This document shows positions 1 through 62,860 of a stretch of 62,860 nucleotides of DNA, in pieces. The notes beneath the pieces were generated by a model. That model was given only the letters and a program-made list of their open reading frames with translations. It had not been told where the DNA came from and ran no database searches. The translations under genes were made by a program, and so were the position numbers. The DNA comes from an uncultured bacterium (GTDB lineage: Bacteria > Omnitrophota > Omnitrophia > Omnitrophales > Danuiimicrobiaceae), in NCBI GenBank assembly GCA_964373885.1, contig CAYJWM010000003.1, positions 1 through 62,860 of the forward strand, given 5' to 3'. Each line of letters starts with the position of its first letter. Positions within the stretch are counted from its first letter, which is position 1.

Positions 1-24
1 GCACGGAAAAATCGCCGGTGATTC

Positions 25-825
25 GTGAGTGAACACATTCAGCTGAAGAAAAGGTTGACCTGGTCCGCGCTTTTTATCGGCGTAACGGTCTATGCGATTT
101 TTGGGGCGCCCAAATGGGTGTTTTTATTGGCGGTGGAGGCGTTTGTGCTGCTCGGGCTTTGGGAATATTTTGGCCTCGCCGAACGGAAAGGGTTTTTTAT
201 CAACCGCCACCTCGGTCTTTTTTTCGGCTTCCTTCTCCCGCTGCAGTTTTATTTCTCAGGCGAGACCATCGTGTTGATCGCCGCCCTTTTGAGCTTGTGC
301 GTGTTTAATTTCAAGCGCAATCTCAGGGAGCAGGCCCTGATCAGTACCGCGCTGACCTTTTTTGGATTGATGTACGTGGCTTGGTCTTTTTCGTTCCTGG
401 GCCGCATCCGCTATTTGTGGCATGGTTCCCTTTGGGTATTTTATTGTATTTTTATTATCAAACTGGGGGATATGGCCGCGTATTTTATTGGGAAGCGTTT
501 TGGCCGGCACAAATATGCGGGTTCGATCAGTCCCAATAAATCCGTGGAGGGAGCCGTGGCCGGTTTTGTCGCAACGTTCGCGGCCTCTATTTTGTCAAAG
601 GCCTATCTTCCGAACGTTTCCGTGTGGGATCTTGCGGTGTTGGGAATGGTGCTCGGAGTGATCGGCCAAATCGGGGATTTGATCGAGAGTCTTCTCAAGC
701 GGGATACCGGCCTTAAGGATTCAGGCACTATTCCTGGACTGGGAGGGATTTTAGACATGATCGACAGTCTTCTTCCCGCCATTCCGGTGGTTTATTATTA
801 TCTGACTGCGTTACGGGGGTTCTGA
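25..825 (+). CDS. cdsA: phosphatidate cytidylyltransferase (CDP-diglyceride synthase) family protein
   Basis: 266-aa polytopic membrane ORF with GTG start. The C-terminal block SLLKRDTGLKDSGTIPGLGGILDMIDS aligns to the CdsA signature (E. coli ...KDSGHLIPGHGGILDRIDS) but has H->L and R->M. Sits in the canonical cdsA-dxr-rseP neighbourhood. Confidence 0.8.
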   Translation: MSEHIQLKKRLTWSALFIGVTVYAIFGAPKWVFLLAVEAFVLLGLWEYFGLAERKGFFINRHLGLFFGFLLPLQFYFSGETIVLIAALLSLCVFNFKRNLREQALISTALTFFGLMYVAWSFSFLGRIRYLWHGSLWVFYCIFIIKLGDMAAYFIGKRFGRHKYAGSISPNKSVEGAVAGFVATFAASILSKAYLPNVSVWDLAVLGMVLGVIGQIGDLIESLLKRDTGLKDSGTIPGLGGILDMIDSLLPAIPVVYYYLTALRGF

Positions 826-826
826 T

Positions 827-1981
827 TTGGTGAAACAAATTGCGGTGATCGGTTCTACCGGCTCCATCGGGCTGAACACGCTCAGCGTCGCCCGTGCGCA
901 TCCGGAAGCTTTCTCGGTTGTCGCGCTGGCGGCCAAACAGAATGCGAAACGACTTCTGGAACAAGCCAAAATGTTCCGGCCCAAACTCGTGTGCCTTTAT
1001 GACGCCGAACAGGCGTCCTGGCTTCGCGCACATTTAAAGCCGCTCCATATTCGTTTGGTGACCGGAGACGAGGGCTTGATCGAAGCGAGCGCCTTTCCGG
1101 CGGCACAGCAAATTATTTTCGCGGTCGTGGGCGCCGTAGGCCTCCGTCCCATGGTGCGGGCCATTGAGGCCGGAAAAGCGGTCGCCGTGGCCACCAAAGA
1201 GCCCCTGGTCATGGGCGGTGAACTTTTGCGCAAACTGGCGGCTCGATCGGGAGCTCAAATTATTCCGATCGACAGCGAACATTCGGGACTTTGGCAGTGT
1301 CTCGAGGGCCGCTCAAAAGAAACGGTCAAGAAATTAATTTTAACCTCTTCAGGCGGGCCTTTTTTTCGTCGAAAAAGAAGCTTCAGGAACATTACAACCA
1401 AAGAGGCGTTAAAGCACCCGCGTTGGAAAATGGGGCCCAAGATCACCATTGATTCGGCCACTCTGATGAACAAGGGACTTGAGGTGATTGAAGCGGCTAA
1501 TTTATTCGGGTTTTCAGCCGATCAGATAGACGTATTGATTCATCCCGAGGCGGTGATTCATGCGTTGGTTGAATTCGTGGATGGTTCGCAGCTGGCCCAA
1601 CTGGGGGTGACCGACATGCGGCTTCCGATCCAATATGCACTGAGTTATCCGGCGCGTATTGAAAATTCAATACCTCGTTTGGATTTGGCACGGCTTGAGC
1701 AGTTTCATTTTTTCGTTCCCGAAACGGAAAAATTTCCGTGCCTTGGGCTGGGATTTCAAGCGAAACGAATCGGGGGAACGATGCCCGCTGTTTTAAATGC
1801 GGCCAATGAGGTCGCAGTGAACCATTTTTTAAATCATCACATTTCGTTTACATCTATCCCAAAGACCATCGAACGGGTGATGTCCCGTCATCAGGCAAGC
1901 CGAAATCCAACGCTTGACGATATTTTGGCTGCCGATGGCTGGGCGCGCGAGGAGGCCGAACGCTTATGCCGGAAACCCTAG
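827..1981 (+). CDS. dxr: 1-deoxy-D-xylulose 5-phosphate reductoisomerase
   Basis: 384 aa. N-terminal NADPH-binding IAVIGSTGSIG, plus PIDSEHS and MNKGLEVIEA blocks typical of Dxr. TTG start at 827 (GTG at 830 also possible). Confidence 0.93.
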   Translation: MVKQIAVIGSTGSIGLNTLSVARAHPEAFSVVALAAKQNAKRLLEQAKMFRPKLVCLYDAEQASWLRAHLKPLHIRLVTGDEGLIEASAFPAAQQIIFAVVGAVGLRPMVRAIEAGKAVAVATKEPLVMGGELLRKLAARSGAQIIPIDSEHSGLWQCLEGRSKETVKKLILTSSGGPFFRRKRSFRNITTKEALKHPRWKMGPKITIDSATLMNKGLEVIEAANLFGFSADQIDVLIHPEAVIHALVEFVDGSQLAQLGVTDMRLPIQYALSYPARIENSIPRLDLARLEQFHFFVPETEKFPCLGLGFQAKRIGGTMPAVLNAANEVAVNHFLNHHISFTSIPKTIERVMSRHQASRNPTLDDILAADGWAREEAERLCRKP

Positions 1982-3096
1982 AACAAATGATGCCTTTTCT
2001 TTCCACGGTTTTTATTTTGGGGCTTCTTATTTTTGTCCACGAGTGGGGTCATTTTCTGGCCTGCCGCCTTTCGGGCGTGGGCGTGGAAAAGTTTTCCATT
2101 GGGTTTGGGCCGGAGCTCATGGCCTGGCAGGGGCGCGAGACCCGTTATTCCGTTTCCTGGTTTCCTTTTGGGGGCTATGTAAAGCCCCAGGGGGAATCTT
2201 ATGATGTGGTGGCGAAACGCGGACGGATGGACGAGCGGGATTATTTGGCCGCTTCCGTTCCGAAGCGTTTTTTTATTTTGGTGGCGGGCGTGGCCATGAA
2301 TTATCTGCTCGCGTACGGCCTTTTTGTGTGGATGTTGACCATGGGGCATCCGGTGCTTACGGCCACGATCGGCGGTCTCAAGGCGGGTTATCCGGCTGAG
2401 GCGAGCGGGCTTCGCGCGGGGGACCGCGTGAGCGCCCTCAACGGGGTTTCCGTTTCGGATTGGCAGGACTTGACCATGAAAATCATGGAAACGAACGGAA
2501 CGACGCTTCAGTTTTCGATTGAACGCAGCGGCAGGGAAAAGCTCATCCGTGTCGAGCCCAAACTTGAGGAAGGGCACGACATTTTCGGCCAACCCAGGAG
2601 GGTTCCCAAAATCGGAATTCTTCCTTCCAATGAATATTCCGTTGAACGCTATGAATTTGAGGAAGCCCTTCAAAAAGCATGGGACCTCGAGTGGCGTTTG
2701 ACAACCCTTACCTATGAGGCGCTTTGGCGGCTCGCCACGGGCCAGCTTTCCCTGAAAACCGTAAGCGGGCCGATCGGCATCATGGCGCTTGCCGGAAGCG
2801 CCGCAAAGGTGGGAGTTCCCGCCCTTTTGCAGTTGACAGCCGTTCTCAGCGTGTCGTTGGCCGTCATTAATTTACTTCCCATCCCCGCCCTCGATGGCGG
2901 GCATGTTTTTTTTCTTCTGCTGGAGGTTGTTTTTCGGAAGCCGGTGAACCCCTCTTTTCAAGATCGGGTCACGCAATTCGGTTTTTATTTTTTGATGGCA
3001 CTTATGGTGCTGGTCGTTTACAACGATTTGGCCAACCTCGGCGCGCTCGAGAAAATAAAAGCGGCGTGGGAAATACTCAAACCCGTTTCCCGCTGA
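1966..3096 (+). CDS. rseP: RIP site-2 zinc metalloprotease (M50, RseP family)
   Basis: 376 aa. HEWGH (HExxH) in the first TM segment, central PDZ-like region, and the NLLPIPALDGG motif in a C-terminal TM. Alternative ATG starts at 1987 and 1990. Confidence 0.9.
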   Translation: MPETLEQMMPFLSTVFILGLLIFVHEWGHFLACRLSGVGVEKFSIGFGPELMAWQGRETRYSVSWFPFGGYVKPQGESYDVVAKRGRMDERDYLAASVPKRFFILVAGVAMNYLLAYGLFVWMLTMGHPVLTATIGGLKAGYPAEASGLRAGDRVSALNGVSVSDWQDLTMKIMETNGTTLQFSIERSGREKLIRVEPKLEEGHDIFGQPRRVPKIGILPSNEYSVERYEFEEALQKAWDLEWRLTTLTYEALWRLATGQLSLKTVSGPIGIMALAGSAAKVGVPALLQLTAVLSVSLAVINLLPIPALDGGHVFFLLLEVVFRKPVNPSFQDRVTQFGFYFLMALMVLVVYNDLANLGALEKIKAAWEILKPVSR

Positions 3097-3105
3097 CCGC
3101 GTCCC

Positions 3106-4815
3106 ATGCGCTGGACCCAAACCTTAATTCCCACTCTACGCGAGGTTCCGAAAGAGGCGGAGGCGGCGAGTCACCGTCTCATGCTCAAGGCGGGTTTGAT
3201 CCGCAAACTCGGTTCCGGAGTTTACAGTTATCTTCCGTTGGGGCTTGCAGCGCTCGAAAACATCATCCGGATTATTCGCGAGGAAATGAACGCGGCTGGT
3301 GCGGTTGAGCTCTTAATGCCGGCGCTGCATCCTGCCGAGCTTTGGAAACAAAGCGGCCGGTACGAAACATTGGGTGCCGATAAGATTGCATTTAAAAATC
3401 GGGCGGGACAGGAATTCGTGCTTGGCCCCACCCATGAAGAGGTGATTACGGAACTTGCCGGCGCTTATCTGAAATCCTATCAGCAGCTCCCCAAAATTTT
3501 TTATCAGATTCAGACAAAATTCCGCGACGAACTTCGCTCCCGCTTCGGTATTATCCGGACCAAGGAATTCATGATGAAAGACGCTTACAGTTTTGATGCG
3601 GATCAGGAGGGATTGAATCGAAGCTATGAGACGATGTATCAGGCCTATATTCGTACGTTCAAACGTTTGGGACTTTCCGTCGATCCGGTTCCGGCCGACC
3701 CCGGTATTATGGGCGGAGATGTGTCCCATGAGTTCATGGCGCGGTCTCCCTACGGAGAGGATCGCATCGCCGTTTGTTCCGGTTGCGGGCAAATCTCAAG
3801 CCGTGACATTGCCCCACGTGCGGTTTCAAAAGTCAAACCGGGATCCTCTGCGAAAAAAATGGAACCCTTTGACACGCCTGATTTAAAAACCATCGACGAT
3901 CTGACCGGCCGGTTCAAATTAAATCCCCAGCAATTGGTGAAAACCTTGATTTTTATCGCGGATGAGAAGCCCGTTGCGGCCTGCGTGCGCGGCGACCGCG
4001 AGGTTCATGAAGGAAAGTTGCGAAAATTTTTAGGGGTGGATACCATGCGCTTCGCACGCGCGGAGGAAATTGAGCGTTTGAGCGGAGCGCCCGTGGGATT
4101 TACAGGCCCCATAGGTCTGAAAGGCGTCAACATCGTGGCAGACGGAGATTTATCTTCCATGAAAGATTTTGTGACGGGGGCGAATCGCAAAGATACACAC
4201 TTAAAGAATGTCAATTTCGGGCGCGATTTCCAGGCGGACTTAATAGCCGATATTTGTTATGCCGAGGAAGGGGATGTATGCCCCAAATGCGGGCAAACGA
4301 TCTCGCTTGTGACTGCGATGGAAGTGGGGCATGTATTTAAACTGGGAACCCGCTACACAAAACCGTTGGGGGCGTTTTACCGCGCCCAGGACGGAAAAGA
4401 TCAACCCATGATCATGGGTTGCTACGGGCTTGGGGTGAACCGGATCATGGCCGCGATTATTGAAGAGCATCATAATGAAAAAGGGATCAAATGGCCGGTT
4501 GCGGTGGCGCCGTTTTTAGTCCATTTGATTACCGTCAATCATTCACATGAGGGAACACGTAAGGCGGCAGAAGAAATTTATTCCGAATGCCAACAGGCGG
4601 GAATTTCTGTTCTTTACGATGACCGGGACGAGCGTGCCGGCGTGAAATTTAATGATGCGGATTTGATCGGTCTTCCGGCCCAGATCGTGGTGAGTGAACG
4701 GAATTTAGCTAAAAACGAGCTTGAACTAAAGCTTAGGGGGCAGGAAAAGGCCATCTCTATTTCCACAAAAGAGCTGCTTTCTCAACTCGAGACCCATCTG
4801 AAGCGTATTAAATAA
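3106..4815 (+). CDS. proS: proline--tRNA ligase (bacterial type with insertion/editing domain)
   Basis: 569 aa. N-terminus MRWTQTLIPTLREVPKEAEAASHRLMLKAGLIRKL is the classic ProS start. Class II core motifs and a C-terminal anticodon-binding region are present. Confidence 0.95.
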   Translation: MRWTQTLIPTLREVPKEAEAASHRLMLKAGLIRKLGSGVYSYLPLGLAALENIIRIIREEMNAAGAVELLMPALHPAELWKQSGRYETLGADKIAFKNRAGQEFVLGPTHEEVITELAGAYLKSYQQLPKIFYQIQTKFRDELRSRFGIIRTKEFMMKDAYSFDADQEGLNRSYETMYQAYIRTFKRLGLSVDPVPADPGIMGGDVSHEFMARSPYGEDRIAVCSGCGQISSRDIAPRAVSKVKPGSSAKKMEPFDTPDLKTIDDLTGRFKLNPQQLVKTLIFIADEKPVAACVRGDREVHEGKLRKFLGVDTMRFARAEEIERLSGAPVGFTGPIGLKGVNIVADGDLSSMKDFVTGANRKDTHLKNVNFGRDFQADLIADICYAEEGDVCPKCGQTISLVTAMEVGHVFKLGTRYTKPLGAFYRAQDGKDQPMIMGCYGLGVNRIMAAIIEEHHNEKGIKWPVAVAPFLVHLITVNHSHEGTRKAAEEIYSECQQAGISVLYDDRDERAGVKFNDADLIGLPAQIVVSERNLAKNELELKLRGQEKAISISTKELLSQLETHLKRIK

Positions 4816-4847
4816 TAAGCTGTTTTTCTCTTAAAAATTAACTTAAT

Positions 4848-4875
4848 TTGCATTTTTTAAAACATCATGTATAGT
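4848..4875 (+). promoter_or_regulatory. sigma70-type promoter candidate (TTGCAT-16 nt-TATAGT)
   Basis: TTGCAT at 4848-4853, 16-nt AT-rich spacer, TATAGT at 4870-4875. Lies about 40 nt upstream of the XRE/cupin ORF. Confidence 0.5.
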
Positions 4876-4914
4876 TTAACTAGATAGCTCTATTCTGATG
4901 AGACAGGTAAATTC

Positions 4915-5556
4915 ATGGCAAAGCGAGCCGAGGCGTCAAAAGCAAACGAGAGCAGTTCCTTTCATCCCGGGGAAGTCATTCGCCAGAGGCGCCACCTTTT
5001 AGGGTGGAAAGCGGTGGATCTGGCGAAGCGGGCCGGGGTGAACCCGAGAACCGTGAATGCCGTTGAAAAAGGACGAATTCAAACCCCCTCGCTCAAAAAC
5101 CTAGAGTCAATGTCCCGCGTGCTCGGGATTTCCCTCGCCTCTCTTTTTTCAAACGGCGGGGAGACCGGGAGAACCGCTTTCTTCAGCGCAGGTCAAAAAG
5201 GCTATCACACGCTGGATTTCAAAAAGGAAGGCTTTCGGGTGATTTGCTATACACCACTGGTCCCGCTGGTATCGGATGTGTTTATCGGAAAGGTGATTGT
5301 GAACGGCGAAGCGGAGGTGAAGCATGAGACGCTCCCCACCCAAGGCATGATTTTTGTTCAGGCCATTATCAGGAAATTGGGAGTTCGTTTTGACGGGGCA
5401 GAGCATCTGATCCGGGAAGGGAATTATGTTTTTTTTGACGGGCGGTTTCCTCATTCGTTTTTTAATCCCCAGCTTCGGGAAGCCACTTTTTTACTGGTGA
5501 CCACCCCTTCTTTTTTAGCCCCGTCCCCTTTCACCCGTGAGTCAAGACATGAATAA
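4915..5556 (+). CDS. XRE-family HTH transcriptional regulator with C-terminal cupin domain
   Basis: 213 aa. N-terminal HTH_3-like segment (IRQRRHLLGWKAVDLAKRAGVNPRTVNAVEKG) and a C-terminal beta-rich cupin-like segment. Confidence 0.75.
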   Translation: MAKRAEASKANESSSFHPGEVIRQRRHLLGWKAVDLAKRAGVNPRTVNAVEKGRIQTPSLKNLESMSRVLGISLASLFSNGGETGRTAFFSAGQKGYHTLDFKKEGFRVICYTPLVPLVSDVFIGKVIVNGEAEVKHETLPTQGMIFVQAIIRKLGVRFDGAEHLIREGNYVFFDGRFPHSFFNPQLREATFLLVTTPSFLAPSPFTRESRHE

Positions 5557-5582
5557 GATGGCCGATAATGATACGGTGAGCA

Positions 5583-5611
5583 TTGACTTTAAGTTGTTCA
5601 TTTTCTATAAT
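5583..5611 (+). promoter_or_regulatory. near-consensus sigma70 promoter (TTGACT-17 nt-TATAAT)
   Basis: TTGACT at 5583-5588, 17-nt spacer, TATAAT at 5606-5611. Lies 43 nt upstream of the efflux operon start. Confidence 0.65.
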
Positions 5612-5653
5612 TTACGAAATGTTCAAACCGATTTCCAAAAGAAAGCGATTTGA

Positions 5654-7420
5654 ATGGCCAAACGACGCAAACTGCGCTTAAATCCTATTCCGGTTTTGTT
5701 CGGGCTGGTCATCCTTTCTCCGCTTTCTCTTGCCGCTCCCGTAAGCCCTAAAAATGTTCCGCTCACGACTGACGAACGTCAAATCCAAGACCAGCGGGAA
5801 AGAGCTCTGTTTGAAGCTCTTGCCAGTGTGGATCCGTCGCTGGTGGAGCGCGAGGGAGAAGGCACAGATGTGGCCGAGGGAAAGGATGAAGCACTGCGCA
5901 TTCAGGGCGAAGTAGCCCGTCTTCGCGGTGAGCGGAAAAATCAGTTTAAAAGTCTGCCCTGGAGCCACATCAAAAAAACGATCACCGCCCAAGCGATTCT
6001 GGCCAAGGAACAGTTTTTGGGCACTCAAACTAAAAATTTGAACATGCTTGTGGATCGTGCGGTCAAGGTGCATGTGCCCGCGCAGGTGGCGTTGGAACGG
6101 ATGACGTTGGCCAAATTCCGCATTGCAAAAGCCGTTCGCGATTTTTTTCCGGAAGCCAATTTTGAGGACGTGCTTCAAAAAGGGACTCTTTCCGGCGACA
6201 AGTTCAACAGCCGGAAATGGCGTTTTCGGTTCCGCCAGCCCCTGTTTCGCGGCGGGGTTTTGTGGAACAGTCTTTTTTTGGAGTGGTCCAATCTGGAAAT
6301 CGCAAAGCGCGATTATGACAAGGTGATTTCGGATTTGGTGGCAGATGTGTCGATCGCCTATTTTGAATACGAGCGGGCCCGCAATGTGTTCCAGGAGCGC
6401 ACGGAACTTTTTGAAAAAGCAAAGGTGCAGAAAGGCATTTCGGATGAAAAACATGCGGCCAATTTGATCGCCGAAATTGAAAAATTAAACGCGGATTCCC
6501 TATACAGCCAAGCCCAATATGATTTGGAAACCGCTCAGCAAGAGCTTGAAGTGGCCGAGCTGGATCTTCAAAGGCTTCTCAATCTGGAGCCGGGAGACCC
6601 GATCGATGTCAATGCCTTGTATGATTTAAACACCCTGAGCGTGGAACAGTTGAAGGAGCAGACAAAAGTGAACGTACCGGATGGTCCCGCAACGTTTGAA
6701 AACGATTTGGACCGTTTGGTGGAGTTTTCTTATCGTTACCGCCCCGATTTGCAGGTGGAAGCCTCCAAGTTAAAAGCAGCCCAGCACGCCTACCGGGTGA
6801 GTTTAGGAAGGCAGCTTCCTCAGTTGGATGTCATCATGGAATTCGGGAAACTGGCGGAAGCGTTTAATTTCACCACCAAAGACCCGGGGTTTCGTCATGA
6901 GTTTAAAGTGGGGATGGAAGCCAGTTACAATCTTGGCGGGAACACACTGAAATATACCTATGATCACGATCAACGCGCGCCTTCCGTGAGCCAATTTCTG
7001 AGTGGTCGGGGGACCCGGACGAGGAGCAATACGTTTTCGTTCGGCCTCTTGGATGATTTGGGCCAATTTTCATCGATTATTGAAGCTAAAATCAGCTCTT
7101 TGGAGCAGGTGGTGGAACTTGAAAAGACCGAACGGGACGTGATCCGTGAAGTCAAAGAAGCGTATTTCGATTTTAACAAAGCGCTGATTCAGGTGGAATC
7201 GACCTACAAACGCATGAGCTACCGCGACCGGCTGGCCGAGCTTGCGAAACACCGTTTGGATATGAATGAGATTCAAATTTCAGAGTTTCTCCAAGCCGAG
7301 ATGGATTTGACGGAAGAGCGTGCCCTGGTGTACAAGGCACTTTCGGATTTCTTTTCCTCGCAGGCCAAACTGAACAAGGCGATCGGACTCCGGGATTATT
7401 TACCGATGGAAACACTGTAA
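5654..7420 (+). CDS. TolC-like outer membrane efflux protein
   Basis: 588 aa. Has a signal peptide (LSPLSLAAP), long coiled-coil/heptad-rich repeats and a duplicated OEP-type architecture. First gene of an OMP-MFP-RND-RND operon. Confidence 0.75.
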   Translation: MAKRRKLRLNPIPVLFGLVILSPLSLAAPVSPKNVPLTTDERQIQDQRERALFEALASVDPSLVEREGEGTDVAEGKDEALRIQGEVARLRGERKNQFKSLPWSHIKKTITAQAILAKEQFLGTQTKNLNMLVDRAVKVHVPAQVALERMTLAKFRIAKAVRDFFPEANFEDVLQKGTLSGDKFNSRKWRFRFRQPLFRGGVLWNSLFLEWSNLEIAKRDYDKVISDLVADVSIAYFEYERARNVFQERTELFEKAKVQKGISDEKHAANLIAEIEKLNADSLYSQAQYDLETAQQELEVAELDLQRLLNLEPGDPIDVNALYDLNTLSVEQLKEQTKVNVPDGPATFENDLDRLVEFSYRYRPDLQVEASKLKAAQHAYRVSLGRQLPQLDVIMEFGKLAEAFNFTTKDPGFRHEFKVGMEASYNLGGNTLKYTYDHDQRAPSVSQFLSGRGTRTRSNTFSFGLLDDLGQFSSIIEAKISSLEQVVELEKTERDVIREVKEAYFDFNKALIQVESTYKRMSYRDRLAELAKHRLDMNEIQISEFLQAEMDLTEERALVYKALSDFFSSQAKLNKAIGLRDYLPMETL

Positions 7421-7452
7421 CAAAACTTAAGGGAAGGAATGGATCAGAATCA

Positions 7453-8715
7453 ATGGAAATCGGACCGCCAGACGAAAATCCGCCGCCTCGGAAATTTCCC
7501 AAGCTTAAGGTTCCCGATTTATCACTTCCGATTTCCGTTTTTAAAAAGACCCTTCGCGAAGTCCTGAGTTTCCTGATTAATCCCGCGAACCGCAAAAAAG
7601 TGGTGATCATCGGCGGTTCGATTCTCGTGTTGATCATTGTCCGGTCTGTCTTTTTTCCCGCCGAAAAACCTTATCGCCGCGCCTCGCAAAAAGAAGACGC
7701 TGCCCGCAAGGAAGAAATTCCGGTCAAGGTGTTTAAGGTAGGGCGTTTTAATTTTGAAGACTCGTTAAACTCACTCGGCACGATTAAAGGGTCGGTTGAA
7801 TTTAAACTCAGTTTTGAAATTCCAGGCGTGATCAGCGCCGTCAATTATCGTCCGGGTGAGCGCTATGAAGAAGGCGCTCTTTTGGTGTCGTTGAAACAGG
7901 ATGATATTTTGCTTCGTTTGAAGCGTTCTCAGGCGGAACGTTCCAAAGCGCTTGCGGCGCAGGCCATTACGGAGGAAAAGTTAAAAGAGCATCAAAAATT
8001 GTTTACGATCGGCGCCATTCCAAGGACCACGTTGGACAAAGTGGCGCTCGAGGTCGATCAGGCGCGGTATGAAGCGGAGGCGGCCGATTTGGAAGTGAAG
8101 GCCAATGAATCGATGCTGGAGAAGTCCAATATGTACGCGCCGGGCACCGGCACCATTGGAGAATTGAATGTCGAGGAGGGTGAGACCGTTACTCAGAACA
8201 CGTTGATCGGATCGCATGTGTCCACCGAACGTGTGGTGGCCCAATTCGGCGTGACCGAACGCGACATCACCAAAGTTTCTCTGGGCCAGAAGGCCAAGGT
8301 GTTTGTGGATTCTTATCCCGATCAGATCTTTGAGGGCACGGTGGAGAATATTTCGCAGGTGATCGTTGGGAACTCCAGAACGGCCGATGTGCGCGTCCGG
8401 CTTGAAAATCAGGACAATCGGCTTCTGCCCGGAATGTCTTCCCGCATTAAAATTACGCTTTATCAGAAGAAAAATACACTTGTGGTCCCCGCCGACGCGT
8501 TGCAGGGGAAAGAAAACGAGCAATTTGTTTATTTGATTCAGCCGGAAGCGAAAACGGCCGCCAAGGCACCGGTGGTCGTCGGGTACACGCGCGTGGATTA
8601 CGCCCAAATTGATTCCGGTTTAAAAGAGGGGGATCTTGTTGTGGTTTCGGGTTTTGAACGCCTTGAAGAAGGAGCAAAAGTTCGCATCGTGGAAACTCAG
8701 GAAGCGGAACTCTAG
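7453..8715 (+). CDS. efflux RND transporter periplasmic adaptor (MFP/HlyD family)
   Basis: 420 aa. N-terminal TM anchor, lipoyl-like and alpha-hairpin regions (LRLKRSQAERSKALAAQ...) and a beta-barrel C-terminus. Located between the OMP and the RND pumps. Confidence 0.85.
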   Translation: MEIGPPDENPPPRKFPKLKVPDLSLPISVFKKTLREVLSFLINPANRKKVVIIGGSILVLIIVRSVFFPAEKPYRRASQKEDAARKEEIPVKVFKVGRFNFEDSLNSLGTIKGSVEFKLSFEIPGVISAVNYRPGERYEEGALLVSLKQDDILLRLKRSQAERSKALAAQAITEEKLKEHQKLFTIGAIPRTTLDKVALEVDQARYEAEAADLEVKANESMLEKSNMYAPGTGTIGELNVEEGETVTQNTLIGSHVSTERVVAQFGVTERDITKVSLGQKAKVFVDSYPDQIFEGTVENISQVIVGNSRTADVRVRLENQDNRLLPGMSSRIKITLYQKKNTLVVPADALQGKENEQFVYLIQPEAKTAAKAPVVVGYTRVDYAQIDSGLKEGDLVVVSGFERLEEGAKVRIVETQEAEL

Positions 8716-8733
8716 CGATCTTATGTATGAACC

Positions 8734-11700
8734 ATGAATATCCCCCATTACGCCATCAAGCGACGCGTGACCACGGTCATGGTGTTTTTGTGCGTCGTTT
8801 TTCTCGGAATCATTTCCTGGAGTTCGCTTCCTAGAGAGCTATTCCCTCAAATTTCATTTCCGCAGATTACCGTTCTCACCGAATATGTGAATGCGGCGCC
8901 CGAGGAGATCGAGACGCTGATCACGCGCCCCTTGGAGGAAGCCATTAGTTCGGTTTCCGGGCTGCGCAAGCTGGAGTCCGTTTCCAAGGAAGGCGAGAGC
9001 AAAATTTTCGTTTCCTTCGGCTGGAATGAAAATATTGATTTTGCGGCGCTTCGCGTGCGCGAAAAAATAGATCTGGTCAAAGAGCGCCTGCCCAAGGAAT
9101 CCGAAGATTCCGTGGTTTTGAAATTTGATCCCCTGGCGCGTCCCACGATGATTCTTTCCGTCACCGGCCATCCGGCGCCAAGCGAATTGAAGGCATTGTC
9201 CGAGCGGATTTTAAAAGAAAATCTTGAAAAAGTGGAGGGAGTGGCCTCCGTTTCCATTTCCGGCGGGCTGGACCGCGAAATCCAAGTGGATTTGAATCAA
9301 AGCGGGCTTCAATCTGCCGAGGTGTCCATTTTGGATGTGATCGACGCGGTGGACACCGCCAATATATCGTATCCGGCCGGAAGCGTCAAAAAAGGACTTT
9401 ACGAATACATCATTCGCACCGTCGGTGAGTTCCGCTCCGTTCCCGAGATCGGCTATACCGTGGTCAAGACGGACGTGAAGAAGCAGGTGGAGCGCCAAGC
9501 GAATACGTTTCTTGAAAAGGGAGAATCAGGCACGCGGAGCACGCTGGACCGTCTGCGCGAGGAAGGGGCCCGCGGGGTCGGGGAGAAACGGCTGGTCATG
9601 CTTCGTGATATCGGCGAGATCACCGACGGTTTTCATGAGCGCACGGCGATTTCCCGCTACAACGGGGAGGAGAATATCTCCCTTTCCGTCCGAAAGCAGG
9701 GTTCCGCCAATACGGTGGAAGTGGCGGAACGGATCAAGCGCGAACTCATGTTTCTTCAAGATGAGCTGGAAACGCGCGGCATTTCCGTGACGACTATTTA
9801 CGATCATTCATGGTTCATTAAAAAATCAATTGAGGACATTCAAAATGCCGCCATGCAGGGCGGCTTGATTGCCATGCTTGTGCTTTTCCTTTTTTTCCGC
9901 GAATGGGTGAGTTCTCTGGTGGTTGCGATCGGGATCCCGGTTTCATTGATCGGCACTTTTTTCTTTTTTCAGCTGCAGGGGGTATCGCTCAATATGATGT
10001 CGCTTGCCGGCCTTGCACTTGCCGCCGGCTTTACCGTGGATAACGGCATTGTCGTGGTCGAAAACATTTTCCGGCTCCGGGAACAGGGGCTGTCCCATAC
10101 GGAGTCTTCGATCAAGGGGGCCAATGAAGTCTTTTGGCCCGTTTTCTCATCCAATTTAACGACCCTCGCTGTTTTTTTCCCGCTCATCTTGTTTGTTCCG
10201 GGAATCGCCGGGCAGCTGTTCAAAGATCTTTCCTGGGCCATTATTTATTGTTCCGTTATTTCGTTTTTGGCTTCCGTTTGGCTGGTGCCCATGCTCGCCC
10301 TGTTCATTCAAAATCCGCCTCAGAAAGGGGAAACCACGGTCCAAGCGGAAGCATTCGGCAAGCAGCTCAAGGATAAAATTCTGGGGATGGGCCGTGCGGA
10401 GCAAAATCGGTTGTTTCTTTGGGTGACCGGACTGGGCCTGGCTTCTTTCTTTTTGGCTTTGATCCTTTTTCGGCTTCTGAATACCGAAGTCTTGCCGAAA
10501 GTGGATCAAGGCCAATTTTTGATCCGCGTGAACCTTCCCGTCGGGAGCCGTTTGGAAGCGAGCGATGAAGTGGTGCGCGTGATCGAAAACGAAACGCGCG
10601 CTTTGAGCGAAGCGGAAAGTGTCTCCGTGACCATCGGTTCTTCGCGGACTTCCAAAGCGGGGGAGGTTAAAATCGAAACGCTGGGCGCTCATCAGGGGCT
10701 TATTTTGGTTTCTCTGAAAAAGAAACGAAAATATTCTTCTTCGGAGGTGGTGGCGGAGCTGAAGAAGCGGATCGAGAAATATAATTTCCAAAAAGCTCAG
10801 ATTGAATACGTGCTTCAGGAAAGTGAGTTTGAATTTGCCGCCCAGGGCGGGAAGCCCATTACCGTTGAAATCAAAGGTTATGACTTGCGGACGCTTTCAG
10901 AGCTGACGCGGAAGGCGGAACAAATCATTGCTTCTATTCCCGGGACGACGGAAATTTTAAACGATCAAGGCGAACCCTCGCCCGAAACAAAAGTCGAAAT
11001 TGACCGCAGAAAGGCGGCGCTTTACGGCATTTCCGCCCGTGATATATCCCTGACCGCCAAAGCGGCCATCGAGGGGGCGATCGCCACGGAATACAAAGAG
11101 GAGGGAAGAGAGATTGACGTCCGGATACGGCTCGCGGAAGAGGACCGAAAGGACATCAGAAAGGTCGGCGATCTTCTCGTGTACAGTAAAGTGCTCGAAG
11201 TGCCCGTGCCGCTCAAAGAAGTCGGCGCCATCAAGCAAGGGTACGGGCCGAGTGAAATACGGCGCAAAGACCAGATTCGAACCGTGACGGTTACGGGCCA
11301 GGTGGCGCACGGTTTTAAGGAAAATTCCGTGCTCGCAAAAATCGAGTCCGCTCTGCGCGGCATGGAAGCGCCGCCGGATTACACGATTGATTTGGTGGGA
11401 AAAAGACAGGAGGTGCGGGAATCGTTTCGGCGGTTGACCTTTGCCATTATTTTGGCCTTGATTCTTGTCTATATGATTATGGCCGCGCAGTTTGAATCTT
11501 TTTCGCAGCCTTTCGTTATTATCGTCGCTGCCCCGCTTGCCCTCATCGGTGTGGCGCTTGCCCTTTTGCTTACGGGAACAGCGGTCAGCACTATTTCCCT
11601 TTTGGGAATATTAATGTTGGCTGGAACGGCGGTCAACCCCGCCATCGTGCTGATTGATTTTATCAATGAAAGGCGGCAGGCGGGCGGAGAGCTGGTGGCA

Positions 11701-11958
11701 TCTTCAATCGAAGCACCCCTCGTTCGTTTTCGTGCCATTGTTTCATCCGCGCTGACTTCGGTGGCCGGCCTTATTCCGCTTGCGCTGGCGCTCGGGGAAG
11801 GAGCCGAGCTTCAAGCTCCTTTAGCCATCTCCATTATCGGCGGTACGCTTAGTTCCACTTTGTGCACTTTGGTGGTGATCCCGGCGCTTTATGTTTTGGT
11901 CACGCGCGCCATTGACCGATTGTTGAATGCAGGGGATTTGGGTCCGGAGCCCGTTTAA
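8734..11958 (+). CDS. efflux RND transporter permease (AcrB/HAE1-like), copy 1
   Basis: 1074 aa with a 12-TM plus two large periplasmic loop architecture. N-terminus AIKRRVTTVMVFLCVVFLGIISW is typical of ACR_tran proteins. Confidence 0.92.
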   Translation: MNIPHYAIKRRVTTVMVFLCVVFLGIISWSSLPRELFPQISFPQITVLTEYVNAAPEEIETLITRPLEEAISSVSGLRKLESVSKEGESKIFVSFGWNENIDFAALRVREKIDLVKERLPKESEDSVVLKFDPLARPTMILSVTGHPAPSELKALSERILKENLEKVEGVASVSISGGLDREIQVDLNQSGLQSAEVSILDVIDAVDTANISYPAGSVKKGLYEYIIRTVGEFRSVPEIGYTVVKTDVKKQVERQANTFLEKGESGTRSTLDRLREEGARGVGEKRLVMLRDIGEITDGFHERTAISRYNGEENISLSVRKQGSANTVEVAERIKRELMFLQDELETRGISVTTIYDHSWFIKKSIEDIQNAAMQGGLIAMLVLFLFFREWVSSLVVAIGIPVSLIGTFFFFQLQGVSLNMMSLAGLALAAGFTVDNGIVVVENIFRLREQGLSHTESSIKGANEVFWPVFSSNLTTLAVFFPLILFVPGIAGQLFKDLSWAIIYCSVISFLASVWLVPMLALFIQNPPQKGETTVQAEAFGKQLKDKILGMGRAEQNRLFLWVTGLGLASFFLALILFRLLNTEVLPKVDQGQFLIRVNLPVGSRLEASDEVVRVIENETRALSEAESVSVTIGSSRTSKAGEVKIETLGAHQGLILVSLKKKRKYSSSEVVAELKKRIEKYNFQKAQIEYVLQESEFEFAAQGGKPITVEIKGYDLRTLSELTRKAEQIIASIPGTTEILNDQGEPSPETKVEIDRRKAALYGISARDISLTAKAAIEGAIATEYKEEGREIDVRIRLAEEDRKDIRKVGDLLVYSKVLEVPVPLKEVGAIKQGYGPSEIRRKDQIRTVTVTGQVAHGFKENSVLAKIESALRGMEAPPDYTIDLVGKRQEVRESFRRLTFAIILALILVYMIMAAQFESFSQPFVIIVAAPLALIGVALALLLTGTAVSTISLLGILMLAGTAVNPAIVLIDFINERRQAGGELVASSIEAPLVRFRAIVSSALTSVAGLIPLALALGEGAELQAPLAISIIGGTLSSTLCTLVVIPALYVLVTRAIDRLLNAGDLGPEPV

Positions 11959-11967
11959 GGGGAAACC

Positions 11968-14900
11968 ATGAGTTTACCGAGCGCTGCTGTCAAAAGATCC
12001 GTGCTGACGTGGGTGTTTTTCGCCGGGCTCGCCTTTTTGGGTTTTATTTCTTTGTTCATGCTCCCCGTGGAGTTGTATCAGGGCAAAAGCCACGGCATTA
12101 TTTCCGTCATTATTCACGCGCGCGGCGGCCTTTCTCCGGTGGATGTGGAGCAGACGATCACGCGGCCCGTGGAAGAAGCGGTTTCCTCGGCTTCATTTCT
12201 CAAAAATATGTATTCCAATTCGCGGGAAGCCGAAAGCCGGGTGACCCTTGAATTTGAGCCGGGAACGGACATGCGTTTTGCCGCCCTTGAAGTCCGTGAG
12301 AAATTTTCCAGAATCAAGAATCTTTTGCCCTCCGAAATTGAAAAACCGGTGATTGCCAATTATGAAGACACGGACGCAGCCATTTTGATTGCAGCCGTGA
12401 CTTCCGAGACCTTGTCGCCTGAGGAGATGCGCGAAGTGGTGGATCAGGAACTGAAGCCGCGCCTGGACCGCGTGGACGGCGTGGCGAGCGTGGAAGTGTA
12501 CGGCGGCAGGGAAAAGAAAATTCTGATTGAAACGGACAGGGACAAAATGTTCGCTTACGGCGTGTCGATCGAGCGAATCATGGACGCCGTCGGTGCGAGC
12601 AACGTGACGTTATTGGCCGGAAGTTTTGAGCGCGGCGCTTATGATTTTGCGGTTCGTACCATGGGAACGTTCACAAGCGTGGAGCAAATCGGCGAACTCG
12701 GGATTAAAGCCACCCGCCAGGGGTCTATTATTCCGCTCAAGGAAATTGCCGCCGTCAAAGAGGCCTATATGGAACCGGAAGATTATGCCCGGCTCAATCT
12801 GGATGACAACATTTCGCTTTATATTAAAAAAGCTTCTTTGGCCAACACCATTAAAGTTGTGAATGAACTCCAATATACCTTGCAGCAGTTCGTCCACGAG
12901 CATAAGGACGCCGTTCATGCCGTGGTGGTTTCGGATAAAGCAAAGCTGATCAAACGGGCGATTAACGACGTGCGCGATTCCTTGTTTTTGGGCGTTTTTC
13001 TGGTGGCTGCGGTCGTGTATTTTTCCTTGCGCCAATGGATTTTGTCTCTGATCGTGTTAACCACCATTCCGCTGGCTGTGATCTCAACCTTTTTTTTCAT
13101 GGCCCGGCTGGGTTTGAGCATCAATGTGATGACCTTGAGCGGACTTGCGCTTTCCATCGGCATTTTGGTGGACAGCGCCGTGGTCGTGGTGGAAAACGTT
13201 ACGAAGAAGAAAGAGGAAGGGCTTTCGCATGAGGAGGCGGTGGTAAAGGGCACGGACGAGGTCTGGCTTCCTCTGCTTGCTTCCCACATGACCAGTTTGT
13301 GCGTTTTTCTACCCGTTGTGTTTGTGGATAAGGAAATCCAGCTGATTTATCAAGGGTTTGCCATCGCGGTTTCGCTCGCGCTTACGTTGTCTCATATTGT
13401 GGCTGTGACGTTTGTTCCCATGCTTCTCGCCAAGTCCGAACCGCTTCTGAAGCCAAGTCCGCAAACAGCCGCCAGCCGTCCTTCCGTTTTTGAGCGCTGG
13501 CACACGCAGTATGACGCCTGGCTCCGGAAAAGTTTTCAATTTCGTCATTTGTTTTTGGCTTCGATCGTTCTTATTTTTCTCTTTTCACTATGGCGGCTTT
13601 CCAAGCGGGACATCGATCTTCCAACCCAGCTTGAGGAAAATGAGTTTTCGATTGTGGTATTCCCGCTGGCCGGGGCGAAATTGGACACCAATGATGATGT
13701 GGCCAAAAAATTAGAGAACCTTTTAAATGAATATCCGGATGTGGAAATGATTTCGTCCACCATTCAAAAGGACGATTTGCGGCTTTTTGTCCGTTTGAAG
13801 CCGCGTGCCAAGCGTCGCCGGTCGAAAGATTCGATCATGGAGGAGGTTCGCGAGAAGGGAAATGAGCTGGCAAAACAGATTCATGACGAATATTCGCTGA
13901 TTGTCGATGAGGGTGCGGCCAGCGAAGAGTCGAAGAAGCTGGTGATCAATATTTTCGGGCTTGAAAACGACGAGTTGGAACGTCTGGCCCATGAGGCGGC
14001 GGGACGAATCAATAAAATTCAAGGTCTTACCAATTTGGTCATGACGGACCTTAGAAAAAGGCCGGAGTACAGCATTGTGGTGGATCGGGCCCGGGCCGCT
14101 TCTTACGGCTTGAGCGTCCGGGAAGTGGCTGATTCGGTGCATGCGCAGGTGCGCGGCATGCGGCCCACTAAATTTCACGAACTTTCCAAGGGACTTGAGA
14201 TTGAAACCATCACGCGTCTTCAACCCATTTACCGGCAGAAAATGGAGGACCTTCAGGATATTTTTGTGGTTTCCCCGGACGAAGGGACTCAAGTCGCCCT
14301 CAAACAAATCGCCGGTTTTTATGCCACCCGCGGTCCTCAGACCATTGACCGAAAGGACAAGTACCGTTACGTGTTTTTAAAAGGGGATGTCCATCGGCCG
14401 CTGGAAACCGTTGCGCGTGAAGTGAAAGCGGCCCTGAGGGATTTGAAAATGCAGAAGGATTATTTTTGGCGTTTCGGCGGCCGATATGAAGCATTGATTG
14501 AGGGGAAGTCTCAGCTTTCGGTCGGCGTGCTTCTTTCCATTGTTTTGATCTACATGGTTCTTTCCTGTTTGTACCAGTCGTACACGGAGCCGCTTTTGAT
14601 TATGATCGCGATCCCGCTCGGAGCGATCGGCGTTTACGCTGCCCTTTGGTTTACCCATAAGCCCTTGAGTGAGCAGGTGTTTATCGGGTTGATGGTTTTG
14701 CTGGGCTATGTGGTGAATAGTTCCGTTATTTTGATCGATCACGTCAATTCGCTCAGGACGGCCGTTCCGGATTTGACGGAGCGCCTGCTCCGTGCCGGCC
14801 AAGATCGTCTGCGCCCCATTTTGATTACCACCGGCTCCACCGTGCTCGGTTTTATTCCGATGGCCCTCTCACGCGGAGAATCCAGCGAGTTGTGGGCGCC

Positions 14901-15078
14901 TTTGGCGATTACCATGATCGGGGGAATTGTGAGCTCAACGGTTTTGACTTTGTTCGTGATCCCGAGTTTTTATCTATGTCTTGAAGATCTGAGAAAATGG
15001 TTTGAAAAAATAGGGCCGAGCATCTTTTTCTTATTTTCTAACCGATTTAAGACGGGACTGAACAGGGCCGATAATTAA
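11968..15078 (+). CDS. efflux RND transporter permease (AcrB/HAE1-like), copy 2
   Basis: 1036 aa, a paralog of the preceding gene with the same architecture. Separated from it by a 9-bp gap. Confidence 0.92.
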   Translation: MSLPSAAVKRSVLTWVFFAGLAFLGFISLFMLPVELYQGKSHGIISVIIHARGGLSPVDVEQTITRPVEEAVSSASFLKNMYSNSREAESRVTLEFEPGTDMRFAALEVREKFSRIKNLLPSEIEKPVIANYEDTDAAILIAAVTSETLSPEEMREVVDQELKPRLDRVDGVASVEVYGGREKKILIETDRDKMFAYGVSIERIMDAVGASNVTLLAGSFERGAYDFAVRTMGTFTSVEQIGELGIKATRQGSIIPLKEIAAVKEAYMEPEDYARLNLDDNISLYIKKASLANTIKVVNELQYTLQQFVHEHKDAVHAVVVSDKAKLIKRAINDVRDSLFLGVFLVAAVVYFSLRQWILSLIVLTTIPLAVISTFFFMARLGLSINVMTLSGLALSIGILVDSAVVVVENVTKKKEEGLSHEEAVVKGTDEVWLPLLASHMTSLCVFLPVVFVDKEIQLIYQGFAIAVSLALTLSHIVAVTFVPMLLAKSEPLLKPSPQTAASRPSVFERWHTQYDAWLRKSFQFRHLFLASIVLIFLFSLWRLSKRDIDLPTQLEENEFSIVVFPLAGAKLDTNDDVAKKLENLLNEYPDVEMISSTIQKDDLRLFVRLKPRAKRRRSKDSIMEEVREKGNELAKQIHDEYSLIVDEGAASEESKKLVINIFGLENDELERLAHEAAGRINKIQGLTNLVMTDLRKRPEYSIVVDRARAASYGLSVREVADSVHAQVRGMRPTKFHELSKGLEIETITRLQPIYRQKMEDLQDIFVVSPDEGTQVALKQIAGFYATRGPQTIDRKDKYRYVFLKGDVHRPLETVAREVKAALRDLKMQKDYFWRFGGRYEALIEGKSQLSVGVLLSIVLIYMVLSCLYQSYTEPLLIMIAIPLGAIGVYAALWFTHKPLSEQVFIGLMVLLGYVVNSSVILIDHVNSLRTAVPDLTERLLRAGQDRLRPILITTGSTVLGFIPMALSRGESSELWAPLAITMIGGIVSSTVLTLFVIPSFYLCLEDLRKWFEKIGPSIFFLFSNRFKTGLNRADN

Positions 15079-15101
15079 CCGAGTCGAAAGGGGCTTGCCA
15101 C

Positions 15102-15671
15102 ATGGCGACGACAGAAGAAAACAAACGTTCCATTCAGAATGTGTTGATCAATCATCCGCTGCAGCGCGAGTTTACGCTCGCACTTTTGGCGATCATGATG
15201 ACGGCGGGTTTTTCGGTGGGGTTCATGATTCATTTGGTGCTCAGAGATTTGACCAAAGGGGTTCCTCCCACGATTTCGCGCCCGACGTTTGAGCAAATCA
15301 TCTATGATGTGAATTCACAGCTGGTGGTGGGCGCTATTTTAATTATTTTTATCGCGGTCATTGTCACCGGTTTTTTCGGCGTTTTTTTTCTTCACCGCGT
15401 GGCCGGCCCCGTGTATCGGTTCCAGATGGTGCTTAACCGCCTCGGGCGCGGGGAGAGCATGAGCGAGATCCGGCTCAGGCACCGGGACTTTTTCCCCGAA
15501 ACCGCCGATGCCATTAATTTGGTGATCCGTCTGCTCAAACGTCAAGATGTCGTGATTAAGGACGTGCTGGACCTTCTCGCACAGGTGCCTTTAGAGCATT
15601 TAACCCCCGCCCTGAAGGGAGAGCTTGAGAAAGTCCGAAAAGAGCTGAAAGAACTGCAAAAGACCCCCTAA
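15102..15671 (+). CDS. small two-TM membrane protein with HAMP-like segment
   Basis: 189 aa. Two hydrophobic helices are followed by HRVAGPVYRF...LRHRDFFPETADAIN, which resembles a HAMP linker. No output domain is present. Confidence 0.5.
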   Translation: MATTEENKRSIQNVLINHPLQREFTLALLAIMMTAGFSVGFMIHLVLRDLTKGVPPTISRPTFEQIIYDVNSQLVVGAILIIFIAVIVTGFFGVFFLHRVAGPVYRFQMVLNRLGRGESMSEIRLRHRDFFPETADAINLVIRLLKRQDVVIKDVLDLLAQVPLEHLTPALKGELEKVRKELKELQKTP

Positions 15672-15700
15672 TTTCTCCTTATTTCGGCCATATCCCTTTC

Positions 15701-15729
15701 TTGACAGATTCCCCTCTTTTTGCTATCAT
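15701..15729 (+). promoter_or_regulatory. sigma70 promoter candidate for the nusA operon (TTGACA-17 nt-TATCAT)
   Basis: Perfect -35 TTGACA at 15701-15706, 17-nt spacer, TATCAT at 15724-15729. Confidence 0.6.
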
Positions 15730-15761
15730 TTTCATCTAAAATCTGTCCTCATTTTAAAGGA

Positions 15762-15789
15762 GTGGGCCCGATGTTAGCCCGCTTTTTTT
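15762..15789 (+). terminator. weak intrinsic-terminator-like hairpin in the nusA leader (possible attenuator)
   Basis: 6-bp stem GTGGGC/GCCCGC (15762-15767 pairs with 15777-15782), 9-nt loop, then a T7 run at 15783-15789. Lies between the promoter and the nusA ATG. Confidence 0.35.
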
Positions 15790-15835
15790 ATTTTTAGGGA
15801 TTTGGCAGCCATTTAAGAAAGATAGGACCTAGGCC

Positions 15836-17002
15836 ATGAACCGGGCGCTTTTGGACATGCTCGAAAACATACAGCGTGAAAAAAACGTCAAAAAAGAAGT
15901 GCTCCTCGGGGCGCTTCAGGCGGCGCTGTTGTCCGCTTGCCGCAAGACGTTTTCCAATCCGGATAAAATGGACGTGCAGATTGACCCGGAAACAGCGGAT
16001 ATCCGGCTTTTCGAGGACGGAAAAGAGGTATTCCACGCCGATTTCGGCCGCATTGCCGCCCAAACGGCCAAACAGGTGATTATTCAGAAAATTCGGGAGG
16101 CGGAGCGCGAGTCCATTTTTCAAGACTTCACAGACAAGGAAGGTTCCATTGCTACCGGATCCATTCATTGGGTCGACCGCAAAATGGCGATTATAGATCT
16201 TGGAAAAACGGAAGGCATTCTTCCCGCCCGCGAGCAATCGCCCAATGACGACTACCGCCAGGGAGAGACCATCAAGGTGTATGTGCTTGAGGTCAAAAAA
16301 ACGGACCGGGGGCCGGAGGTGATTGTCTCCCGCGCCCATCCGAATTTTGTCAAGAAACTATTTGAGCTGGAAGTTCCCGAGATCCGGGATCACATCGTAG
16401 AAATTAAAGCGGTCACCCGCGAGGTCGGTTCCCGGACCAAAATCGCCGTTTATTCCACGGATTCGAAAGTGGATTGCGTCGGTTCCTGTGTCGGCATGCG
16501 CGGCCAGAGGGTCAAGAATATCGTGCGGGAAATTGGCGGCGAGAAAATTGATATTGTCCGATGGAATGAAGATCCGGAACAGTATATCCGCAGCGCGTTG
16601 AGCCCGGCGGAACTTGTGGAAGTGCGTCTCAACAAAAAGGACAGGGCGGCGGAAATTTTTGTAGCCGACGATCAATTGTCGCTTGCGATCGGGAAGAAAG
16701 GGCAAAACGTACGCTTGGCTTCCAAGCTCACCGGGTGGAAACTGGACATTAAAAGCTCCAGCCAAAAAATCCCGCTTTCCGCTCTCAAGGGTGTGGGCGT
16801 GAAGACTGAAGAGCTTTTAAAATCCGCCGGCATCGCCAGTTTGAAAGATTTGTTGAAAGCAAGCCCCGAGGAACTTGCCAAAATAGAGGGAATCGGGACC
16901 AAGACCGCGGAAAAGCTTATTCAGGCGGCGCATGAAGCCATTTTGGGCGGTGCCAAAAAACCCGCCGAAGAAAAGTCCGGAGAAGAATCTCATGGCGATT
17001 AG
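15836..17002 (+). CDS. nusA: transcription termination/antitermination factor NusA
   Basis: 388 aa with an N-terminal domain, S1, two KH domains and a C-terminal HhH-like region. Followed by infB. Confidence 0.95.
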   Translation: MNRALLDMLENIQREKNVKKEVLLGALQAALLSACRKTFSNPDKMDVQIDPETADIRLFEDGKEVFHADFGRIAAQTAKQVIIQKIREAERESIFQDFTDKEGSIATGSIHWVDRKMAIIDLGKTEGILPAREQSPNDDYRQGETIKVYVLEVKKTDRGPEVIVSRAHPNFVKKLFELEVPEIRDHIVEIKAVTREVGSRTKIAVYSTDSKVDCVGSCVGMRGQRVKNIVREIGGEKIDIVRWNEDPEQYIRSALSPAELVEVRLNKKDRAAEIFVADDQLSLAIGKKGQNVRLASKLTGWKLDIKSSSQKIPLSALKGVGVKTEELLKSAGIASLKDLLKASPEELAKIEGIGTKTAEKLIQAAHEAILGGAKKPAEEKSGEESHGD

Positions 17003-19238
17003 AAAAAAATCAAAAATCTCACCCGCAAAGGCAAAAGAAAAAACCGTAGCAGCCGCACGGACCAAAATAAAAACAGTTTCTACGCAGACGGCAGCGAAGC
17101 AGTCGTCCGAGGCGGCCGTGAAAGAAAAAACTTCGGTTTCGAAGCCAGCAGCGAAAAAACTCGAGATGTTAAAAGCAGAACCCACTTCGAAAATTTTGCA
17201 AGCCAAACCGATCGCTGTAAAACCGCAGGTCACGAAAAAGAAAACACCCGCCCCGCCCGTTAAAGCAGCGAAGCAGTCGTCTACGACGACTGCCCAACGG
17301 GTGGGACTGTCGTCCGAGACGGCAGTGGCGAAACCCGCGCCGCAGAAAAAAGAAGGACCGGCCATGAAAGTTCAAGTGCCCCCCAAACCGGCCGAAGCAC
17401 CAAAGCCGTCTCCCAAAGGTTCTTCGCCCGCGCAGGCGCAAGTTGCCGAAGAATCGAAGCCCCAGAAAGCAGCGGCTCCCCCGATTCAGATTGAAATGCC
17501 CATTACGGTCGGTGCGCTGGCACGAAAGTTAAATATTCGCGTTTCCGAACTGATCAAGTTATTAATCGGGCTCGGTGTATTTGCCAATGTGAACCAGCTC
17601 TTGAATGAAGAAATCATCCGGCGTGTGGCAGGGGTGCTTGGGGTTTCGATTGAGAAGCTCGAAGATAAAGAAGCCGCTTCCATTCTGGAAGATCAGGAGG
17701 CGGACTCAAGTCAATTGGAATTGCGGCCTCCCGTGGTCACCATGATGGGTCATGTGGATCACGGCAAAACCAGTCTTTTGGATGCCATTCGCAGCTCTGA
17801 CGTGGCCTCAAAGGAAGCGGGTCAGATTACCCAGCATATCGGCGCGTACGGGGTGGATATTGCCGGGAAAGGCCATGTGACATTTCTGGATACGCCCGGC
17901 CATGAAGCGTTTACGGCCATGCGCTCGCGCGGGGCCAATGTGACGGATGTGGTGGTGCTTGTCGTGGCGGCCGATGACGGCGTGAAGCCGCAAACCATCG
18001 AGGCGATCGCGCATGCGCGCGCCGCCGGCTGTCCGATCGTGGTGGCCATGAATAAAAGCGATCTCCCCAATGCGAATCCCGACCGCGTGATGGCCCAATT
18101 GCAGAAACTTGATCTGATGCCGGAAGAATGGGGCGGGAAAACCATTTGTGTCAAAGTTTCCGCAAAAACCGGCACGGGAATCAGCCAATTGCTTGAATTA
18201 TTGCTTTTGGAAGCCGAAGTGTTGGAATTAAAAGCCAATCCCCATCGCTTGGCTCAGGGGACCGTGATTGAAGCGAAGCTGACCAAAGGCCAGGGGAACG
18301 TGGTGACGGTTCTTGTCCAGAACGGCACCTTGAAAACGGGCGATCTGATCGTGGTCGGCCCGCATTACGGCAAAATCCGCGCGATGAAAAACGACCGCGG
18401 GAAAACAGTCAAGGAAGCGAAACCGTCTTATGCCGTAGAAGTGCTCGGCCTTTCCGGCACGCCGGAAGCGGGCGAGGTATTTAGAGTTGTTCCCGACGAG
18501 AAAACAGCGCGAAAAATCGCCGAGAAACGGCTGCTGGAGCTTCGGGAAAAAGCGATCAAGGGTTTTCATACGAAACACCTTTCGCTTGAGGACTTGTACA
18601 GCCAAGTTCAGGAAGGCCGTGTCAAGGAGCTCAAGCTGATTGTGAAAGCGGATGTGCAGGGTTCCGCTGAGGCGCTCACACAATCTTTGGAACAAGCCAG
18701 TTCCGAAAAAATCCAGATCCGTGTGATTCACGGCGGCGTCGGCGGAATTAACGAATCCGACATTATGCTGGCCACCGCCTCCGATGCAATTGTGATCGGC
18801 TTTCATGTGAAGCCGGATGAGCGGGCGGAAGCTTTGGCTGAAAAAGAAGGGGTGGACATTCGGCTCTATAAAATTATTTACGAAGCGATCGAGGATGTGC
18901 GCAAAGCAATGGAAGGGCTTCTTGAGCCGACGCTCAAAGAAGTGGTGGAAGGACGGACGGAAATACGCCAGATTTTCCAGTCCTCAAAAATCGGGAAGAT
19001 CGGCGGCGCGTGGGTTCAAAAAGGCAAAATCGCCCGGAATCATCAAGTGCGCGTGTTGCGCAACAACATCATTGTATTTGAAGGAAAGCTCAGTTCGCTC
19101 AAGCGGTTCAAAGACGACGTGCGTGAAGTACAGGAAGGTTATGACTGCGGCGTGGTCGTCTCCGGCTTTGACGCTTTGCAAGTGGGTGATGTGATTGAGT
19201 CGTACCGGATTGAAAAGGTGGCAGGCAAATTAACCTGA
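16992..19238 (+). CDS. infB: translation initiation factor IF-2
   Basis: The ORF is open from 16932, but the ATG at 16992 (MAIRKKSK) overlaps the nusA end by 11 nt and is the likelier start. K/A/P-rich N-terminal region, GTPase motifs GHVDHGKT, DTPGH and NKSD, and a C-terminal beta-barrel. Confidence 0.93.
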   Translation: MAIRKKSKISPAKAKEKTVAAARTKIKTVSTQTAAKQSSEAAVKEKTSVSKPAAKKLEMLKAEPTSKILQAKPIAVKPQVTKKKTPAPPVKAAKQSSTTTAQRVGLSSETAVAKPAPQKKEGPAMKVQVPPKPAEAPKPSPKGSSPAQAQVAEESKPQKAAAPPIQIEMPITVGALARKLNIRVSELIKLLIGLGVFANVNQLLNEEIIRRVAGVLGVSIEKLEDKEAASILEDQEADSSQLELRPPVVTMMGHVDHGKTSLLDAIRSSDVASKEAGQITQHIGAYGVDIAGKGHVTFLDTPGHEAFTAMRSRGANVTDVVVLVVAADDGVKPQTIEAIAHARAAGCPIVVAMNKSDLPNANPDRVMAQLQKLDLMPEEWGGKTICVKVSAKTGTGISQLLELLLLEAEVLELKANPHRLAQGTVIEAKLTKGQGNVVTVLVQNGTLKTGDLIVVGPHYGKIRAMKNDRGKTVKEAKPSYAVEVLGLSGTPEAGEVFRVVPDEKTARKIAEKRLLELREKAIKGFHTKHLSLEDLYSQVQEGRVKELKLIVKADVQGSAEALTQSLEQASSEKIQIRVIHGGVGGINESDIMLATASDAIVIGFHVKPDERAEALAEKEGVDIRLYKIIYEAIEDVRKAMEGLLEPTLKEVVEGRTEIRQIFQSSKIGKIGGAWVQKGKIARNHQVRVLRNNIIVFEGKLSSLKRFKDDVREVQEGYDCGVVVSGFDALQVGDVIESYRIEKVAGKLT

Positions 19239-19239
19239 T

Positions 19240-19530
19240 ATGAGCTCTGTGACCATCGGTGTCATGCGTTTGGATCTGCGCTTTCCCGAGCCGCAGTCGC
19301 TTAAAGGAAAAAGAATGCTGCTCAAAAGTTTGACGGACCGAACGCGCAAACAATTTAATGTGGCCGTTTCCGAGCTGGACGGAATGGATTTGTGGCAGAC
19401 CAGTTTGATTGCGGTCGCGTCGGTGGCGCGAGATTCGGCACGCGTCCATCAGATTTTATCGCATGTGCTTGAATTTATCCGCAAAGAACGAAATGTGGAA
19501 GTCATCAAGGAAAGTTTGGAGCTATTTTGA
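19240..19530 (+). CDS. DUF503 (YlxP-like) protein
   Basis: 96 aa. Occupies the conserved position between infB and rbfA. The N-terminus VMRLDLRFPEPQSLKGKR is typical of DUF503. Confidence 0.75.
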   Translation: MSSVTIGVMRLDLRFPEPQSLKGKRMLLKSLTDRTRKQFNVAVSELDGMDLWQTSLIAVASVARDSARVHQILSHVLEFIRKERNVEVIKESLELF

Positions 19531-19612
19531 GCCCTCAATGGTTTTTCGAGGGCTCACCCCAGCCCCATAGGGGCGTGGGGTTACCTTAGAAAGGTGAAAT
19601 GGTATTTTAACG

Positions 19613-19972
19613 ATGCAGTCCAAGCGCGCCGCGCGCGCCGCGGCTTTGATTCAGGAACATTTGGCGTATGTGCTCGCTTATCGGATCCGGGATCCGCGCG
19701 TGGGGTTTGCCACCGTCACGCATGTGGAGCTCAGCGACGATTTGAAATATGCCCGCGTTTTTTACAGCGTCATGGGCGATGAGACCCAAAAGCAGAAAAC
19801 GGCCGTGGGTTTGGAGCAAGCAAAGGGATTTCTTCAGAAGGGCCTGGGCGAACATTTGAAACTGCGTTTTACGCCGCATCTGGATTTTTTACTGGACGAT
19901 TCTTTTGAGCAGGGTATGAAAATCGACGGAATCATACAAAAATTAAATGAAGAAAAGCAAAATCATTTCTAA
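19613..19972 (+). CDS. rbfA: 30S ribosome-binding factor RbfA
   Basis: 119 aa. KRAARAAALIQEHLAYVL...DPRVGFATVTHVELSDDLKYARVFYS is the RbfA KH-like core. Confidence 0.9.
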   Translation: MQSKRAARAAALIQEHLAYVLAYRIRDPRVGFATVTHVELSDDLKYARVFYSVMGDETQKQKTAVGLEQAKGFLQKGLGEHLKLRFTPHLDFLLDDSFEQGMKIDGIIQKLNEEKQNHF

Positions 19973-21008
19973 TCATTCGCTTGCGTCTTCGCTGCCGTCT
20001 CAGGCGGCCGCTTCGCTGGCCGGTTTCTGCAAGGCCTTGAAGCAAAAGAAGAATATTCTTTTGGCGTCGCACGTCAATCCGGAAGGGGACGCCATCGGTT
20101 CGGTTTTGGCATTGGAGTCGCTCCTCAGGCGTCTTGGCAAAAAAACCATGGTGGCCTGTGAAGACGTTTTCCCTAGCCGCCTGAGATGTCTTCCGAGTGA
20201 TCGCTGGAACCGGGCTCAGGACATCCCGGCGGGCAAGACGTTCGATGCTTTGGTGGTGGCTGACTGCCCGACTTTGGAGCGGATCGGCGCCGTTCAAAAT
20301 TTAATCGGGCCCCAGACGGAAATTTTTAATATCGATCATCATGTGACAAACACGCTGTTCGGGCATTTCAATTACATTCATCCGCAGGCGGCCGCGTGCG
20401 GGGAAGTGGTGTATGACATTTTCCGGCATTTCAAGATGAAGATTAAAAAAGAAGAGGCCACCGCGCTTTATGTGGCCATTACCACGGATACGGGCTCGTT
20501 TAAATACAGCAATGCGACGGTAAAATCACATAAAATCGCTTCCGAACTGATTCAGACCGGAATCGATGTTGAAAAAATCAGCGACGAGCTTTATGCCACC
20601 TATTCCCTTGAAAAAATACAATTGTATAGTCTTTTGCTGGCCAAAGTCCGCACGGATCGTCAGGGGACGATTGCCTGGGTGGAATTGACCCGTGATGATT
20701 TGAAACGTTCGGGCGGAAGCTATGAAGACAGCGAAGGGTTTATTGATTTCTTAAAGTATTTGCGTGAAGTTCGGTTTGCATTTCTGCTCACCGAACTCGA
20801 AGCGCCCCCTCCGGGGAAAGCGCGCGTGTCTTTTCGTTCCAAGGGCGGTTATGATGTCGCTAAAATCGCGGCTTATTTCGGAGGCGGAGGCCATAAAAAG
20901 GCGGCCGGATGCACCGTGGCCGGAGCTCTTTCGGAAGTGACCCAAAAAATATTGGAGCGCATTTATGATGCGTTTGAAAATCAGAATTCTAAGGAAAAGG
21001 TCCGATGA
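19947..21008 (+). CDS. DHH/DHHA1 family phosphoesterase (NrnA-like)
   Basis: 353 aa with DHH motifs (HVNPEGDAIGS, NIDHH) and a DHHA1 GGGGHKKAAG motif. Lies in the rbfA-truB interval as in many bacteria. Confidence 0.85.
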   Translation: MKKSKIISNHSLASSLPSQAAASLAGFCKALKQKKNILLASHVNPEGDAIGSVLALESLLRRLGKKTMVACEDVFPSRLRCLPSDRWNRAQDIPAGKTFDALVVADCPTLERIGAVQNLIGPQTEIFNIDHHVTNTLFGHFNYIHPQAAACGEVVYDIFRHFKMKIKKEEATALYVAITTDTGSFKYSNATVKSHKIASELIQTGIDVEKISDELYATYSLEKIQLYSLLLAKVRTDRQGTIAWVELTRDDLKRSGGSYEDSEGFIDFLKYLREVRFAFLLTELEAPPPGKARVSFRSKGGYDVAKIAAYFGGGGHKKAAGCTVAGALSEVTQKILERIYDAFENQNSKEKVR

Positions 21009-21736
21009 AAACACTTGAGCGACCGGCAGACGGTTTTCGAACAGACATTCACGGAGTTCTGGTCGTGGACAAAGAAAAGGGATGGACGTCGCATGATGTT
21101 TGCGCTTTTGTCCGAAGCCGTTTCCGCCTTTCCAAAGTCGGCCATGCGGGCACGCTGGATCCAATGGCCACTGGAGTGCTTGTCGTTTTGCTCGGCAATG
21201 CGACCAAACGGTCCCAGGCGCTTTCTTCCTGCGACAAAGATTATTTCGGAACTGTTCGGCTCGGGATTCAAACCGATACGCACGACATTACGGGGAAAAT
21301 GTTGAAAGAGGGAAATTGGGATTCACTTTCCGGCGATCGAATCCAAGAGGTGTTTCGCCAGTTCACGGGCCAGCTCGAGCAGACGCCGCCCATGGTTTCG
21401 GCATTGAAGCACAAAGGGGTCCGGCTGTACAAAATTGCGCGGGCCGGGAAAACCGTGGAGCGTCCCAAGCGGCTTGTCACGGTACATGAATTGAGGATTG
21501 AAGAGATCCAACTGCCGGAAATTCATTTTTTCGCCCGCGTCTCCAAGGGGACGTACTTGCGGACACTGTTCAATGACCTGGGGGAACAATTGGGGTCGTT
21601 TGCGGTTTTGTCCGAACTGAGAAGGGTTCGGAGCGGGAGCTTCCGAATCGAAGATGCGGTAACGGTCGGTGCGCTTCGGAAACTGGCCAAAGAGGAGCTC
21701 CTCCAGCTGATTCGCCGGCCGATTGCAGCAGCGTAA
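21005..21736 (+). CDS. truB: tRNA pseudouridine(55) synthase
   Basis: 243 aa with the catalytic block KVGHAGTLDPMATGVL. ATGA overlap with the upstream gene. Confidence 0.92.
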   Translation: MKTLERPADGFRTDIHGVLVVDKEKGWTSHDVCAFVRSRFRLSKVGHAGTLDPMATGVLVVLLGNATKRSQALSSCDKDYFGTVRLGIQTDTHDITGKMLKEGNWDSLSGDRIQEVFRQFTGQLEQTPPMVSALKHKGVRLYKIARAGKTVERPKRLVTVHELRIEEIQLPEIHFFARVSKGTYLRTLFNDLGEQLGSFAVLSELRRVRSGSFRIEDAVTVGALRKLAKEELLQLIRRPIAAA

Positions 21737-22728
21737 TGCTCATTGTTACCGATTTAAGCAGTTTTGATAAGCGTTCTTGTCCTGATTTGGTGGTAGCGCT
21801 CGGCAATTTTGACGGCGTGCATTTGGGGCATCACGAGATTTTGCGTCTCATCCGTTCACGCGCTCGCAAGCTCGGAGGGCGGGCGGGTGTGTTTACGTTT
21901 CGCGAGCACCCTCAGCGGGTGTTGCATGCCGAAGAAAAGCCGGCAATTTTGACATCGCTCGTTCATAAATTATATTTATTGAACCGGACCGGCATTGATT
22001 TGTGTTTTTTGATGGAGTTCACCGAGCAACTTTCTTTGAAAAGCCCGGAGGCGTTTGTGCGCGAGATTTTACTCGGTTCCGTCGGCGCGCGTGAAATTTG
22101 TATGGGATTTAACGCCCGTTTCGGGCACAATCGCATAGGGGACAGTCGATTGATGAAACAGCTGGCCGAAACCGACGGGTTTGTGTTTCATGAAGCACCT
22201 CCATTTCAGCTGGAAGATACCGTGATTTCAAGCAGTGCGATCCGGACGCAAGTGCGGGCGGGAAAGCTTGACGAAGCCGCGCGGTTTTTGGGCCGTCCCT
22301 ATTCGTTTTTTGGAACGGTGGTCACGGGCGCTGGGCGCGGAAAAGCGCTTGGGTTCCCGACCGCCAATCTGGATCCGCATAGCGAGGTGATGCCGCCCGA
22401 AGGAGTGTATGTGTGCTGGGTCCGGGCGCTGGATTGCGAGCTTAAGGCGGCAGACAAGGGATTGACCGAACTTCGGGTACGGGAAGAGTCAAAGCGTTTC
22501 CAAGCCCTTTTAAATTACGGCATCCGGCCGACATTTGGAGGCATCGGAAAAGCGGTGCCGGAAGTATATATTTTGGATTTTAAGGGTGATCTTTCGAACA
22601 AAACAGTTGAAGTCGTGATCGGCGCGCGTTTACGCTCAGAGCGGAAATTTCCAGATCACCGGGCGCTCGTCAAGCAGATCGAAGACGATAAAATTCAAGC
22701 CCGAAAGTGGTTTGAACAGAACAAATGA
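21736..22728 (+). CDS. ribF: bifunctional riboflavin kinase / FMN adenylyltransferase
   Basis: 330 aa. N-terminal GNFDGVHLGH nucleotidyltransferase motif and C-terminal GFPTANL riboflavin kinase motif. Confidence 0.92.
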   Translation: MLIVTDLSSFDKRSCPDLVVALGNFDGVHLGHHEILRLIRSRARKLGGRAGVFTFREHPQRVLHAEEKPAILTSLVHKLYLLNRTGIDLCFLMEFTEQLSLKSPEAFVREILLGSVGAREICMGFNARFGHNRIGDSRLMKQLAETDGFVFHEAPPFQLEDTVISSSAIRTQVRAGKLDEAARFLGRPYSFFGTVVTGAGRGKALGFPTANLDPHSEVMPPEGVYVCWVRALDCELKAADKGLTELRVREESKRFQALLNYGIRPTFGGIGKAVPEVYILDFKGDLSNKTVEVVIGARLRSERKFPDHRALVKQIEDDKIQARKWFEQNK

Positions 22729-22729
22729 G

Positions 22730-22752
22730 ATCCGCCGCAAAGCGCGGCGGAT
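22730..22752 (+). terminator. GC-rich hairpin immediately after ribF (no T tract)
   Basis: Perfect 9-bp stem ATCCGCCGC/GCGGCGGAT with a 5-nt loop. Not followed by a U-run, so it may be a processing or stability element rather than a terminator. Confidence 0.35.
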
Positions 22753-22809
22753 TCAATTCGCGCAAGCAACTTACGGGACGTAAGGGGTGCGTTCCTTGAA
22801 GGAGGAAGT

Positions 22810-23079
22810 ATGTCACTTACAAAGGAAAAGAAAACAGCCGTCATTAAAAAGTTTCAGAAAGGCGCCAAAGACAGCGGTTCCTGCGAAGTGCAGATCGCTT
22901 TGTTGACGACCCGGATCAATGAGCTGACGCAGCATTTCAAAACCCATGTCAAAGACCATCATTCCAGATTCGGTCTTATTCGGATGGTTGAACGGCGGAA
23001 GCGGCTTTTGAAGTATTTGGAACGGGAATACCCCGTGCGTTATCAGACGCTCATTAAAGAACTGGATTTGAGAAAATGA
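22810..23079 (+). CDS. rpsO: 30S ribosomal protein S15
   Basis: 89 aa with GGAGG Shine-Dalgarno. Sequence ...GSCEVQIALLTTRINELTQHFKTHVKDHHSRFGLIRMV... is canonical S15. Confidence 0.97.
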   Translation: MSLTKEKKTAVIKKFQKGAKDSGSCEVQIALLTTRINELTQHFKTHVKDHHSRFGLIRMVERRKRLLKYLEREYPVRYQTLIKELDLRK

Positions 23080-23101
23080 CTGCGCAAAAAACCGCGCAGT
23101 C
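23078..23101 (+). promoter_or_regulatory. 8-bp hairpin overlapping the rpsO stop, in the rpsO-pnp leader
   Basis: GACTGCGC-aaaaaacc-GCGCAGTC. Its position is analogous to the rpsO terminator / pnp leader processing hairpin of other bacteria. Confidence 0.35.
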
Positions 23102-23130
23102 ATCCTGAGGGCCGAAGGCCCGAAGGATCT
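23099..23130. repeat. half copy of the GTCATCCTGAG...GAAGGATCT palindromic repeat family
   Basis: GTCATCCTGAGGGCCGAAGGCCCGAAGGATCT shares both end blocks with the left arm of the elements at 39454 and 40899. Confidence 0.6.
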
Positions 23131-23161
23131 AGCGACTAAAGAAAGAACAGGTGAAAAGAAC

Positions 23162-25261
23162 ATGACCACACGAATGAGCACGAAATTAGGCCAAACCGAA
23201 ATTATTTTAGAAACCGGACGCATGGCAAAGCAATCCGACGCCGCTGTGCTGGTGCAAATGGGCGGGACTGTGGTGTTGACCACCGCCGTAGGCGCAAAGG
23301 AGCTGGACGAGGAGCGGGATTTTTTCCCGCTCACGGTGGATTACCGCGAAAAAACGTACGCCGCGGGCAAAATCCCGGGCGGCTTTTTCAAGCGCGAAGG
23401 ACGGCCCACGGAAAAGGAAATTTTGACCTCCCGGCTGATCGACCGTCCCTTAAGACCTCTTTTTCCGGAGCATTATTTAAATGAGGTACAGATCATGTCT
23501 ACCGTTCTTTCGGCGGACGGTGAGAACAACCCGGATCTTTTGGCCATTCTGGGCGCTTCGGCTGCGCTCATGATTTCGCCCATTCCGTATCACATCCCGA
23601 TCGGGGCCGTCCGCATCGGGCGGGTGAAAGATGCCTGGGTGGTCAATCCCACCTACGCCCAGCTTGAGGAAAGTTCGCTTGATCTCGTTGTGGCGGCGAC
23701 AAAAGAGAATGTGATGATGATCGAAGGCGGAGCCGAAGAAATTCTAGAAGATCAAATGCTGGAAGCGATCGGGCTCGCACGCGACCAAATCAAAACGCTG
23801 GTGGATGTGCAGCAAAAACTGGTTGAACTTGCCGGGAAACCGAAAGACAAAGTGGAGCCCAAGATTGTTTCGGATGAAATCCGGAAAAAAGTGGAAAAAC
23901 ACGCGAAAGACAAGTTTCTTGAAATCTTCCGCTTAAAGACAAAGGAAAAGCGCAATGAGGGCCGCGGCGCTCTTTATAAAGAAGTACTCGGCCTTTTTGA
24001 TGCGACAGACCCAAAGTTTAACGCAAGGCATGTCAAAACGGTATATGATCAGCTGGAAGAAAATGCGGTTCGTTCGCTTATCTTGGATCACAATCAGCGG
24101 CCGGACGGGCGCGGATTTAAAGAATTCCGCACGGTGACTTGCGAAGTAGGCGTGCTCCCGAGAACGCATGGTTCCGCGCTTTTCACGCGCGGTGAAACCC
24201 AGTCGCTTTCGGTTGCAACGCTGGGGACCAGCCGCGATGAACAGAAAATCGATGCTTTGGAAGGTGAGATTTTCAAGCGGTTCATGCTGCATTATAATTT
24301 CCCCCCTTTCAGCGTCGGAGAAATCGGCCCGAACCGCGGCCCCGGGCGGCGCGAGATCGGGCATGGCGCATTGGCCGAGAGGGCGCTACGGTCTGTCATG
24401 CCGACAGAAGAAGAATTTCCTTATGCCGTGCGTTTGGTTTCCGATATTTTGGAATCCAACGGTTCCAGCTCGATGGCCACGGTGTGCGGCGGAACGCTTG
24501 CCCTCATGGATGCCGGTGTTCCGATCAAAGAGCCGGTCAGCGGAGTAGCCATGGGATTGGTCAAAGAAGGAGCCAAGTGGAAAGTGCTGACCGATATTGC
24601 CGGCGTTGAGGACCATTTGGGCGACATGGATTTTAAAGTGGCCGGCACGCGCAAGGGAATTACCGCCATTCAAATGGACATTAAAATCGGCGGGGTCACC
24701 GGAGAAATTTTAAAGACGGCGCTTCAAGACGCCAAGGAAGCCCGGCTGAGCATCCTCGATATTATGGTGAAAACCATTTCCTCGCCGCGCGAGGAACTTT
24801 CGGCTTATGCGCCGCGCATCACCATGCTTCGCATCAACCCCGCAAAAATCGGCGAACTCATCGGCCCCGGCGGTAAAAACATACGCAAAATCATCGAGGA
24901 AAGCGGGGCTTCGATTGACATCGAAGATGACGGTCGCGTGCTCGTAGCGTCAAGCGACCCCAAGGCCTCCAAGCTCGCGATTGAGCGCATCAGCGCGATC
25001 GCCGAAGAAGCGGAAATCGGGAAAATTTATCAGGGAAAGGCAAAACGTATTATGGCCTTTGGCGTGTTCTGTGAAATTATGCCTGGGACGGAAGGCCTGG
25101 TCCATATTTCTGAACTTGCGGAAGGGTATGTGAAGAAGGTGGAAGACCACGTCAAGATCGGCGACGTGTTCCCGGTCAAGGTGGTCGGAATCGATGATCA
25201 AGGAAGGATTAATTTAAGCCGGAAACAGGCCATGAAGGTGCTTGACCCGCAGCAGTCCTAA
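23162..25261 (+). CDS. pnp: polyribonucleotide nucleotidyltransferase (PNPase)
   Basis: 699 aa with two RNase PH-like domains and C-terminal KH and S1 domains. rpsO-pnp synteny. Confidence 0.96.
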
Positions 25262-25277
25262 TGTTCCGGTAAACGTT

Positions 25278-25733
25278 ATGTCCGTTGAGTCCGTTGAAAT
25301 CGCCATCAAGCGTTTCCCCCATCATGACAGCTTAGAACTTCCTGTCTACAAGAGTCACGGCTCAAGTGGTATGGATTTGCAGGCCGCAGTTGATCATGAC
25401 CTTGTGGTTCAACCGGGGGAGCGTGTTTTAGTTCCTACCGGTCTTGCCATCGGGCTCCCTCCCGGTTTTGAAGCCCAGATCCGGCCCCGAAGCGGCCTCG
25501 CCATTCACAGCGGAATCGGCCTCCTGAATGCACCGGGCACCATTGATTCCGATTATCGCGGGGAAATTAAAATCATTTTGATTAATTTGGGCCAGGCGCC
25601 TTTTATTGTTAAAAGAGGGCTCAGAATCGCCCAAATGGTGATTGCCCGCTGCGTGGCCGCGGATTTCAAGATTGTGTCCGATTTGGACGTTACACTAAGA
25701 AATGACGGCGGTTTTGGGCATACGGGGCTCTAA
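25278..25733 (+). CDS. dut: dUTP diphosphatase
   Basis: The ORF is open from 25242, but the ATG at 25278 (MSVESVEI) is the likely start. Motifs GSSGMDL, RSGLA and [10 protein letters not shown] are present. Confidence 0.9.
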
Positions 25734-25751
25734 CGCGGTTCGGGAGCTTGA

Positions 25752-28073
25752 ATGAAAGCCAAAAAACTTAAAGAAGAACGCATCAACGAAGCGATCGGAA
25801 TCCTTTTTCTTTTGGTCGGGATTTACACCTTTGTCGCGCTTTTGTTTTACCATCCGAACGATTCTGCCTTTTACACCTCTTACCCCAATAAGCCCTTTCG
25901 CAATGTGACGGGCGTGATTGGGGCCCAATGGTCTTATCTGCTCCATTTTTCGCTCGGTTGGAGCTCGTACAGCATCCCCGTACTGTTTTTATTTTGGGCC
26001 AGCTGCTTTTTTCTCCAAAAAGTCCCCTCCAAAAAATGGGTGGAATTTGCCGGCATCGGGATTGCCATCGCGGCATGTGCCACCTTGTTCAGTCTTTTCG
26101 TTCAGGAATCCTGGAAAGTTTCTGCGGGCGGGGTGGTGGGCTATTTTGCCGCTTCGAATTTGACGAAGTATTTCGGGATAGCGGGCGCGTTTTTTATCTC
26201 CATTTCGTGTCTCGGGATCGCGCTCCTGGTAGCCACTGACTTTTTGATTTATCCGTGGCTGGAACGTTTATGGAAATGGGGGGCGGAATCCGCCGAGAAG
26301 GCAAATTTTAGTTGGAATGCGAAAAAGACGTTTGTGAAACTGCCGAAACCGCTTGTGAAAAATCAGCTCAAGGAAAAACTCGCGGCATCGGACGGCCCCA
26401 AGGTCAAGAAATACAAAGAAGAACCCTCACCGGTCCCGGCTTCATCGCGGCTTGAGGCCAAAGATTTGGAAGCGGAAGCGTCGTTATTGAAACAGATTTC
26501 GGCGCGGATTCCAGCCATTAAAAAAGCGCAACCTGCCATCGAGGAGAAAAAAGAAATAAAAAAACAGCCGGTTGAGGAAATTTCAATTTCCGTGCCGGCA
26601 AATGAACTGGCCGCGAATTACCGCCTGCCGGACATTGATTTGCTGACGGTCCCGCAGGGCAAGAGAGCGGCCATTCAGGACGATTTGCAAGGCAATGCGC
26701 GTATTTTGGAGGAAACGCTCAGGGATTTCGGCATTGAAGTGAAAGTGACGGAAATCGAACAAGGTCCTGTAATCACCCGTTATGAAGTTCTTCCGGCCCC
26801 GGGCGTTAAAGTAAATCGAATCGTGAGTCTGGGGGACGACCTTGCGCTCGCCTTAAAGTCGACCAGCGTTCATTTTCTCGCCCCCATTCCGGGGAAAGCC
26901 GCGGTCGGGATCGAAATCCCGAACTCAAGCACGGCCACGGTTTATTTAAAAGAAGTGCTCGATTCCCGCGAATTTCGCGAAAAAAAGTACGAGCTGCCGC
27001 TTCTTTTAGGCAAAGACACGAGCGGGAAACCCCTCATTGCCGATTTGACCGAAATGCCGCATTTATTAATTGCCGGTGCCACCGGAAGCGGAAAAACCGT
27101 CTGCGTCAATTCGCTGATCGCGGGCCTTATTTTCAACAAATTGCCGACGGAACTGAAGTTCGTCATGGTAGACCCCAAAATGGTGGAAATGGCCGTGTAT
27201 AAGGACGTTCCGCACATGCTGGCGCCCGTGGTGACGGAGGTCAGGAAAGCGGGTGCGACGCTCAACTGGCTTGTGGCCGAAATGGAGAAGCGCTACAAAA
27301 TATTCGCCACCTGCGGTACGCGGAATATTCAGGCATTTAATCAACGGCCCGCCAAAGAGATCAAAGAAACTTCAGACGGAATACCGGTTCCGGGTTATCT
27401 GCCGTATATCGTATTAATCATTGACGAACTCGCCGATTTAATGGCGGTGGCCCAGGACAAGGTAGAGTCCGCCATTACGCGCCTGGCGCAGCTTTCGCGC
27501 GCGGTGGGAATTCATTTGATTCTGGCCACCCAGCGGCCGTCGGTGGATGTGATTACGGGCGTTATCAAAGCCAATTTTCCCGCCCGGATTTCGTTCAAAG
27601 TAGCTTCCAAGGTGGATTCCAGGACCGTGCTGGACGCGAACGGAGCGGACAAGCTTCTGGGAAAAGGAGACATGCTGTTTTTGAAACCGGGGGAGTCAAA
27701 ACCCATTCGCGGGCAGTCCACCTTTATTTCCGACGAGGAGATCAGTAAAGCCGTTCACTTCATTAAAGCCCAGCAGGGGCCGCAGTATCTTTCAGAGCTT
27801 GAGGCCATTCACAAAGGCGGCGCTTCCGTTCACGTGGCGGACAAGGATGAGCTTTATGATGAAGCGGTGCGGGTGGTTTTGGAAACGCGCCAGGCCTCCG
27901 TCTCGGTGCTTCAGCGCAAATTGCGTTTGGGTTATGGCCGCGCCGCGCGCATTATTGATATGATGGAACAGGAAGGGGTGGTGGGGCCTTTTCAGGGAGC
28001 CAAACCGCGCGAAATCCTGGTCGACAAAATCGAACCCGTTGCCGAATCCTCCGCTCAAGAATCTTCCGCGTAA
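25752..28073 (+). CDS. ftsK: DNA translocase FtsK
   Basis: 773 aa with N-terminal TM helices, a linker, a motor domain with Walker A GATGSGKT, and a C-terminal gamma winged-helix (VSVLQRKLRLGYGRAARIIDMME). Confidence 0.94.
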   Translation: MKAKKLKEERINEAIGILFLLVGIYTFVALLFYHPNDSAFYTSYPNKPFRNVTGVIGAQWSYLLHFSLGWSSYSIPVLFLFWASCFFLQKVPSKKWVEFAGIGIAIAACATLFSLFVQESWKVSAGGVVGYFAASNLTKYFGIAGAFFISISCLGIALLVATDFLIYPWLERLWKWGAESAEKANFSWNAKKTFVKLPKPLVKNQLKEKLAASDGPKVKKYKEEPSPVPASSRLEAKDLEAEASLLKQISARIPAIKKAQPAIEEKKEIKKQPVEEISISVPANELAANYRLPDIDLLTVPQGKRAAIQDDLQGNARILEETLRDFGIEVKVTEIEQGPVITRYEVLPAPGVKVNRIVSLGDDLALALKSTSVHFLAPIPGKAAVGIEIPNSSTATVYLKEVLDSREFREKKYELPLLLGKDTSGKPLIADLTEMPHLLIAGATGSGKTVCVNSLIAGLIFNKLPTELKFVMVDPKMVEMAVYKDVPHMLAPVVTEVRKAGATLNWLVAEMEKRYKIFATCGTRNIQAFNQRPAKEIKETSDGIPVPGYLPYIVLIIDELADLMAVAQDKVESAITRLAQLSRAVGIHLILATQRPSVDVITGVIKANFPARISFKVASKVDSRTVLDANGADKLLGKGDMLFLKPGESKPIRGQSTFISDEEISKAVHFIKAQQGPQYLSELEAIHKGGASVHVADKDELYDEAVRVVLETRQASVSVLQRKLRLGYGRAARIIDMMEQEGVVGPFQGAKPREILVDKIEPVAESSAQESSA

Positions 28074-28100
28074 AGTTCACAAAAAGTGAAAATGATTACA

Positions 28101-28249
28101 GCGGCGGGAATTTGCCGCAGGGCACCGGCGGTTTATTCGCTCCAGCGGCGAATAACCGCCTGTGCTCTCGCCATTCGAACTCGCCAAAAAACGGCGAGAC
28201 CAAGCTTCGAATGGCTCCGAGAACTACCCTGCGACGAAATTCCCGCCGC
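28101..28249 (+). repeat. about 149-nt multi-hairpin structured element, copy A (possible ncRNA or REP/MITE-like element)
   Basis: The outer stem GCGGCGGGAATTT...AAATTCCCGCCGC encloses two parts. The first is a hairpin, GGCGGTTTATTCGC-tccagcg-GCGAATAACCGCC. The second is a nested hairpin, GCCATTCGAA(CTCGCC-aaaaaac-GGCGAG)...TTCGAATGGC. Homologous in architecture to 32723-32871. Confidence 0.7.
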
Positions 28250-28338
28250 CAATAGTGATTAAAGCAGGGTAGGCAAAAACCTTTTCCCGAAGCGAATAGC
28301 GAATCTTTGTCGACTGCTTCGGAACGTTTCGTTAAATC

Positions 28339-28453
28339 GCAGCGAAGCAGTCGTCGTAGACGGCAAGGGAGCGGCCGAATCCTAAATGGTTCGGCCGAGG
28401 GCTCCCGCGATTTACGAAATCATTCCGAGGAGACAAAATTCGCGTTAGCGAGG
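28339..28453 (+). repeat. D-module repeat, copy 1 (GCAGCGAAGCAGTCGTC ... GCCGAGGGCTCCCGCGATTTA ... AGCGAGG)
   Basis: Shares a 28-nt block (3 mismatches), an identical 21-mer (28394-28414 equals 53182-53202) and the terminal AGCGAGG with 53153-53243. Carries an extra 26-nt hairpin. Confidence 0.65.
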
Positions 28454-28542
28454 GGGAAAATAGTTGTGAAACCTATGAAGCCTATCTATGGGCGTTTGTT
28501 TCACGCCTGTGATATGATAAACGCTTCAAAGGAGCTTATCTG

Positions 28543-29946
28543 ATGACGCAAAAGGGAATTGAGACGGTTGAGCAAACCGGGAAACGGTTAGCGGTCGGCA
28601 TGCTTTCTTTAGGATGCCCGAAAACGCTGGTCGATAGTGAACTGATCTTGGGATTGCTCAATCCCGCGCGCTATGAGGTCGCTAAAGAAATCACCGATTG
28701 CGATATTGCGCTGCTGAATACCTGTTCGTTTATTGAAGAAGCGAAACAGGAATCAATTGATTACATTCTAAAACTGGCCGAACTCAAGAAGGAAGGCCGC
28801 ATTAAAGCGCTGGTCGTCCTCGGTTGTCTTGTTCAACGTTATGCCAAAGAGCTTGAGCGGGAACTGGGTGAGGTGGACGCCTTTATGGGGACGGGGGATT
28901 ATCAAGCGCTGAATACGGTATTGGATCAGGTGGTGGCCAAAAAGCGTATTTCCCATGTCGGTTCCGCGCCCGGCTTTCTTTACACTTCCGAAATCGGCCG
29001 TATTCCGCTGACCCCGCTTCACACCCGCTATATTAAAATTTCGGAAGGATGCGATCACAACTGCTCTTTTTGCACCATTCCGTCATTCCGCGGCCGCCAT
29101 CGTTCCCGGAATTTTTGGGACATTGTCGAAGAAGCCCGTCGTTTGGTGGATCAAGGGGCGCGGGAGCTGGTGCTTACGGGGCAGGACACGACTTATTACG
29201 GCCGCGACACGGAAAAAAAGTTCCTGCTTCCCCAACTGCTTTGGGAACTGAATAAAATCAAGCATTTGAAGTGGATACGGCTTTTGTATCTGTATCCTTC
29301 TTTTGTGAATGAACCGCTGATCGAGGCCATCGCAGGGCTTGAAAAGGTCTGTCATTATGTCGATATGCCGCTTCAGCATGTGAGTGATCCCATGCTGTCC
29401 GCCATGAAGCGCGGGATGACCAAGACCGGCACATATCAATTGATTGAGCAATTGCGCAAACGCATTTCCGATCTTTCCATCCGCACGACATTTATTGTCG
29501 GGTTTCCCGGAGAGGGGGAAGCGGAGTTTCAGGAGCTGCTTGAATTCATGAGCCGGGCGCGTTTCGACCGGCTCGGTATTTTTATGTACTCTCAGGAGGA
29601 TGGCTCCGCCGCCGCTTCCTTCTCCAACCAGATGCCTCAGCGGATCAAGGAAAAACGATTTCACGCGGCCATGGCCCTTCAGCAGAGCATTTCGGAGGAA
29701 AATAACAAACGTTTGATGGGCAGGACATTTTCGGTTTTAATCGAGGGGAGGGATGAGCAAAATCCATTGCTTTACCGCGGCCGCAGTTTCATGGATGCGC
29801 CTGAAGTGGACGGCCTTTGTTATGTGCGTATGCCGAAAAAGGGGGCGGTATTGAAACCGGGTGACTTTGTCCAGGCCGTGGTCACGGAAGCGAAAGCGTA
29901 TGACCTGATGACCCGATATCTTTGCACCGAAACCGACCCATCGTAA
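28543..29946 (+). CDS. rimO: ribosomal protein S12 methylthiotransferase RimO
   Basis: 467 aa. N-terminal MTTase domain (SLGCPKTLVDSE), radical-SAM CDHNCSFC and a C-terminal TRAM domain. Confidence 0.88.
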   Translation: MTQKGIETVEQTGKRLAVGMLSLGCPKTLVDSELILGLLNPARYEVAKEITDCDIALLNTCSFIEEAKQESIDYILKLAELKKEGRIKALVVLGCLVQRYAKELERELGEVDAFMGTGDYQALNTVLDQVVAKKRISHVGSAPGFLYTSEIGRIPLTPLHTRYIKISEGCDHNCSFCTIPSFRGRHRSRNFWDIVEEARRLVDQGARELVLTGQDTTYYGRDTEKKFLLPQLLWELNKIKHLKWIRLLYLYPSFVNEPLIEAIAGLEKVCHYVDMPLQHVSDPMLSAMKRGMTKTGTYQLIEQLRKRISDLSIRTTFIVGFPGEGEAEFQELLEFMSRARFDRLGIFMYSQEDGSAAASFSNQMPQRIKEKRFHAAMALQQSISEENNKRLMGRTFSVLIEGRDEQNPLLYRGRSFMDAPEVDGLCYVRMPKKGAVLKPGDFVQAVVTEAKAYDLMTRYLCTETDPS

Positions 29947-30494
29947 TGGTGACGCCCAATCAATTAACCGCTTTCCGTATTGTACTGGCCTTGCTCATTC
30001 CTGTTTTTATTCTCGAACGTTCGCTTGTCTCCGAGCTGGCCGCTTTGTTTGCTTTTATTACGGCCTGCGTCACGGACTGGTGGGACGGCCATATCGCCAG
30101 GCGGGATTCCATGATCACGCCCCTCGGGCAAATCATAGATCCGCTCGCCGACAAAATGCTGATACTCGGCGCCATGCTTTTTTTCGCTTGGATCGGGCTT
30201 TACGGATACGGCTGGATTTTTTTGATTGTGGCCCGTGAGCTCGGAGTGACCGCGACGCGGGTCGTGTTGCTGCAAAAGGGGAAGGTAATTCCCGCGGAGC
30301 AGGCCGGGAAAATTAAATTTGGGTTTCAAGTGGGCTCCATTTCGGCCACGTTTGTTTATCTGCTTCTTTTTGACCATTTCCAAGGGCCGTGGCTTCCGTG
30401 GTTCGGCGCCGTTCATTATCTCGGAATCATTTTGGCCAACGTGATTACGGTTTATTCGGGGCTTATTTTTTTCTATCAACTCGCGCGAAAATAA
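29946..30494 (+). CDS. pgsA: CDP-diacylglycerol--glycerol-3-phosphate 3-phosphatidyltransferase
   Basis: ATG at 29946 overlaps the rimO stop (TAATG). CDP-alcohol phosphatidyltransferase motif DWWDGHIARR...GQIIDPLADK. Confidence 0.88.
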   Translation: MVTPNQLTAFRIVLALLIPVFILERSLVSELAALFAFITACVTDWWDGHIARRDSMITPLGQIIDPLADKMLILGAMLFFAWIGLYGYGWIFLIVARELGVTATRVVLLQKGKVIPAEQAGKIKFGFQVGSISATFVYLLLFDHFQGPWLPWFGAVHYLGIILANVITVYSGLIFFYQLARK

Positions 30495-30504
30495 CAAGTA
30501 AGCG

Positions 30505-30957
30505 ATGCAAAACAAATGGGCTCATAGAATCGCCACGGTGGGGCATATCGGCTGTCTTCCGCGTGCTCCGGGAACCTGGGGGACGCTGAGCGCGCTTCCC
30601 GTCATTTTTTTGCTCCATTCGCGGCCGGGAGCGCTCGCCGCCGTTACGACTTTTATTTTTCTTTTGGGACTTTGGTCGAGCCGGGTGGTTTCAAACGATA
30701 CGAACCGGCCGGACCCGCAGCATGTCGTCATTGACGAAGTGTGCGGAATGCTGGTCAGTTTTTTGTGGATTCCGGCGACTTGGCAGAGGATTATGCTTGG
30801 ATTTCTCTTATTTCGCTTCTTCGACATTGTGAAACCGCCGCCCGCAAGGGCTTTGGAGCGCCTCCCCGGAGGGTTCGGGGTAATGCTGGATGATGTGATG
30901 GCCGGTATTTATGTGCAGATGTTATTGCGCTTAGGAATGATGTATGCCCACCTGTGA
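30505..30957 (+). CDS. pgpA: phosphatidylglycerophosphatase A
   Basis: 150 aa. VGHIGCLPRAPGTWGTL and FRFFDIVKPPP blocks are typical of PgpA. Confidence 0.88.
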   Translation: MQNKWAHRIATVGHIGCLPRAPGTWGTLSALPVIFLLHSRPGALAAVTTFIFLLGLWSSRVVSNDTNRPDPQHVVIDEVCGMLVSFLWIPATWQRIMLGFLLFRFFDIVKPPPARALERLPGGFGVMLDDVMAGIYVQMLLRLGMMYAHL

Positions 30958-32173
30958 AATTCTGACCATCGGTTCCGAGCTGGTCAGCGGAAAAACACTG
31001 AATACAAACGCCCATTTTTTATCCAAAGAAGTGAGCCAACTCAACATTGAAGTCACGCGTCATGCAAGCTGCAGGGATATTGAGCGGGATATTTTAGATG
31101 CGCTTCGTCAGGCCTACGCGCGCGCGGACCTTATTTTTGTGGTCGGGGGGCTCGGGCCCACACCGGATGATATCACCCGCGAAACCATCGCAAAATTTTT
31201 TCATTCCGGCCTCGCTTTTGATCGAAAACAATACGCCCGCATTGTCCGATATTTTAAGAAAAAGGGCGAAAAAATCCCTTTTATTACGAAACGGGAAGCT
31301 CATTTTCCTCAAGCGGCCACACCGCTCGTAAACCGCTTCGGCCTCGCTTTGGGGTTTTACGTTCGCCGATACGGAAAACTTTTAATTGCGCTTCCCGGAG
31401 TTCCCTCGGAGCTGGTTGGAATGTTTCAGACTTCCGTGGGTTCCTTGATCCGGCGAGTTTTTCCCGTCCGTGCTCCGGTCTACACTGTAGAGGCGCGGAT
31501 TGCCGGACTTTATGAAACCCAAATTATGGAAAAGCTTGGGTCTGGGTTTTTTAAAAACAGGGTGTTCGATTTCGGGATTTACCCGGAAATCGGGGAAGTG
31601 ACCATTCGGCTCAAAATGAAGGATAAAAAATTAGCAACTATTCTCCGGCGCGAACTTTGCCGCAAACTCGGGCGCTGGATTTATGGTTTTGGTTCCGAAC
31701 CGCTTCCCCAAATCGTAGGAGAAAAATTCACAAAGGCAAGAAAAACGCTCGCAGTGGCCGAAAGTTGCACCGGCGGTTTCCTCGCCAAGTGTTTAACCGA
31801 TTATGCAGGCGCTTCACGATATTTCCTGGGAGGTCTGGTGGCTTATTCCAATGAGGTGAAAAAGGTCGCGCTTGGAATTCCCAAAAAAATAATTCAGTCA
31901 GAGGGTGCGGTCTCCGGCGAAGTGGCTAAGCGCATGGCGGAAGAAATACGAAAACGAAACAAGGCATCCGTCGGCCTAAGCATTACGGGAATCGCGGGGC
32001 CTTCCGGCGGAAGTGCCCGAAAACCGATGGGCCTTGTGTTTGTTGCGCTTTCGGACCGCAAAAAAACAACTGCTTTTCAATTCCGTTTTTCAGGCAGCCG
32101 CGCGGGCGTCCGGCTTCATGCGGTTCAAAAAGCGTGCTGGCTTCTTTTGGAATGGCTCAAAAAGAACGGGTAA
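30944..32173 (+). CDS. cinA: CinA family protein (MoCF-like N-domain + nicotinamide-nucleotide amidohydrolase PncC domain)
   Basis: 409 aa. N-terminus EILTIGSELVSGKTLNTNAHFLS, C-terminal AESCTGG...ISITGIAGP. Confidence 0.88.
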   Translation: MPTCEILTIGSELVSGKTLNTNAHFLSKEVSQLNIEVTRHASCRDIERDILDALRQAYARADLIFVVGGLGPTPDDITRETIAKFFHSGLAFDRKQYARIVRYFKKKGEKIPFITKREAHFPQAATPLVNRFGLALGFYVRRYGKLLIALPGVPSELVGMFQTSVGSLIRRVFPVRAPVYTVEARIAGLYETQIMEKLGSGFFKNRVFDFGIYPEIGEVTIRLKMKDKKLATILRRELCRKLGRWIYGFGSEPLPQIVGEKFTKARKTLAVAESCTGGFLAKCLTDYAGASRYFLGGLVAYSNEVKKVALGIPKKIIQSEGAVSGEVAKRMAEEIRKRNKASVGLSITGIAGPSGGSARKPMGLVFVALSDRKKTTAFQFRFSGSRAGVRLHAVQKACWLLLEWLKKNG

Positions 32174-32724
32174 GAACGTTTCTGGCCATTGAATTGCAAG
32201 ACGCACTTAAGGAAGAAGCGTCTTTAGCGATGGAACCGATTCGTTCGAAAAATCCTCACTTTCGATTTATTCCTCCCCAAAATTGGCATTTAACCCTTCA
32301 TTTTTTTGGATCTCTTTCTCCGGAAACGCTTGAGGAAGTGAAAAAGAACTTGAAAGATGCCGTCCGCAAAGTAGTGCCTTTTTCAATTTGCTTAAAAGGT
32401 TTGGGCGTGTTTCCGTCGGAACGCGCTCCCCGCGTGCTTTGGATTGGCGTGGAAGGAGCCGGCGATCCGCTCGCGCGCTTAAAGGGGGAAATCGACGCCG
32501 CGGTCTTAAAAACAGGCCTTCCCGTCGAAGAAAGAAAGTTTCATCCCCATTTGACCGTCGCGCGGGTCCGGGAAGAGAGGAATCAAAAAGAAGTATTGTT
32601 TGATTCGTTTTCGTTTGCCGGCAAAATACGCCAAACGGTTGATCATCTCACTCTGTTTCGAAGCGAGTTGCTTCGCGGCGGAGCCAAATACACCGTTTTG
32701 GACACGATCCCGTTCAAATCTTAA
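32152..32724 (+). CDS. thpR: RNA 2',3'-cyclic phosphodiesterase (2H family, ThpR/LigT)
   Basis: Two HxT motifs (HLTLHFFG and HPHLTVAR). ATG at 32152 chosen inside an ORF open from 32134. Confidence 0.85.
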   Translation: MAQKERVRTFLAIELQDALKEEASLAMEPIRSKNPHFRFIPPQNWHLTLHFFGSLSPETLEEVKKNLKDAVRKVVPFSICLKGLGVFPSERAPRVLWIGVEGAGDPLARLKGEIDAAVLKTGLPVEERKFHPHLTVARVREERNQKEVLFDSFSFAGKIRQTVDHLTLFRSELLRGGAKYTVLDTIPFKS

Positions 32725-32871
32725 GAGGGGCGAGAACCGCCGTTCGGCATCGGCGGTTCGGCCGCTCCAGCGGCGGCCGACCGCCTGCGCTCTCGCCGTT
32801 CCGATCCGCCTTCGGCGGAACCGAGCTCGGAACGGCTGCGAGAGCTGCCTCACGTCAGTCCTCGCCCTCTT
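32723..32871 (+). repeat. about 149-nt multi-hairpin structured element, copy B
   Basis: The outer stem AAGAGGGGCGAG...CTCGCCCTCTT encloses two parts. The first is GGCGGTTCGGCCGC-tccagcg-GCGGCCGACCGCC. The second is GCCGTTCCGA(TCCGCC-ttc-GGCGGA)...TCGGAACGGC. Same architecture as 28101-28249 with compensatory stem changes. Starts inside the thpR stop codon. Confidence 0.7.
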
Positions 32872-32938
32872 TAACTGTTGGGGCTTTCTAAAGACTGAAA
32901 TAAACCCTGGAAATTATCGATTTTGAGGTCTCCTTAAC

Positions 32939-32967
32939 TTGCAGGTTATTTCCGGCCAAGTTATACT
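32939..32967 (+). promoter_or_regulatory. sigma70 promoter candidate for the pilus ATPase operon (TTGCAG-17 nt-TATACT)
   Basis: TTGCAG at 32939-32944, 17-nt spacer, TATACT at 32962-32967. Lies 60 nt upstream of the GTG start at 33027, which has a GAGGAG Shine-Dalgarno. Confidence 0.5.
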
Positions 32968-33026
32968 TTTACTGGGATTCCAAAACGTATTAACCTGTTG
33001 CCGGTCAATGATTTGAGGAGACGCCC

Positions 33027-33494
33027 GTGAAAAAACTCGGTGAAATTTTAATTGAGCAGGGAACGATTGTGCCCCGCCAGCTGGAGCAGGCGCTTGAACG
33101 GCAAAAACGGGAGCCGGGAAAGCTTTTAGGCAAGGTCATGATCGAAATGGGCCATGTGTCCGAAGAAGACATTGTGGTGGCGCTCGCCACGCAATTTAAT
33201 ATTCCGTATCTTCCCATCGCGAATTTTTCCGTGGATGAAAAGGTGAAGAAATTACTACCCCCCGAGTTAATCCGCAAACACCTCTGCGTTCCGCTTGACC
33301 GGATCGGAGATTTGTTTACGGTGGCGATCGCAGATCCGACGAATGAAGAAGCCATCCGCGAGATCGAACAGGCGACACACTGTAAAGTTCAAACATTTGT
33401 TGCGACTGTCTCCGAAATCACAAATGTGATTCAGCAATCGTTTGGCCTGACGGTTGACGGTTCGGCAAAGACCCAACCAACGTCAAACCCATGA
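33027..33494 (+). CDS. stand-alone T2SSE_N / MshEN-like domain protein (putative c-di-GMP receptor)
   Basis: 155 aa. Residues 3-56 form two tandem 24-residue units, KLGEILIEQGTIVPRQLEQALERQ and LLGKVMIEMGHVSEEDIVVALATQ. Both fit the MshEN consensus RLGxxLLxxGLLxxxxLxxxLxxQ. The remainder resembles the GspE/PilB N-terminal domain. Confidence 0.7.
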   Translation: MKKLGEILIEQGTIVPRQLEQALERQKREPGKLLGKVMIEMGHVSEEDIVVALATQFNIPYLPIANFSVDEKVKKLLPPELIRKHLCVPLDRIGDLFTVAIADPTNEEAIREIEQATHCKVQTFVATVSEITNVIQQSFGLTVDGSAKTQPTSNP

Positions 33495-35248
33495 CCAATA
33501 GGGGAGCTTCCATGTCCCTTGATGCGACAAATGAACGGCTGCTGAAAAAAATAGTCGCAAAAAAACTGCTCAAAGAAAGCGACGCAGCGCTGCTCCTTAA
33601 CGAAAAAGCCAATACCCAGCAAACACTTGTGGAAACGATTTTGCACCGCAAGCTTGTGACGGAAGAATCGCTGTGTTCGTTTTTGGCCAATGAATTTAAA
33701 TGCCCCATCGTCAAACTTTCCGTCTTCATCCCTTCCCAGGAAGCGCTTAATTTGATTCCGGCCAATTTTGCCCATAAAAACCGCGTGATTCCCGTCTCTT
33801 TTGAAAACCGGTCTCTTACGGTTGCGATGGAACGTCCGGATGACCTCCAATTGATCGACGATTTGCAGGCCATTACCGATATGCGGATTCGGGTAGCGGT
33901 TGCGTTCCCGAGTGAAATGACGCGTGCGCTGGAACGGTATTATGGAGCCAAAGGGGCGCCCCTATTGCCGCCGGCCGGAGAAAGCATTGAGGATTTGATT
34001 CGTATTGTACAGGAATCCAAGGCCAGCGAGAGGGAAGTAAAAACAGTGGAACTGCTGAAGCAGGCGCAGGAAACCCCCGTCATCAAAATTGCCAACTTGC
34101 TGATGGTGGAGGCCATTCGGCGAAGAGCCAGTGACCTTTTTATTGAACCGTGGGAAAACTCCGTACGGGTCCGCTGCCGCGTGGACGGGCTTTTGGAAGA
34201 GGTGCCGCCCCCGCCCAAAGCCGTGGGTTCGGCGCTTGTGTCCCGCTTCAAGGTAATGAGCCAGTTGGACATCGCCGAGCGGCGCATCCCACAGGACGGG
34301 CGGTTCCGCATCCGCGTCCAAAACCGGGAAGTGGACGTGCGTGTCTCGATTCTACCCACCGGTTTCGGAGAAAAAGTGTGTCTGAGAATTTTGGATAAAA
34401 AGGCGCAAGCGCAAAGTTTGGAGCGATTGGGATTTACCGTTTTGGAGCAGGACACCATCAAATCATGCGCCGTCAAGCCGCACGGGATGATTTTGGTGAC
34501 CGGACCTACCGGAAGCGGTAAAACGACCACGCTTTACTCCATTCTCAAGTTTTTGGATTCACCCGAGAAAAACATTACGACGGTTGAAGACCCGGTGGAG
34601 TATCAAGTGGACGGGATCAATCAGGTGAATGTCCGCGAATCCATCGGGCTCACGTTTCCGGCTTCACTCCGGTCGATTTTACGCCAAGACCCCGACATCA
34701 TTTTAATCGGGGAAATACGCGATCTGACGACCATGGACATCGCGATCAAGGCCGCCTTAACGGGGCATTTGGTATTGAGCACGCTTCATACCAATGATAC
34801 CGCAACCACCATTGCGCGCATTCTCAATATGGGAATTGAGCCGTTCCTGATCACTTCGTCCGTGCTCATGATTTCGGCCCAGCGCCTCGTGCGCCGCTTG
34901 TGCCAGGAGTGCAAGGCCGAGTATGTGCCGGACGCGAAGTTTTTAAAACGGCTGGAACTGGCGGACGGGAAGCATACTTTTTTCAAACCAGCAGGGTGCG
35001 GAAAATGCCGTTCGAGCGGATATGCGGGCCGGAGCGTGATCACGGAATTAATGCTGCTGACCTCCCATATCAAGGACATGATTGTGGCGCGGGCCGGCGC
35101 CGATGAGATCAAGAAAGCGGCAAGACAGGAAGGAATGAATACGCTGAGAGAGAGCGCGATTCAAAAAGCCCTTGCAGGGGAAACATCGCTGGATGAAGTA
35201 TTCCGGGTGACGGCGATGGACACGGCGCTCGCGGAAGGAGACGAATAA
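33491..35248 (+). CDS. type IV pilus / T2SS assembly ATPase, GspE/PilB class, copy 1
   Basis: 585 aa with an N-terminal T2SSE_N domain and Walker A GPTGSGKTT. Also has Asp box, Walker B ILIGEIRD, His box GHLVLSTLHTND and a tetracysteine CQEC...CGKC. ATGA overlap with the upstream gene; alternative ATG at 33512. Confidence 0.88.
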   Translation: MTNRGASMSLDATNERLLKKIVAKKLLKESDAALLLNEKANTQQTLVETILHRKLVTEESLCSFLANEFKCPIVKLSVFIPSQEALNLIPANFAHKNRVIPVSFENRSLTVAMERPDDLQLIDDLQAITDMRIRVAVAFPSEMTRALERYYGAKGAPLLPPAGESIEDLIRIVQESKASEREVKTVELLKQAQETPVIKIANLLMVEAIRRRASDLFIEPWENSVRVRCRVDGLLEEVPPPPKAVGSALVSRFKVMSQLDIAERRIPQDGRFRIRVQNREVDVRVSILPTGFGEKVCLRILDKKAQAQSLERLGFTVLEQDTIKSCAVKPHGMILVTGPTGSGKTTTLYSILKFLDSPEKNITTVEDPVEYQVDGINQVNVRESIGLTFPASLRSILRQDPDIILIGEIRDLTTMDIAIKAALTGHLVLSTLHTNDTATTIARILNMGIEPFLITSSVLMISAQRLVRRLCQECKAEYVPDAKFLKRLELADGKHTFFKPAGCGKCRSSGYAGRSVITELMLLTSHIKDMIVARAGADEIKKAARQEGMNTLRESAIQKALAGETSLDEVFRVTAMDTALAEGDE

Positions 35249-35249
35249 G

Positions 35250-36965
35250 ATGAAAGCCGCTTATTCTCCCACTCTGGTTGAGATTCTTAAAAAATCGCAT
35301 GCGGTTTCTGCCGAGAACTTGAAGCACGCCCAAGAGCTTCAAAAGCAAACGGGGAAAAAGTTAATTCATATTTTGGTGGATGAGGGGATGCTGAACGAAA
35401 AAGAGCTGACGATTTTGCTCAGTTCCACCCTCGGGATCCCCGCGTTAAACTTAAATTCGTATCGCGTCAATCCCGCAGTGGTGAAACTCATCCCGAGGAA
35501 AATCGCGGAGCGTTACGAACTTTTTCCGCTGGCCCATATCGGCGAATCCATTACGGTGGCCATGAGTGATCCGCTCGATGTGTATGCGCTCGATGATGTG
35601 AAGCAGATCACTCATTGCAAGGTGTGCCCCGTCATTTCACCTTCCAAAGACATTCAGTCGGCCATTGAAAATTATTATTCCGAAACGGTCAATTTCGATG
35701 AATTGATGGAGGATTTGGATCCGGATTCGGTGGAAGTGATCACCACCGCTCCGGGCAGGGAGGTTGCGGAAGAAAGCACGTCTCCGGCTGACGATGCGCC
35801 CGTGATCCGCATGGTGAATTTGATTTTGCAGGAGGCCATTAAAAGCCGCGCCTCGGACATACACTTTGAGCCGTTTGAAGACCGGCTGCGCATCCGTTAC
35901 CGTATCGACGGCGCTCTTCATGAAGCGTTTTTGCCTCCGCGCGAAATGTACAGCGCGCTCCTGACACGAATGAAGATTATTTCCGATCTCGACATTACGG
36001 AAAAACGGCTCCCGCAGGACGGCCGTTTCAAGGCGCGTTTCGACACCCGCGAAATCGATTTCCGGGTTTCCATACTTCCGATTTATCACGGCGAAAAAAC
36101 GGTGCTCCGAATTTTGGATAAGGCAAGTCTAAAGGGAAATTTGGATCAGCTTGGGTTTACGCCGGACAGTGTCGAAAAACTTCAGCAGGCCATTAAAAAA
36201 CCCTATGGGATGACGCTGGTGACGGGACCTACGGGAAGCGGGAAGTCTACGACCCTTTATTCCATTTTGAATCAAATGAATACGCTGGAGCGAAACATCA
36301 TGACCATTGAAGATCCCGTGGAATATCAAATCATGGGCATCACTCAAACGCAGGTGAATGCCGATATCGGGCTTAGCTTTTCCAACGGGCTGCGCGCGCT
36401 TCTGAGGCAAAGTCCGGACATTATTCTGGTGGGTGAAATCCGGGATACCGAAACGGCCGATATCGCGGTGAAGTCGGCGCTGACGGGACATTTGGTGTTC
36501 AGCACGCTTCATACCAATAGCGCGGCGGGCGCCATTTCGCGCTTGATTGACATGAATGTGGAGCCGTTCCTCATTGCTTCTTCGCTGATTGTGGTGACGG
36601 CCCAGCGCCTCATGCGCCGGATCTGCCCGCAATGCAGCGAGCCCTGCGATATTCCGGAGTCTTTGCTGAAGCGGCTGCCTCATAATTTGGCATGGCCCAA
36701 GGGAGCCGAAAAGAAGGGTTATCACGGGAAAGGGTGCAAGCAGTGCAAGAATACGGGCTACTACGGGCGGCTTTCCACGATGGAAGTGTTGATGATTGAT
36801 GAGGAAATCCAACAGCTGATCATCAATCGCAGGTCGGCGCATGAAATTGAGGCGCTCGGGCGCAAGAAGGGGATGCGCACGCTTTTTGAAGACGCGTTGA
36901 TTTCGTTTTTAAACGGCCGCACGACGCTTGAAGAAGTGTTCCGAATCACAACGTTTGAAGATTAA
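35250..36965 (+). CDS. pilB: type IV pilus assembly ATPase, GspE/PilB class, copy 2
   Basis: 571 aa with an N-terminal T2SSE_N domain, GPTGSGKST, ILVGEIRD, GHLVFSTLHTNS and a tetracysteine CPQC...CKQC. Directly upstream of pilC. Confidence 0.88.
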   Translation: MKAAYSPTLVEILKKSHAVSAENLKHAQELQKQTGKKLIHILVDEGMLNEKELTILLSSTLGIPALNLNSYRVNPAVVKLIPRKIAERYELFPLAHIGESITVAMSDPLDVYALDDVKQITHCKVCPVISPSKDIQSAIENYYSETVNFDELMEDLDPDSVEVITTAPGREVAEESTSPADDAPVIRMVNLILQEAIKSRASDIHFEPFEDRLRIRYRIDGALHEAFLPPREMYSALLTRMKIISDLDITEKRLPQDGRFKARFDTREIDFRVSILPIYHGEKTVLRILDKASLKGNLDQLGFTPDSVEKLQQAIKKPYGMTLVTGPTGSGKSTTLYSILNQMNTLERNIMTIEDPVEYQIMGITQTQVNADIGLSFSNGLRALLRQSPDIILVGEIRDTETADIAVKSALTGHLVFSTLHTNSAAGAISRLIDMNVEPFLIASSLIVVTAQRLMRRICPQCSEPCDIPESLLKRLPHNLAWPKGAEKKGYHGKGCKQCKNTGYYGRLSTMEVLMIDEEIQQLIINRRSAHEIEALGRKKGMRTLFEDALISFLNGRTTLEEVFRITTFED

Positions 36966-36980
36966 TTAAAGGGACCGTAC

Positions 36981-38207
36981 ATGCCTACGTTTGAGTATGT
37001 AGTGAAAGACAAAGAGGGAAAAAATCTTACGGGGACGCAGGAAGCGGCCGACGTCAATACGATTGTGGGCTGGCTGAGGGAGAAAGAATACCTGATCATC
37101 CGCGTGACCGAAAGCAAGCCCAAGCTGTCTTTATTTTCTAAATCCTCCGCGCCGGGGAAAAAACGCGGCCGGAAAATCAAAGCGGATGAGTTGGTCGTCT
37201 TCTCAAGACAGCTTGCCACCATGGTGGAAGCGGGGGTGCCTTTGGTTCAGGGGCTTGCCATTTTGGGCGAGCAGGCGGAAAATCCAAATATGGAGCGGGT
37301 GGTCGCGGCGCTTCATGGGGACGTGGAAGGCGGAAAAAGTCTTTCGGATGCGCTCGACAAGCACAAAAAGGTGTTTTCCGCCCTGTTTGTCAGCATGGTG
37401 CGGGCGGGTGAATCCAGCGGAAATCTCGAAGAAATTTTGGACCGGCTCGCGACTTATATTGAAAAAACAACAACGTTGCAGAAAAAAATCAAGTCAGCTT
37501 TGGTGTACCCGATCGTCGTGGCCAGCATGGCCGGCGTGATCACCTTTGCCATGATGACCTGGGTGATCCCGCAGTTTGCCGAGATTTTTAAATCGCTTAA
37601 CGCGCCGCTTCCGGCCCCCACCAGGATTTTAATCTCGATCAGCGATATGCTTCGCAGCAATATTCTTTTGGTTCTGGGAGGCATGGCCGGATTTTTTTTC
37701 CTTTTCCGGTATTTAATCAACACCAAAAAAGGCCGCTTTTGGTTTGATTCCAAAAAATTAAAACTTCCGATTTTCGGGCCTCTCCTGCTTAAAGTAGCCA
37801 TCAGCAAATTTACCCGCACGCTTTCCACTCTCGTGAAAAGCGGAGTGCCCATTTTAAGCTCGCTTGAAATTGTCGGAAAAACCGCAGGCAATACTCAAAT
37901 TGAGCAGATCGTCTCCGAGGTGCGCACTTCCATTAAGGAAGGTGAGAGCATCTCAGCTCCTCTTGCGAAAAAGAAAGTATTTCCCGCCATGGTCGTGCGC
38001 ATGATTGCGATCGGAGAGGAAACGGGGGAGCTTGACAAAATGCTTGAGAAAATATCGGATTTTTACGACGTCCAGGTGGACACGGCGGTGGACGGGCTTA
38101 CCTCCATGATCGAACCGCTTGTGATCGCTTTTTTAGGCATTGTGATCGGAGGCATTGTGATCGCCATGTTCCTTCCGATTCTCACCCTCACCAGCGCTTT
38201 GAAATAA
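36981..38207 (+). CDS. pilC: type IV pilus platform protein PilC (GspF family)
   Basis: 408 aa with a duplicated T2SSF domain and 3 TM segments. Opens MPTFEYVVKDKEGK, a typical PilC start. Confidence 0.92.
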   Translation: MPTFEYVVKDKEGKNLTGTQEAADVNTIVGWLREKEYLIIRVTESKPKLSLFSKSSAPGKKRGRKIKADELVVFSRQLATMVEAGVPLVQGLAILGEQAENPNMERVVAALHGDVEGGKSLSDALDKHKKVFSALFVSMVRAGESSGNLEEILDRLATYIEKTTTLQKKIKSALVYPIVVASMAGVITFAMMTWVIPQFAEIFKSLNAPLPAPTRILISISDMLRSNILLVLGGMAGFFFLFRYLINTKKGRFWFDSKKLKLPIFGPLLLKVAISKFTRTLSTLVKSGVPILSSLEIVGKTAGNTQIEQIVSEVRTSIKEGESISAPLAKKKVFPAMVVRMIAIGEETGELDKMLEKISDFYDVQVDTAVDGLTSMIEPLVIAFLGIVIGGIVIAMFLPILTLTSALK

Positions 38208-38208
38208 C

Positions 38209-39447
38209 ATGCCCCGGCCCGATCCTCAATTAAACCGCATGCGCGTGCTCATTATGGCGCGGCTTTTCATCGGCACTTTTTTCCTTTTTTACGCCCAATT
38301 CGTCTTTCATGTGGAGCGCATCGTCTTTTACGGCATTATTGCCGCCATATCGCTCGCCAGCGCGTTTTATCTGTTGTGGCTGGTCAGCGGCCTTTATCTG
38401 CGCGGGCTTGCGCTTACTCAGATTTTCTGCGATCTTCTTCTCGAAAGCGTGATTGTTTATTACACCGGCGGCGCGGACAGTGTATTTGCCCCTATTTATG
38501 TGCTTTCCATTTTAAGCGCCGGGTTTCTGCTTTCGCCGCGGGCCAGTTTTTACATCGCAACGGCCGCGAGCGTTTGTTTCATCGCCGTGGTTTTAGCGGT
38601 GTATTTTCATTGGATGTTTTCGGCTCTGCCGTTTCCGGACCCCGAATTCGGCGGCCGGCAGGACCTCACTTACCTTTTTTATGCAAGCTATGTGCGAATC
38701 ACGGTCTTTTTTTTGGTGGCGATTCTCACTTATTATTTTTCGCGCATGATTCAAAAACTGGAAGAGAAGATGAAAACTCAGGAACGGCTTGTGTTTTTGG
38801 GAGAGGTGGTTTCCAATATCGCCCATGAGATCCGGAATCCGCTGGCCTCGATCAGCGGTTCCGTTGAGCTTCTGGCCAAGCAATTGCGTTCCCACTTGAG
38901 CGAAAAACAGCAAAAGTTGATGACGGCCGTGGTCGATGAATCGGAACGGATCAAGCGGATTTTCAGCGGGCTTTTGGACTATTCGCGCGTTCCCGCGCTG
39001 GAGCTGGAGCAGGTTTCTGTGGCGGATTTTCTCGATAAAATCGTTTTGCTCATTCGGCATCAGCATGACTTCAGCCCGCGCATCAAGATGAACTGCCGCT
39101 ATGAGGGGAAGGCGTTTAAAATGAAGGCGGATCCCGAATATGTGAAACAAGCCGTGATGAATGTGATGGTGAATGGCTGTCAGGCAATGCCGGGAGGCGG
39201 CGAGCTCACGATTGATGCGCTTAGGATACGGAATGAAATCCGCATTTCCATTAGCGATACCGGCGAAGGCATGGACCGGAAAGCGTTGAAAAATCTTTTT
39301 ATCCCGTTTAAAACGACAAAAAACGGCGGTACCGGGCTTGGCTTGGCCCAAACGTATCGCATTGTCAATCAACACGGCGGCCGCATTGCGGTTCAAAGCC
39401 AAAAAGGTCATGGAACGAGATTTGATATTTATGTACCTGCGGCGTAG
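38209..39447 (+). CDS. pilS: PilS-like sensor histidine kinase
   Basis: 412 aa with an N-terminal multi-TM domain, HisKA H-box SNIAHEIRNPLASI and an HATPase_c domain with GTGLGL. Lies between pilC and pilR. Confidence 0.8.
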   Translation: MPRPDPQLNRMRVLIMARLFIGTFFLFYAQFVFHVERIVFYGIIAAISLASAFYLLWLVSGLYLRGLALTQIFCDLLLESVIVYYTGGADSVFAPIYVLSILSAGFLLSPRASFYIATAASVCFIAVVLAVYFHWMFSALPFPDPEFGGRQDLTYLFYASYVRITVFFLVAILTYYFSRMIQKLEEKMKTQERLVFLGEVVSNIAHEIRNPLASISGSVELLAKQLRSHLSEKQQKLMTAVVDESERIKRIFSGLLDYSRVPALELEQVSVADFLDKIVLLIRHQHDFSPRIKMNCRYEGKAFKMKADPEYVKQAVMNVMVNGCQAMPGGGELTIDALRIRNEIRISISDTGEGMDRKALKNLFIPFKTTKNGGTGLGLAQTYRIVNQHGGRIAVQSQKGHGTRFDIYVPAA

Positions 39448-39453
39448 GGTATT

Positions 39454-39515
39454 GTCATCCTGAGGCGAAGCCGAAGGATCTATGCTCGTAGATTCTTCGC
39501 TACGCTCAGAATGAC
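39454..39515. repeat. 62-bp imperfect palindromic element, GTCATCCTGAG...CTCAGAATGAC family
   Basis: GTCATCCTGAGGCGAAGCCGAAGGATCTA / TAGATTCTTCGCTACGCTCAGAATGAC. Fills most of the pilS-pilR intergenic gap. Confidence 0.8.
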
Positions 39516-39531
39516 ACAGATAGGATAACAT

Positions 39532-40896
39532 ATGAGCGCAGAAAAAATTTTTATCATTGATGACGAAGCCAATATTCGCCAGACGATTCAGGAGGCGCTT
39601 GAGGAAGAGAATTTTGCGGTTCAATCCTATGCCGATCCGCTGGATGCGCTCAAGGAGATTGCAAAGGAGCGCCCTGCGCTTGTCATCACGGATCTCGTCA
39701 TGCCCGAGCTGGATGGGTTACAATTGGTGCAAAAAGTGAAAAGCATCAATCCCGAGATTAATCTAGTGTTGATTACAGCTTACGCTTCACTTGAAACGGC
39801 CATCGGGGCGATACGCGCCGGGGCCAGCGATTATTTGGTGAAACCCTTCAAAATCGAGGAGCTGCTTAAAACCGTCAAGAAAGCCCTCAGCCAAAAACGG
39901 CTGCCGGCCCAGATCAACCCCCCGGACCATTTTCAAGAGCGGTATGAAATTAAAAATTTGATCGGTGTGTCGCAAGAAATGAAAGAGACTTTCCGGCTCA
40001 TCGAAAAGGTAGCCAAAACCGACAGCACGGTTTTAATTATCGGTGAAAGCGGGAGCGGAAAAGAGATGGTTGCGCGCGCGATCCACTTTGGTTCCAAGCA
40101 GAAAAAAGGCCCATTTGCGAGCATCAATTGCGCCGCGCTTCCGGAGACACTGCTTGAAAGCGAACTTTTCGGATATGAGAAAGGCGCATTTACCGGCGCG
40201 GCGGCTTCCAAGGCGGGGCTTTTTGAATTGGCCGAGCACGGGACTTTTCTTCTGGATGAAGTGGGGGAAATGTCGGTGAATTTACAGGTAAAATTGCTGC
40301 GTGTGCTCCAGGAGCGGGTGTTAAAACGGCTCGGCGGGGTGAAGGACATTCCGGTACATTTTAGATTGGTTGCGGCCACGAGCAAAAATCTTCCCGAGGA
40401 GATTAAAAGCGGGCGTTTCCGTGAGGATCTTTTTTACCGCCTGAACGTGATTCCCATTTTGCTTCCTCCGCTCAGGGAACGGCGCGAAGATATTCCGCTT
40501 TTTATTTCCCATTTTGTGGATGTTTATTCCCGAAAGCAAGGCGCACAAAAGCAGTTTAAAATCACCGAAGATGCCATGGCTGTTTTTCAAAGTTACGACT
40601 GGCCCGGCAATGTACGGGAGCTTGAAAATGTGATGGAACGGCTTGTTTCCCTTGCCGAATCGGAAGAAATTAACGGTCCGGCCGCCGAAAAGGCCGTTCA
40701 AGCGGGGCGTTTTAGTTCCGCTTCCCCCCAGCCGATAAATAGTAACAATCTTAGAGAAAACCTTGAGGTGTACGAGCGGGAGTTAATTCAGAAAGCAATC
40801 GCGGAGGCGCATGGCAATAAAAATCAGGCCGCTAAAAAGCTGAATTTAACCCGCCAGGCGCTTCACTATAAGCTTCAAAAATACGGGATGAGTTAA
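39532..40896 (+). CDS. pilR: sigma54-dependent response regulator PilR (NtrC family)
   Basis: 454 aa with a REC domain, an AAA+ sigma54-interaction domain (GESGSGKE, ESELFGYEKGAFTGA) and a C-terminal Fis-type HTH (NQAAKKLNLTRQALHYKLQKYG). Confidence 0.9.
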   Translation: MSAEKIFIIDDEANIRQTIQEALEEENFAVQSYADPLDALKEIAKERPALVITDLVMPELDGLQLVQKVKSINPEINLVLITAYASLETAIGAIRAGASDYLVKPFKIEELLKTVKKALSQKRLPAQINPPDHFQERYEIKNLIGVSQEMKETFRLIEKVAKTDSTVLIIGESGSGKEMVARAIHFGSKQKKGPFASINCAALPETLLESELFGYEKGAFTGAAASKAGLFELAEHGTFLLDEVGEMSVNLQVKLLRVLQERVLKRLGGVKDIPVHFRLVAATSKNLPEEIKSGRFREDLFYRLNVIPILLPPLRERREDIPLFISHFVDVYSRKQGAQKQFKITEDAMAVFQSYDWPGNVRELENVMERLVSLAESEEINGPAAEKAVQAGRFSSASPQPINSNNLRENLEVYERELIQKAIAEAHGNKNQAAKKLNLTRQALHYKLQKYGMS

Positions 40897-40898
40897 CT

Positions 40899-41007
40899 GT
40901 CATCCTGAGCCCTTCGTTTGTCATGCTGAGTGAAACGAAGCATCTCAGGGTAAACTCCGCGAAGGATCTATGGTCATAGATTCTTCGGCCTACAGCCTCA
41001 GAATGAC
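40899..41007. repeat. 109-bp composite palindromic element of the same GTCAT...ATGAC family
   Basis: Two tandem left ends (GTCATCCTGAG and GTCATGCTGAG), a central GAAGGATCTATGGTCATAGATTCTTCGG, and a right end CTCAGAATGAC. Occupies the pilR-pilin gap. Confidence 0.75.
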
Positions 41008-41019
41008 ACTAGGCGAGTT

Positions 41020-41469
41020 ATGAAGAGAAGAATTCAAGGTTTCACCCTCGTTGAGCTGATTATCGTGATTGCCATTATTGGTATCGTTGTCGCGATTACG
41101 ACTTCGAGCTACCTGGCTGCCCGCGTCAATGCCAATGAAGGAGGTGTGAAGGGGGCCCTAAAGGGCGTTCAAAGCGCCTGCATTACCTATCGCACCGAGC
41201 AGGGCGCCTATCCTCCCGATCTTGCGACTATGGGGTCCACTTATTTGGGCGGGGGGCTCGAGACAGGTGATAAGTCCGGGTATCTTTATGAATTGCGCAA
41301 CGGTAGCGGCGGAGAAACATATACGACTACTGCAGTTCCCAAATCAGCGAATTTTACGGGTGTGAGAAGTTACTGTACCGACGCCTACAATGTCATTTAT
41401 TCTTATAATACAGCTACCGTTACGGGCAATGGAGTTTCCTGTCCTCCGGGTGGGACAGCTTTGAGTTAG
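41020..41469 (+). CDS. pilA: type IV pilin (prepilin with class III signal peptide)
   Basis: 149 aa. MKRRIQG|FTLVELIIVIAIIGIV has Gly-1, Phe+1 and Glu+5 plus a hydrophobic N-terminal helix. The C-terminal domain contains cysteines. Confidence 0.9.
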   Translation: MKRRIQGFTLVELIIVIAIIGIVVAITTSSYLAARVNANEGGVKGALKGVQSACITYRTEQGAYPPDLATMGSTYLGGGLETGDKSGYLYELRNGSGGETYTTTAVPKSANFTGVRSYCTDAYNVIYSYNTATVTGNGVSCPPGGTALS

Positions 41470-41470
41470 C

Positions 41471-41575
41471 ATCAGGGACGGTTCTCTAAAACTTTCATTT
41501 CAATTCTCACAATTCGTTAAAAATAGTCAACGAATCGTGGCCTATTAAAGGCCGTCTATGAGAACCGTCCCTGAT
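41471..41575. repeat. 105-bp element with perfect 16-bp terminal inverted repeats (long hairpin; may act as the pilin terminator)
   Basis: ATCAGGGACGGTTCTC at 41471-41486 is the exact reverse complement of 41560-41575. Inner hairpins are ATTCGTT/AACGAAT and GGCCT/AGGCC. Followed by TTTT. Confidence 0.65.
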
Positions 41576-41663
41576 TTTGACATGTGTAAAAATTTTTTTA
41601 CTTAATTGACTTTGATTATTGATTCAACAAGTCATTTAAGGAGTATTTTTTCGGGCTTCATAC

Positions 41664-41678
41664 TGGCATGTAAATTGA
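41664..41678 (+). promoter_or_regulatory. candidate sigma54 (-24/-12) promoter for the second pilin
   Basis: TGGCATGTAAATTGA compared with consensus TGGCACG-N4-TTGCW. The GG spacing is correct, but the -12 GC is GA. A PilR-type sigma54 activator is encoded upstream. Confidence 0.3.
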
Positions 41679-41691
41679 GTATTAGGACGTT

Positions 41692-41730
41692 GTCATTCCC
41701 GCATGCTGTAAGCGGGAATCCATAGATCCC
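41692..41730. repeat. partial GTCATTCCCGC...GCGGGAATC palindromic element
   Basis: GTCATTCCCGC-atgctgtaa-GCGGGAATCCATAGATCC. Same left end as the 48950 element. The right boundary is unclear. Confidence 0.5.
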
Positions 41731-41895
41731 CGACACATTTTCGGAGAAGAACGTCATACTCGTAGAGGATGTCAAAATCCTCACGAGTAGTATTTGCCGC
41801 ATTGAGCGGCAAATGCCAGTTCTTCCCGAAAAGTGCTCCGCGCATTAAGCGCGAGCGTTAAAACATTCGGGGATGACCTTAAAGGAGGAAATACA

Positions 41896-42387
41896 ATGAA
41901 CACATTACATGGAAAAAAAGGTTTCACCCTTGTGGAAATTATGATCGTGGTGGCCATTATCGGTCTTTTGGCCGCGATCGCGATTCCGAACTTGCTTCGC
42001 GCCCGAATCAACTCCAATGACAGTGCAGTGCAGGGCGATTTGAGGGCGTTCAGCACGGCCAACGAAAGTTGCCGAGCAGCACAAGCACCTCCAAACTACT
42101 GTGTACTGGGAGGCGCTGGCACCGCGAGCTTGACTGGTGCCGTTCCACCGTATTTGGATGCAACATGGGTGCCTGGTGCAGTTGCCTCGAGACATGGGCA
42201 CACAATAGTTTATGCGGTGCCCGGTGCACCCGCTTCGACGTATTCACTGATGGCTACTTTGATACCAAACCAATCAGCGAAAACTTTTTGTATTGACCAC
42301 ACCGGCGTTCTCCGTGGTCCTACTCCTGCTGGTGCTATGCCGACAGGTACAGCAGCTGGTTGTGCTGGTGGACAAGCAGTAACTTGA
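41896..42387 (+). CDS. type IV pilin, second paralog
   Basis: The ATG at 41896 is preceded by AAAGGAGG. MNTLHGKKG|FTLVEIMIVVAIIGLLAAIAIPNLLRAR. Four Cys in the C-terminal domain. The ORF track extends to 41833 but that start lacks an RBS. Confidence 0.9.
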   Translation: MNTLHGKKGFTLVEIMIVVAIIGLLAAIAIPNLLRARINSNDSAVQGDLRAFSTANESCRAAQAPPNYCVLGGAGTASLTGAVPPYLDATWVPGAVASRHGHTIVYAVPGAPASTYSLMATLIPNQSAKTFCIDHTGVLRGPTPAGAMPTGTAAGCAGGQAVT

Positions 42388-42416
42388 TTTGGGTTACATT
42401 TCCGCGTTTTTTGAAT

Positions 42417-42453
42417 CTACCCACTCCCTTCGGGGGGCGGGTAGGTTTTTTTT
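42417..42453 (+). terminator. rho-independent terminator after the second pilin
   Basis: CTACCCACTCCC-ttcg-GGGGGCGGGTAG stem followed by a T8 run. Confidence 0.8.
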
Positions 42454-42541
42454 CAGGAAAGCGTTTAACTCTTTTTCTTCTTTGTTTCACCTGTTTTTTA
42501 TGGTATTCTGCCCTCATTTTCAGCTTTCCTTAACAGTTTTT

Positions 42542-42943
42542 ATGCTACGTTCCCAAGAACGGCTTTTCAAAAAAGCTGTGACCCCTGAAAAGGCCGTGCT
42601 CTGCGCTTTGTCATTGCGAGCCCGCCGTGATTTTCGGCGGGCGCGGCAATCTATGAACTTGGATTGCTTCGCTCGGGCTTTCTGCCGCCCTCGAAGAGGG
42701 TCGCTTGCAATGACGGTTTTACTGGCGTCTCTTGTTTTAACGCCGGCCGCCGGATTTGCCCAAACATCCGCTTTGCCGAAAGCGCGCGGTTCCTACTGGA
42801 CTTCAGGCGGCACCAACCTGATTGAAGACAAGCTTCCGCTCATTCCTTTTCTGGAACGGAAAGAATTGTTTCGGCTTCTTCGGCAAACCGACAGCATTGT
42901 TTTTCTCGACATACCCATCCTCATTCATGATTTAGGTGAATGA
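42542..42943 (+). CDS. small secreted-protein ORF interrupted in frame by a palindromic repeat and probably 3'-truncated
   Basis: ATG at 42542. Conceptual removal of the 105-bp repeat gives MLRSQERLFKKAVTPEKAVLCALVLLASLVLTPAAGFAQ, a textbook signal peptide. The C-terminus ...ELFRLLRQTDSIVFLDI resembles the start of a rhodanese-like domain and then stops. No clear Shine-Dalgarno. Confidence 0.35.
   Translation: MLRSQERLFKKAVTPEKAVLCALSLRARRDFRRARQSMNLDCFARAFCRPRRGSLAMTVLLASLVLTPAAGFAQTSALPKARGSYWTSGGTNLIEDKLPLIPFLERKELFRLLRQTDSIVFLDIPILIHDLGE
42610..42714. repeat. 105-bp palindromic element, GTCATTGCGAG...CTTGCAATGAC family
   Basis: Terminal inverted repeats GTCATTGCGAG/CTTGCAATGAC with an internal hairpin CCGCCGtgattttCGGCGG. 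The length is a multiple of 3 and it has no stop in the host frame. Confidence 0.75.
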
Positions 42944-43017
42944 CACCATATACTTTGCGCTTCAAATAACTTGAGACAGTTTGCTTTGCCCACTCAGTGC
43001 ATCGCTGCATTTTAGTC

Positions 43018-43046
43018 GTGACTTTCCTGCAGTTTTATGCATAATA
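43018..43046 (+). promoter_or_regulatory. promoter candidate for ATPase copy 1 (GTGACT-17 nt-TGcATAATA), ATG 6 nt after the -10
   Basis: Extended -10 TGcATAATA ends at 43046 and the ATG is at 43053 with no Shine-Dalgarno. This suggests a leaderless mRNA. Confidence 0.35.
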
Positions 43047-43052
43047 GTCGGC

Positions 43053-44174
43053 ATGAAAAGAAGTCTTGAAAGTGCGATCAAAAAAGATTTGGACGACAAA
43101 ATTGTCCTGTTGAGCGGACCCCGCCAAGTAGGAAAGACCACTCTTGCAAGAGCGCTTTACCCCAAAAATTCAGAATATTTTAATATCGATAATGAAGAAG
43201 ACCGGCTGTTGATCCGAAGGACTGCATGGAGACGCGACTGTGACTTGGTCATTTTTGACGAGCTCCACAAGCTTAAGAAATGGAAAAACTGGATCAAGGG
43301 GATTTATGATAAGGAAGGAGTAAACCCTCGGCTTCTTGTAACAGGGTCCGCGCGGCTTGACGCCTACCGGCGCGGAGGCGATTCTCTTGCCGGCAGATTT
43401 TATTCCTACCGGCTTCATCCTTTTTCGGTGGCAGAGGTGAAAGAGCAATATCCGGCAGATGAAGCGTTTGATCGGATCCTGCGGTTCGGAGGATTTCCGG
43501 AGCCATTCCTCAAGGCGAATGAAACAGCGGCAAAAAGATGGCGGCGCTCTCATGCAGACCGGATTTTGCGGGATGACCTGCGTGATATCGCTTCAGTGCG
43601 GGACACGAGGGGAGTCGGCACCCTTGTCGAGCTGCTTCGCCAATCCGTAGGGAGCACCATTTCCTATGAGTCTCTTTCACGCGATTTACAGGTTTCCCCT
43701 CATACGGTCAAGTACTGGATCGGCATGCTGGAAAGTCTTTTTATCCTGTTTATTGTGACCCCTTACTCCCGCAATATCGCCCGGAGTCTTCTTAAGCAGC
43801 CCAAAATTTACTTTTACGATACGGGTTTTGTAAAAGAAGACCCAGGCGCCAGATTTGAAAATGCCGTCGCTTGCGCTTTGCTCAAACGGCTTCATTTTCT
43901 TGAAGATATGGGGGGTGACAAGTGCGCCCTCCACTATCTGCGGGACAAGGACAAAAGAGAAGTAGATTTCGTGACGATCCGGGACGGAAAACCGGAGTTT
44001 TTGATCGAGACCAAATTATCCGATCCAGAAACCCCTTCTCTTGAGCATTTCAAGAGTTTTTTTGGCAGCCAGATTGAACCTGTCATCCTCGTCAAGAATA
44101 TCAAACGCGAACTTTTTCTTAAAGGGATTAAAATCAAAAAGGCAAGCCAGTGGCTTCAAACCCTTGAAGCATAG
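43053..44174 (+). CDS. AAA+ ATPase with C-terminal PD-(D/E)xK-like module (COG1373 / AAA_14-DUF4143-type), copy 1
   Basis: Walker A GPRQVGKTT and Walker B LVIFDELH. C-terminal HYLRDKDKREVDF...FLIETK fits a D...ExK nuclease-fold motif. Paralog of 59406-60626. Confidence 0.8.
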   Translation: MKRSLESAIKKDLDDKIVLLSGPRQVGKTTLARALYPKNSEYFNIDNEEDRLLIRRTAWRRDCDLVIFDELHKLKKWKNWIKGIYDKEGVNPRLLVTGSARLDAYRRGGDSLAGRFYSYRLHPFSVAEVKEQYPADEAFDRILRFGGFPEPFLKANETAAKRWRRSHADRILRDDLRDIASVRDTRGVGTLVELLRQSVGSTISYESLSRDLQVSPHTVKYWIGMLESLFILFIVTPYSRNIARSLLKQPKIYFYDTGFVKEDPGARFENAVACALLKRLHFLEDMGGDKCALHYLRDKDKREVDFVTIRDGKPEFLIETKLSDPETPSLEHFKSFFGSQIEPVILVKNIKRELFLKGIKIKKASQWLQTLEA

Positions 44175-44181
44175 AGGGCTC

Positions 44182-45191
44182 ATGTTTAAACACATCTTCA
44201 CTTTGTTTTTAATTTCCGCGGCCGTGTTCACGCAGATTCCGCCGTTTGCTTTCTCCGACGACGGATCTCTTCCTTCCGGAACTGTAGCGGGTCCAAATGA
44301 AGGAGATACAAATCCCGCGCAAGATCCGCTTTCTTCCGATAAAGAGAGCGGTCAAGGAGATCAAACGGGCGATACCGACCCGCTCCTCCTTCATCAAGGG
44401 GATTTCAAGCTTGAAGCCCGCGACCTTTTGATTCCGCCACGCGGGGGATTCCGCTTGAAATCAAACGCACCTACCGCTCAAGAAGCCGCTACAACGGCCC
44501 CTTCGGCTACGGCCGGGACTTTAATTTCAATATGCGGCTTAGAAAACGCTCCAATGGCGACGTTGCGATTTTGGCGGGGGATAATCGGCGCAATGAGTTT
44601 AAGAAAGTGGGAGCATCTTATCAAGCGCCACCCGGCATTTACGACACGCTTACGCAAAATGGGGACGGTTCCTTTAATCTCAGGAAAAAACACGGCGAGC
44701 TTTATGTCTTTGATGTGAACGGCAAGCTCGTCACGATGAGTGACCGAAACGGCAACACGACGACCTTCACTTATGACCCCAATGGAAAACTTCCCGTCAT
44801 CGGTACCTCGCCTTATTTTGTCGGCCAAACAACCGGAATTGTCGTGATGGACTACCGCTTGATTCAAATCACGGATTCAGTCGGAAGAAACATCGATCTT
44901 TTCTACAATTCAGACGGCCGCCTTGAAAAAATCAAGGATTTCACGGGCCGCGTCCTCATTTATCAATATAGTCCTGCCGGCGATCTTATTTCCTTCGGTG
45001 AGATCCCCCCGGGCGGACTTTTATCCGGTGAAACCCTCATGGGCTATAAAACGACCTACACCTACACGAATCACAATCTTGAGACCATCACCGATGCGAA
45101 AGCCAAGACCTATCTTCAAAACGTGTACAACACGGAAGACCGCGTGATTTGTATGTCGTCAGACCTTTTTGGACACGGACTCAGGATTTGA
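44182..45191 (+). pseudogene. Rhs/YD-repeat protein N-terminal remnant (frameshifted and truncated)
   Basis: Signal peptide MFKHIFTLFLISAAVFTQIPPFAFS, then DPLLLHQGDFKLEARDLLIPPRG. The reading frame switches at the G5 run (44443-44447) to GIPLEIKRTYRSRSRYNGPFGYGRDFNF. YD repeats follow (FTYDPNGKL, YQYSPAGDL, YTYTNHNLETITD). It ends after about 330 codons with no core or toxin domain. Confidence 0.75.
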
Positions 45192-45345
45192 GTTTGCGCT
45201 TTGAGCCGGGTCTGGGTGTTGGTTGAGATTGTAATTTTTCCTCCGTTCCAGGGTCAATCGTTTCTTCCGAGATCTCGCTTTTAAAATCTCCTCCTTTCTG
45301 CCCGGATAAATACCTCTTGCGGATGAAGCGATTAGTGAGGCGATT

Positions 45346-46467
45346 ATGAAGTATGTCTGGCAGTGCGAAAGCTGGCCGAAACTGACTTGGCGAAGCGAGC
45401 CCTTGTTGGCATTCATCGGCAAAGCGCGCTTGGCCCAGGGGACGTTTTTGACCCGGGCAGCCAATCTGGGTTTTAAACTGAGCCGGGAGGCACAAGCAGC
45501 TATTTTAACGGAAGAAGCGGTCAAAACATCGGCTATTGAAGGGGAGCGTTTAAACCGGGAATCAGTACGTTCGTCTGTGGCGCGGCATTTGGGATTACCC
45601 GTCGCCGGCCTTCCTCCAGCCAGTCGCTCGATTGACGGTTTGGTGGAGGTGCTTTTGGAGGCAGCTGAGAATTATGACAAACCGCTTACAGCGGCACGAC
45701 TCAAACGCTGGCAGGCAGCTCTTTTTCCAACCGGGCATTCGGGACTCAGGCGGATTCGAGTGGGCAGGTGGCGGGGTCCTACGCATCCGATGCAGGTTGT
45801 TTCCGGTGCTGTGGGCCGTGAAAAAATCCATTTCGAAGCCCCGCCGGGCGAAAAGGTGGAACGCGAAATAAAAGAGTTTCTTTCCTGGTGGAAGAGAAGC
45901 TTGCGGCATGAGGAAGGCCTTTTAAGGTCGGGGCTTGCTCATTTTTATTTTGTGACCATTCATCCCTTTGAAGACGGCAACGGGCGAATTGCCCGCACCT
46001 TGACGGATATGGCGCTCGCGCAAGATGCAAAACTTTCTACCCGTTACCACAGTCTTTCTTCCCAGATTATGGAGGAGCGGGATGATTATTACCGTGTCCT
46101 CGAAACCTGTCAGAAAGGAGCTGGGGATATCACCGAATGGCTCCAGTGGTACTTGGGATGTTACCAGCGGGCGGTGGAAAGAGCCGGGGGATTGATTGCG
46201 AACGTTTTGGCTAAGGCCGAATTTTGGCAACGTCACGACAAACTTGAGATCAATGAACGCCAGCAGAAAGTTGTAAACCGACTCCTGGATGCGGGCAAGG
46301 GTGGTTTTGAGGGAGGCCTGACGACCCGCAAATATGTTTCGATGGCCAAAGTGAGCCGCGCCACCGCGTTCCGCGAAATATCAGGTTTGTTAGAAAAAGG
46401 CCTCCTTCGCCAAAATCCTGCGAAGGGCCGCAGCGCAAGTTATGATTTAAATTGGGATGAGGGATAA
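45346..46467 (+). CDS. Fic family protein (DUF4172-type N-terminus, C-terminal winged-helix-like region)
   Basis: 373 aa. Fic motif HPFEDGNGRIAR at 45961-45996. N-terminal TSAIEG (45526-45543) fits the inhibitory (S/T)xxxE(G/N) motif. Confidence 0.88.
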   Translation: MKYVWQCESWPKLTWRSEPLLAFIGKARLAQGTFLTRAANLGFKLSREAQAAILTEEAVKTSAIEGERLNRESVRSSVARHLGLPVAGLPPASRSIDGLVEVLLEAAENYDKPLTAARLKRWQAALFPTGHSGLRRIRVGRWRGPTHPMQVVSGAVGREKIHFEAPPGEKVEREIKEFLSWWKRSLRHEEGLLRSGLAHFYFVTIHPFEDGNGRIARTLTDMALAQDAKLSTRYHSLSSQIMEERDDYYRVLETCQKGAGDITEWLQWYLGCYQRAVERAGGLIANVLAKAEFWQRHDKLEINERQQKVVNRLLDAGKGGFEGGLTTRKYVSMAKVSRATAFREISGLLEKGLLRQNPAKGRSASYDLNWDEG

Positions 46468-46570
46468 GAGGATTTTCAGAAAATCCCGCCTTTTGCCGAT
46501 ACTTTAACAGTTAAATTTTCCCAAATTTTAGGATAAATCTGTAGCCAAAACAGGGCAGATACGCATCCAC

Positions 46571-47662
46571 ATGGTACTTACTACTGCTGAGTTGCTCGAG
46601 AAAGGGAAAAGGATATTCGCTTCTCTTTCCGCAAAGAAACCAGCTCCGGCCAAAACGACCGACGGGATCATCGGGCTCAATATCGGCCGTTTCAGTTTGG
46701 CGGCATGCGAGGTTTCTCAAAAAGGGCCAAAATTTGTTTTGGAGCGGGCGGGAAGAATGGATCTCATTTTGGGGGAGGCGGTCCCGGCGCAGATCAAGCG
46801 GCTTTGGAAAGAGTCCGGTTTTGAGTCCAGGCGCGTCAATGTCTCCATTAAGGGGAAGGGCGTGGTGATACGATTCCTCAATTTTCCGCGCATGAGTCGT
46901 GAAGAGTTCGCAAGTTCGATACAGTACGAAGCCGAAAAATATCTCCCCTTCAGTTTAAATGAAATCGTGTTTGATCACTCGATTTTGGAGCCGCCGGACA
47001 GTTCATCGGCCGCTTCGACCACGATGCCCGTGATTTTGGTGGCGGCGCGTAAAACCGAGATTGAAAAACTGGTCGAAATCATGAAGGAAGCAGAGCTTGA
47101 AGTGCACGCGATCGATGTGGACACCTTTGCCTGCGTGAATGCGTTTCAATTTGCCTGTCCGGACACAAAAGCGCAGTCGGTCGGGCTTGTGGATTTTGGA
47201 GCGCGGGACACCACCGTTTCCATCTTGGATAAAGGGATGTTAACGTTTTCGCGCGATGTCGCGTTCGGGGGGAGCGATCTTACGGATTTGATTCAGCGCA
47301 AATTCAATCTCGAGAAACAGGAGGCGCTACAGCTGCAGACGGCCAAAGAGCCCCTGCCGGCTGAAAAGCAGGCGGCCGTTCAGGAGATTCTGGACCGCTT
47401 GTTTCAGGAAATTAAAACATCGATTCAATATCATTACACGCAAAAAGAGGGGCAGCCGCCGCTTGAGACCATTTTTATTTCCGGGGGGTTTTCCAGATTT
47501 CAGTTTTTGCCGAAACTGTTTGAAGAGCGCATTCAAATCCCGGTGAAGTTTTGGGACCCGACCCAAGCCATGGATAAAAGCGCTTTTGTGAATCCCGGCG
47601 TGTTGAGCGAACTCGCGCCATTTTTGCCCGTGAGCATTGGTTTGGCGATCAGACCTCAATGA
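46571..47662 (+). CDS. pilM: type IV pilus assembly protein PilM (actin-like ATPase fold)
   Basis: 363 aa. GLNIGRFSLAACEV..., DVDTFA and the FISGGFS actin-fold blocks. First gene of pilMNOPQ. Confidence 0.88.
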   Translation: MVLTTAELLEKGKRIFASLSAKKPAPAKTTDGIIGLNIGRFSLAACEVSQKGPKFVLERAGRMDLILGEAVPAQIKRLWKESGFESRRVNVSIKGKGVVIRFLNFPRMSREEFASSIQYEAEKYLPFSLNEIVFDHSILEPPDSSSAASTTMPVILVAARKTEIEKLVEIMKEAELEVHAIDVDTFACVNAFQFACPDTKAQSVGLVDFGARDTTVSILDKGMLTFSRDVAFGGSDLTDLIQRKFNLEKQEALQLQTAKEPLPAEKQAAVQEILDRLFQEIKTSIQYHYTQKEGQPPLETIFISGGFSRFQFLPKLFEERIQIPVKFWDPTQAMDKSAFVNPGVLSELAPFLPVSIGLAIRPQ

Positions 47663-48288
47663 TTCTGATCAATCTTTTACCGGCGCATTTAATACCGAAA
47701 AAAAAGACGCAAACAGTATCTATTCCGTACCGGCCGATTTTATTCGGTGTGTTTTTGATTTTTCTCGTGATCTCGCTTTTCAATTTGTTTTTCTATGTCC
47801 GAATTCATAAGGAAAAGCGGCAGTTGGGCGAGCAATGGAAGGGCTTGGAGGGTCCCTATAACGAAGCGCTTGCGCTGGATCAAGAGCTGGGGTCTTCCGT
47901 TCTGTCTGAAATCGATTTTTACAGTACCTTTGTGGACCCGCCGCTTGAGACGGCACAGGTGATGAATCTGGCGAGCGATTTTATTCCCAAATCCGCTTGG
48001 CTTTCCAGCTTAAAGGTCGAGCGAAAGGGAAAAGAACTTCAGCTGCTCATGATCGGGTTTTCGGATGGCTCCGAGGCGGGTTCGCGGCTTGTGGAAATTC
48101 AGAATTTCGCAAACAAAGTAAAAGATGAAATGGAACGCCTGCTGGGCGAAGGCGCTGGGGCCGCAGCCGCAAAACCGGCGCTGACGTCCGCCGTGACGAC
48201 GGCAAGCAAGGCGGAAGATTCGGCCGCTTCCGCGCTTACGGAATTTACCGCCGTGATTCAAACCGAGGGCTTTGGAGCGACGGAATGA
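47659..48288 (+). CDS. pilN: type IV pilus assembly protein PilN
   Basis: 209 aa. Conserved INLLP start and a single TM. ATGA overlap with pilM. Confidence 0.8.
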   Translation: MILINLLPAHLIPKKKTQTVSIPYRPILFGVFLIFLVISLFNLFFYVRIHKEKRQLGEQWKGLEGPYNEALALDQELGSSVLSEIDFYSTFVDPPLETAQVMNLASDFIPKSAWLSSLKVERKGKELQLLMIGFSDGSEAGSRLVEIQNFANKVKDEMERLLGEGAGAAAAKPALTSAVTTASKAEDSAASALTEFTAVIQTEGFGATE

Positions 48289-48923
48289 AAATAAAAGAAA
48301 AAGCGAAATCAAAAGACGATTCGCTCAAACAGCTTGTTTCGAGGTTTAGGGCATGGCTGGCCGGCGTGGACCGCAAGGTGTTGATTCAAAACGGGGTGAT
48401 CCTCGGGGCCTTTCTTGTGTTCATCGTCTTTTTCTTTTTTCCGATCTTGGGCCGCAACCGCGCGGCGGCCGGCGAAGTAGCGCAGTTAAAAGGCCAGATT
48501 TACAATGCGGGCGCTTTGATTGCCCGGCTCCCGGAAATGAAAAAACAAAAGGAAATATTCGGTGCCCGAATCGAGAAGATTCGCAAAGGGTTTTTTAAAA
48601 GCAGCGAAGCGAGTCAGCTCATCGAAATTATTTCGGCGGCGGCCAATCAAAGCAAGGTCCGCATCAGCGCGACGCAGCCGGGCGCTAAAGAAGTGACGCT
48701 CCCGGATCCTTTTCAGCAGATTTATCGCGTGGCGAGCTATGAACTGACGGTGGATGGGGGCTATCATGGTCTGGGTACGTTTACCAACCGGCTGGAACAG
48801 TATTCGAAAAATTTTGCCGTTCCCGAACTTAAAATGACGCGGAATAAGGAAACGCCCGGCGCTCATAAAGCGGTGCTGGTGGTGCATGCCTTTTTTGAGC
48901 GTTATGTGAGAGGGACCAAATGA
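48285..48923 (+). CDS. pilO: type IV pilus assembly protein PilO
   Basis: 212 aa with a single TM, then a coiled-coil and a ferredoxin-like C-terminus. ATGA overlap with pilN. Confidence 0.75.
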   Translation: MKIKEKAKSKDDSLKQLVSRFRAWLAGVDRKVLIQNGVILGAFLVFIVFFFFPILGRNRAAAGEVAQLKGQIYNAGALIARLPEMKKQKEIFGARIEKIRKGFFKSSEASQLIEIISAAANQSKVRISATQPGAKEVTLPDPFQQIYRVASYELTVDGGYHGLGTFTNRLEQYSKNFAVPELKMTRNKETPGAHKAVLVVHAFFERYVRGTK

Positions 48924-49486
48924 AAACTAGAATGCTCAACAAAACCGATGTCATTCCCGCAATCTTTAAGCGACGTCTTTTGTCGTCCCCGAAATCTTTT
49001 CCGCCAAAAAACGTGGCGGATCCGCCGTGCTTTGTGGCGGAAATCGGGGACCCATGCTTTGGATTCCCGACTAAAGCATTCGGGAATGACAACTTAAACT
49101 CGCTGAAACATTCGGGGGTGACACTTTTTTTGAGTATTCTCAGTTTCTTTTTCTCTTTTTGTTATTTTTCCTCAGCGTTCGCGAGTGATTTTCATTATGA
49201 CGCCAAGGGCAAACGCGATCCCTTTCTTTCCCCGGCGGAGGCGTCTTTGCTCAAAAAGCAGATCGGGCCCGGCGAATTGCATTTGGAGGGGATTATCATC
49301 GACCAGCAGGCGGCCTCGTATGTGGTGGTGAATCGCGAGGTGGTGAAAGCGGGCGAAACTTTTTCAGGATTTCTTTTAAAAAAAATAGAACCGAATGCGG
49401 CCACTTTTGAAAAGGACGGTGAAGCATTTGTCCTTTTTCTTCGAGAAGATGAAAGAAGTACCGCAAATCAAAATACCAACCGTTAG
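48920..49486 (+). CDS. pilP: PilP-like pilus assembly protein carrying an in-frame 141-bp repeat in its signal-peptide n-region
   Basis: The ATG at 48920 overlaps the pilO stop (ATGA), like the pilM/N and pilN/O junctions. Hydrophobic core VTLFLSILSFFFSFCYFSSAFA, an RDPF motif and a beta-rich C-terminus. Located between pilO and pilQ. Alternative GTG start at 49118 downstream of the repeat. Confidence 0.6.
   Translation: MKTRMLNKTDVIPAIFKRRLLSSPKSFPPKNVADPPCFVAEIGDPCFGFPTKAFGNDNLNSLKHSGVTLFLSILSFFFSFCYFSSAFASDFHYDAKGKRDPFLSPAEASLLKKQIGPGELHLEGIIIDQQAASYVVVNREVVKAGETFSGFLLKKIEPNAATFEKDGEAFVLFLREDERSTANQNTNR
48950..49090. repeat. 141-bp palindromic element, GTCATTCCCG...CGGGAATGAC family
   Basis: 10-bp perfect terminal inverted repeats. 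Internal hairpins CCGCC-aaaaaacgt-GGCGG and CCGCC-gtgctttgt-GGCGG. Corresponds to codons 11-57 of the pilP ORF. Confidence 0.8.
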
Positions 49487-49505
49487 CACAAAAAAAGGAA
49501 TAGAG

Positions 49506-51152
49506 ATGAAACCCATACGATTATTTTTAGTTTCCATTCTCTTCGGTTCCATGTTTTTTATTTTTGAGTCAAAACTTCCGGCCGAGCCCGCTCCCCAAGG
49601 GGAGGGGACATCCGAATCAACGGAAGCCGTTGAACCACCCGAAACTTCCTCCGAAGCATCTTCTTTTCCGGAGGAAGAGACCGTTTTGGAACCGCCCGCT
49701 CCTGCCCCTGCACCCACAACGGCGCCCGGCAATGTAAGTCTTGATTTTAAGGATGCGGACATCAATAATGTACTGCGCATTTTAAGCTTAAAAAGCAAGG
49801 TGAATATTGTGACGGGCCCTGAGGTGCAGGGGACGGTCACGATACGGCTCGAGGATGTGCCCTGGGAGAAGGCATTGGATGTGGTGTTGCGCACCTATGG
49901 GTATGTATATGAGCGAAAAGACAACATCATACGCGTGACGACCAAGGACAATTTGGCCACGGAGGAGCTTGTGACCGAGACCTTTATTTTAAATTACACC
50001 ACGTCCAAGGAAGCCGAGGAGGCCATTAAGGATATTTTGTCCGAGCGCGGCCGGGTGAAGGAAGTACCGCGGACCAATATGCTGGTGGTAACGGATATTC
50101 CGACCAATGTGTATAAAATACGCGAGGTCATCAGAAAGCTGGACAAAAGCACGCCGCAAGCTTATATTGATTCGAAAATCGTGAAAACACAGATACAGGA
50201 AGGCGAAAATCTGGGGATTAAATGGACGCCTGGCGGAACGTTTACCGGAGCTGCACGCCCCACCACTTTTCCGTTTCAAGCTTTCAATGCGGATAACAAT
50301 GACGAGAGACTTGGTTTTTTTGATAGGGCGTTTCGGCCCTATTTCCCGGGTGTTGTCACAGCCGATGCAGCGAATACGCTCGATAACAGATCTTTTCCTC
50401 CAACTGTCGTTGATGTAGCAGCTGCGGGAGGGTCGGCGTTCTCTACGGGGACATTAAGTTTTGCATCATTTTCATCGGTTTTAGAGTTTTTGAGGACGCG
50501 GCAGAATACCAAGGTCATTTCGAACCCTAGAATCACCGTTTTGAACAATCAAGCGGCGAAAATCAAAGTGGGAACGGATGTGGCGCTTCCTACTTTTGAG
50601 CGCAATGAGACCACGGGAAGTTTTGAAATTGCGGGTTATACGTATAGGGAAACGGGCGTGGTGATGGATGTGACGCCGCATATCAATGACGCCGATGAAA
50701 TTTTGGTGGATTTAAAGCCGGAAATCAGCGAGACGAGCGGCAGTACCACATTCAGCTCCAGCACTACTGCTTCATTTACCTCGATTCCAAATTTCGCCGT
50801 GACCAATGCTTCAACCCAGGTGCTAATCAAAAGCGGCGAAACCATTGCCATCGGCGGTCTCATGACGGATGCGCGGGACAATACGGAGAATAAAATCCCG
50901 TTTTTTGGCGATCTCCCCATTGTGGGCAAAGTATTTCGGTCTAAGCGTCAGGCGCAGGGAACTTCAAATCAAAAGGCCGAGACGCTGTTTTTTGTAACGG
51001 TCACAATCGTGGATACGACGGGTCAGCCGACCCGGCAGTTGAATATTCAAAGCGGAAGCGTCGTGACGGGCGTCGGGAATGACGGCATGGTGGTGGCAAG
51101 CAATCAGCCCGCCATTTCAACCGCCAATACGCCTGTGGCAAGCGCCGGCTGA
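49506..51152 (+). CDS. pilQ: type IV pilus secretin PilQ
   Basis: ATG at 49506 (MKPIRLFLVSILFGSMFF signal peptide; the ORF is open from 49395). Secretin N-domains (VSLDFKDADINNVLRIL) and a C-terminal secretin block IPFFGDLPIVGKVFRS. Confidence 0.9.
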   Translation: MKPIRLFLVSILFGSMFFIFESKLPAEPAPQGEGTSESTEAVEPPETSSEASSFPEEETVLEPPAPAPAPTTAPGNVSLDFKDADINNVLRILSLKSKVNIVTGPEVQGTVTIRLEDVPWEKALDVVLRTYGYVYERKDNIIRVTTKDNLATEELVTETFILNYTTSKEAEEAIKDILSERGRVKEVPRTNMLVVTDIPTNVYKIREVIRKLDKSTPQAYIDSKIVKTQIQEGENLGIKWTPGGTFTGAARPTTFPFQAFNADNNDERLGFFDRAFRPYFPGVVTADAANTLDNRSFPPTVVDVAAAGGSAFSTGTLSFASFSSVLEFLRTRQNTKVISNPRITVLNNQAAKIKVGTDVALPTFERNETTGSFEIAGYTYRETGVVMDVTPHINDADEILVDLKPEISETSGSTTFSSSTTASFTSIPNFAVTNASTQVLIKSGETIAIGGLMTDARDNTENKIPFFGDLPIVGKVFRSKRQAQGTSNQKAETLFFVTVTIVDTTGQPTRQLNIQSGSVVTGVGNDGMVVASNQPAISTANTPVASAG

Positions 51153-51195
51153 ACCTTGGAACGATTACAAATGAAAAAAATGAAAACGCAAAAAA

Positions 51196-51234
51196 GGGGC
51201 AGGCGACGACTGCTTCGCCGCCTGCCCCTTTTTT
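51196..51234 (+). terminator. rho-independent terminator after pilQ
   Basis: GGGGCAGGCG...CGCCTGCCCC 10-bp stem followed by T6. The loop contains GACGACTGCTTCGC, the reverse complement of the dispersed GCGAAGCAGTCGTC motif. Confidence 0.85.
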
Positions 51235-51252
51235 ATCTAGAAGGAATGAATC

Positions 51253-52764
51253 ATGATCATGAAAAAGGAAATTTTAATGTCCCTCGAGGTCAACGAAAAA
51301 AGGGTGTCCATCCTCGAGAACGGAAAATTGGAAGAGTTTTTTATCGAGCGCTCCGATGCCTTGAAGATGTTCGGCAATATTTACAAAGGGAAGGTGAAGT
51401 CGGTGATTCCCGGCATCGGAGCGTCCTTCGTCGATTTGGGGACCAAAAAGGACGGTTTTCTCTATGTGGGGGATGCGGTCGAATCGCCCCTGGGTTTGGA
51501 TTCGGCCTTTGAAGAATTAGAAGTAGAAGGCGGCAAGAAAAAAAATCATCGCGAGCTTCCGCGCATTGAAGACGTTTTAAAAGTCGGGCAGGAAGTGATT
51601 GTCCAAGTGGTCAAGGAAGCCATCCGCGATAAAGGTCCCCGGCTCACCACTCATTTTGCGATCCCCGCCCGCTATCTGGTCCTGATGCCCGGTGAGAACA
51701 AGATCGGGATTTCCCGCCGAATCGACTCGGCTGAAGAGCGCGAACGAATCCGCAAAGTCTTCGCCGAAATTGACCTGCCCAAGGAATGCGGTTTTATCGT
51801 CCGCACTGCCGCTGAAGGCAAAGACAAGCGCGAAATCATCCGCGACGTCAAATATCTGGCCAAAATTTGGCAGAACATCAAGTCCGAAATCCATAAGAAG
51901 AAGGCCTCCAGTCTCATTCATCGGGAGCTGGGCCTGGTCGAGCGTGTCATCCGCGACTTTTTCACGGAGGACATGGACCGTATCGTGGTGGATCATCAGG
52001 TGCTGCATGATCAGGTCAGGCGCTTTCTCAAGCTGTATCTTCCCGGCAAAAAGGTGGCTCTTGAATGGCATCGGGGTGCCGTGCCTCTTTTTGAAAAATA
52101 CAACATTGAAAAAGAAATTGAAAAAACCTTTCACAAAAAGGTGTTTTTGCGCTCCGGCGGCCATATTGTCATCGAGCAGACAGAAGGGCTTGTCGCCATT
52201 GACGTGAACACCGGCAAGTTTACCGGCCATAAGAACCTTGAAGAGACCGTTTATCGCACCAATCTGGAAGCGGCTGAGGAAGTGGCCAGACAAGTCCGGC
52301 TCCGCGATATGGGCGGAATCATCATTATTGATTTCATCGACATGTTGAGCCATGAACACAGGCGCCATCTGTTTCGCGTGTTCCGGGATGCGATGAAAAG
52401 GGACAGGGCCAAGACCAATATTCTTCAGATGTCCGAGCTTGGGCTTGTCGAGATGACACGGCAAAGGATTCGCGCCTCTTTGGAAAGCGCTGTGTACGAT
52501 TCCTGTCCGTATTGCGAGGGAAAGGGGATTGTCAAATCCGTCACGACCATGACCATTCAGGCGATCAAAGAGATGAAAAAGACGCTGAACGGTGTCAAGA
52601 ATAAAGTGGTCAATGTGTATCTTCACCCCGAAGTGGCCGAACGCATGCTCCGGCAGGAGCAGAGGTCCATACGCGAATTGGAGCACTCGGCGAGGAGCCG
52701 GATTTTCATTTTGGCCGATCCCAGTTTGCACCGCGAGGACACCAACATCACCTTTGTTGAGTAA
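51253..52764 (+). CDS. rng: Rne/Rng family ribonuclease (RNase G-like)
   Basis: 503 aa with an S1 domain (GNIYKGKVKSVIPGIGASFVDLG), a DNase I-like catalytic region (VAIDVNTGKF) and a Zn-link CPYCEGKG. Start among the ATGs at 51253, 51259 and 51280. Confidence 0.9.
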   Translation: MIMKKEILMSLEVNEKRVSILENGKLEEFFIERSDALKMFGNIYKGKVKSVIPGIGASFVDLGTKKDGFLYVGDAVESPLGLDSAFEELEVEGGKKKNHRELPRIEDVLKVGQEVIVQVVKEAIRDKGPRLTTHFAIPARYLVLMPGENKIGISRRIDSAEERERIRKVFAEIDLPKECGFIVRTAAEGKDKREIIRDVKYLAKIWQNIKSEIHKKKASSLIHRELGLVERVIRDFFTEDMDRIVVDHQVLHDQVRRFLKLYLPGKKVALEWHRGAVPLFEKYNIEKEIEKTFHKKVFLRSGGHIVIEQTEGLVAIDVNTGKFTGHKNLEETVYRTNLEAAEEVARQVRLRDMGGIIIIDFIDMLSHEHRRHLFRVFRDAMKRDRAKTNILQMSELGLVEMTRQRIRASLESAVYDSCPYCEGKGIVKSVTTMTIQAIKEMKKTLNGVKNKVVNVYLHPEVAERMLRQEQRSIRELEHSARSRIFILADPSLHREDTNITFVE

Positions 52765-52832
52765 CTGCTTTGCTGGCGAGTAGGCCTTGCGTTCGGCACC
52801 GGCGTAGTTCGATCGCGCCATGCATTCTGTAA

Positions 52833-52994
52833 GTCAAACTTTCTGCTTGCCTCTCGCGGACGCTGCGCGCGGCTGATTTTTAGCCGAGCGGGCTAAGCAA
52901 AAATCAGCCGTGCTCGCTCGGTTCCTCGCGCTCCGCTTCGAGTGAGGAAGCTGCGCACTCGTCAACGCCACTACGAGGCAACAGAAAGTTTGAC
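52833..52994 (+). repeat. 162-nt structured element closed by a 20-bp stem (copy C; a different sequence family from A/B)
   Basis: GTCAAACTTTCTGCTTGCCTC (52833-52853) pairs with GAGGCAACAGAAAGTTTGAC (52975-52994). Internal hairpin GGCTGATTTTTAGCC-gagcg-GGCTAAGCAAAAATCAGCC. Confidence 0.6.
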
Positions 52995-53152
52995 AATCAG
53001 GCGATTTAGCGCCAAGCACTCTTCGACGAGCGATTTCGGATTTTCCCGACTGTTTGCGATGTTTCTCCTAAATCGCAATCCCATTTATGGATTTTTATTC
53101 CATAGGATCGGGATAGCCCCGTGGGGCAAGGGAAGCGGCATTGTCCTAAATG

Positions 53153-53243
53153 GCAGCGAAGCAGTCATCGCAGATGGCAACGCCGAGGGCTCCCGCGATT
53201 TAGAGAAATCACTCGCAGGAGGAATAAATCTGAGCCAGCGAGG
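53153..53243 (+). repeat. D-module repeat, copy 2
   Basis: GCAGCGAAGCAGTCATCGCAGATGGCAA, GCCGAGGGCTCCCGCGATTTA and AGCGAGG blocks match 28339-28453. Confidence 0.65.
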
Positions 53244-53429
53244 AGAAGAGGTGCTTGGCGCAGTAAACTGCCGGCGCCGTAAACAAGGTCTCCGCTGCCG
53301 TGCCCTCTACGCCTCGCGGGTGCGTTTTCCGCTTTTTTGTTGCACGGAAGGATTTTCAGGTCTAGAATAACCTGTTTTGTAAGTGTTTTGGCAAAAGTGA
53401 TTTAGAAGGTGTGAAAGGGTTGTAACGAT

Positions 53430-54425
53430 ATGGTTGTTCTCGCCGCAGTTTTTGGTGTTCTTATCGTCATCGCCATCGGCTCCATTTTTTATTTCCTCCT
53501 TAAAAGCACTTCTTCCATTCAAAAGGAACTTTCTTTGGTGACAAGCCGCGTGAATCAATACCTGGCAGAAACGGCCCGCCTCAACCAAGAATCCGGCGCC
53601 GGAACGGTAAAGGCGATTGGGGATGTGTATACGCGGCTCGGCTCGCTTGAGGAATCAGCCCATAAAATTTACCGCATCGGGGAGGAAATCGGAAAACTCC
53701 AGGAATTGCTGAAAGCCCCGAAGGCCCGGGGCGGCTTCGGCGAATGGATGCTGCAAGACCTTTTGGAGCAGATGATTCCGAAGGATCACTTTCGCCTGCA
53801 GTACCAGTTTCGCGGAGGGGCGAGGGTGGATGCCGCGCTTTTGGTGGGGGAGTATGTGGTCCCGGTAGACGCAAAATTCCCGCTTGAAAATTTTGAGCGC
53901 TACCGCACAAGCGCGCTTCCGGATGAGAAAAAGAAAATGCGCCGCGAATTTGCACGCGACATCAAAAAGCATGTCGACGCCATTTCGGAGCGCTACATCA
54001 TCCCTGAGGAAGGCACGCTTGACTTTGCGCTGATGTATATTCCGGCCGAAGGCGTTTACTATGAAATGATCACAAGGGACGAAACTTCAGATGAGGTGGA
54101 CTTGTATCAATATTCCATCGAGCGAAGGGTGATTCCCGTATCGCCCAACAGCTTTTATGCGTATCTGCAGGTGATTTTAATGGGCCTCAGGGGGCTTCGG
54201 GTGGATCGCGAGGCAAGGCAGATCGCCAGGTCGCTTGAGCAGATGCGCGGTGATTTCGGGAAAATCGTAGAAGATTTGGAAGTGCTTGGTTCGCATTTAA
54301 ATCGGGCGCAGGGCGGCTATGAGCGGGTCCGGCGGGGAACGGAACGATTTGACGCGAAGCTGGGGCTGTTGGATTTCGCGAAAACCCAAGCGCCCGAGAT
54401 CGAACCCTCGGAAATTTCAAAATGA
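53430..54425 (+). CDS. rmuC: DNA recombination protein RmuC
   Basis: 331 aa with an N-terminal TM helix, a coiled-coil and a C-terminal RmuC nuclease-like domain (VDAALLVGEYVVPVDAKFPLE...ALMYIPAEGVY). Confidence 0.85.
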   Translation: MVVLAAVFGVLIVIAIGSIFYFLLKSTSSIQKELSLVTSRVNQYLAETARLNQESGAGTVKAIGDVYTRLGSLEESAHKIYRIGEEIGKLQELLKAPKARGGFGEWMLQDLLEQMIPKDHFRLQYQFRGGARVDAALLVGEYVVPVDAKFPLENFERYRTSALPDEKKKMRREFARDIKKHVDAISERYIIPEEGTLDFALMYIPAEGVYYEMITRDETSDEVDLYQYSIERRVIPVSPNSFYAYLQVILMGLRGLRVDREARQIARSLEQMRGDFGKIVEDLEVLGSHLNRAQGGYERVRRGTERFDAKLGLLDFAKTQAPEIEPSEISK

Positions 54426-54787
54426 AATCTCAAATGGTTTATTCGATGGTAACGACGTTCCGGATGCTTGCGCTATTTTCCGTGATGCTGCGTTCGGATT
54501 TATGCGCGGGGGAAACCACCGTGGAAATTCACAGCGTGGATGACCGCGTGAAGGCCACGATCACTTCCCCAAGACCCGTAGCGGCTGATGTAGAGCCCCG
54601 TTCGATCGAAAAGCCCATTTTGGCGGTGGAGGATACCACCATCGGAGTGGCCGGCAAATCGACCAAGCTGGTGGGGAAAGGAACAGACGCGGCCGTGGAT
54701 ACGGTTCAAAAAGTGGGGGACTCCTTTTTCGCGCGATTTTTTAAAGCACTTGATATAAGCCGTTGGAACAAACGGAAGGAACCTTAA
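54422..54787 (+). CDS. hypothetical exported protein
   Basis: 121 aa with a hydrophobic N-terminus (MLALFSVMLRSDLCAG). ATGA overlap with rmuC. No recognisable domain. Confidence 0.45.
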   Translation: MKSQMVYSMVTTFRMLALFSVMLRSDLCAGETTVEIHSVDDRVKATITSPRPVAADVEPRSIEKPILAVEDTTIGVAGKSTKLVGKGTDAAVDTVQKVGDSFFARFFKALDISRWNKRKEP

Positions 54788-54804
54788 ACAGAAAGGGAAA
54801 AAAG

Positions 54805-55167
54805 ATGGCGGGTGCCAAAAAAAAGAAGCCCAAGAAAAAAGCAGTTAAAAAGACGGGGAAAAAGAAAAAATCGGTTTCCAAAAAGAAAACGTCCCGCGCC
54901 GCGAAGAAGAAAGCGCCAAAGCGCACGGTGATCGGAAAGGTGACGCATTATTTTCCCCATGTGAACGCCGCGGTCGTCAAATTGCTCAGGCCGCTTGCTG
55001 TCGGTGAGACAATCGAGGTGATCGGGCATACCACCCATTTCACGCAGCGCATCCAGTCCATGCAAATCGACCATGTGCCGATTCAAAAGGCGAAAAAAGG
55101 CGATGAGATCGGACTCGAGGTCAAAGAACGCGTCCGCGAGCATGACCAAGTAGTCCTCCCCAAATAA
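54805..55167 (+). CDS. lysine-rich N-terminal tail fused to a small EF-Tu-domain-2-like beta-barrel protein
   Basis: ATG at 54805. About 35 residues of K-rich tail (AGAKKKKPKKKAVKKTGKKKKSVSKKKTSRAAKKKAPK). Then VIGKVTHYFPHVNAAVVKL...GDEIGLEVKERVREHDQVV, which I recall as the translation elongation factor-like small protein family. Confidence 0.5.
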   Translation: MAGAKKKKPKKKAVKKTGKKKKSVSKKKTSRAAKKKAPKRTVIGKVTHYFPHVNAAVVKLLRPLAVGETIEVIGHTTHFTQRIQSMQIDHVPIQKAKKGDEIGLEVKERVREHDQVVLPK

Positions 55168-55179
55168 GCCCGCCGGGCC

Positions 55180-55488
55180 ATGTGGATTCGCGTCTGGAAA
55201 GATGAGCATCTCGCCGAGATACAAGCGCATTTGATGGTGGTGGGTGATTTAAAGGGCAATTGCGCGTCCTGCAAAGAACTCAATCTGGATTATAAAACCG
55301 CACGCCAGTGTCCCCACTGCGGCACCCAGTTCAAGTACATCACGAGCCGCCGGTTCGAATCCCACCCGGGGGAGCGTTTTCAAATTGTGAAGCGGCTTTC
55401 CGACATTCGCAAAGATTTGACTTGGATTGATTACGACGATTATAAAAAGTTGACGGGGCGTGAAAAAGCAAAAGACTTCTTTGGTTAA
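55180..55488 (+). CDS. hypothetical protein with CxxC...CxxC zinc-ribbon-like motif
   Basis: 102 aa. CASC-(16 residues)-CPHC. No other recognisable feature. Confidence 0.4.
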   Translation: MWIRVWKDEHLAEIQAHLMVVGDLKGNCASCKELNLDYKTARQCPHCGTQFKYITSRRFESHPGERFQIVKRLSDIRKDLTWIDYDDYKKLTGREKAKDFFG

Positions 55489-56644
55489 TCGCGGCGTCGC
55501 CTGGCTGGCGGGTCTCGTCTATTTCATTCAAGGGGCGCTGGGGATTGCGTCCGTGGCGCTTCCGCTTTATTTGAGGGCCCAAGGGTTCAGCATCGCCAAA
55601 ATTGCCTGGATATCGGCGCTTGTTTCCGTGCCGTGGTTTTTTAAAATTCTCTATGGGGCCCTTTCCGATGCGGTTCCTCTTTTTCACCTGAGGCGCAAGC
55701 CCTATCTTGTGATTTCCTGCTTTCTGTCTTGCGCGGGATGGTGCTTGCTTGCGGTGTTACCTGCTCGGGAGCTTTGGCTCATTATTTCCATGTTCGTTTT
55801 TCAGCTCGGATCGGCTGCGACGGACGTCATTACAGACGGCCTTGTGGTGGATTATTCGGGTGAGGGAAGCGCCCAAACCTATCAAAGCATCTCATGGGGA
55901 TTTAGGAGTCTAGGGGCCCTTCTTGGCGGCGTCACCGGAGGGTATTTGGCCGCTGCCATCCCCCCGAAGCTGATTTTTTTGGTCACAAGCACGCTCCCGC
56001 TTCTGGCCCTGCCCGCGATTTTTCAACTTCATGAAAAGCCCGAGATAAAGCCGCCATTTTCCATTTTGGCCCCCATTGTGTTAAGTCTGCGTCTTATTGC
56101 TCAAGGTGATCTCAGGTGGTTTTCGCTTCTGGTGGTCGCGACCTCCTTTGGAGCGATGTTCGGGACCCCGTTTTTCTTTTATTTGAACGAAACGCTTCAT
56201 TTCGGAGAATTTTTTCTCGGCGTTTTACAGAGCACCGCTTGGGCGGGAGCGGTAATCGGCTGTTTTCTGTTTTTGGGTTTTTTCCGGCAACGACCGGTTA
56301 AACAGGCCCTTTATTGGGCCATTGGGATCGGTTTTGCGAATACCCTGCTCGCACTTTTGGTGGCGGGCCAGTCAAGCGCCTTTCTGATTTTTTTCTTCTC
56401 AGGGATTATGGATTATATAACGCTTCTGCCGTTTATGGCCTCCGCCGCGAAGCTGGCTCACGGAACAGGGGCGGAGGGTTCTTTGTTTGCGGTGTTGATG
56501 AGCATTCTGAATGCGGCAAAGGCGCTTGCCGCTTATGTGGGAGGTGTTCTTTTCGGCTTCATTGGGCTACAATGGCTTATCGTATTCAGCGCCTGTTCCG
56601 TGCTTTTGGGTTTCATCATTCTTCCGAGATTAAAAACGCTTTAA
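55460..56644 (+). CDS. MFS transporter (folate-biopterin transporter BT1-like)
   Basis: 394 aa with about 12 hydrophobic segments. The N-terminus VAWLAGLVYFIQGALGIASVALPLYLR is BT1-like. Confidence 0.7.
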   Translation: MKKQKTSLVNRGVAWLAGLVYFIQGALGIASVALPLYLRAQGFSIAKIAWISALVSVPWFFKILYGALSDAVPLFHLRRKPYLVISCFLSCAGWCLLAVLPARELWLIISMFVFQLGSAATDVITDGLVVDYSGEGSAQTYQSISWGFRSLGALLGGVTGGYLAAAIPPKLIFLVTSTLPLLALPAIFQLHEKPEIKPPFSILAPIVLSLRLIAQGDLRWFSLLVVATSFGAMFGTPFFFYLNETLHFGEFFLGVLQSTAWAGAVIGCFLFLGFFRQRPVKQALYWAIGIGFANTLLALLVAGQSSAFLIFFFSGIMDYITLLPFMASAAKLAHGTGAEGSLFAVLMSILNAAKALAAYVGGVLFGFIGLQWLIVFSACSVLLGFIILPRLKTL

Positions 56645-56655
56645 GGCCGTGTTTT

Positions 56656-56928
56656 GTGAGAGAAAAGTTTCGAGCACTCATTTCGGGGCGCGTTCAAGGG
56701 GTTTTCTTTCGAGCGATGGCGCGGGAAGAGGCCAAGCGGCTTAACCTGCACGGCTTTGCCCGCAATCTGCCCGATGGCAGGGTTGAAATCGTGGGGGAGG
56801 GGGAACGGGCGGCTCTGGAGGAGATGATACGCTGGTGCCGCAAAGGGCCGCAAGGGGCCATGGTGGAATCAGTGGAAATTGAATGGGGGGAAGCCGAGGG
56901 TCAATGGAACGGATTTTGGGTCAAGTGA
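56656..56928 (+). CDS. acyP: acylphosphatase
   Basis: Only the last 90 codons of ORF 56314-56928 are AcyP-like (ISGRVQGVFFR ... GFARNLPDGRVEIV). GTG start at 56656, just after the MFS stop. Confidence 0.8.
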   Translation: MREKFRALISGRVQGVFFRAMAREEAKRLNLHGFARNLPDGRVEIVGEGERAALEEMIRWCRKGPQGAMVESVEIEWGEAEGQWNGFWVK

Positions 56929-56929
56929 C

Positions 56930-58276
56930 ATGAACGCCGAAAGACAGGGGAAACTAGCGGCTGAAATCGCCAAACGTTTGAGGGAGGCGGGACATACCGC
57001 TTTTTTTGCCGGCGGCTGCGTCCGGGATCTCGCGATGCACGAGACGCCGAAGGATTATGATATTGCCACGGCCGCCACGCCCGAGCAAATCGAAAACATT
57101 TTTCCGAAATGTATTCCGGTGGGAAAAAAATTCGGCGTTATGATCGTGGTTCATGGCGACTGCCATTTTGAAGTGGCTACGTTTCGAAAAGAAGGCGTCT
57201 ATCGCGACGCCCGCCGCCCGAGTTCCGTCTCCTTTACCGATGCCGAGGAGGACGCCAAAAGGCGGGACTTTACCGTGAACGGGCTTTTTTATGACCCGCT
57301 TGAGAGAAAGATAATCGATTTCGTGGGAGGCGTCAAAGACATAAAGAAAAAACAAATCCGCGCGATCGGCGATCCGGCCGAGCGCTTCTCGGAAGATCAT
57401 CTCCGTTTGCTGCGCGCGGTTCGTTTCGCCGCTAATTTGGGGTTTCGTATCGAGGCGAACACGTGGCGTGCGCTCAAACGCTTGAGCCGTCACATTCATA
57501 CCGTCAGTCCGGAACGAACTCGGGATGAACTGGTGAAAATGTTTACCCGGCCCCACGCGGGAGAAGCGCTTCGACTTTTGTCGGAAAGCGGCCTGCTCCG
57601 TGAGCTTTTGCCGGAGCTCGAGGCCATGAAGGCCGTCAAGCAGCAGCCGGATTTTCATCCGGAAGGGGATGTGTTTCGCCATACAAAGCTCTTGATGGAG
57701 AAGCTCAAAGCGCCTTCGGTGACGTTGGCGTTCGGTTCGCTTTTGCACGATGTGGGGAAACCGCCCACTTTTTCGAAAGAGGGGGGGACGATTCATTTTT
57801 ACAACCACGCGCATGTAGGGGCGGAAATGGCTCGAGTGATTTTGACCCGGCTGCGTTTTTCCAACCGGGAAATTGAAGCCATCGTATCCTGTGTGGAGAA
57901 CCATATGAAATTTGCCGACGTCAAGAAGATGCGCATCGGGAAGTTGAAACAGTTTACGGTCCGCGATAATTTTCCGACCGAGTTGGAACTGCATCGAATT
58001 GACTGCCTGTCCAGCCACGGCAAACTTGATCTGTACCGTTTTTTAAAACGGAAGGTGAAGGAGTTTGCCAAAGAAGCCCTAAAACCAAAACCGTTGATCA
58101 ACGGCCATGATTTGCTGGCTTTGGGGATAGAAGCGGGGCCTGCCATGAAGGAAATCCTGGAGGAGGCCTATACCTTGCAGCTGGAGGGAAAAATCACGTC
58201 AAAAGACGAGGCCTGTCATTGGGCCAAGCGTTTTATAGGCGCCAAAACGCAGCGCGAAAAGAGGGAAATACGATGA
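56930..58276 (+). CDS. cca: CCA-adding enzyme / tRNA nucleotidyltransferase with HD domain
   Basis: ATG at 56930. Pol-beta head FFAGGCVRD...DYDIAT, an RRDFTVNG motif and a C-terminal HD domain (LLHDVGKP). Confidence 0.88.
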   Translation: MNAERQGKLAAEIAKRLREAGHTAFFAGGCVRDLAMHETPKDYDIATAATPEQIENIFPKCIPVGKKFGVMIVVHGDCHFEVATFRKEGVYRDARRPSSVSFTDAEEDAKRRDFTVNGLFYDPLERKIIDFVGGVKDIKKKQIRAIGDPAERFSEDHLRLLRAVRFAANLGFRIEANTWRALKRLSRHIHTVSPERTRDELVKMFTRPHAGEALRLLSESGLLRELLPELEAMKAVKQQPDFHPEGDVFRHTKLLMEKLKAPSVTLAFGSLLHDVGKPPTFSKEGGTIHFYNHAHVGAEMARVILTRLRFSNREIEAIVSCVENHMKFADVKKMRIGKLKQFTVRDNFPTELELHRIDCLSSHGKLDLYRFLKRKVKEFAKEALKPKPLINGHDLLALGIEAGPAMKEILEEAYTLQLEGKITSKDEACHWAKRFIGAKTQREKREIR

Positions 58277-58824
58277 GCCAAATGATCAGCATTACCGTGA
58301 CGGGCCCGGACCGCCCGGGCATTATCGCGGGCTTAACGGGTGCGATTTTTAAAGCAGGGGGGAATCTGGAAGATGCGAGCATGACCATTTTGGAGGGGGA
58401 GTTCGCCATGATTGTGATCGCATGCCTGCAGAAGGGTTCCCGACAGCGGCTTCAGAATGATTTGACGCGGCTGGGCCGCTCGAAAAAATTGACCGTTGCG
58501 GTAAAAGAAATCAAGGGACGGCTTGTGCGCGGTGAGAAACACAAGCTCGGCACCGAACCCTATATTATTTCGGTTTACGGCAAGGACCGCGCCGGTATTG
58601 TGTATCGGGTGTCGCAATTGCTTGCGGACCAGGGCTTCAACATCACCGATTTGAATTCAAGAATTATAGGGACCGGCCCGCGAAGCGCCTACGCATTAAT
58701 TTTAGAGGTCGATTTGCCGAAAAAACCGAGCGTCGTTGCAAGATTAAATCGAGCATTCGAAATTCTCGCTAAAAAACTGGGCGTCACCATTGCGCTAAAA
58801 CGGCTGGAAACGGTTCGATTGTAA
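58273..58824 (+). CDS. tandem ACT domain protein (GcvR-like)
   Basis: Two ACT-like repeats (ISITVTGPDRPGIIAGLTGAI and IISVYGKDRAGIVYRVSQLL). ATGA overlap with cca. Confidence 0.75.
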   Translation: MSQMISITVTGPDRPGIIAGLTGAIFKAGGNLEDASMTILEGEFAMIVIACLQKGSRQRLQNDLTRLGRSKKLTVAVKEIKGRLVRGEKHKLGTEPYIISVYGKDRAGIVYRVSQLLADQGFNITDLNSRIIGTGPRSAYALILEVDLPKKPSVVARLNRAFEILAKKLGVTIALKRLETVRL

Positions 58825-59325
58825 ATGACTTCCTCGTTATTTAAGATCCGGACTTTTCCGGATCCCGTGCTGCGCAAAATTTCGCTGCCCGTAACAAAAA
58901 TAGACCCCGCACTTCTCGCGTTTGTCAGAAAACTTGAGGAAACCATGGAAGCCCAACCGGGCGGAATCGGGATTGCAGCCCCCCAAGTGGGTGTTTTAAG
59001 GCAAGTTGCGATCGTAGATGTATCGCCAAAGGAAGCCGGCACCCAACGGCTCATTTTGATCAATCCGGTCATTTTAGAGCGTTTTGAGGAGAAGATCGTC
59101 AGGGAGGGGTGTATGAGCTTGCCGCATTATACCGCCAATGTCACGCGGGCCGGGCGGATTCGGCTTCGCTGGTTTGATTTGGAGATGAGGCGGCGGGAGA
59201 AAGTATCCTCGGAGTTAGAAGCAATTTGTATTCAACATGAGGTGGATCATTTGAACGGAATGCTGTTTTTGGACCGGGTGGGCTGCCTTAATAGCGATGT
59301 GTTTCGCCGCAAACGCTACTTGTAA
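58825..59325 (+). CDS. def: peptide deformylase (full length)
   Basis: 166 aa with motif 1 GIGIAAPQVG, motif 2 EGCMSLP and motif 3 HEVDHLNG. Confidence 0.93.
   Translation: MTSSLFKIRTFPDPVLRKISLPVTKIDPALLAFVRKLEETMEAQPGGIGIAAPQVGVLRQVAIVDVSPKEAGTQRLILINPVILERFEEKIVREGCMSLPHYTANVTRAGRIRLRWFDLEMRRREKVSSELEAICIQHEVDHLNGMLFLDRVGCLNSDVFRRKRYL
58929..59313 (+). repeat. 385-bp direct repeat, copy 1 (inside def)
   Basis: Identical by eye over its full length to 60695-61079. Confidence 0.9.
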
Positions 59326-59358
59326 CTTTTTCTTTATTCTTCAATAACGCCCTATCTG

Positions 59359-59386
59359 CTCTAAAAAAGTCTTGACTTTTTTAGAG
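59359..59386. repeat. 28-bp perfect palindrome overlapping the cassette promoter -35
   Basis: CTCTAAAAAAGTC-tt-GACTTTTTTAGAG, two 13-bp arms. Confidence 0.7.
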
Positions 59387-59399
59387 TATGGTCTAATAT
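59372..59399 (+). promoter_or_regulatory. promoter candidate for ATPase copy 2 (TTGACT-16 nt-TAATAT), ATG 6 nt after the -10
   Basis: TTGACT at 59372-59377 and TAATAT at 59394-59399. The ATG is at 59406 with no Shine-Dalgarno, giving a leaderless-like geometry as for copy 1. Confidence 0.45.
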
Positions 59400-59405
59400 T
59401 TAGGC

Positions 59406-60626
59406 ATGATCCCGAGAACTGCTTTAAATACCGTTTCAACCATTACGGAACGTTACCAGAAGATGGTATTTTTGACCGGTCCGAGACAGGTTGGCAAGAC
59501 CACGCTTGCTCAGGGCTATCAAAAACAATTCTCCCAAAGCTTTTATTTCAACTGGGATGATCTTCATCACCAAAAAATGCTGGCCAAGGAGCCCTATTTT
59601 TTTGAGAAGCAAAATAGGGATCCCAAAAAGCCTTTTCTTGTGGTTTTGGATGAAATTCACAAATATGCCCGCTGGAAGAATTATCTCAAAGGAGCGTTTG
59701 ACAGCTTCGGGAAAGAATTTCTTTTTTTAGTGACCGGGAGCGGACGCCTTGATCTTTTTAAAAAAGGGGGTGACAGCCTTCTTGGCCGGTATTTCAGCGT
59801 AAAACTTTTCCCCTTAAGTGTTGGGGAATTAGAGCAATCTTTTCCGTCTCTTTCTGATTTCAAATCCCGCTTACAGGAAATGCCGGAATATTCAAAAAAG
59901 AGAAGGGGAACCTATGAACAGCTCTTTGAGATGAGCGGATTTCCGGACCCATTTCTCAAAGCTGAAAAGAAATTTTACCATCTCTGGTTTAAAGAACGGA
60001 AATCTTTACTGCTCCGGGAAGATATTCGGAATGCGGCCAACATCCGTGAGCTCTCACTTTTGGAAATATTTTCTCATCTCATTCCCGGCCGCATTGGCAG
60101 CCCTCTGTCTTTAAATGCGCTTCGTGAAGATACCGGCGTCGCTTTTGAAACCATTCGGGACTGGACGCTCGTTCTTGAGCAGTTTTATTATTTGTTTCGT
60201 CTTACCCCCTATTTCAAAAACGTGGCGCGTGCCTTGAGAAAGGAAACAAAGGTGTATCTGTACGATTGGGTGGAAGTGGAAGATCCCGCGCTTAGGTTTG
60301 AAAACATAGCGGCTTTGCATTTGTGGAAAGCCGTGAATATGTGGCAGGACCAGGGTGAAGAAGCGATATCGCTCCACTATCTTCGCGATAAGGACAAGCG
60401 GGAAGTCGATTTTGCCCTTGTTCACAAAAAAAGCCCCTTTTGTTTGATTGAGTGCAAAGCGGGGCAGGATGAGATGTCACCGTCTTTGGTTTATTTTCAA
60501 AAGAAATTAAATGTTCCTATAGCGGTTCAACTCGTTCATCAGCCGGGAATCTGCAAAAAAATGAAGGACGGCAGTTTGACCCGCTGGGTCATTTCCGCCG
60601 ACCGCTGGCTCGCGCTTTTACCTTAA
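59406..60626 (+). CDS. AAA+ ATPase with C-terminal PD-(D/E)xK-like module (COG1373 / AAA_14-DUF4143-type), copy 2
   Basis: 406 aa with Walker A GPRQVGKTT and Walker B LVVLDEIH. C-terminal HYLRDKDKREVDF...CLIECK. Confidence 0.8.
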   Translation: MIPRTALNTVSTITERYQKMVFLTGPRQVGKTTLAQGYQKQFSQSFYFNWDDLHHQKMLAKEPYFFEKQNRDPKKPFLVVLDEIHKYARWKNYLKGAFDSFGKEFLFLVTGSGRLDLFKKGGDSLLGRYFSVKLFPLSVGELEQSFPSLSDFKSRLQEMPEYSKKRRGTYEQLFEMSGFPDPFLKAEKKFYHLWFKERKSLLLREDIRNAANIRELSLLEIFSHLIPGRIGSPLSLNALREDTGVAFETIRDWTLVLEQFYYLFRLTPYFKNVARALRKETKVYLYDWVEVEDPALRFENIAALHLWKAVNMWQDQGEEAISLHYLRDKDKREVDFALVHKKSPFCLIECKAGQDEMSPSLVYFQKKLNVPIAVQLVHQPGICKKMKDGSLTRWVISADRWLALLP

Positions 60627-60659
60627 TCTTGCATGACTGCTTAAAACAGTTGTCTCATC

Positions 60660-61091
60660 ATGGATACACAAATCCAGGGTCAAGGAAAGGAGGAAAAACT
60701 TGAGGAAACCATGGAAGCCCAACCGGGCGGAATCGGGATTGCAGCCCCCCAAGTGGGTGTTTTAAGGCAAGTTGCGATCGTAGATGTATCGCCAAAGGAA
60801 GCCGGCACCCAACGGCTCATTTTGATCAATCCGGTCATTTTAGAGCGTTTTGAGGAGAAGATCGTCAGGGAGGGGTGTATGAGCTTGCCGCATTATACCG
60901 CCAATGTCACGCGGGCCGGGCGGATTCGGCTTCGCTGGTTTGATTTGGAGATGAGGCGGCGGGAGAAAGTATCCTCGGAGTTAGAAGCAATTTGTATTCA
61001 ACATGAGGTGGATCATTTGAACGGAATGCTGTTTTTGGACCGGGTGGGCTGCCTTAATAGCGATGTGTTTCGCCGCAAAAAATATCTCTGA
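60660..61091 (+). pseudogene. 5'-truncated duplicate of def (lacks the first ~35 codons, retains all three catalytic motifs)
   Basis: From KLEETMEAQPGG to FRRK the protein is identical to def. The N-terminus is replaced by the unrelated MDTQIQGQGKEE. The last residues are KYL rather than RYL. Confidence 0.7.
60695..61079 (+). repeat. 385-bp direct repeat, copy 2
   Basis: Identical by eye to 58929-59313. Confidence 0.9.
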
Positions 61092-61093
61092 TT

Positions 61094-62827
61094 TTACGAT
61101 TTACTCTGTTTCGAATATAGTGTCGCGATGCGAACCCTGGCCAAATCCATTTCCGGGTTTAAACGCAAGGCAGTTTCAAAAAAGCGGATTGCTTCATCGG
61201 TTTTTCCTTGCAAATGGTACATTTGACCCAGATTGAAATAAGCGGAAGCATTGCTTGGATTTAACGAAATGGCGTGGCAGGTATATGCGATCGCTTCTTT
61301 TAACTTTCCCTTTTTCGCTGACGCATTTCCGAGGTTTATGTAGGCCCCGTGGTGGTTGGGATTGATTTCAAGCGCTTTGGCGTACTGCTCAATTGCTTCG
61401 TCAAGCTTACCTTTTTCCTCCAACGCCACCCCTAGATGGTTGCGGGCGATTATTTGTTCCGGCGCAAGTTGTACCGCTTCCCGAAAATGTGAAATAGCGG
61501 AATCCACCTCGCCACGTTCAAATAGCGCAATCCCAAGGCCTTGATGTGCGATCGCACTCTGGGGCCGCTTTGCCAGGGTATCGCTCCAGATTGAAATGGC
61601 GCTTTGATATACGGCGTTGCGCTGGATGGTAAGGATGCTGAGTGTGAGCAGGGAAGTGAGTAGGATCCCGAAACTGATGTATCTAGGGTTTTTGCCCTGC
61701 ATCTTTGTGCGGGTGAATATGAAATGGAGCAATTTATGGACTGTGATGACGGTAAGGACTACAAGCACCGCAAGGGGCAGATACATGCGCCGATCCGCGG
61801 CAGGCCCTGAATTGGGATGGAAAAAGCTTGAGGTGGGGGCAAGAAAAAGAAAAAAAGAAAGCCCTAGAAATCCGAGACTGCTTTTTCGCCAAAATAGCCA
61901 TAACGATGCTCCAAAGAGCAGTGCAATAAAAAAGGTGTGCGGGAGCACTTGGCGGAATGTTTGAATGAGAGGCCAATTGTAATCAAAGCACAAGGCGCGC
62001 GGCCAGAAGGCCAGTTTTAAATAATGGGTCAAGACTTCCATCTGTGTGGCTAAATACGGCAAACTAAAACTGTTTCGCGGGGCATTCATTCCCAATGTTG
62101 ATTGCGGAGGGTTAAAAATAAGCAGCCCGAAGAGAATGATCCAAGTTGAAAAGAGGGCCAAATAAAATGGCGCTCTCAAACGAAGCGGTTTCTTAAATGA
62201 TTTTGAGATGAATACGGCATCATATAAAAAAATGACGATCGGAGCTCCTACCATTGATTCTTTTGTGGCCATGCCCAAAGCACAGAATGTCACCGCCGTA
62301 ACGAGCCAATAAACACTTGCTGAAGATTGAAATCCCCGAATGGCGCAATAAAAAGTCGCAAGAAAAAAGAAACCCATAAAGGATTCGCTCCTTTGAATGA
62401 TATACGTCACGCTTTCCGTTTGAATCGGATGGGCAAGCCAAAGCAAGGCAGAGACAAGGGCAAGTGTTGTTGCCGCGCTTCCGCAGCTTTGCCGCAAAAA
62501 CCCGGACGAGAGCGTCCGCCGGATAATGGCGAAGAGGAGAACAGCGTTCAGACAGTGGACCGCAATATTGGTCAGCCGATAGCTCCGGACGTCCAATCCT
62601 GAAAAGTGATAATTCAGCGCCAATGAAAATACGGTGAAAGGTCTTCGTGGATCACCCAGAAAAAAGTTCTCAAGGGAAGTCAGGCGGCGGATGTAGGGAC
62701 TGTGTACAATGTAGGTGCTATCGTCAAAAATGAACGGCGCCGGAATGCTGTTCCAGTAGATGAGAACTGCCACGGTGCTGAAAAGTAACGGTATGAGAAT
62801 GCGTCTGTGAGATTCCAGGGCTTGCAC
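61094..62827 (-). CDS. polytopic membrane protein with C-terminal TPR repeats (PMT/TMTC-like putative glycosyltransferase)
   Basis: 577 aa with a GTG start. About 10 hydrophobic segments in the N-terminal 400 aa, then 4-5 TPR units (AIAHQGLGIALFERGEVDSAISHFREAVQL...). The only minus-strand gene; convergent with the def copy at a 2-bp gap. Confidence 0.65.
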   Translation of the reverse strand: MQALESHRRILIPLLFSTVAVLIYWNSIPAPFIFDDSTYIVHSPYIRRLTSLENFFLGDPRRPFTVFSLALNYHFSGLDVRSYRLTNIAVHCLNAVLLFAIIRRTLSSGFLRQSCGSAATTLALVSALLWLAHPIQTESVTYIIQRSESFMGFFFLATFYCAIRGFQSSASVYWLVTAVTFCALGMATKESMVGAPIVIFLYDAVFISKSFKKPLRLRAPFYLALFSTWIILFGLLIFNPPQSTLGMNAPRNSFSLPYLATQMEVLTHYLKLAFWPRALCFDYNWPLIQTFRQVLPHTFFIALLFGASLWLFWRKSSLGFLGLSFFLFLAPTSSFFHPNSGPAADRRMYLPLAVLVVLTVITVHKLLHFIFTRTKMQGKNPRYISFGILLTSLLTLSILTIQRNAVYQSAISIWSDTLAKRPQSAIAHQGLGIALFERGEVDSAISHFREAVQLAPEQIIARNHLGVALEEKGKLDEAIEQYAKALEINPNHHGAYINLGNASAKKGKLKEAIAYTCHAISLNPSNASAYFNLGQMYHLQGKTDEAIRFFETALRLNPEMDLARVRIATLYSKQSKS

Positions 62828-62860
62828 GATTATAATGTCCTATAATATATCTTATGTAAA

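What the first reader, a model, noticed from the sequence alone, without database searches (positions are those of the whole stretch)
28101..28249. Pair of about 149-nt multi-hairpin elements whose stems differ by compensatory substitutions (second copy 32723-32871)
Both elements lie immediately 3' of + strand genes (ftsK and thpR). They share one architecture.

**Shared architecture**
- A long closing stem.
- Hairpin 1, with the conserved loop TCCAGCG.
- A conserved linker TG(T/C)GCTCTC.
- A nested hairpin 2, with a 3-nt bulge on its 3' side.

**Paired positions change together**
- Hairpin 1: GGCGGTT-TATT-CGC/GCG-AATA-ACCGCC versus GGCGGTT-CGGC-CGC/GCG-GCCG-ACCGCC, four consecutive covarying pairs.
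- Hairpin 2: GCCATTCGAA/TTCGAATGGC versus GCCGTTCCGA/TCGGAACGGC, three covarying pairs.
- Apical stem: CTCGCC/GGCGAG versus TCCGCC/GGCGGA.
- The closing stems are entirely different in sequence, yet both are 11-13 bp helices.

Structure is therefore conserved while sequence is free. This is the hallmark of a functional RNA (or structured DNA) family rather than simple duplication. In copy B an extra upstream segment, AACCGCCG, can pair with the left arm of hairpin 1. That offers an alternative, mutually exclusive fold. I do not recognise the element as any Rfam family.
Basis: seen in the sequence. Interest (0 to 1): 0.66.

Follow-up and report, generated by a model that had tools for sequence, protein, structure and literature searches.

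The report
Conserved multi-hairpin mobile element family
The two 149-nt elements are real members of an undescribed, low-copy family of three-way-junction elements; the family occurs in Omnitrophota and in CPR/Patescibacteria, keeps its helices through compensatory changes, sits between genes or in frame inside mnmA and tgt, and behaves like a small mobile element.

Summary

- **Copies in the window.** Copy A (28101-28249) and copy B (32723-32871) are the only two copies. They score 136 and 142 bits with a family model; the next hit scores 11 bits.
- **Family.** Pattern scans recovered about 50 further copies in Patescibacteria and other uncultured-bacterium contigs. The window itself is from an Omnitrophota genome.
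- **Covariation.** On 42 distinct copies, 50 pairs in 6 helices are 90.9% paired, against 64% in shuffles and 39-46% when partners are slid. 41 pairs carry double changes.
- **Conserved sequence.** The loop UCCNGCG, the helix GCUCUC/GAGAGC and the bulge ACCRAGC are conserved.
- **Not catalogued.** There is no match in Rfam 15, plasmids, phages or viral contigs.
- **What it looks like.** It is not a gene-specific regulator, because neighbouring genes are diverse.
  - One subfamily sits in four different contexts.
  - A close relative lacks the core of copy B.
  - In CPR the element lies in frame inside mnmA and tgt, once as a sense plus antisense pair.
  - G-U pairs are nearly absent and neither strand is favoured.
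- **Reading.** I read it as a non-autonomous, structure-dependent mobile element, similar to Rickettsia palindromic elements. Its core is recognised in trans.
- **Open points.** A host-useful RNA module remains a serious rival, and the mobilising enzyme is unknown. The alternative fold proposed for copy B is not conserved.

The parts
28101..28249 (+). Copy A, whole element. It starts 28 nt after the ftsK stop and ends 294 nt before rimO.
   Evidence: 136.5 bits, E = 6e-40
28101..28124 (+). Copy A, 5' arm of closing stem P1/P1b. It pairs with 28226-28249.
   Evidence: helices 1 and 2 covary in the family
28127..28160 (+). Copy A, hairpin 1 (P2). It has a UU/A internal bulge and the conserved 7-nt loop TCCAGCG at 28141-28147.
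   Evidence: helix 3: 11 of 13 pairs with double changes
28161..28172 (+). Copy A, junction linker TGT plus the 5' strand of the nearly invariant helix P3 (GCTCTCGCC). It pairs with 28213-28224 (GGCTCCGAGAAC), which carries the 3-nt bulge TCC.
   Evidence: helix 4. The C-to-T change at the linker is matched by G-to-A in GAGAAC in copy A, L010 and L067 (CG:39, UA:3).
28173..28212 (+). Copy A, distal part of hairpin 2: P3b (ATTCGAA/TTCGAAT), the apical hairpin P4 (CTCGCC-AAAAAAC-GGCGAG) and the conserved 7-nt bulge ACCAAGC at 28199-28205.
   Evidence: helices 5 and 6
28226..28249 (+). Copy A, 3' arm of the closing stem.
32723..32871 (+). Copy B, whole element. Its first bases overlap the stop codon of the LigT/ThpR gene (32134-32724). 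It ends 155 nt before the MshEN-domain gene at 33027.
   Evidence: 142.3 bits, E = 1e-41
32752..32785 (+). Copy B, hairpin 1 (P2), with loop TCCAGCG at 32766-32772.
32786..32845 (+). Copy B, linker TGC and hairpin 2. The hairpin comprises P3 (GCTCTCGCC / GGCTGCGAGAGC), P3b, P4 (TCCGCC-TTC-GGCGGA) and the bulge ACCGAGC at 32820-32826.
32752..32848 (+). Core of copy B. It is absent from the syntenic locus of the closest relative (L068), where only diverged remnants of the two arms remain.
   Evidence: no model hit in L068-L070

Best explanation
The two elements belong to a previously uncatalogued family of small (about 150 nt), non-coding, low-copy mobile elements. The family occurs in Omnitrophota, in CPR/Patescibacteria and in other uncultured bacteria.

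**Fold.** Each copy folds, as a single strand, into a three-way junction:
- a long closing stem whose sequence is free;
- hairpin 1, with the loop UCCNGCG;
- hairpin 2, whose base is the nearly invariant helix GCUCUC/GAGAGC, with a 3-nt bulge and the bulge ACCRAGC.

**Proposed mechanism (inferred, not shown).**
1. The closing stem brings the two ends of the element together.
2. The invariant junction core is the handle recognised by an enzyme encoded elsewhere.
3. That enzyme inserts or excises the element. The Watson-Crick-only covariation and the lack of strand preference suggest that it acts on folded single-stranded DNA.

**After insertion.**
- The element is carried passively. In the window it is part of the intergenic transcript directly after ftsK and after thpR, where such a stable structure would act at most as a REP-like 3' hairpin.
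- In CPR it is read through in frame at surface loops of MnmA and Tgt, as Rickettsia palindromic elements are.

**Shown:** family membership, fold, covariation, diverse contexts, both orientations, presence/absence between relatives, in-frame copies.
**Inferred:** DNA-level mobility, a trans-acting enzyme, the role of the closing stem.
For: - **Fold and covariation.** 42 distinct copies: 90.9% of cells are paired, against 64.0% in shuffles (0/500 reach it) and 39-46% when slid. 599 double-change cells are seen against 194 in shuffles. All top mutual-information pairs are the nested helices.
- **Low copy number.** There are only two copies in 62.9 kb, and 1-2 per contig elsewhere.
- **The closing stem travels with the element.** One subfamily (L018, L050, L058 twice) has closing-stem arms about 80% alike. 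It sits next to unrelated genes: sugar dehydratase, GT4, SNase/ThiF and ThiF/QueF.
- **Diverse neighbours.** Neighbour genes are diverse overall, and no family recurs apart from the hosts mnmA and tgt.
- **Presence/absence.** L068 (RimO 88% identical; flanks aligned almost without differences) lacks the roughly 97-nt core of copy B. L072 mnmA lacks the core but keeps the arms.
- **Orientation.** About three quarters of copies are co-oriented with neighbouring genes and the rest are opposite. L078 mnmA carries a sense copy (87 bits) and an adjacent antisense copy (98 bits), both in frame. L019 has an adjacent inverted degenerate copy. L048 has another insertion inside hairpin 1.
- **No strand signal.**
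  - G-U pairs are almost absent: about 36 G-U against 57 A-C cells in variable pairs (counted).
  - One-side changes are rare.
  - The reverse strand folds better in 34 of 42 copies.
- **In-frame copies.** These are found in mnmA (L002, L003, L010, L038, L071, L074-L078) and tgt (L011, L012, L047). Two different reading frames are used.
- **Precedent.** In-frame palindromic elements of about 150 bp are known as RPEs in Rickettsia (PMC10969869, read).
Against: - **No enzyme found.** No transposase, integrase, reverse transcriptase or HUH gene lies next to any copy. No autonomous version was found.
- **No target-site duplication.** None of 3 nt or more is seen.
- **Conservation is reversed relative to ordinary MITEs.** The interior is conserved and the terminal inverted repeats are free.
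- **Preservation in place.**
  - Vertically inherited copies in orthologous mnmA genes (L010, L071, L077) keep all helices through compensatory changes.
  - They also keep the unpaired motifs.
  - A merely parasitic relic should not do this, so it points to selection in place and therefore to a function.
- **Orientation bias.** The 3:1 bias towards the sense orientation also fits an RNA role.
- **Very low copy number** is unusual for a MITE.
Confidence: 0.45

Rival explanations
1. It is a host-useful structured RNA module, cis-acting or released by processing. It would be a protein-binding, processing or stabilising element that works wherever it is transcribed. Its conserved core would bind a universal partner such as an RNase, a ribosome-associated factor or a tRNA-handling enzyme.
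For: - Unpaired motifs (UCCNGCG, ACCRAGC, the CUG linker) and the P3 helix are conserved between different phyla, in three reading frames and in intergenic copies.
- Orthologous mnmA copies found through the host protein alone, so not selected by motif, keep the fold and these motifs.
- About 75% of copies are sense to the flanking genes.
- Both window copies lie directly 3' of genes.
- Hosts or neighbours include three genes for modification of tRNA position 34: mnmA, tgt and queF.
- The apical hairpin is followed by ACCA, which resembles a tRNA 3' end (direct reading).
Against: - A well-preserved antisense copy lies inside mnmA, and about a quarter of copies are antisense.
- G-U pairs are nearly absent and the folding strand is not preferred, which is atypical for functional RNAs.
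- There is no common gene context.
- The core was lost without visible consequence in L068 and L072.
- There is no terminator U-tract and no promoter.
- ACCA varies to ACCG and ACCU.
Confidence: 0.28
2. It is a DNA-level site rather than a transposon. It would be a folded single-strand or cruciform recombination or processing site, comparable to integron attC sites or to phage or IMEX attachment hairpins, used by a chromosomal recombinase.
For: - As for attC, structure is conserved while stem sequence is free, and extrahelical bases are conserved.
- Covariation is Watson-Crick only, with no strand preference.
- Two direct copies flank a gene block in the window (rimO to thpR) and a single ThiF gene in L058.
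Against: - The ends carry no R''/R' boxes (RYYYAAC ... GTTRRRY) (direct reading).
- No integrase or recombinase gene is nearby.
- The flanked genes are syntenic housekeeping genes that are also present in relatives lacking the element.
- Copies occur inside reading frames.
Confidence: 0.1
3. It is a small catalytic or spliced RNA: a minimal intron-like element removed from mnmA and tgt transcripts, or a self-cleaving ribozyme carried by a mobile element.
For: - It sits at fixed positions between highly conserved motifs of conserved genes (ATGHY...KDQS in MnmA; after DSGGFQ in Tgt). This pattern is typical of homing introns and inteins.
- The closing stem juxtaposes the flanks.
- The junction core is invariant.
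Against: - No ribozyme or intron model matches.
- Every intragenic copy is stop-free and a multiple of 3 nt, as translation through it requires. This is weak evidence, because about 70% of frames are open anyway.
- The antisense intragenic copy in L078 could not splice as the same RNA.
- Removing the whole stem would also delete native hairpin residues.
- Most copies are intergenic.
Confidence: 0.06
4. It has no function. The helices would be kept perfect by replication template switching within palindromic DNA, and the apparent covariation would be a mutational by-product in decaying relics.
For: - Template switching can create and maintain hairpins and produce compensatory changes in one step (PMC8794818, found).
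- The pattern seen here (Watson-Crick only, symmetric between strands) is what that process predicts.
- In L072 the arms stay a perfect hairpin even without the core.
- Decayed versions exist.
Against: - Template switching cannot conserve unpaired loops, bulges and the linker across phyla and reading frames.
- It does not explain the shared three-way architecture.
Confidence: 0.08

Closest known systems
Rickettsia palindromic elements (RPE; Ogata et al. 2000, 2002, as summarised in PMC10969869)
   Same: - About 150 nt, non-autonomous and strongly self-complementary.
- Found both between genes and in frame inside unrelated housekeeping genes, where they are read through.
- No adjacent transposase.
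   Different: - RPEs are high-copy and confined to Rickettsia. Each RPE family encodes a conserved peptide.
- This family is low-copy (1-3 copies seen per contig).
- It spans distant phyla (Omnitrophota, several Patescibacteria lineages).
- It uses at least two reading frames.
- It has a conserved three-way-junction core with free stems.
- Sequence relatedness to RPEs was not tested.
Bacterial MITEs and REP/BIME-type extragenic palindromes
   Same: - Small, with no coding capacity.
- Terminal inverted repeats form a stem.
- Intergenic positions directly 3' of genes.
- Nested and adjacent inverted copies.
- Presence/absence between relatives.
   Different: - Conservation is reversed: the interior is invariant and the terminal repeats are free but complementary.
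- No target-site duplication of 3 nt or more.
- Very low copy number.
- REPs are 20-40 nt and occur in hundreds of copies.
Integron attC sites
   Same: - Structure is conserved and stem sequence is free.
- Unpaired or extrahelical bases are conserved.
- Recognition as a folded single DNA strand is plausible.
- Direct copies can flank genes.
   Different: - No R''/R' core sites and no IntI nearby.
- The flanked genes are syntenic core genes.
- The fold is a three-way junction with conserved internal helices.
- Copies occur inside reading frames.
IS200/IS605-derived palindrome-associated elements (PATEs) and HUH-mobilised hairpin elements
   Same: - Imperfect hairpins with extrahelical bases.
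- No target duplication.
- Single-strand biology would fit the Watson-Crick-only covariation.
   Different: - No TnpA, TnpB or RAYT gene was found near any copy.
- The two internal hairpins are unrelated to each other.
- A long closing stem is not a feature of that family.

Membership tests
Any Rfam 15 family (riboswitches, ribozymes, introns, sRNAs, leaders) | Score at or above the family's gathering threshold | tested here: not met
   - No hits on the window.
- Only chance-level miRNA-type hits with E above 1 on copy A.
- Only tRNAs on 20 related loci.
MITE | Terminal inverted repeats and no coding capacity | tested here: met
   The closing stem of 11-28 bp acts as the terminal inverted repeats. 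The element is about 150 nt and has no ORF of its own.
MITE | Target-site duplication flanking the element | tested here: not met
   40 copies were examined: 20 have none, 9 have 1 nt, 8 have 2 nt and only 3 have 3 nt or more. A short T or TC on both sides recurs, but this is not resolved.
MITE | Many dispersed copies per genome, related to an autonomous IS | tested here: inconclusive
   - 2 copies in 62.9 kb and 1-2 per contig.
- No related IS or transposase was seen.
- Whole genomes could not be scanned.
MITE / mobile element in general | Presence/absence at orthologous sites, and the same element in unrelated sites | tested here: met
   - The core of copy B is absent in L068, and the core is absent in L072 mnmA.
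- One subfamily sits in four contexts.
- Both empty sites keep the arms, so they look like internal deletions rather than unoccupied targets.
Rickettsia palindromic element-like (in-frame palindromic insertion) | Inserted in frame in protein-coding genes without stops | tested here: met
   Met for family members in mnmA and tgt. The two window copies themselves are intergenic.
Rickettsia palindromic element-like | Sequence homology to RPE families; conserved encoded peptide | not tested
   No RPE sequences were available in the tools. Peptides differ between reading frames, which argues against a conserved peptide.
Integron attC | R''/L'' and L'/R' boxes (RYYYAAC ... GTTRRRY) at the base of the stem; integrase in the neighbourhood | tested here: not met
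   The stem ends are unrelated to these boxes (sequences). There is no Phage_integrase among 84 neighbour proteins.
Intrinsic terminator | GC-rich hairpin followed by a U-tract | tested here: not met
   No T-run follows either closing stem. The scan reports only an internal chance hairpin.
Riboswitch / gene-specific cis-regulator | Constant position upstream of one functional class of genes | tested here: not met
   Neighbours include ftsK, rimO, lepA, ftsZ, secY, alaS, carB, pth, ruvB, hydrogenase and glycosyltransferases.
Functional structured RNA (generic) | Covariation supporting the helices | tested here: met
   covariation score 0.657 against 0.185 in shuffles (0 of 500 shuffles reach it); slid controls give 0.08-0.17.
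Functional structured RNA (generic) | Strand-specific signal (G-U tolerated, A-C avoided) and constant transcribed orientation | tested here: not met
   - About 36 G-U against 57 A-C cells.
- The antisense strand is more stable in 34 of 42 copies.
- Antisense copies exist.

The most novel reading that the evidence does not exclude
The element is a new kind of structure-guided genetic element. There are two forms this could take:
1. A minimal intron-like or homing RNA that is removed from mnmA and tgt messages.
2. A single-strand DNA transposon recognised only through an invariant three-way-junction core.

In either form it would be exchanged between ultra-small groundwater bacteria of unrelated phyla (CPR and Omnitrophota). 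It might also have a link to modification of tRNA position 34, given mnmA, tgt and queF.
Probability: 0.1. Interest if true: 0.93.

Novelty: new variant of a known kind. Interest (0 to 1): 0.68.

Why it matters
- **A missing catalogue entry.** This is a 150-nt element with one of the clearest covariation signals one can obtain from about 40 sequences, and it is absent from Rfam.
- **Shared between distant phyla.** Patescibacteria and Omnitrophota are two groups of ultra-small, largely uncultured bacteria. Sharing points either to horizontal exchange or to a universal partner that recognises the core.
- **An unusual set of properties.**
  - The element is kept intact inside the reading frames of two tRNA wobble-modification enzymes across deep CPR lineages.
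  - The conserved interior with free terminal stems, the Watson-Crick-only covariation and the very low copy number do not fit ordinary MITEs, riboswitches or attC sites.
- **Practical use.** The model built here can be used to annotate these insertions, which at present inflate MnmA and Tgt protein predictions in CPR genomes.

Tried and rejected
- **Rfam** at gathering and permissive thresholds, on the window and on 20 loci: nothing.
- **Full-text search for the conserved strings:** only unrelated primers. Keyword searches for CPR or Omnitrophota RNA motifs found no description.
- **Profile of the peptide encoded in one frame,** run against the 5.8-billion-protein set to list all in-frame hosts: 1 hit only, so the method was too insensitive.
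- **Pseudoknot or kissing-loop search by mutual information:** only nested helices came up. A possible loop-loop pairing in the long form (CAGCG/CGCUG) covaried in one sequence only, by reading the sequences.
- **Alternative fold of copy B:** unique to that copy.
- **Terminator or promoter function:** no signal.
- **Target-site duplication:** none that is consistent.
- **Orientation relative to replication, by GC skew:** confounded with gene strand and uninformative.
- **Carriers:** no match in plasmids, phages or viral contigs.
- **Recurrent unknown neighbour protein:** none.
- **The closing stem as a pre-existing host hairpin targeted by a smaller mobile core.** I considered this because both empty sites keep the arms. 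I rejected it because the arms are conserved among copies of one subfamily at four different loci.
- **Link to tRNA modification through the gene after copy A:** rejected, because that gene is rimO, not miaB.

Full report
**1. The observation**

- Copy A (28101-28249) starts 28 nt after the stop of ftsK (25752-28073).
- Copy B (32723-32871) overlaps the stop codon of the LigT/ThpR phosphoesterase gene (32134-32724).
- The two align at 81% column identity, with the differences placed as compensated pairs.
- Each folds much better than dinucleotide shuffles: -88.7 kcal/mol (z = -10.4) and -91.5 kcal/mol (z = -6.6).
- The 46-nt shared core pattern occurs twice in the window; none is expected.
- Rfam 15 has nothing at either threshold.

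**2. It is a family, and the fold is real**

*Collection.*
- A pattern from hairpin 1 plus the linker found 10 true copies in GTDB species-representative genomes. Seven lie in six MAGs titled Saccharibacteria, Colwellbacteria, Wolfebacteria or Parcubacteria; the other three are in MAGs titled only as uncultured bacteria.
- A second pattern used only the two strands of helix P3, so it did not select for hairpin 1. It found 55 metagenome loci, of which 12 are chance matches.
- Viral contigs, plasmids and phages gave nothing.
- The window's own organism is an Omnitrophota bacterium, judged from the named RimO homologues.

*Architecture shared by all copies.*
- A closing stem P1/P1b.
- Hairpin 1 (P2), with a UU/A internal bulge and the 7-nt loop UCCNGCG.
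- A short linker.
- The nearly invariant helix P3 (GCUCUC/GAGAGC plus GCC/GGC), with a 3-nt bulge.
- A variable helix P3b, the conserved 7-nt bulge ACCRAGC, and an apical hairpin P4.

*Statistics on 42 distinct copies (alignment A3).*

| Measure | Observed | Shuffled | Partners slid |
|---|---|---|---|
| Cells paired | 90.9% | 64.0% | 39-46% |
| Double-change cells | 599 | 194 | 97-200 |
| Covariation score | 0.657 | 0.185 | 0.08-0.17 |

- 41 of the 50 pairs have changes on both sides, and no shuffle out of 500 reaches the observed values.
- A mutual-information scan returns only the nested helices, with no pseudoknot.
- Within the otherwise invariant P3, the C-to-U change in the linker of copy A, L010 and L067 is matched by G-to-A in GAGAAC (CG:39, UA:3).

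**3. What the family does not look like**

- *Not a gene-specific regulator.* Neighbours include ftsK, rimO, lepA, ftsZ, secY, alaS, carB, pth, ruvB, typA, msrB, rnd, hydrogenase, glycosyltransferases and unknowns.
- *Not a terminator or a promoter*.
- *No switch.* The alternative fold proposed for copy B is unique to that copy.
- *No RNA-type strand signal.*
  - In variable pairs I count about 36 G-U against 57 A-C cells.
  - One-side changes are rare compared with double changes.
  - The reverse complement folds more stably in 34 of 42 copies.

The helices therefore evolve Watson-Crick to Watson-Crick. That is expected if both strands matter or if the structure is formed by DNA. It is also what replication template switching produces (PMC8794818).

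**4. Signs of mobility**

1. One subfamily (L018, L050 and two copies in L058) has core and closing-stem arms about 80% alike but lies in four different gene contexts. The stem therefore travels with the element.
2. The closest relative found, L068, has RimO 88% identical, the same gene order, and an intergenic flank that aligns with almost no differences.
   - It lacks the roughly 97-nt core of copy B and keeps only diverged remnants of the arms.
   - L069 and L070 also lack it.
3. At the position of copy A, relatives carry a GATase gene between ftsK and rimO. The window has lost that gene.
4. About three quarters of copies are co-oriented with the flanking genes and the rest are opposite.
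5. Copies cluster and nest.
   - There are two direct copies 4.6 kb apart in the window and 1.6 kb apart in L058.
   - L019 has an adjacent inverted degenerate copy.
   - L048 has a foreign insertion inside hairpin 1.
   - In a subset of loci the element is the central domain of a larger conserved structure of about 290 nt. That structure has 94 predicted pairs, 56 of them with double changes, and itself sits in varied contexts.
6. No transposase, integrase or reverse transcriptase is nearby, and no unknown protein recurs. There is no consistent target-site duplication.

**5. Copies inside genes**

*Sites.*
- In CPR genomes the element lies in the sense strand, in frame and without stops, at one fixed site of mnmA. 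This is the tip of the beta-hairpin between ATGHY and KDQS (L002, L003, L010, L038).
- It also lies at one fixed site of tgt, after the DSGGFQ motif (L011, L012, L047).
- Two different reading frames are used relative to the core, so the conserved nucleotides are not explained by a conserved peptide.

*An unbiased sample.*
- Searching with the host protein alone showed that this hairpin tip is an insertion hot spot in CPR MnmA.
- The basic form has 15-16 residues between the motifs. Many lineages have 57-66 residues that encode the element, and some have 119.
- DNA of five such genes, chosen without regard to the motif, shows every helix maintained, even in AT-rich versions.
- The loop UCCNGCG and the bulge are kept (ACCAAGC in four of the five, ACCGAGA in L077). 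Only the outer pairs of P3 decay.
- Orthologues (L010, L071, L077) differ by compensated changes, so the fold is being preserved in place.

*Deletion derivatives.*
- L072 has lost exactly the core and keeps the arms as a near-perfect hairpin inside the gene.
- L073 carries a different deletion.

*A sense plus antisense pair.*
- The 119-residue form (L078) contains a sense copy (87 bits) and, 25 nt further on, an antisense copy (98 bits). Both are in frame.
- An antisense copy that is equally well preserved is hard to reconcile with a cis-acting mRNA element.

**6. Interpretation**

- *Best fit (0.45).* A non-autonomous mobile element, recognised in trans through its invariant junction core.
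  - Its ends are brought together by the closing stem, and it probably acts as folded single-stranded DNA.
  - After insertion it is tolerated, either as a stable structure in the 3' UTR or between genes (the situation in the window), or as an in-frame insertion in surface loops, as for Rickettsia palindromic elements (PMC10969869).
- *Main weakness.* No enzyme was found, the copy number is very low, and the fold and unpaired motifs are preserved in place. Those points favour the main rival.
- *Main rival (0.28).* A host-useful RNA module with a universal partner.
- *Lesser rivals.*
  - An attC-like DNA site (0.10).
  - Pure template-switch maintenance without function (0.08).
  - A small spliced or catalytic RNA (0.06).
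- *Wobble-modification genes.* mnmA, tgt and queF recur as hosts or neighbours. This is suggestive, but it was noticed after the fact and rests on perhaps three independent events.

**7. Novelty and score**

- I found no description in Rfam or in the searchable literature.
- The element resembles RPEs and MITEs in behaviour. It differs in its reversed conservation pattern, its spread across phyla and its low copy number.
- I therefore rate it a new variant of a known kind, with interest 0.68.

Noticed in passing
window 28074-28542, compared with L068:3-794, L069:5267-5995 and L070:5273-6004: Syntenic Omnitrophota relatives have a GATase-domain gene (about 242-263 aa) between ftsK and rimO. The window has no such gene there. 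It has only copy A plus about 290 nt of non-coding DNA, and homology to L068 resumes about 70 nt before the rimO start.
   Followed up: partly
window 28304-28360: A further 18-nt inverted repeat (TCTTTGTCGACTGCTTCG / CGAAGCAGTCGTCGTAGA, 83% complementary, 21 nt apart) lies downstream of copy A. By eye there is also a hairpin CGGCCGAATCC...GGTTCGGCCG at about 28373-28397. These may be remnants of other small palindromic elements.
   Followed up: no
L005, L014, L015, L035, L037, L042, L064, L067 (for example L037:2050-2330): In these loci the element is the central domain of a larger conserved structure of about 290 nt.
- The 5' flank reads ACGCTCGCGAGGCGAAGCGGGCACGGTG.
- The 3' flank reads CGAGCGAAGCCGAGCGCGCGAGTGAG, followed by a covarying hairpin with the loop UCGCUG, then CGAACG.
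- It has no Rfam match and sits in varied gene contexts (carB, GT2, murJ, pth/rpsF, hydrogenase).
   Followed up: partly
L021 and L052, 3' flank of the long form: A different short repeat (CCCAATACyTATCrATTTC...GGAAATTGGGGCyGTCCTTGT) is inserted into the long form in two loci. L048 has yet another insertion inside hairpin 1. Small structured elements nest into one another here.
   Followed up: no
CPR MnmA proteins P0122-P0241, residues between GHY and KDQS: The tip of this beta-hairpin is a general insertion hot spot in Patescibacteria.
- Besides this element it holds low-complexity, repeat-like inserts such as SKFQIPNNSKFQIPNKSKIQNSKFKIQ.
- The segment between the motifs is 15 to 119 residues long.
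- These inserts inflate the predicted proteins.
   Followed up: partly
L058:2618-2776 and L058:4232-4390: Two direct copies (about 85% alike) flank a single ThiF-family gene. The second copy ends 3 nt before a queF gene. Together with mnmA and tgt as hosts, this makes three genes of tRNA position-34 modification near the element. It may be coincidence.
   Followed up: partly
window 33027-36965: Downstream of copy B there are three consecutive genes with MshEN domains; the second and third also carry T2SSE (PilB-like ATPase) domains. They are followed by a T2SSF gene. This arrangement is conserved in L068-L070.
   Followed up: no
all copies, P4 and the bulge (for example window 28180-28205): The apical hairpin (6-7 bp) is followed directly by ACCA in most copies, which resembles a tRNA acceptor minihelix with its NCCA end. 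The A varies to G or U in about a third of copies, so the resemblance may be superficial.
   Followed up: no

Follow-up and report, generated by a model that had tools for sequence, protein, structure and literature searches.

The PDC-S01 family (COG1373, with the Pfam domains AAA_14 and DUF4143) first came to light as genes lying inside BREX, DISARM and type I restriction-modification loci (bioRxiv 10.1101/2024.01.29.577857). It is among the most abundant uncharacterized families of bacteria and archaea, and it owes its place in the defense catalog to genomic association alone. A census counted approximately 29,000 bacterial and approximately 10,000 archaeal instances and still lists the family as a candidate (PMC12988326). 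A PDC-S01 representative assayed in E. coli B against T4, T5 and T7 is absent from the protective systems listed (bioRxiv 10.1101/2024.09.26.614923), and DUF4143 has previously been placed in the PD-(D/E)xK superfamily (PMC3424549). The searchable PDC-S01 literature consists of census data and describes no leaderless-type promoter, 12-mer or palindrome, fixed unit limits or gene-fragment duplications; the family is known, and these details of cassette architecture are new.

McrBC, MspJI and EcoT38I likewise combine a nucleotide-driven motor with a restriction-endonuclease-fold nuclease. In contrast to McrBC-type modules, the motor and nuclease described here are fused in one chain of 373-406 aa with a winged helix between them and, compared with McrB, the AAA+ part is nearer to the clamp-loader/initiator/RuvB group; the protein has no modification-reading domain. 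Orc1/Cdc6 and RuvB have the order of AAA+ base, lid and winged helix in common with it (Foldseek E 2e-7 to 6e-7) but lack a nuclease domain; their identity to one of our proteins (copy 1) is 13-20% at a TM of ~0.3, and a replication role is unsupported here. Orc1/Cdc6 is associated with inverted sequence repeats at origin boxes, a parallel to the inverted repeats of the present cassettes. Controller (C-protein) restriction-modification operons and toxin-antitoxin operons likewise have a palindromic operator over the promoter from which a mobile and potentially toxic gene, spread horizontally, is expressed; unlike these, the present loci have no separate regulator gene, and operator binding would fall to the protein's own winged helix. 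Free-standing homing endonuclease genes and gene-end-replacing integrative elements, such as phage 21 and e14 at icd, resemble the present cassettes in being self-contained, in having their own promoter and in lying beside a conserved gene. As with phage 21 and e14 at icd, the incoming DNA at one of our loci gives its target gene a substitute 3' end (RYL-stop for def). Unlike homing genes and gene-end-replacing elements, our loci have no common target, integrase or short att core; what is duplicated at them measures 186-385 nt and comprises the 5' or 3' part of the neighbor.

Here we describe two PDC-S01-type genes, copy 1 and copy 2, in a 62,860-nt stretch of DNA from an uncultured bacterium of the Omnitrophota (the window). 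We consider it reasonably probable that both are horizontally acquired one-gene conflict modules, each with its own minimal transcription unit, autoregulated and brought in by host recombination. A ~1.3-kb unit of fixed limits, a promoter that predicts leaderless transcripts, a candidate 12-mer/palindrome binding site and fresh integration footprints provide testable handles on the family. They suggest how the gene functions after transfer between phyla and give a direct way to ask whether it serves immunity, behaves as a selfish element, or does both.

Two members of the PDC-S01 family and their predicted structure

Both proteins match AAA_14 (copy 1, E 2e-24, 86.5 bits; copy 2, E 3e-28, 99 bits) and DUF4143 (copy 1, E 3e-28, 98.9 bits; copy 2, E 5e-21, 75.6 bits) above the Pfam cut-offs of 27 and 28.1 bits, respectively, so that the HMM search bears out the AAA_14/DUF4143 (COG1373) assignment made in the initial annotation of this DNA. 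Both proteins match the PADLOC PDC-S01 models over their full length (PDLC04790, E 2.4e-57 for copy 1 and 1.8e-46 for copy 2). Since there is no protein-level difference, the two genes are members of PDC-S01/COG1373, with which they have in common the full-length model match, the single-gene ATPase plus PD-(D/E)xK architecture and a broad, patchy distribution (PMC12988326). They are the only PDC-S01-type genes in the window, and they are clearly diverged, as had been noted, with 36% identity over their full length. NCBIfam holds no model for the PDC-S01/COG1373 family, and a search of the PDB by sequence returned zero matches. Both copies have the Walker A motif GPRQVGKTT, a Walker B (F/L)DE and the C-terminal block HYLRDKDKREVDF...IE(T/C)K described initially; among 72 sequences, neither GPRQVGKTT nor the DE pair varies. 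No partner gene is conserved across ~45 contexts, which fits a single-gene system. Coordinates are collected in Table 1.

Table 1. Positions of the two cassettes, their parts and neighboring features in the window
Feature	Positions	Strand	Description
Small orphan ORF	42710-42943	+	Signal-peptide-like N-terminus; copy 1 starts 110 nt downstream
Copy 1 conserved upstream block	43006-43052	+	From promoter scan and alignment with relatives
Copy 1 promoter-like site	-35, 43018-43023; -10, 43040-43045	+	GTGACT, 16-nt spacer, CATAAT, then 7 nt, ATG
Copy 1	43053-44174	+	373 aa; predicted AAA+ ATPase, winged helix, PD-(D/E)xK nuclease
Copy 1 Walker A	43116-43142		
Copy 1 Walker B (DE)	43257-43262		
Copy 1 putative catalytic residues	43857-43859; 43965-43967; 44007-44009; 44013-44015		E269; D305; E319; K321
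RHS-repeat gene remnant	44182-45191	+	Signal-peptide start; frameshift near 44532-44718; truncated after ~330 codons
DUF4172 + Fic gene	45346-46467	+	Pfam; PADLOC SoFic model E 3.4e-44
Repeat R, copy A	58929-59313	+	Within intact def (58825-59325)
Segment U	59314-60694	+	1381 nt between the two def repeats
Copy 2 palindrome	59359-59386		Perfect, 13-bp arms CTCTAAAAAAGTC tt GACTTTTTTAGAG; center = -35
Copy 2 promoter-like site	59372-59399	+	-35 TTGACT, 16-nt spacer, -10 TAATAT, 6 nt, ATG
Copy 2	59406-60626	+	406 aa; predicted architecture as copy 1
Repeat R, copy B	60695-61079	+	5'-truncated def (ORF 60660-61091), ends KYL-stop

In the full-length AlphaFold2 model of copy 1 (pLDDT 89.6), a winged helix lies between an AAA+ domain and a C-terminal PD-(D/E)xK fold. 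By Foldseek the model resembles RuvB, Orc1/Cdc6, RFC, Hda and MuB, all of them AAA+ proteins and several with a winged helix. Residues 250-373 modeled alone (pLDDT 89.3) have the secondary structure H-E-E-E-H-E, the alpha-beta-beta-beta-alpha-beta core that the PD-(D/E)xK superfamily requires, and nine of the top 11 PDB matches of this domain are restriction-fold nucleases (E 3e-3 to 5e-2, TM ~0.35-0.5). Its best matches are McrC, first among them, MspJI, Bax1, Card1, BstEII, EndoMS and EcoT38I. E269, D305, E319 and K321 are invariant in the 72 sequences, in which both subfamilies are represented, and are positioned in the model in the canonical PD-(D/E)xK arrangement, with the Glu in helix 1, the Asp in strand 2 and the ExK in strand 3. 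The fold matches and the invariant acidic and lysine residues agree with the nuclease fold that had been proposed for the C-terminal block. Most likely, the protein is an ATP-dependent nuclease with a DNA-sensing role in genetic conflict, i.e. it acts against incoming DNA. The further suggestion of a stand-alone defense gene coincides with the existing PADLOC label of the family and makes the two genes candidates for that role. In its favor are the SoFic-like gene beside copy 1 and the defense loci in which the family was discovered; the published assay, which does not list PDC-S01 as protective, speaks against it.

Limits and distribution of the cassettes

Comparison of ~50 related loci reveals a fixed unit that begins ~47-62 nt before the ATG, ends at the stop codon and has unrelated flanks. 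Mean pairwise identity is 0.49-0.63 within the unit and 0.25, the random value, beyond -62 and past the stop codon. By BLASTN, relatives from unrelated contexts match copy 2 over 59359-60626; for copy 1 the similarity starts at 42995-43008 (~43000) and ends at ~44175. Together with a spacing of 6-7 nt between the -10 and the start codon that is constant among relatives, these limits strongly support the self-contained, leaderless-type cassette proposed in the initial annotation. Each gene would travel as a minimal transcription unit with a sigma-70-type promoter.

Relatives of copy 2 at 76-90% identity lie in unrelated contexts. Close relatives adjoin def, mfd, a release-factor gene, an ArgZ-like gene, a pterin dehydratase gene and others, and those of copy 2 at this identity also adjoin Fic/HTH genes and a transposase. 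Relatives at 60-77% identity are labeled Omnitrophica, Nitrospirae, Nitrospinae, Deltaproteobacteria, Elusimicrobiota and Binatia. The GC content of copy 1 (48.1%) and copy 2 (44.8%) is atypical against the 51.6 +/- 1.3% of 26 long window ORFs. Several loci hold more than one paralog, and the neighbors in ~45 contexts are mostly housekeeping genes, with few defense matches. Judged from the spread of relatives across phyla and from base composition, both copies are horizontally acquired. Their likeness in fold to RuvB, Orc1/Cdc6, Hda and RFC and the many housekeeping neighbors would also suit housekeeping genes passed on by vertical descent, for instance in DNA repair or the control of replication, with coincidental context features; the different loci of close relatives in related genomes, the spread across phyla, the base composition and the presence of two diverged paralogs inside 63 kb make that account extremely improbable. 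The viral contigs scanned yielded only relatives of 24-30% identity, so the subfamilies of copies 1 and 2 are not obviously phage-borne.

Several kinds of mobile unit were considered. We found no terminal inverted repeats; a second copy of the upstream 12-mer (see below) was sought downstream, and the 12-mer is present at the promoter only. Short target-site duplications or flanking repeats were not found at the cassettes, Pfam detected no transposase or recombinase domain, and the relatives have no common target gene, target site or junction motif. Since terminal repeats, short target duplications, a recombinase and a shared target site are all missing, neither homing nor transposition is supported. 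A homing endonuclease gene was rejected for want of a single cognate target, the copy-2 relatives at 76-90% identity lying beside differing genes, and the homing-like character first suggested for these genes was abandoned on the same grounds. A transposon or insertion sequence was rejected for lack of terminal inverted repeats, a short target duplication and a transposase. An integron gene cassette, which would be a promoterless ORF with an attC site 3' of it, was likewise rejected: the palindrome is 5' of the ORF and contains a promoter, and similarity stops at the stop codon.

Promoter, 12-mer repeats and palindrome

Each gene had initially been given its own -35/-10 pair ending 6 nt before the ATG, with the missing Shine-Dalgarno sequence as a further argument. 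The sites stand, being conserved in relatives, with the -10 ending 7 nt before the ATG in copy 1 and 6 nt before it in copy 2. The Shine-Dalgarno argument does not: only ~21 of 48 window ORFs possess one by a loose test, and its absence therefore says little. Both promoters match the consensus at only 9 of 12 positions, where 2-3 such matches per region are expected by chance, and the weight of the sites accordingly comes from their conservation in relatives and not from consensus score. In the related loci the block upstream of the gene contains a -35 TTGACT, a 16-nt spacer and a -10. Between this -10 and the start codon lie 6-7 nt in all seven copy-1 contexts and in 36 of the 40 distinct copy-2 relatives, and the alignment of copy-1 relatives from these seven different contexts is conserved from approximately -58 to the ATG. 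Because a sigma-70-type -10 lies 6-7 nt from the start codon, the mRNA is predicted to begin at the AUG or within 1-2 bases of it, i.e. to be leaderless. A search for RNA runs that contain these sequences, from which the transcription start could be mapped, found none. The start codon of copy 1 is fixed by the relatives, which are mostly 373 aa long; in copy 2, the TAA within the -10 is an in-frame stop, and the ORF therefore cannot start further upstream. Read-through transcription from def into copy 2 may occur. A leaderless arrangement would permit expression in many phyla.

A 12-mer of consensus GACTTTTyTrsA is iterated over the promoter. Its arrangement is inverted in copy-2 relatives, giving palindromes as long as 50 bp, and both direct and inverted in copy-1 relatives. 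In the block upstream of copy 1 the 12-mer reads GACTTTCCTGCA and has an inverted relative, TGCATAATAGTC; the upstream 12-mer of this copy is degenerate. This palindromic, iterated, operator-like motif was absent from the initial annotation. The perfect palindrome of copy 2 is the inner part of the one that reaches ~50 bp in relatives. Among 36 distinct loci, the palindrome is conserved and its changes are mirrored, with 42 cells altered on both sides as compared with 24.6 +/- 4 after shuffling (0 of 500 shuffles reach 42).

We infer that the 12-mer repeats are an operator for the protein's own winged helix, which would bind them and repress its own promoter; copies 1 and 2 are thus probably self-regulated. 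The mirrored changes could also have arisen from template-switch mutation or reflect a hairpin of DNA or RNA in place of a protein operator. A nucleic-acid hairpin (a cruciform, single-stranded DNA, or RNA in read-through) might insulate the gene from upstream transcription or be a recombination site. The arms do co-vary with complementarity kept, G-T-compatible changes included, and for full-arm relatives single-stranded DNA hairpins of -21 to -23 kcal/mol are predicted (z -10 to -12), compared with -9.9 kcal/mol (z -5.7) for copy 2. We nevertheless find a hairpin function improbable, in that the outer left arm is missing in the window and the closest relatives while the gene is intact, the copy-1 subfamily keeps the 12-mer and promoter geometry with no significant hairpin upstream of copy 1 (z -0.08), the stem has no T-run on either strand, and the -35 is positioned at the stem apex, such that a transcript from this promoter would exclude the hairpin. 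An intrinsic terminator was also considered for the palindrome and rejected, the T-run being absent after the stem on either strand. Provided that the putative operator and promoter act in this way, both would be of use in experiments for expressing and regulating family members.

Duplication of def and of other neighboring genes

Copy 2 is positioned inside a duplication of def, as first described: the two copies of repeat R, which correspond to the 3' part of def, are 100% identical over 385 nt. The 5'-truncated def abuts a convergent TPR gene that ends at 61094. Segment U is composed of 12 nt restoring the C-terminus of def (RYL-stop), a 33-nt spacer, the cassette of copy 2 and an unrelated stretch of 68 nt; its flanks of 45 and 68 nt have no homology to any fetched locus. 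Zero differences in 385 nt indicate a recent integration, which makes copy 2 an insertion without sequence divergence at the essential gene def. Its arrival would have left def intact, because the incoming DNA replaces the last four codons. At the def end beside the repeat, 7 of 12 nt differ, next to 0 of 385, and a single crossover is not easily reconciled with this pattern. We looked for an empty-site def with the def protein in genome contigs and found only distant def, of at most 46% identity, the pattern QHEVDHLN having saturated the scan; a search of protein clusters for the empty-site allele returned a cluster of the two window copies only. Contigs from four more runs, aligned to the region at 80% likeness, gave noise from other family members and no informative joints.

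The duplication could in principle be an assembly artifact, in which a single def (a-R-b) is present and the 1766-nt R+U is separate, as a circle or in another strain. A Logan contig of 1796 nt (L001) does comprise R+U with a 30-nt terminal overlap and looks circular, one MAG contig stops exactly at 59313, and a de Bruijn graph is unable to separate the two arrangements. The window contig, however, reads through both repeats, and all four def/U junctions are found in independent Logan contigs from four runs. The depth of U is approximately that of the flanks, with R ~1.3-1.7x deeper in the four runs, as an integrated copy predicts. It is unlikely that a 1.8-kb circle lacking a replication gene would be maintained at chromosomal depth in several samples. 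The substitute end (RYL-stop), moreover, is sensible only when joined to def, and comparable duplications occur in unrelated assemblies. An artifact is therefore very unlikely.

Partial neighbor-gene duplications accompany the cassette in three of ~45 distinct contexts, namely copy 2 in the window and two unrelated loci, compared with 0 of 158 control intervals. They measure 233-265 nt at 80-89% identity in the first of these loci (L099/L102) and 186 nt at 91% identity in the second (L092), where the repeats are 255-439 nt from the cassette. Repeats of 66 nt (L117) and of 68-78 nt in three copies (L215-L217), which look like short dispersed elements, were not counted. The claim that the gene recurs at disrupted loci accordingly holds for a minority and not as a general rule. 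In L092, the distance of the repeats indicates that extra DNA entered with the cassette, as host recombination predicts; L102 is a mosaic that a simple single-crossover model does not fit. We suggest that the cassettes do not move themselves and that host recombination imports them, sometimes leaving a partial duplicate of the neighboring gene.

An autonomous selfish element would be read differently: the ATPase-nuclease cuts a target and repair copies the cassette in, with the palindrome as recognition site, the duplications as footprint and the embedding in defense loci as promiscuous insertion. Unit limits that are identical across many unrelated contexts, three independent flanking partial duplications against none in the controls, the mostly housekeeping neighbors, the multiple paralogs in several loci and a single heterologous defense test not reported positive all accord with such an element. 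Its expected marks are nonetheless missing, since there is no target gene or motif in common, no terminal inverted repeat or downstream motif copy, and neither a short target duplication nor a domain of a recombinase or transposase; ~40 of 45 contexts have no duplication, and the extra DNA carried along in L092 is what host recombination predicts. We regard a selfish element of this kind as unlikely. The broader proposition is an improbable one, that PDC-S01, reportedly the fourth commonest prokaryotic 'defense system', is not primarily an immunity gene but a new kind of selfish cassette of one gene, whose ATPase-nuclease, via the palindromic 12-mer at its own promoter, provokes or biases its own capture at new loci and leaves the 186-385 nt duplications seen at three loci. 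If it were true, the 'guilt-by-embedding' signal would be a by-product of promiscuous insertion, and the leaderless promoter would allow expression in almost any host. Import by host recombination is the reading that we prefer for copies 1 and 2.

Surroundings of copy 1

The small ORF upstream of copy 1 had been described as a secreted-protein gene that stops abruptly as a rhodanese-like domain begins. Its position relative to copy 1 agrees with that description, as does the decayed RHS gene that begins 7 nt after copy 1. The rhodanese-like truncation is unsupported, the ORF having no Pfam match and no homologue among 5.8 billion proteins, and it is not demonstrably a broken gene. Copy 1, the RHS remnant and the SoFic-like gene together form a ~4-kb accessory block between pseudopilin genes and a pilM-like operon.

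Family membership and predicted fold

Copy 1 and copy 2, the only two copies of the family detected by tblastn in the 62.9-kb window, encode proteins that match Pfam AAA_14 and DUF4143 well over the curated cut-offs, as the initial annotation had proposed, and that align across their entire length with 36% identity. The described Walker A motif GPRQVGKTT, the Walker B motif (a hydrophobic strand followed by DE) and the block HYLRDKDKREVDF...IE(T/C)K are observed in both ORFs. Both proteins also match the PADLOC PDC-S01 models (E 2.4e-57 and 1.8e-46). PDC-S01 is a "phage defence candidate" nominated on the basis of members embedded in BREX, DISARM and type I R-M loci (bioRxiv 10.1101/2024.01.29.577857). 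It is the fourth commonest prokaryotic defence entry in a census that describes an ATPase-PD-(D/E)xK domain fusion (PMC12988326), and in the one functional assay located, a representative challenged with T4, T5 and T7 in E. coli B was not among the protecting systems (bioRxiv 10.1101/2024.09.26.614923). Given this candidate label, the census and that assay, the family is known, abundant and uncharacterised, and the two genes are new members of it.

The AlphaFold2 model of copy 1, built from an alignment of 72 sequences of both subfamilies, is confident (pLDDT 89.6, pTM 0.90). Its top PDB matches are all AAA+ proteins (RuvB, origin-DNA-bound archaeal Orc1/Cdc6, RFC subunits, Hda and MuB), several with a C-terminal winged helix. 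Residues 250-373, modelled separately (pLDDT 89.3), are arranged as helix, three strands, helix, strand, and best match the restriction-fold nucleases McrC, MspJI, Bax1, Card1, BstEII, EndoMS and EcoT38I, with modest scores (E 3e-3 to 5e-2, TM ~0.35-0.5). The four putative catalytic residues do not vary in any of the 72 sequences: E269 falls within helix one, D305 within strand two, and E319 and K321 within strand three. DUF4143 was assigned earlier to the PD-(D/E)xK superfamily by Steczkiewicz et al. (PMC3424549). The C-terminal model and its matches, the invariant residues and this earlier placement thus uphold the proposed nuclease at the level of fold and motif, and the domain is a putative nuclease.

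Features of the window and genomic contexts of copy 2 relatives
Feature	Position	Strand	Description
Pseudopilin genes	41020-42387		upstream side of accessory block
Copy 1 ORF	43053-44174	+	373 aa; Pfam AAA_14 + DUF4143
DUF4172 + Fic gene	45346-46467		PADLOC SoFic, E 3.4e-44; 1.2 kb downstream of copy 1
pilM/pilO/secretin operon (pilM-like)	from 46571		far side of accessory block
Segment U	59314-60694		12 nt encoding RYL-stop, 33-nt spacer, cassette, 68 nt unrelated sequence
Palindrome, 13-bp arms (copy 2)	59359-59386		CTCTAAAAAAGTC tt GACTTTTTTAGAG
Copy 2 ORF	59406-60626	+	406 aa; Pfam AAA_14 + DUF4143
L091, copy 2 relative			3' of mfd-like gene end
L090, copy 2 relative			5' of release-factor gene
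L086, copy 2 relative			beside Fic + HTH genes
L087, copy 2 relative			after DDE transposase, second paralogue nearby
L092, copy 2 relative			downstream of def-fmt-gap

Cassette limits and promoter

Relatives of copy 2 with 76-90% protein identity occur in unrelated contexts, including those in the table and many more metagenome contigs. The likeness of the window DNA to these relatives always begins at 59359, 47 nt 5' of the ATG, and ends at the stop codon. Across 36 distinct loci the mean pairwise identity is 0.49-0.63 inside the cassette and 0.25 (random) both at -120 to -63 and across the first 60 nt past the stop, and the upstream block is more conserved than the coding sequence. For copy 1, similarity to seven contexts runs from 42995-43008 to 44170-44179. 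The relatives of both copies therefore keep their limits amid unrelated flanks, as expected of the self-contained unit that had been suggested. One relative 90% identical to copy 2 (L108:100-1266) lacks codons 1-17 together with the entire promoter-palindrome block, and looks like a 5'-truncated pseudogene.

In copy 2 relatives the -35 is TTGACT and, after 16 nt, the -10 takes forms such as TAAAAT and TAATAT; 6 nt separate the -10 from the start codon in 25 distinct loci and 7 nt in 11. In copy 1 relatives, TTGACT is followed by 16 nt, CAAAAT or CATAAT, 7 nt and ATG. The TAA within the copy 2 -10 is in frame with the ORF and, as a stop codon, precludes an earlier start. A single match to the promoter consensus is weak (9/12 positions; chance alone would yield 2-3 of these in each region), and the main argument is that subfamilies sharing only 36% protein identity retain one geometry, which suggests that transcription begins at or beside the AUG. 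The leaderless-type geometry noted initially thus gains from its conservation in both sets of relatives, while the missing Shine-Dalgarno sequence cited with it is uninformative in this genome.

In copy 2 relatives the promoter also sits within a palindrome, a feature absent from the initial annotation. Its arms reach 24-25 bp in many relatives (e.g. TTTAGACCGAAGTCTAAAAAAGTC tt GACTTTTTTAGACTTCGGTCTAAA), where the right end is the -10. An inner 5-nt block varies by locus and stays complementary (CGAAG/CTTCG, CATCC/GGATG, CAAAC/GTTTG). Among 36 distinct sequences, changes on both sides occupy 42 cells, compared with 24.6 +/- 4 after shuffling (0/500 shuffles reach 42), and the signal vanishes when partner columns are slid. 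Predicted ssDNA folding gives -21 to -23 kcal/mol for full palindromes and -9.9 kcal/mol for the inner palindrome of the window, and a structural role of the hairpin is a rival to reading the repeat as an operator. The upstream region of copy 1 relatives has no hairpin (folding z -0.08) and contains a related 12-mer, GACTTTTCTGCA, twice direct and once inverted at about -62 to +1. Since these relatives have the 12-mer without the hairpin, the feature common to both subfamilies, as judged from the alignments, is the 12-mer GACTTTTyTrsA over the promoter. We infer that it is a putative operator, most simply for the winged helix of the protein itself. Two loci (L115, L120) hold an extra diverged 12-mer pair, TCGTAAAAAGTC and GACTTTTTACGA, ~170-320 nt upstream of the ATPase start and 5' of the main promoter, possibly left over from an older cassette promoter.

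Duplication of def around copy 2

Positions 58929-59313 and 60695-61079 are identical over 385 nt with zero differences, and the locus is ordered def 5' part, repeat R, segment U, repeat R, native downstream DNA. The truncated def noted beside copy 2 is real: the left def is full length (166 aa) and the right one is without its first 35 codons. Downstream of the second R come 12 nt that encode KYL-stop; they abut the convergent TPR gene, which makes this the native def end. This end and the one in U differ at 7 positions and specify almost identical peptides, so a diverged def tail would have come with the incoming DNA.

All four repeat junctions are present in independent Logan contigs from four runs, in which the depth of R is ~1.3-1.7x that of the flanks and U is close to the flanks. 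One MAG contig breaks exactly at 59313. The contig graph on its own would be compatible with a single def and a separate 1766-nt circle, an arrangement we regard as unlikely beside the duplication. A Logan contig of 1796 nt (L001, run ERR4904391, equal to window 58929-60724) consists of R and U and overlaps itself by 30 nt at its termini; its circular appearance is also what a loop in a k=31 graph would produce. The gene just downstream of a copy-2-type cassette is translation-related in three contexts (L090:7420-8406, release factor; L087:7301-7717, RF-1-domain, ArfB-like; window 60660-61091, def), which may be coincidence.

Neighbour-gene duplications elsewhere and a possible route of entry

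Comparison of flank with flank in ~45 contexts of related cassettes revealed two further clear neighbour-gene duplications. At L099-L106, which hold a copy-1-type gene (77% identity), the sequence just 5' of the cassette is an 88-codon piece from the 5' part of the ArgZ-like gene downstream, with 80% DNA identity to that gene; in L102 the fragment is a mosaic, 89% identical. At L092 the duplicated stretch is 186 nt long, covers the start of the pterin-dehydratase gene downstream, and reappears with 91% identity 439 nt upstream of the cassette. One complete copy of the duplicated gene survives in 3/3 clear cases, and no direct flank repeat of at least 60 nt was found in 158 similar-sized control intervals from 61 unrelated loci. 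The shorter repeats of L117 and L215-L217, which look like small dispersed elements, were left out of this count; in L215-L217 a 68-78 nt repeat occurs three times (85-87% identity), ~1 kb upstream of the ATPase gene and, on its downstream side, at +562 and +2111; SLFN_AlbA_2, HipA-like and DUF2281 genes share this island.

This pattern fits a route in which host recombination at a stretch of homology would bring in the cassette, be it by a single crossover or by homology-facilitated illegitimate recombination, and gene conversion would then act between the duplicated copies. Two observations do not fit the simple recombination model: the sharp change at def from 0/385 to 7/12 differences, and the L102 mosaic. 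In the latter (L102:4640-4927, compared with L099:4640-4927 and L099:6203-6470), the 5' two-thirds match the downstream full-length gene and the 3' third matches the diverged fragment of L099, which suggests gene conversion or a second recombination event. L099 and L102 are wholly different further upstream.

Horizontal transfer

Relatives of 60-77% identity bear the labels of six phyla, close relatives sit in differing contexts, and cassette GC is 48.1% (copy 1) and 44.8% (copy 2) compared with 51.6 +/- 1.3% for 26 long window ORFs; these compositions and distributions clearly point to frequent horizontal transfer. For homing, transposition and integron-type capture alike, a defining feature is missing: no common target gene or junction motif was found among the compared cassette loci, nor a second 12-mer downstream of the cassette, short target duplications, or, with Pfam, a recombinase or transposase domain. 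The homing reading offered initially is accordingly dropped; that annotation was largely right in its observations and half right in interpretation, family, fold and self-contained unit having stood. No close relatives of the cassette genes were found in viral contigs. We consider a truly selfish, self-inserting cassette improbable. The two copies are best explained, with moderate confidence, as conflict genes: ATPase-nucleases that were acquired horizontally and regulate themselves. The novelty seems to lie in the anatomy of the cassette, with its fixed limits, its leaderless-type promoter shared by both subfamilies, its operator-like repeat and its recombination footprints, one of them left by a very recent insertion at def.

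The immediate neighbours among 109 flanking ORFs are mostly housekeeping genes; a few are paralogues, integrases, or PIN or Fic genes, and PADLOC matches number no more than a handful. A first AAA_14/DUF4143 gene often has a second paralogue within 1-3 kb (4/109 flanking ORFs), as at L087:8182-9357, where a DDE transposase gene also adjoins.

Surroundings of copy 1

Copy 1, the PDC-S01 gene of an accessory block of ~4 kb (42400-46500), shares that block with an orphan ORF, an RHS remnant and a SoFic-like gene. The block seems to be inserted into a pilus or type II secretion-like gene set. The decayed Rhs gene reported after copy 1 is genuine, with RHS repeats, a frameshift and ~330 codons compared with >1000 in full-length genes. 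The rhodanese reading of the ORF at 42710-42943 is unsupported, with no Pfam match and no homologue in a large protein collection. A Fic neighbour also occurs with the copy 2 type, as the close relative L086 adjoins a Fic and HTH pair. A 118-nt direct repeat (41036-41153 and 41918-42035, 70% identity) is found at the starts of two pseudopilin genes, each with the N_methyl motif, and probably represents paralogous N-termini. Just past the first of these genes is a perfect 16-nt inverted repeat (41471-41486 and 41560-41575) with 73 nt between its arms.

What the first reader, a model, noticed from the sequence alone, without database searches (positions are those of the whole stretch)
58929..61079. 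Perfect 385-bp direct repeat of the def 3' part brackets a 1.38-kb single-gene ATPase cassette
Positions 58929-59313 and 60695-61079 read as identical over all 385 bp.
- The first copy completes an intact def (166 aa).
- The second copy is a def fragment. It lacks the first ~35 codons and has unrelated sequence upstream. It continues into a different C-terminal end (KYL* instead of RYL*) and then directly into the convergent TPR gene.
- The 1381 bp in between carries only a promoter, a 28-bp perfect palindrome and one AAA+/PD-(D/E)xK ATPase gene.

This topology is what a Campbell-type single crossover produces when a circular molecule carries a def fragment plus the ATPase gene. An element that brings its own replacement end for an essential target gene would give the same picture. 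No integrase, transposase or short target-site duplication is visible. The 100 percent identity implies a very recent event, ongoing gene conversion, or an assembly artefact.
Basis: partly seen in the sequence, partly recalled or inferred. Interest (0 to 1): 0.72.

Follow-up and report, generated by a model that had tools for sequence, protein, structure and literature searches.

The report
Duplicated def end brackets defence-gene cassette
A 385-bp piece of the essential gene def really is present twice around a single horizontally acquired candidate defence gene, and it looks like a scar of homology-driven recombination between two versions of a variable spot next to def, not the ends of a self-integrating mobile element.

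Summary
Positions 58929-59313 and 60695-61079 are identical over 385 bp, with no extension on either side. All four junctions also appear in independent assemblies of the same Omnitrophota species.

- The end after copy 1 (KRYL* plus 30 nt) is the ancestral def flank, shared with the two nearest relatives.
- The rest of that ancestral flank resumes only after the TPR gene, at 62832.
- So about 3.48 kb (59356-62831) is inserted relative to the relatives: ATPase cassette, 68-nt spacer, def 3' fragment ending KKYL*, and TPR gene.
- KKYL* is a natural def end. The window therefore carries two alternative def-flank alleles in tandem, sharing the repeat.

The ATPase belongs to PDC-S01 (AAA_14 + DUF4143), a common unvalidated defence candidate. 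It travels as a 1.27-kb operator-promoter-ORF module, seen in at least five unrelated contexts. No integrase or transposase is present.

Best explanation: one homologous crossover in def plus one illegitimate joint, by Campbell-type circle integration or homology-facilitated illegitimate recombination.

Main caveat: the 1,766-bp unit is a cycle in the assembly graph. A circular, amplified or mixed state cannot be excluded without reads.

Similar brackets occur at other PDC-S01 loci: 6/53 versus 4/165 neighbouring ORFs.

The parts
58825..59325 (+). Intact def (peptide deformylase, 166 aa), ending RRKRYL*. Its start abuts the stop of the upstream ACT-domain gene.
   Evidence: ORF list. Pfam PF01327, E=1e-42. 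87% and 74% aa identity to the def of the nearest relatives, which also end KRYL.
58929..59313 (+). Repeat copy R1 (385 bp), running from the third base of def codon 35 to codon 163.
   Evidence: Exact identity with 60695-61079 and no extension on either side.
59314..59355 (+). Segment x: the last four def codons (CGC TAC TTG TAA) plus 30 nt of ancestral def-downstream flank ending ...ATAACGCCCTAT.
   Evidence: Aligns with the DNA after def in L007 (about 24 of 30 nt after the stop codon by eye) and in L006. BLAST of copy 1 against L007 runs to 59355.
59344..59355 (.). Left copy of an imperfect 12-nt direct repeat (ATAACGCCCTAT) at the boundary of the 3.48-kb insertion.
   Evidence: Relatives carry this 12-mer once. 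The window carries it here and at 62832-62843.
59359..59386 (.). Dyad-symmetric operator-like site, CTCTAAAAAAGTC-TT-GACTTTTTTAGAG, centred on the -35 box. It is also the left edge of the conserved ATPase module.
   Evidence: Single match in the window, none in 100 shuffles. Core is invariant and outer arms covary upstream of ATPases 42-100% identical: 94% of cells paired, 3 pairs with double changes, 0 of 500 shuffles reach the score. Homology to L008-L012, L099 and L102 starts at this site, and in L098 with a degenerate copy of it.
59372..59399 (+). Promoter-like site: TTGACT, 16 nt, TAATAT. The ATG lies 6 nt after the -10 box, which suggests a leaderless or near-leaderless mRNA (inference).
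   Evidence: Consensus scan. Conserved in every close copy.
59406..60626 (+). PDC-S01-type ATPase (406 aa): AAA_14 P-loop domain plus DUF4143, a PD-(D/E)xK-type domain. GC is 44.8% against 51% for the contig.
   Evidence: Pfam AAA_14 E=2.7e-28 and DUF4143 E=4.9e-21. PADLOC PDC-S01 E=1.8e-46. Invariant across 20 homologues: GPRQVGKTT, D82-E83, D335, E349 and K351. GC values.
60627..60694 (+). Spacer Z (68 nt), unrelated to def, to the other cassette copies and to the relatives' flank. Its right end is the illegitimate joint Z|R2.
   Evidence: No conservation after the stop codon among five cassette contexts. The junction k-mers are present in Logan contigs L001 and L002, from two sequencing runs.
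60695..61079 (+). Repeat copy R2 (385 bp): a def 3' fragment lacking codons 1-34.
   Evidence: Pfam match covers profile positions 32-150 only.
61080..61091 (+). Alternative def end AAA TAT CTC TGA (KYL*), 7 of 12 nt different from copy 1.
   Evidence: KKYL is a natural def C-terminus in 11 of the roughly 120 def homologues retrieved, most of which appear to be Omnitrophota; 46 end KRYL.
61094..62827 (-). Membrane protein with C-terminal TPR repeats (577 aa), convergent with the def fragment. It is part of the insertion relative to the relatives. GC is 47.9%.
   Evidence: Pfam TPR families. No homologue above 43% identity in 5.8 billion proteins; some homologues are labelled protein O-mannosyl-transferase by JGI. 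GC value.
62832..62860 (.). Resumption of the ancestral def-downstream flank: right copy of the 12-nt repeat (ATAATGTCCTAT) plus AATATATCTTATGTAAA. It continues past the window end in L003.
   Evidence: Window plus L003, positions 62833-62869, is 97% identical to L006 5984-6020 and 92.5% identical to L007 7721-7760, the DNA directly after def in both relatives.

Best explanation
The DNA just downstream of def is a variable accessory-gene spot in this Omnitrophota lineage. The window carries two alternative versions of it in tandem, joined through a shared 385-bp stretch of def.

- Version C: def ending KRYL*, 30 nt of ancestral flank, then a horizontally acquired 1.27-kb PDC-S01 module (dyad operator on the -35 box, promoter, AAA+/PD-(D/E)xK ORF).
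- Version T: def ending KKYL*, then a convergent TPR membrane-protein gene, then the rest of the ancestral flank.

The tandem arrangement arose by homology-driven recombination with one crossover in def and one illegitimate joint (Z|R2 at 60694/60695). Two routes fit:
(a) Campbell-type integration of a circularised fragment R-x-cassette-Z into a T-type chromosome.
(b) Homology-facilitated illegitimate recombination of linear DNA from a sibling strain, with the non-homologous end joined inside the region covered by the homologous anchor.

No site-specific recombinase is involved.

Consequence (inferred): the two repeats make the 1,766-bp unit precisely deletable, leaving an intact def-KKYL, or amplifiable by RecA-type recombination.

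Shown: the repeat, the junctions, the ancestry of both flanks, the foreign composition of the module, its sharp boundaries and its conserved operator.
Inferred: the recombination route, autoregulation through the operator, and any defence function.
For: Repeat and gene anatomy.

Junctions seen in independent assemblies of the same species (100% identical DNA):
- L002 is window 59284-60724, the unique part plus 30 nt of R at each end.
- L001 is window 58929-60724.
- L003 is D plus 30 nt of R.
- L005 ends 30 nt into R.
- L004 (GCA_947085775.1) ends at the last base of R.

Ancestry:
- Copy-1 end plus 30 nt is homologous to the relatives' def flank.
- The flank resumes after the TPR gene, 97% and 92.5% identical to L006 and L007.
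- Both relatives have a single def and neither the ATPase nor the TPR gene on the DNA recovered; L007's contig ends 292 nt after def.
- KKYL is a natural def end.

Foreign origin:
- Cassette GC is 44.2%, against 51.4 +/- 1.7% for 1.3-kb windows (minimum 47.2%).
- The same module is 84.6% nt identical in an unrelated context (L008-L012). Homologues at 79-83% aa identity sit in three more contexts.
- Homology begins at the palindrome and ends at the stop codon.

No recombinase.

Parallel scars at other PDC-S01 loci:
- L029 has a 41-nt repeat (88%). The upstream pump gene ends ...YPVLFAMWKEKESRSSSL*, and the displaced copy after the ATPase encodes ...YPLLFAMWKEREL* before a convergent gene.
- L072 has a 1,062-nt repeat (89%) of the 3' two-thirds of a HATPase_c_3 gene.
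- Overall 6/53 ATPase genes against 4/165 neighbouring ORFs are bracketed, p=0.015.
Against: - No reads were available, so the linear order A-R-x-cassette-Z-R-D rests on one deposited contig. The graph equally allows A-R-D plus a 1,766-bp circle or a tandem array.
- In run ERR4904391 the Logan contig closes the cycle and does not branch to D. That is unexpected for a single integrated copy at even coverage, though low coverage could explain it.
- Neither a pure C allele nor a pure T allele was found in any assembly.
- The donor of either allele is unknown.
- The 12-nt repeat at the edges of the 3.48-kb insertion differs at 2 positions while the 385-bp repeat is perfect. This requires at least two events of different age.
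- The bracket enrichment is modest, and its control ORFs come from the same, possibly accessory, neighbourhoods.
Confidence: 0.55

Rival explanations
1. Assembly-graph loop unrolled. The deposited contig threads once through a simple loop, but the true state is different or mixed: a chromosome with def-KKYL*-TPR (or another arrangement) plus the 1,766-bp unit as a circle, as a tandem array of several copies, or in a co-existing strain.
For: - L001 (1,796 nt, one 1,766-nt unit plus a 30-nt k-1 overlap) closes on itself, and R continues only into x in run ERR4904391.
- Every unitig-type assembly of this species breaks at R.
- Unitig assemblers cannot pass R twice, and loop resolvers traverse a simple loop once by default (own knowledge).
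- Identical copies are exactly what a collapsed node yields.
Against: - A 1.77-kb circle has no recognisable replication function, so it should not outnumber the chromosome.
- In ERR4904390 both exits from R exist (L002, L003), as a single integrated copy predicts.
- The Z|R junction is present in two runs and implied in a third. A molecule with the cassette followed by def 3' DNA therefore exists, so the duplication or circle is biological either way.
Confidence: 0.25
2. Autonomous single-gene mobile element. The PDC-S01 module integrates by means of its own AAA+/PD-(D/E)xK protein at or near 3' ends of genes. It creates long, variable target duplications or carries a replacement gene end.
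For: - Module boundaries are sharp and identical in at least five unrelated contexts.
- The family is very widespread, with 406-aa homologues at 60-65% identity retrieved from sources attributed to several phyla.
- Direct repeats of adjacent DNA bracket 11% of family members against 2.4% of neighbouring ORFs.
- Three loci show the same 'intact gene, ATPase, displaced 3' fragment' topology.
Against: - In the window the first repeat is followed by ancestral flank (x), not directly by the module. The duplication is therefore not a target-site duplication of the module.
- Repeat lengths range from 38 to 1,062 nt and identities from 82 to 100%, which fits recombination between diverged alleles better than staggered cuts.
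- The three closest other contexts have no bracket.
- No terminal inverted repeats or conserved 3' end were found.
- No PD-(D/E)xK/AAA+ protein is known to act alone as an integrase (own knowledge).
Confidence: 0.1
3. Older tandem duplication or second def paralogue, homogenised by gene conversion. A diverged def 3' fragment arrived with the TPR gene from another lineage or arose by duplication, and was later overwritten by the resident def sequence.
For: - The last 12 nt differ at 7 positions yet still encode a natural def end.
- The 12-nt flank copy next to TPR matches L006 rather than the window's own x. This suggests the TPR side came from another lineage.
Against: - Identity is perfect up to the very first base of homology at the Z|R joint. 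Conversion tracts rarely reach the edge of homology.
- R is only about 87% identical to the nearest relative, too diverged for efficient conversion.
- Relatives have a single def.
Confidence: 0.07

Closest known systems
PDC-S01 (PADLOC phage-defence candidate; Pfam AAA_14 + DUF4143; COG1373-type AAA+ ATPases)
   Same: - HMM matches at E=1.8e-46.
- Same two-domain architecture.
- Walker A/B and D...ExK residues invariant.
- Single-gene unit located in variable regions.
- Described as the fourth most common candidate defence system, an ATPase fused to a PD-(D/E)xK domain, and not experimentally validated (PMC12988326).
   Different: - Nothing here tests defence.
- As far as I found, the conserved dyad operator on the -35 box, the sharp 1.27-kb module boundaries and the repeat brackets have not been described for this family (literature search).
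Campbell-type (single-crossover) insertion-duplication, as with non-replicating circles or suicide plasmids carrying an internal gene fragment
   Same: - Two direct copies of the homologous segment flank the inserted DNA.
- One gene copy is intact and the other truncated.
- The structure is reversible by recombination between the repeats.
   Different: - No vector, origin or circular form was demonstrated.
- The ancestral flank follows the first copy rather than the second.
- The presumed circle would have to be a chance-circularised chromosomal fragment from a sibling strain.
Homology-facilitated illegitimate recombination during natural transformation (described in Acinetobacter, Streptococcus pneumoniae and Pseudomonas stutzeri; recalled from memory, not checked here)
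   Same: - One homologous anchor (def, or the flank beyond TPR) plus one non-homologous joint (Z|R2).
- Brings in foreign DNA next to a conserved gene.
- Also accounts for the diverged brackets in L029 and L072.
   Different: - The classical cases mostly delete recipient DNA rather than duplicate the anchor.
- Competence of Omnitrophota is unknown.
- Microhomology at the joint could not be assessed without the donor sequence.
Integrative elements that insert into the 3' end of a gene or tRNA and carry a replacement end (attL/attR)
   Same: - Direct repeats flank the insert.
- The target gene remains intact because a second 3' end is supplied.
   Different: - No integrase in the bracket or in the window.
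- The repeat is 385 bp rather than a short core.
- The bracket holds one gene.
- The polarity of native and imported ends is reversed.
Integron gene cassettes
   Same: Single-ORF mobile units found in different contexts.
   Different: - The module has its own promoter and operator.
- It has no attC-like conserved 3' element.
- No IntI is present.

Membership tests
PDC-S01 (AAA_14 + DUF4143 candidate defence ATPase) | Significant match to the PADLOC PDC-S01 profiles | tested here: met
   PDLC04790, E=1.8e-46, residues 2-287; six further PDC-S01 profiles also match.
PDC-S01 (AAA_14 + DUF4143 candidate defence ATPase) | N-terminal AAA_14 P-loop domain followed by DUF4143, above Pfam gathering scores | tested here: met
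   AAA_14: 99 bits (cutoff 27). DUF4143: 75.6 bits (cutoff 28.1).
PDC-S01 (AAA_14 + DUF4143 candidate defence ATPase) | Catalytic residues intact (Walker A and B; PD-(D/E)xK-type D...ExK) | tested here: met
   GPRQVGKTT 25-33, D82-E83, D335, E349 and K351 are invariant in 20 homologues at 60-100% identity. Assigning D335/E349/K351 to the nuclease motif is my reading of the alignment.
PDC-S01 (AAA_14 + DUF4143 candidate defence ATPase) | Protects against phage | not testable with these tools
Integrase-driven integrative element in a gene 3' end | Tyrosine or serine recombinase encoded within or next to the bracketed DNA | tested here: not met
   Only one ORF with a Pfam match lies between the repeats. 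tblastn with two tyrosine recombinases (L008) and a DDE transposase (L099) finds nothing in the window below E=0.37. Serine recombinases were not searched for specifically.
Integrase-driven integrative element in a gene 3' end | The native flank follows the distal repeat; the element-borne replacement end follows the proximal repeat | tested here: not met
   The proximal repeat is followed by the flank shared with the relatives. The distal repeat is followed by a TPR gene absent from the relatives.
Transposon or insertion sequence | Transposase, terminal inverted repeats, short target-site duplication at the element ends | tested here: not met
   No transposase. No inverted repeats at the ends of the bracket or of the module. 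The only short repeat is an imperfect 12-mer (10 of 12) at the ends of the whole 3.48-kb insertion, which is inconclusive.
Single-crossover (Campbell-type) insertion-duplication | Two direct copies of a segment of the target gene flank the insert, one copy in an intact gene and one truncated | tested here: met
Single-crossover (Campbell-type) insertion-duplication | A circular form of repeat plus insert exists or existed | tested here: inconclusive
   Logan contig L001 closes a 1,766-nt cycle with a 30-nt overlap. A graph cycle is also what an integrated tandem repeat gives, and no reads were available.
Single-crossover (Campbell-type) insertion-duplication | The unoccupied target allele (def-KKYL*-TPR, full-length def) exists in the population | tested here: not met
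   No full-length def with the KKYL end was found. The 90% cluster of this def holds only the two window proteins among about 15 billion sequences. Exact look-ups found nothing. This is weak negative evidence, because other assemblies break inside def.
Integron cassette | Promoterless ORF followed by an attC recombination site | tested here: not met
   The module has its own conserved promoter and operator. There is no conserved sequence after the stop codon in five contexts.

The most novel reading that the evidence does not exclude
The 1.27-kb PDC-S01 module (operator, promoter, AAA+/PD-(D/E)xK ORF) is a self-mobilising single-gene element. Its own protein promotes integration next to or into the 3' part of resident genes by a homology-assisted route. 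This leaves long, variable duplications of the target, of which the perfect 385-bp def bracket is a fresh example and L029 and L072 are older ones.
Probability: 0.1. Interest if true: 0.85.

Novelty: new member of a known kind. Interest (0 to 1): 0.48.

Why it matters
PDC-S01 is reported as the fourth most common candidate defence system in prokaryotes, yet its function and its way of spreading are unknown.

This locus gives a clean, datable example of how such a single-gene unit is installed next to an essential gene without any recombinase of its own. It also leaves the unit poised for precise loss or amplification through 385-bp repeats.

Three by-products could be tested directly:
- the exact module boundaries;
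- a deeply conserved, covarying operator on the -35 box;
- a roughly five-fold excess of flanking direct repeats at family members.

They suggest autoregulation and a recurrent, homology-assisted mode of transfer.

The locus is also a caution for MAG users. A simple loop in an assembly graph is reported as a perfect tandem structure, and the identity of the copies cannot be taken at face value.

Tried and rejected
1. Looking for the TPR gene's neighbourhood in relatives. The genome-contig scan returned only distant TPR proteins at 24-29% identity. The 5.8-billion-protein search found nothing above 43%. The 'def convergent with TPR' arrangement could therefore not be found elsewhere.
2. Exact look-ups of the 166-aa def and the 143-aa fragment found nothing outside the window.
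3. Viral contigs contain neither the operator nor a close ATPase, so there is no sign of a phage vehicle.
4. Structure of the ATPase. The PDB sequence search gave one spurious hit. The AlphaFold model (pLDDT 70) matched only generic AAA+ folds such as RFC, MuB, IstB and McrB, at TM 0.26 or below. This gave no mechanistic lead.
5. Rfam and tRNA scans of the window were empty, so there is no tRNA-type attachment site.
6. The literature search for the run and assembly accessions found nothing. The search for DUF4143/AAA_14 returned almost only unrelated papers.
7. Target-site-duplication model for the 385-bp repeat: rejected, because ancestral flank and not the module follows copy 1.
8. Integron-cassette idea: rejected, because the module has its own promoter and no attC.
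9. Idea that spacer Z is diverged def 5' sequence, relatives' flank or cassette 3' UTR: no similarity found.
10. Tandem def paralogues as the ancestral state: relatives have one def.
11. The metagenome scan with the ATPase alignment used very general P-loop patterns. It mostly returned 36-46% paralogues rather than the close subfamily. These served for the bracket survey but not for tracing this cassette.
Full report
**1. The observation**

Window 58929-59313 and 60695-61079 are identical over all 385 bp, and the bases on either side differ at once. It is by far the longest repeat in the 62,860-bp window, and the window is a complete NCBI contig.

- Copy 1 lies inside an intact 166-aa def (58825-59325; Pfam Pep_deformylase, E=1e-42).
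- Copy 2 lies in a 143-aa ORF (60660-61091) that matches only profile positions 32-150.
- The ends are CGC TAC TTG TAA (RYL*) and AAA TAT CTC TGA (KYL*).
- The second stop is 2 nt from the stop of a convergent 577-aa TPR protein gene (61094-62827).
- The 1,381 bp in between carry a promoter-like site, a 28-bp dyad (59359-59386; 13-nt perfect arms, TT centre) and one AAA_14 + DUF4143 ORF (59406-60626).

**2. Independent support for the junctions**

The organism is an Omnitrophota bacterium, judging from the names on def homologues. Other assemblies of the same species, 100% identical in DNA, all break at the repeat:

- L002 (run ERR4904390) is exactly 59284-60724, the unique part plus 30 nt of R on each side.
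- L003 (same run) is the TPR segment plus the last 30 nt of R.
- L005 (ERR3478686) ends 30 nt into R.
- L004 (GCA_947085775.1) ends at the last base of R.
- L001 (ERR4904391) is 58929-60724, one 1,766-nt unit plus a 30-nt overlap with its own start.

All four junctions (A|R, R|x, Z|R, R|D) therefore exist in reads from more than one run. The unit R-x-cassette-Z is a cycle in the de Bruijn graph.

A unitig assembler cannot pass R twice. A path-extending assembler will unroll a simple loop once, and both passes give the same sequence (my knowledge of assemblers). The linear order in the contig and the '100 percent' identity are thus not independently proven. In ERR4904391 the graph leaves R only towards x, which could reflect low coverage or extra copies of the unit.

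**3. Which def end is ancestral**

The nearest relatives (L006, def 87% aa identity; L007, 74%) share the upstream synteny: RmuC, three small genes, BT1 transporter, acylphosphatase, CCA-adding enzyme, ACT protein, def. On the DNA recovered, each has a single def and neither the ATPase nor the TPR gene; L007's contig ends 292 nt after def.

Their def ends KRYL*. The 30 nt after the copy-1 stop (59326-59355...CAATAACGCCCTAT) align with their def-downstream DNA. In the relatives this flank continues as AATAyATCTTATGTAAA..ATAATAA.

In the window that continuation is found only after the TPR gene. Positions 62833-62869 (window end plus the L003 extension) are 97% identical to L006 5984-6020 and 92.5% identical to L007 7721-7760.

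Relative to its relatives, the window therefore has about 3.48 kb inserted (59356-62831): ATPase module, spacer Z, def fragment with the KKYL* end, and the TPR gene. An imperfect 12-nt repeat bounds it (ATAACGCCCTAT / ATAATGTCCTAT).

The KKYL* end shares no DNA similarity with the KRYL* end. It is nonetheless a natural def C-terminus, found in 11 of about 120 def homologues retrieved, against 46 with KRYL. By my own estimate, the chance of K/R-Y-L-stop arising at random is about 2e-5.

So def-KKYL*-TPR is a genuine but derived def-flank allele (T). def-KRYL*-x-cassette is another (C). The window holds both in tandem.

The TPR protein has no relative above 43% identity and a lowish GC of 47.9%. 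The cassette is clearly foreign, at 44.2% against 51.4 +/- 1.7% for 1.3-kb windows.

**4. The cassette**

The ATPase matches PADLOC PDC-S01 (E=1.8e-46). A 2026 survey describes this family as the fourth most common candidate defence system, an ATPase fused to a PD-(D/E)xK domain, with validation pending (PMC12988326).

Thousands of homologues exist, many of them 406 aa long and 60-65% identical, from sources attributed to several phyla. Walker A/B and D335...E349-x-K351 are invariant. There is no solved relative, and the predicted fold matches only generic AAA+ proteins.

A copy with 90% aa and 84.6% nt identity sits in a groundwater metagenome between a CBS gene and two tyrosine recombinases (L008-L012). 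Copies at 79-83% aa identity sit in three further unrelated contexts (L098, L099-L101, L102). In the closest copies DNA similarity starts at the left arm of the dyad and stops at the stop codon; in L098 the dyad is degenerate.

The unit that recurs is therefore a 1.27-kb operator-promoter-ORF module. The def repeat is not part of it.

The dyad core AAAAAGTCTTGACTTTTT is invariant upstream of ATPases only 42-46% identical, and the outer arm positions change in a compensated way. On ten sequences, 94% of cells are paired, three pairs show double changes, and 0 of 500 shuffles reach the covariation score.

The -35 box lies on the dyad axis and the ATG lies 6 nt after the -10 box. I infer an autoregulatory operator and a leaderless or near-leaderless transcript.

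**5. How the tandem structure arose**

The bracket and the window contain no integrase or transposase, no terminal inverted repeats and no tRNA.

- A target-site-duplication model fails, because ancestral flank and not the module follows copy 1.
- An integrase model fails on the missing enzyme and on the reversed polarity of native and imported ends.

What fits is one homologous exchange in def plus one illegitimate joint (Z|R2). Two routes give this:

- A circularised fragment R-x-cassette-Z from a C-type sibling integrates into a T-type chromosome (Campbell type).
- Linear DNA is integrated by homology-facilitated illegitimate recombination, with the non-homologous end joining inside the anchor region. 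This duplicates 385 bp.

The perfect identity right up to the first base at the joint argues that both copies came from the same or sibling genomes. It argues against later homogenisation of a diverged fragment, since R is only about 87% identical to the closest relative.

The abrupt end of identity at 61079/61080 is then the older crossover point that created the T allele.

**6. Is the topology recurrent?**

Among 80 more distant PDC-S01 loci from metagenomes and the closer ones, 6 of 53 ATPase genes with both flanks available are bracketed by direct repeats. The criteria were at least 30 nt, at least 80% identity and inner ends within 600 nt of the ORF. Only 4 of 165 neighbouring ORFs meet them (odds ratio 5.1, p=0.015).

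Two loci repeat the window's pattern:

- L029: an RND-pump-like gene ends ...YPVLFAMWKEKESRSSSL*. Directly after the ATPase stop, a 41-nt copy (88%) encodes ...YPLLFAMWKEREL* before a convergent gene.
- L072: the 3' two-thirds of a HATPase_c_3 gene (1,062 nt, 89%) lies on both sides of the ATPase, intact on one side and truncated on the other.

The diverged copies there fit recombination between alleles of different lineages. The three closest contexts of this cassette have no bracket. The enrichment is suggestive, not conclusive.

**7. Verdict**

- The Campbell or 'replacement end' interpretation is partly supported in topology. It is corrected in polarity, in extent (a 3.48-kb mosaic insertion that includes TPR) and in cause (general homologous plus illegitimate recombination at a variable spot, not a self-integrating element).
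- The main open point is physical: integrated single copy versus circle, amplification or strain mixture. Only reads can settle that.
- The most novel reading still allowed is that PDC-S01 modules promote their own homology-assisted insertion. I give it about 10%.

Noticed in passing
window 59359-59386; L008 9101-9128; L102, L099, L046, L019, L021, L023, L024, L098 upstream of their ATPase genes: The dyad operator core AAAAAGTCTTGACTTTTT, with -35 TTGACT on its axis, is invariant upstream of PDC-S01 ATPases down to 42% protein identity. The outer arm positions covary (CTCTA/TAGAG, CTCTG/CAGAG, GTCTA/TAGAC, CTCGG/CCGAG). The ATG lies 6-12 nt after the -10 box in the closest copies (window, L008, L098, L099, L102), which suggests autoregulation and leaderless mRNA.
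   Followed up: yes
L072 4484-5539 and 7125-8167; L029 5878-5918 and 7219-7259; L093 2312-2370 and 3800-3858: Other PDC-S01 genes are bracketed by direct repeats of adjacent DNA: 1,062 nt at 89%, 41 nt at 88% and 59 nt at 97%. In L072 and L029 the repeat is the 3' part of a neighbouring gene, intact on one side and a fragment on the other. Overall the rate is 6/53 against 4/165 neighbouring ORFs.
   Followed up: partly
window 43095-44156 (+): A second AAA_14/DUF4143-type paralogue (36% identity to the cassette ATPase, tblastn E=4.5e-72). No copy of the operator was found near it.
   Followed up: partly
L003 1-148, which continues the window past 62860 to about 63008: Just beyond the contig end lie two tandem CTTACGGTACCC units and a 14-nt perfect inverted repeat (GTACCCCTTCCAAA ... 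TTTGGAAGGGGTAC). The Logan contig ends there and the window contig ends about 150 nt before it. This suggests a further repeated or structured element at the far side of the insertion.
   Followed up: no
window 28114-28185 and 32739-32810: Two 72-nt intergenic elements (75% identical) lie directly after ORF ends. Each forms a strong hairpin whose arms differ between the copies but stay complementary (MFE -35.4 and -37 kcal/mol; z-scores -4.7 and -2.1). They have no Rfam match.
   Followed up: partly
L099 4727-5596, 6001-7221 and 8182-9357: In one relative context the 79%-identical ATPase sits after a DDE_5 transposase gene. A second AAA_14-DUF4143 paralogue lies 1 kb downstream. In L099 and L102 the ATPase lies just upstream of RF-1-domain genes (peptide-release-factor type), another translation-related neighbour like def.
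   Followed up: no
window 34736-34913 / 36459-36636 and 41036-41153 / 41918-42035: Two further diverged direct repeats (178 nt at 71%; 118 nt at 70%). They are probably adjacent paralogous genes.
   Followed up: no
L006 6043-8259: In the closest relative the DNA after def and its conserved roughly 60-nt flank carries two unknown genes and a ParE/Phd toxin-antitoxin pair. Each of the three genomes has different DNA beyond the conserved flank, so this position is a variable accessory-gene spot in the lineage.
   Followed up: partly
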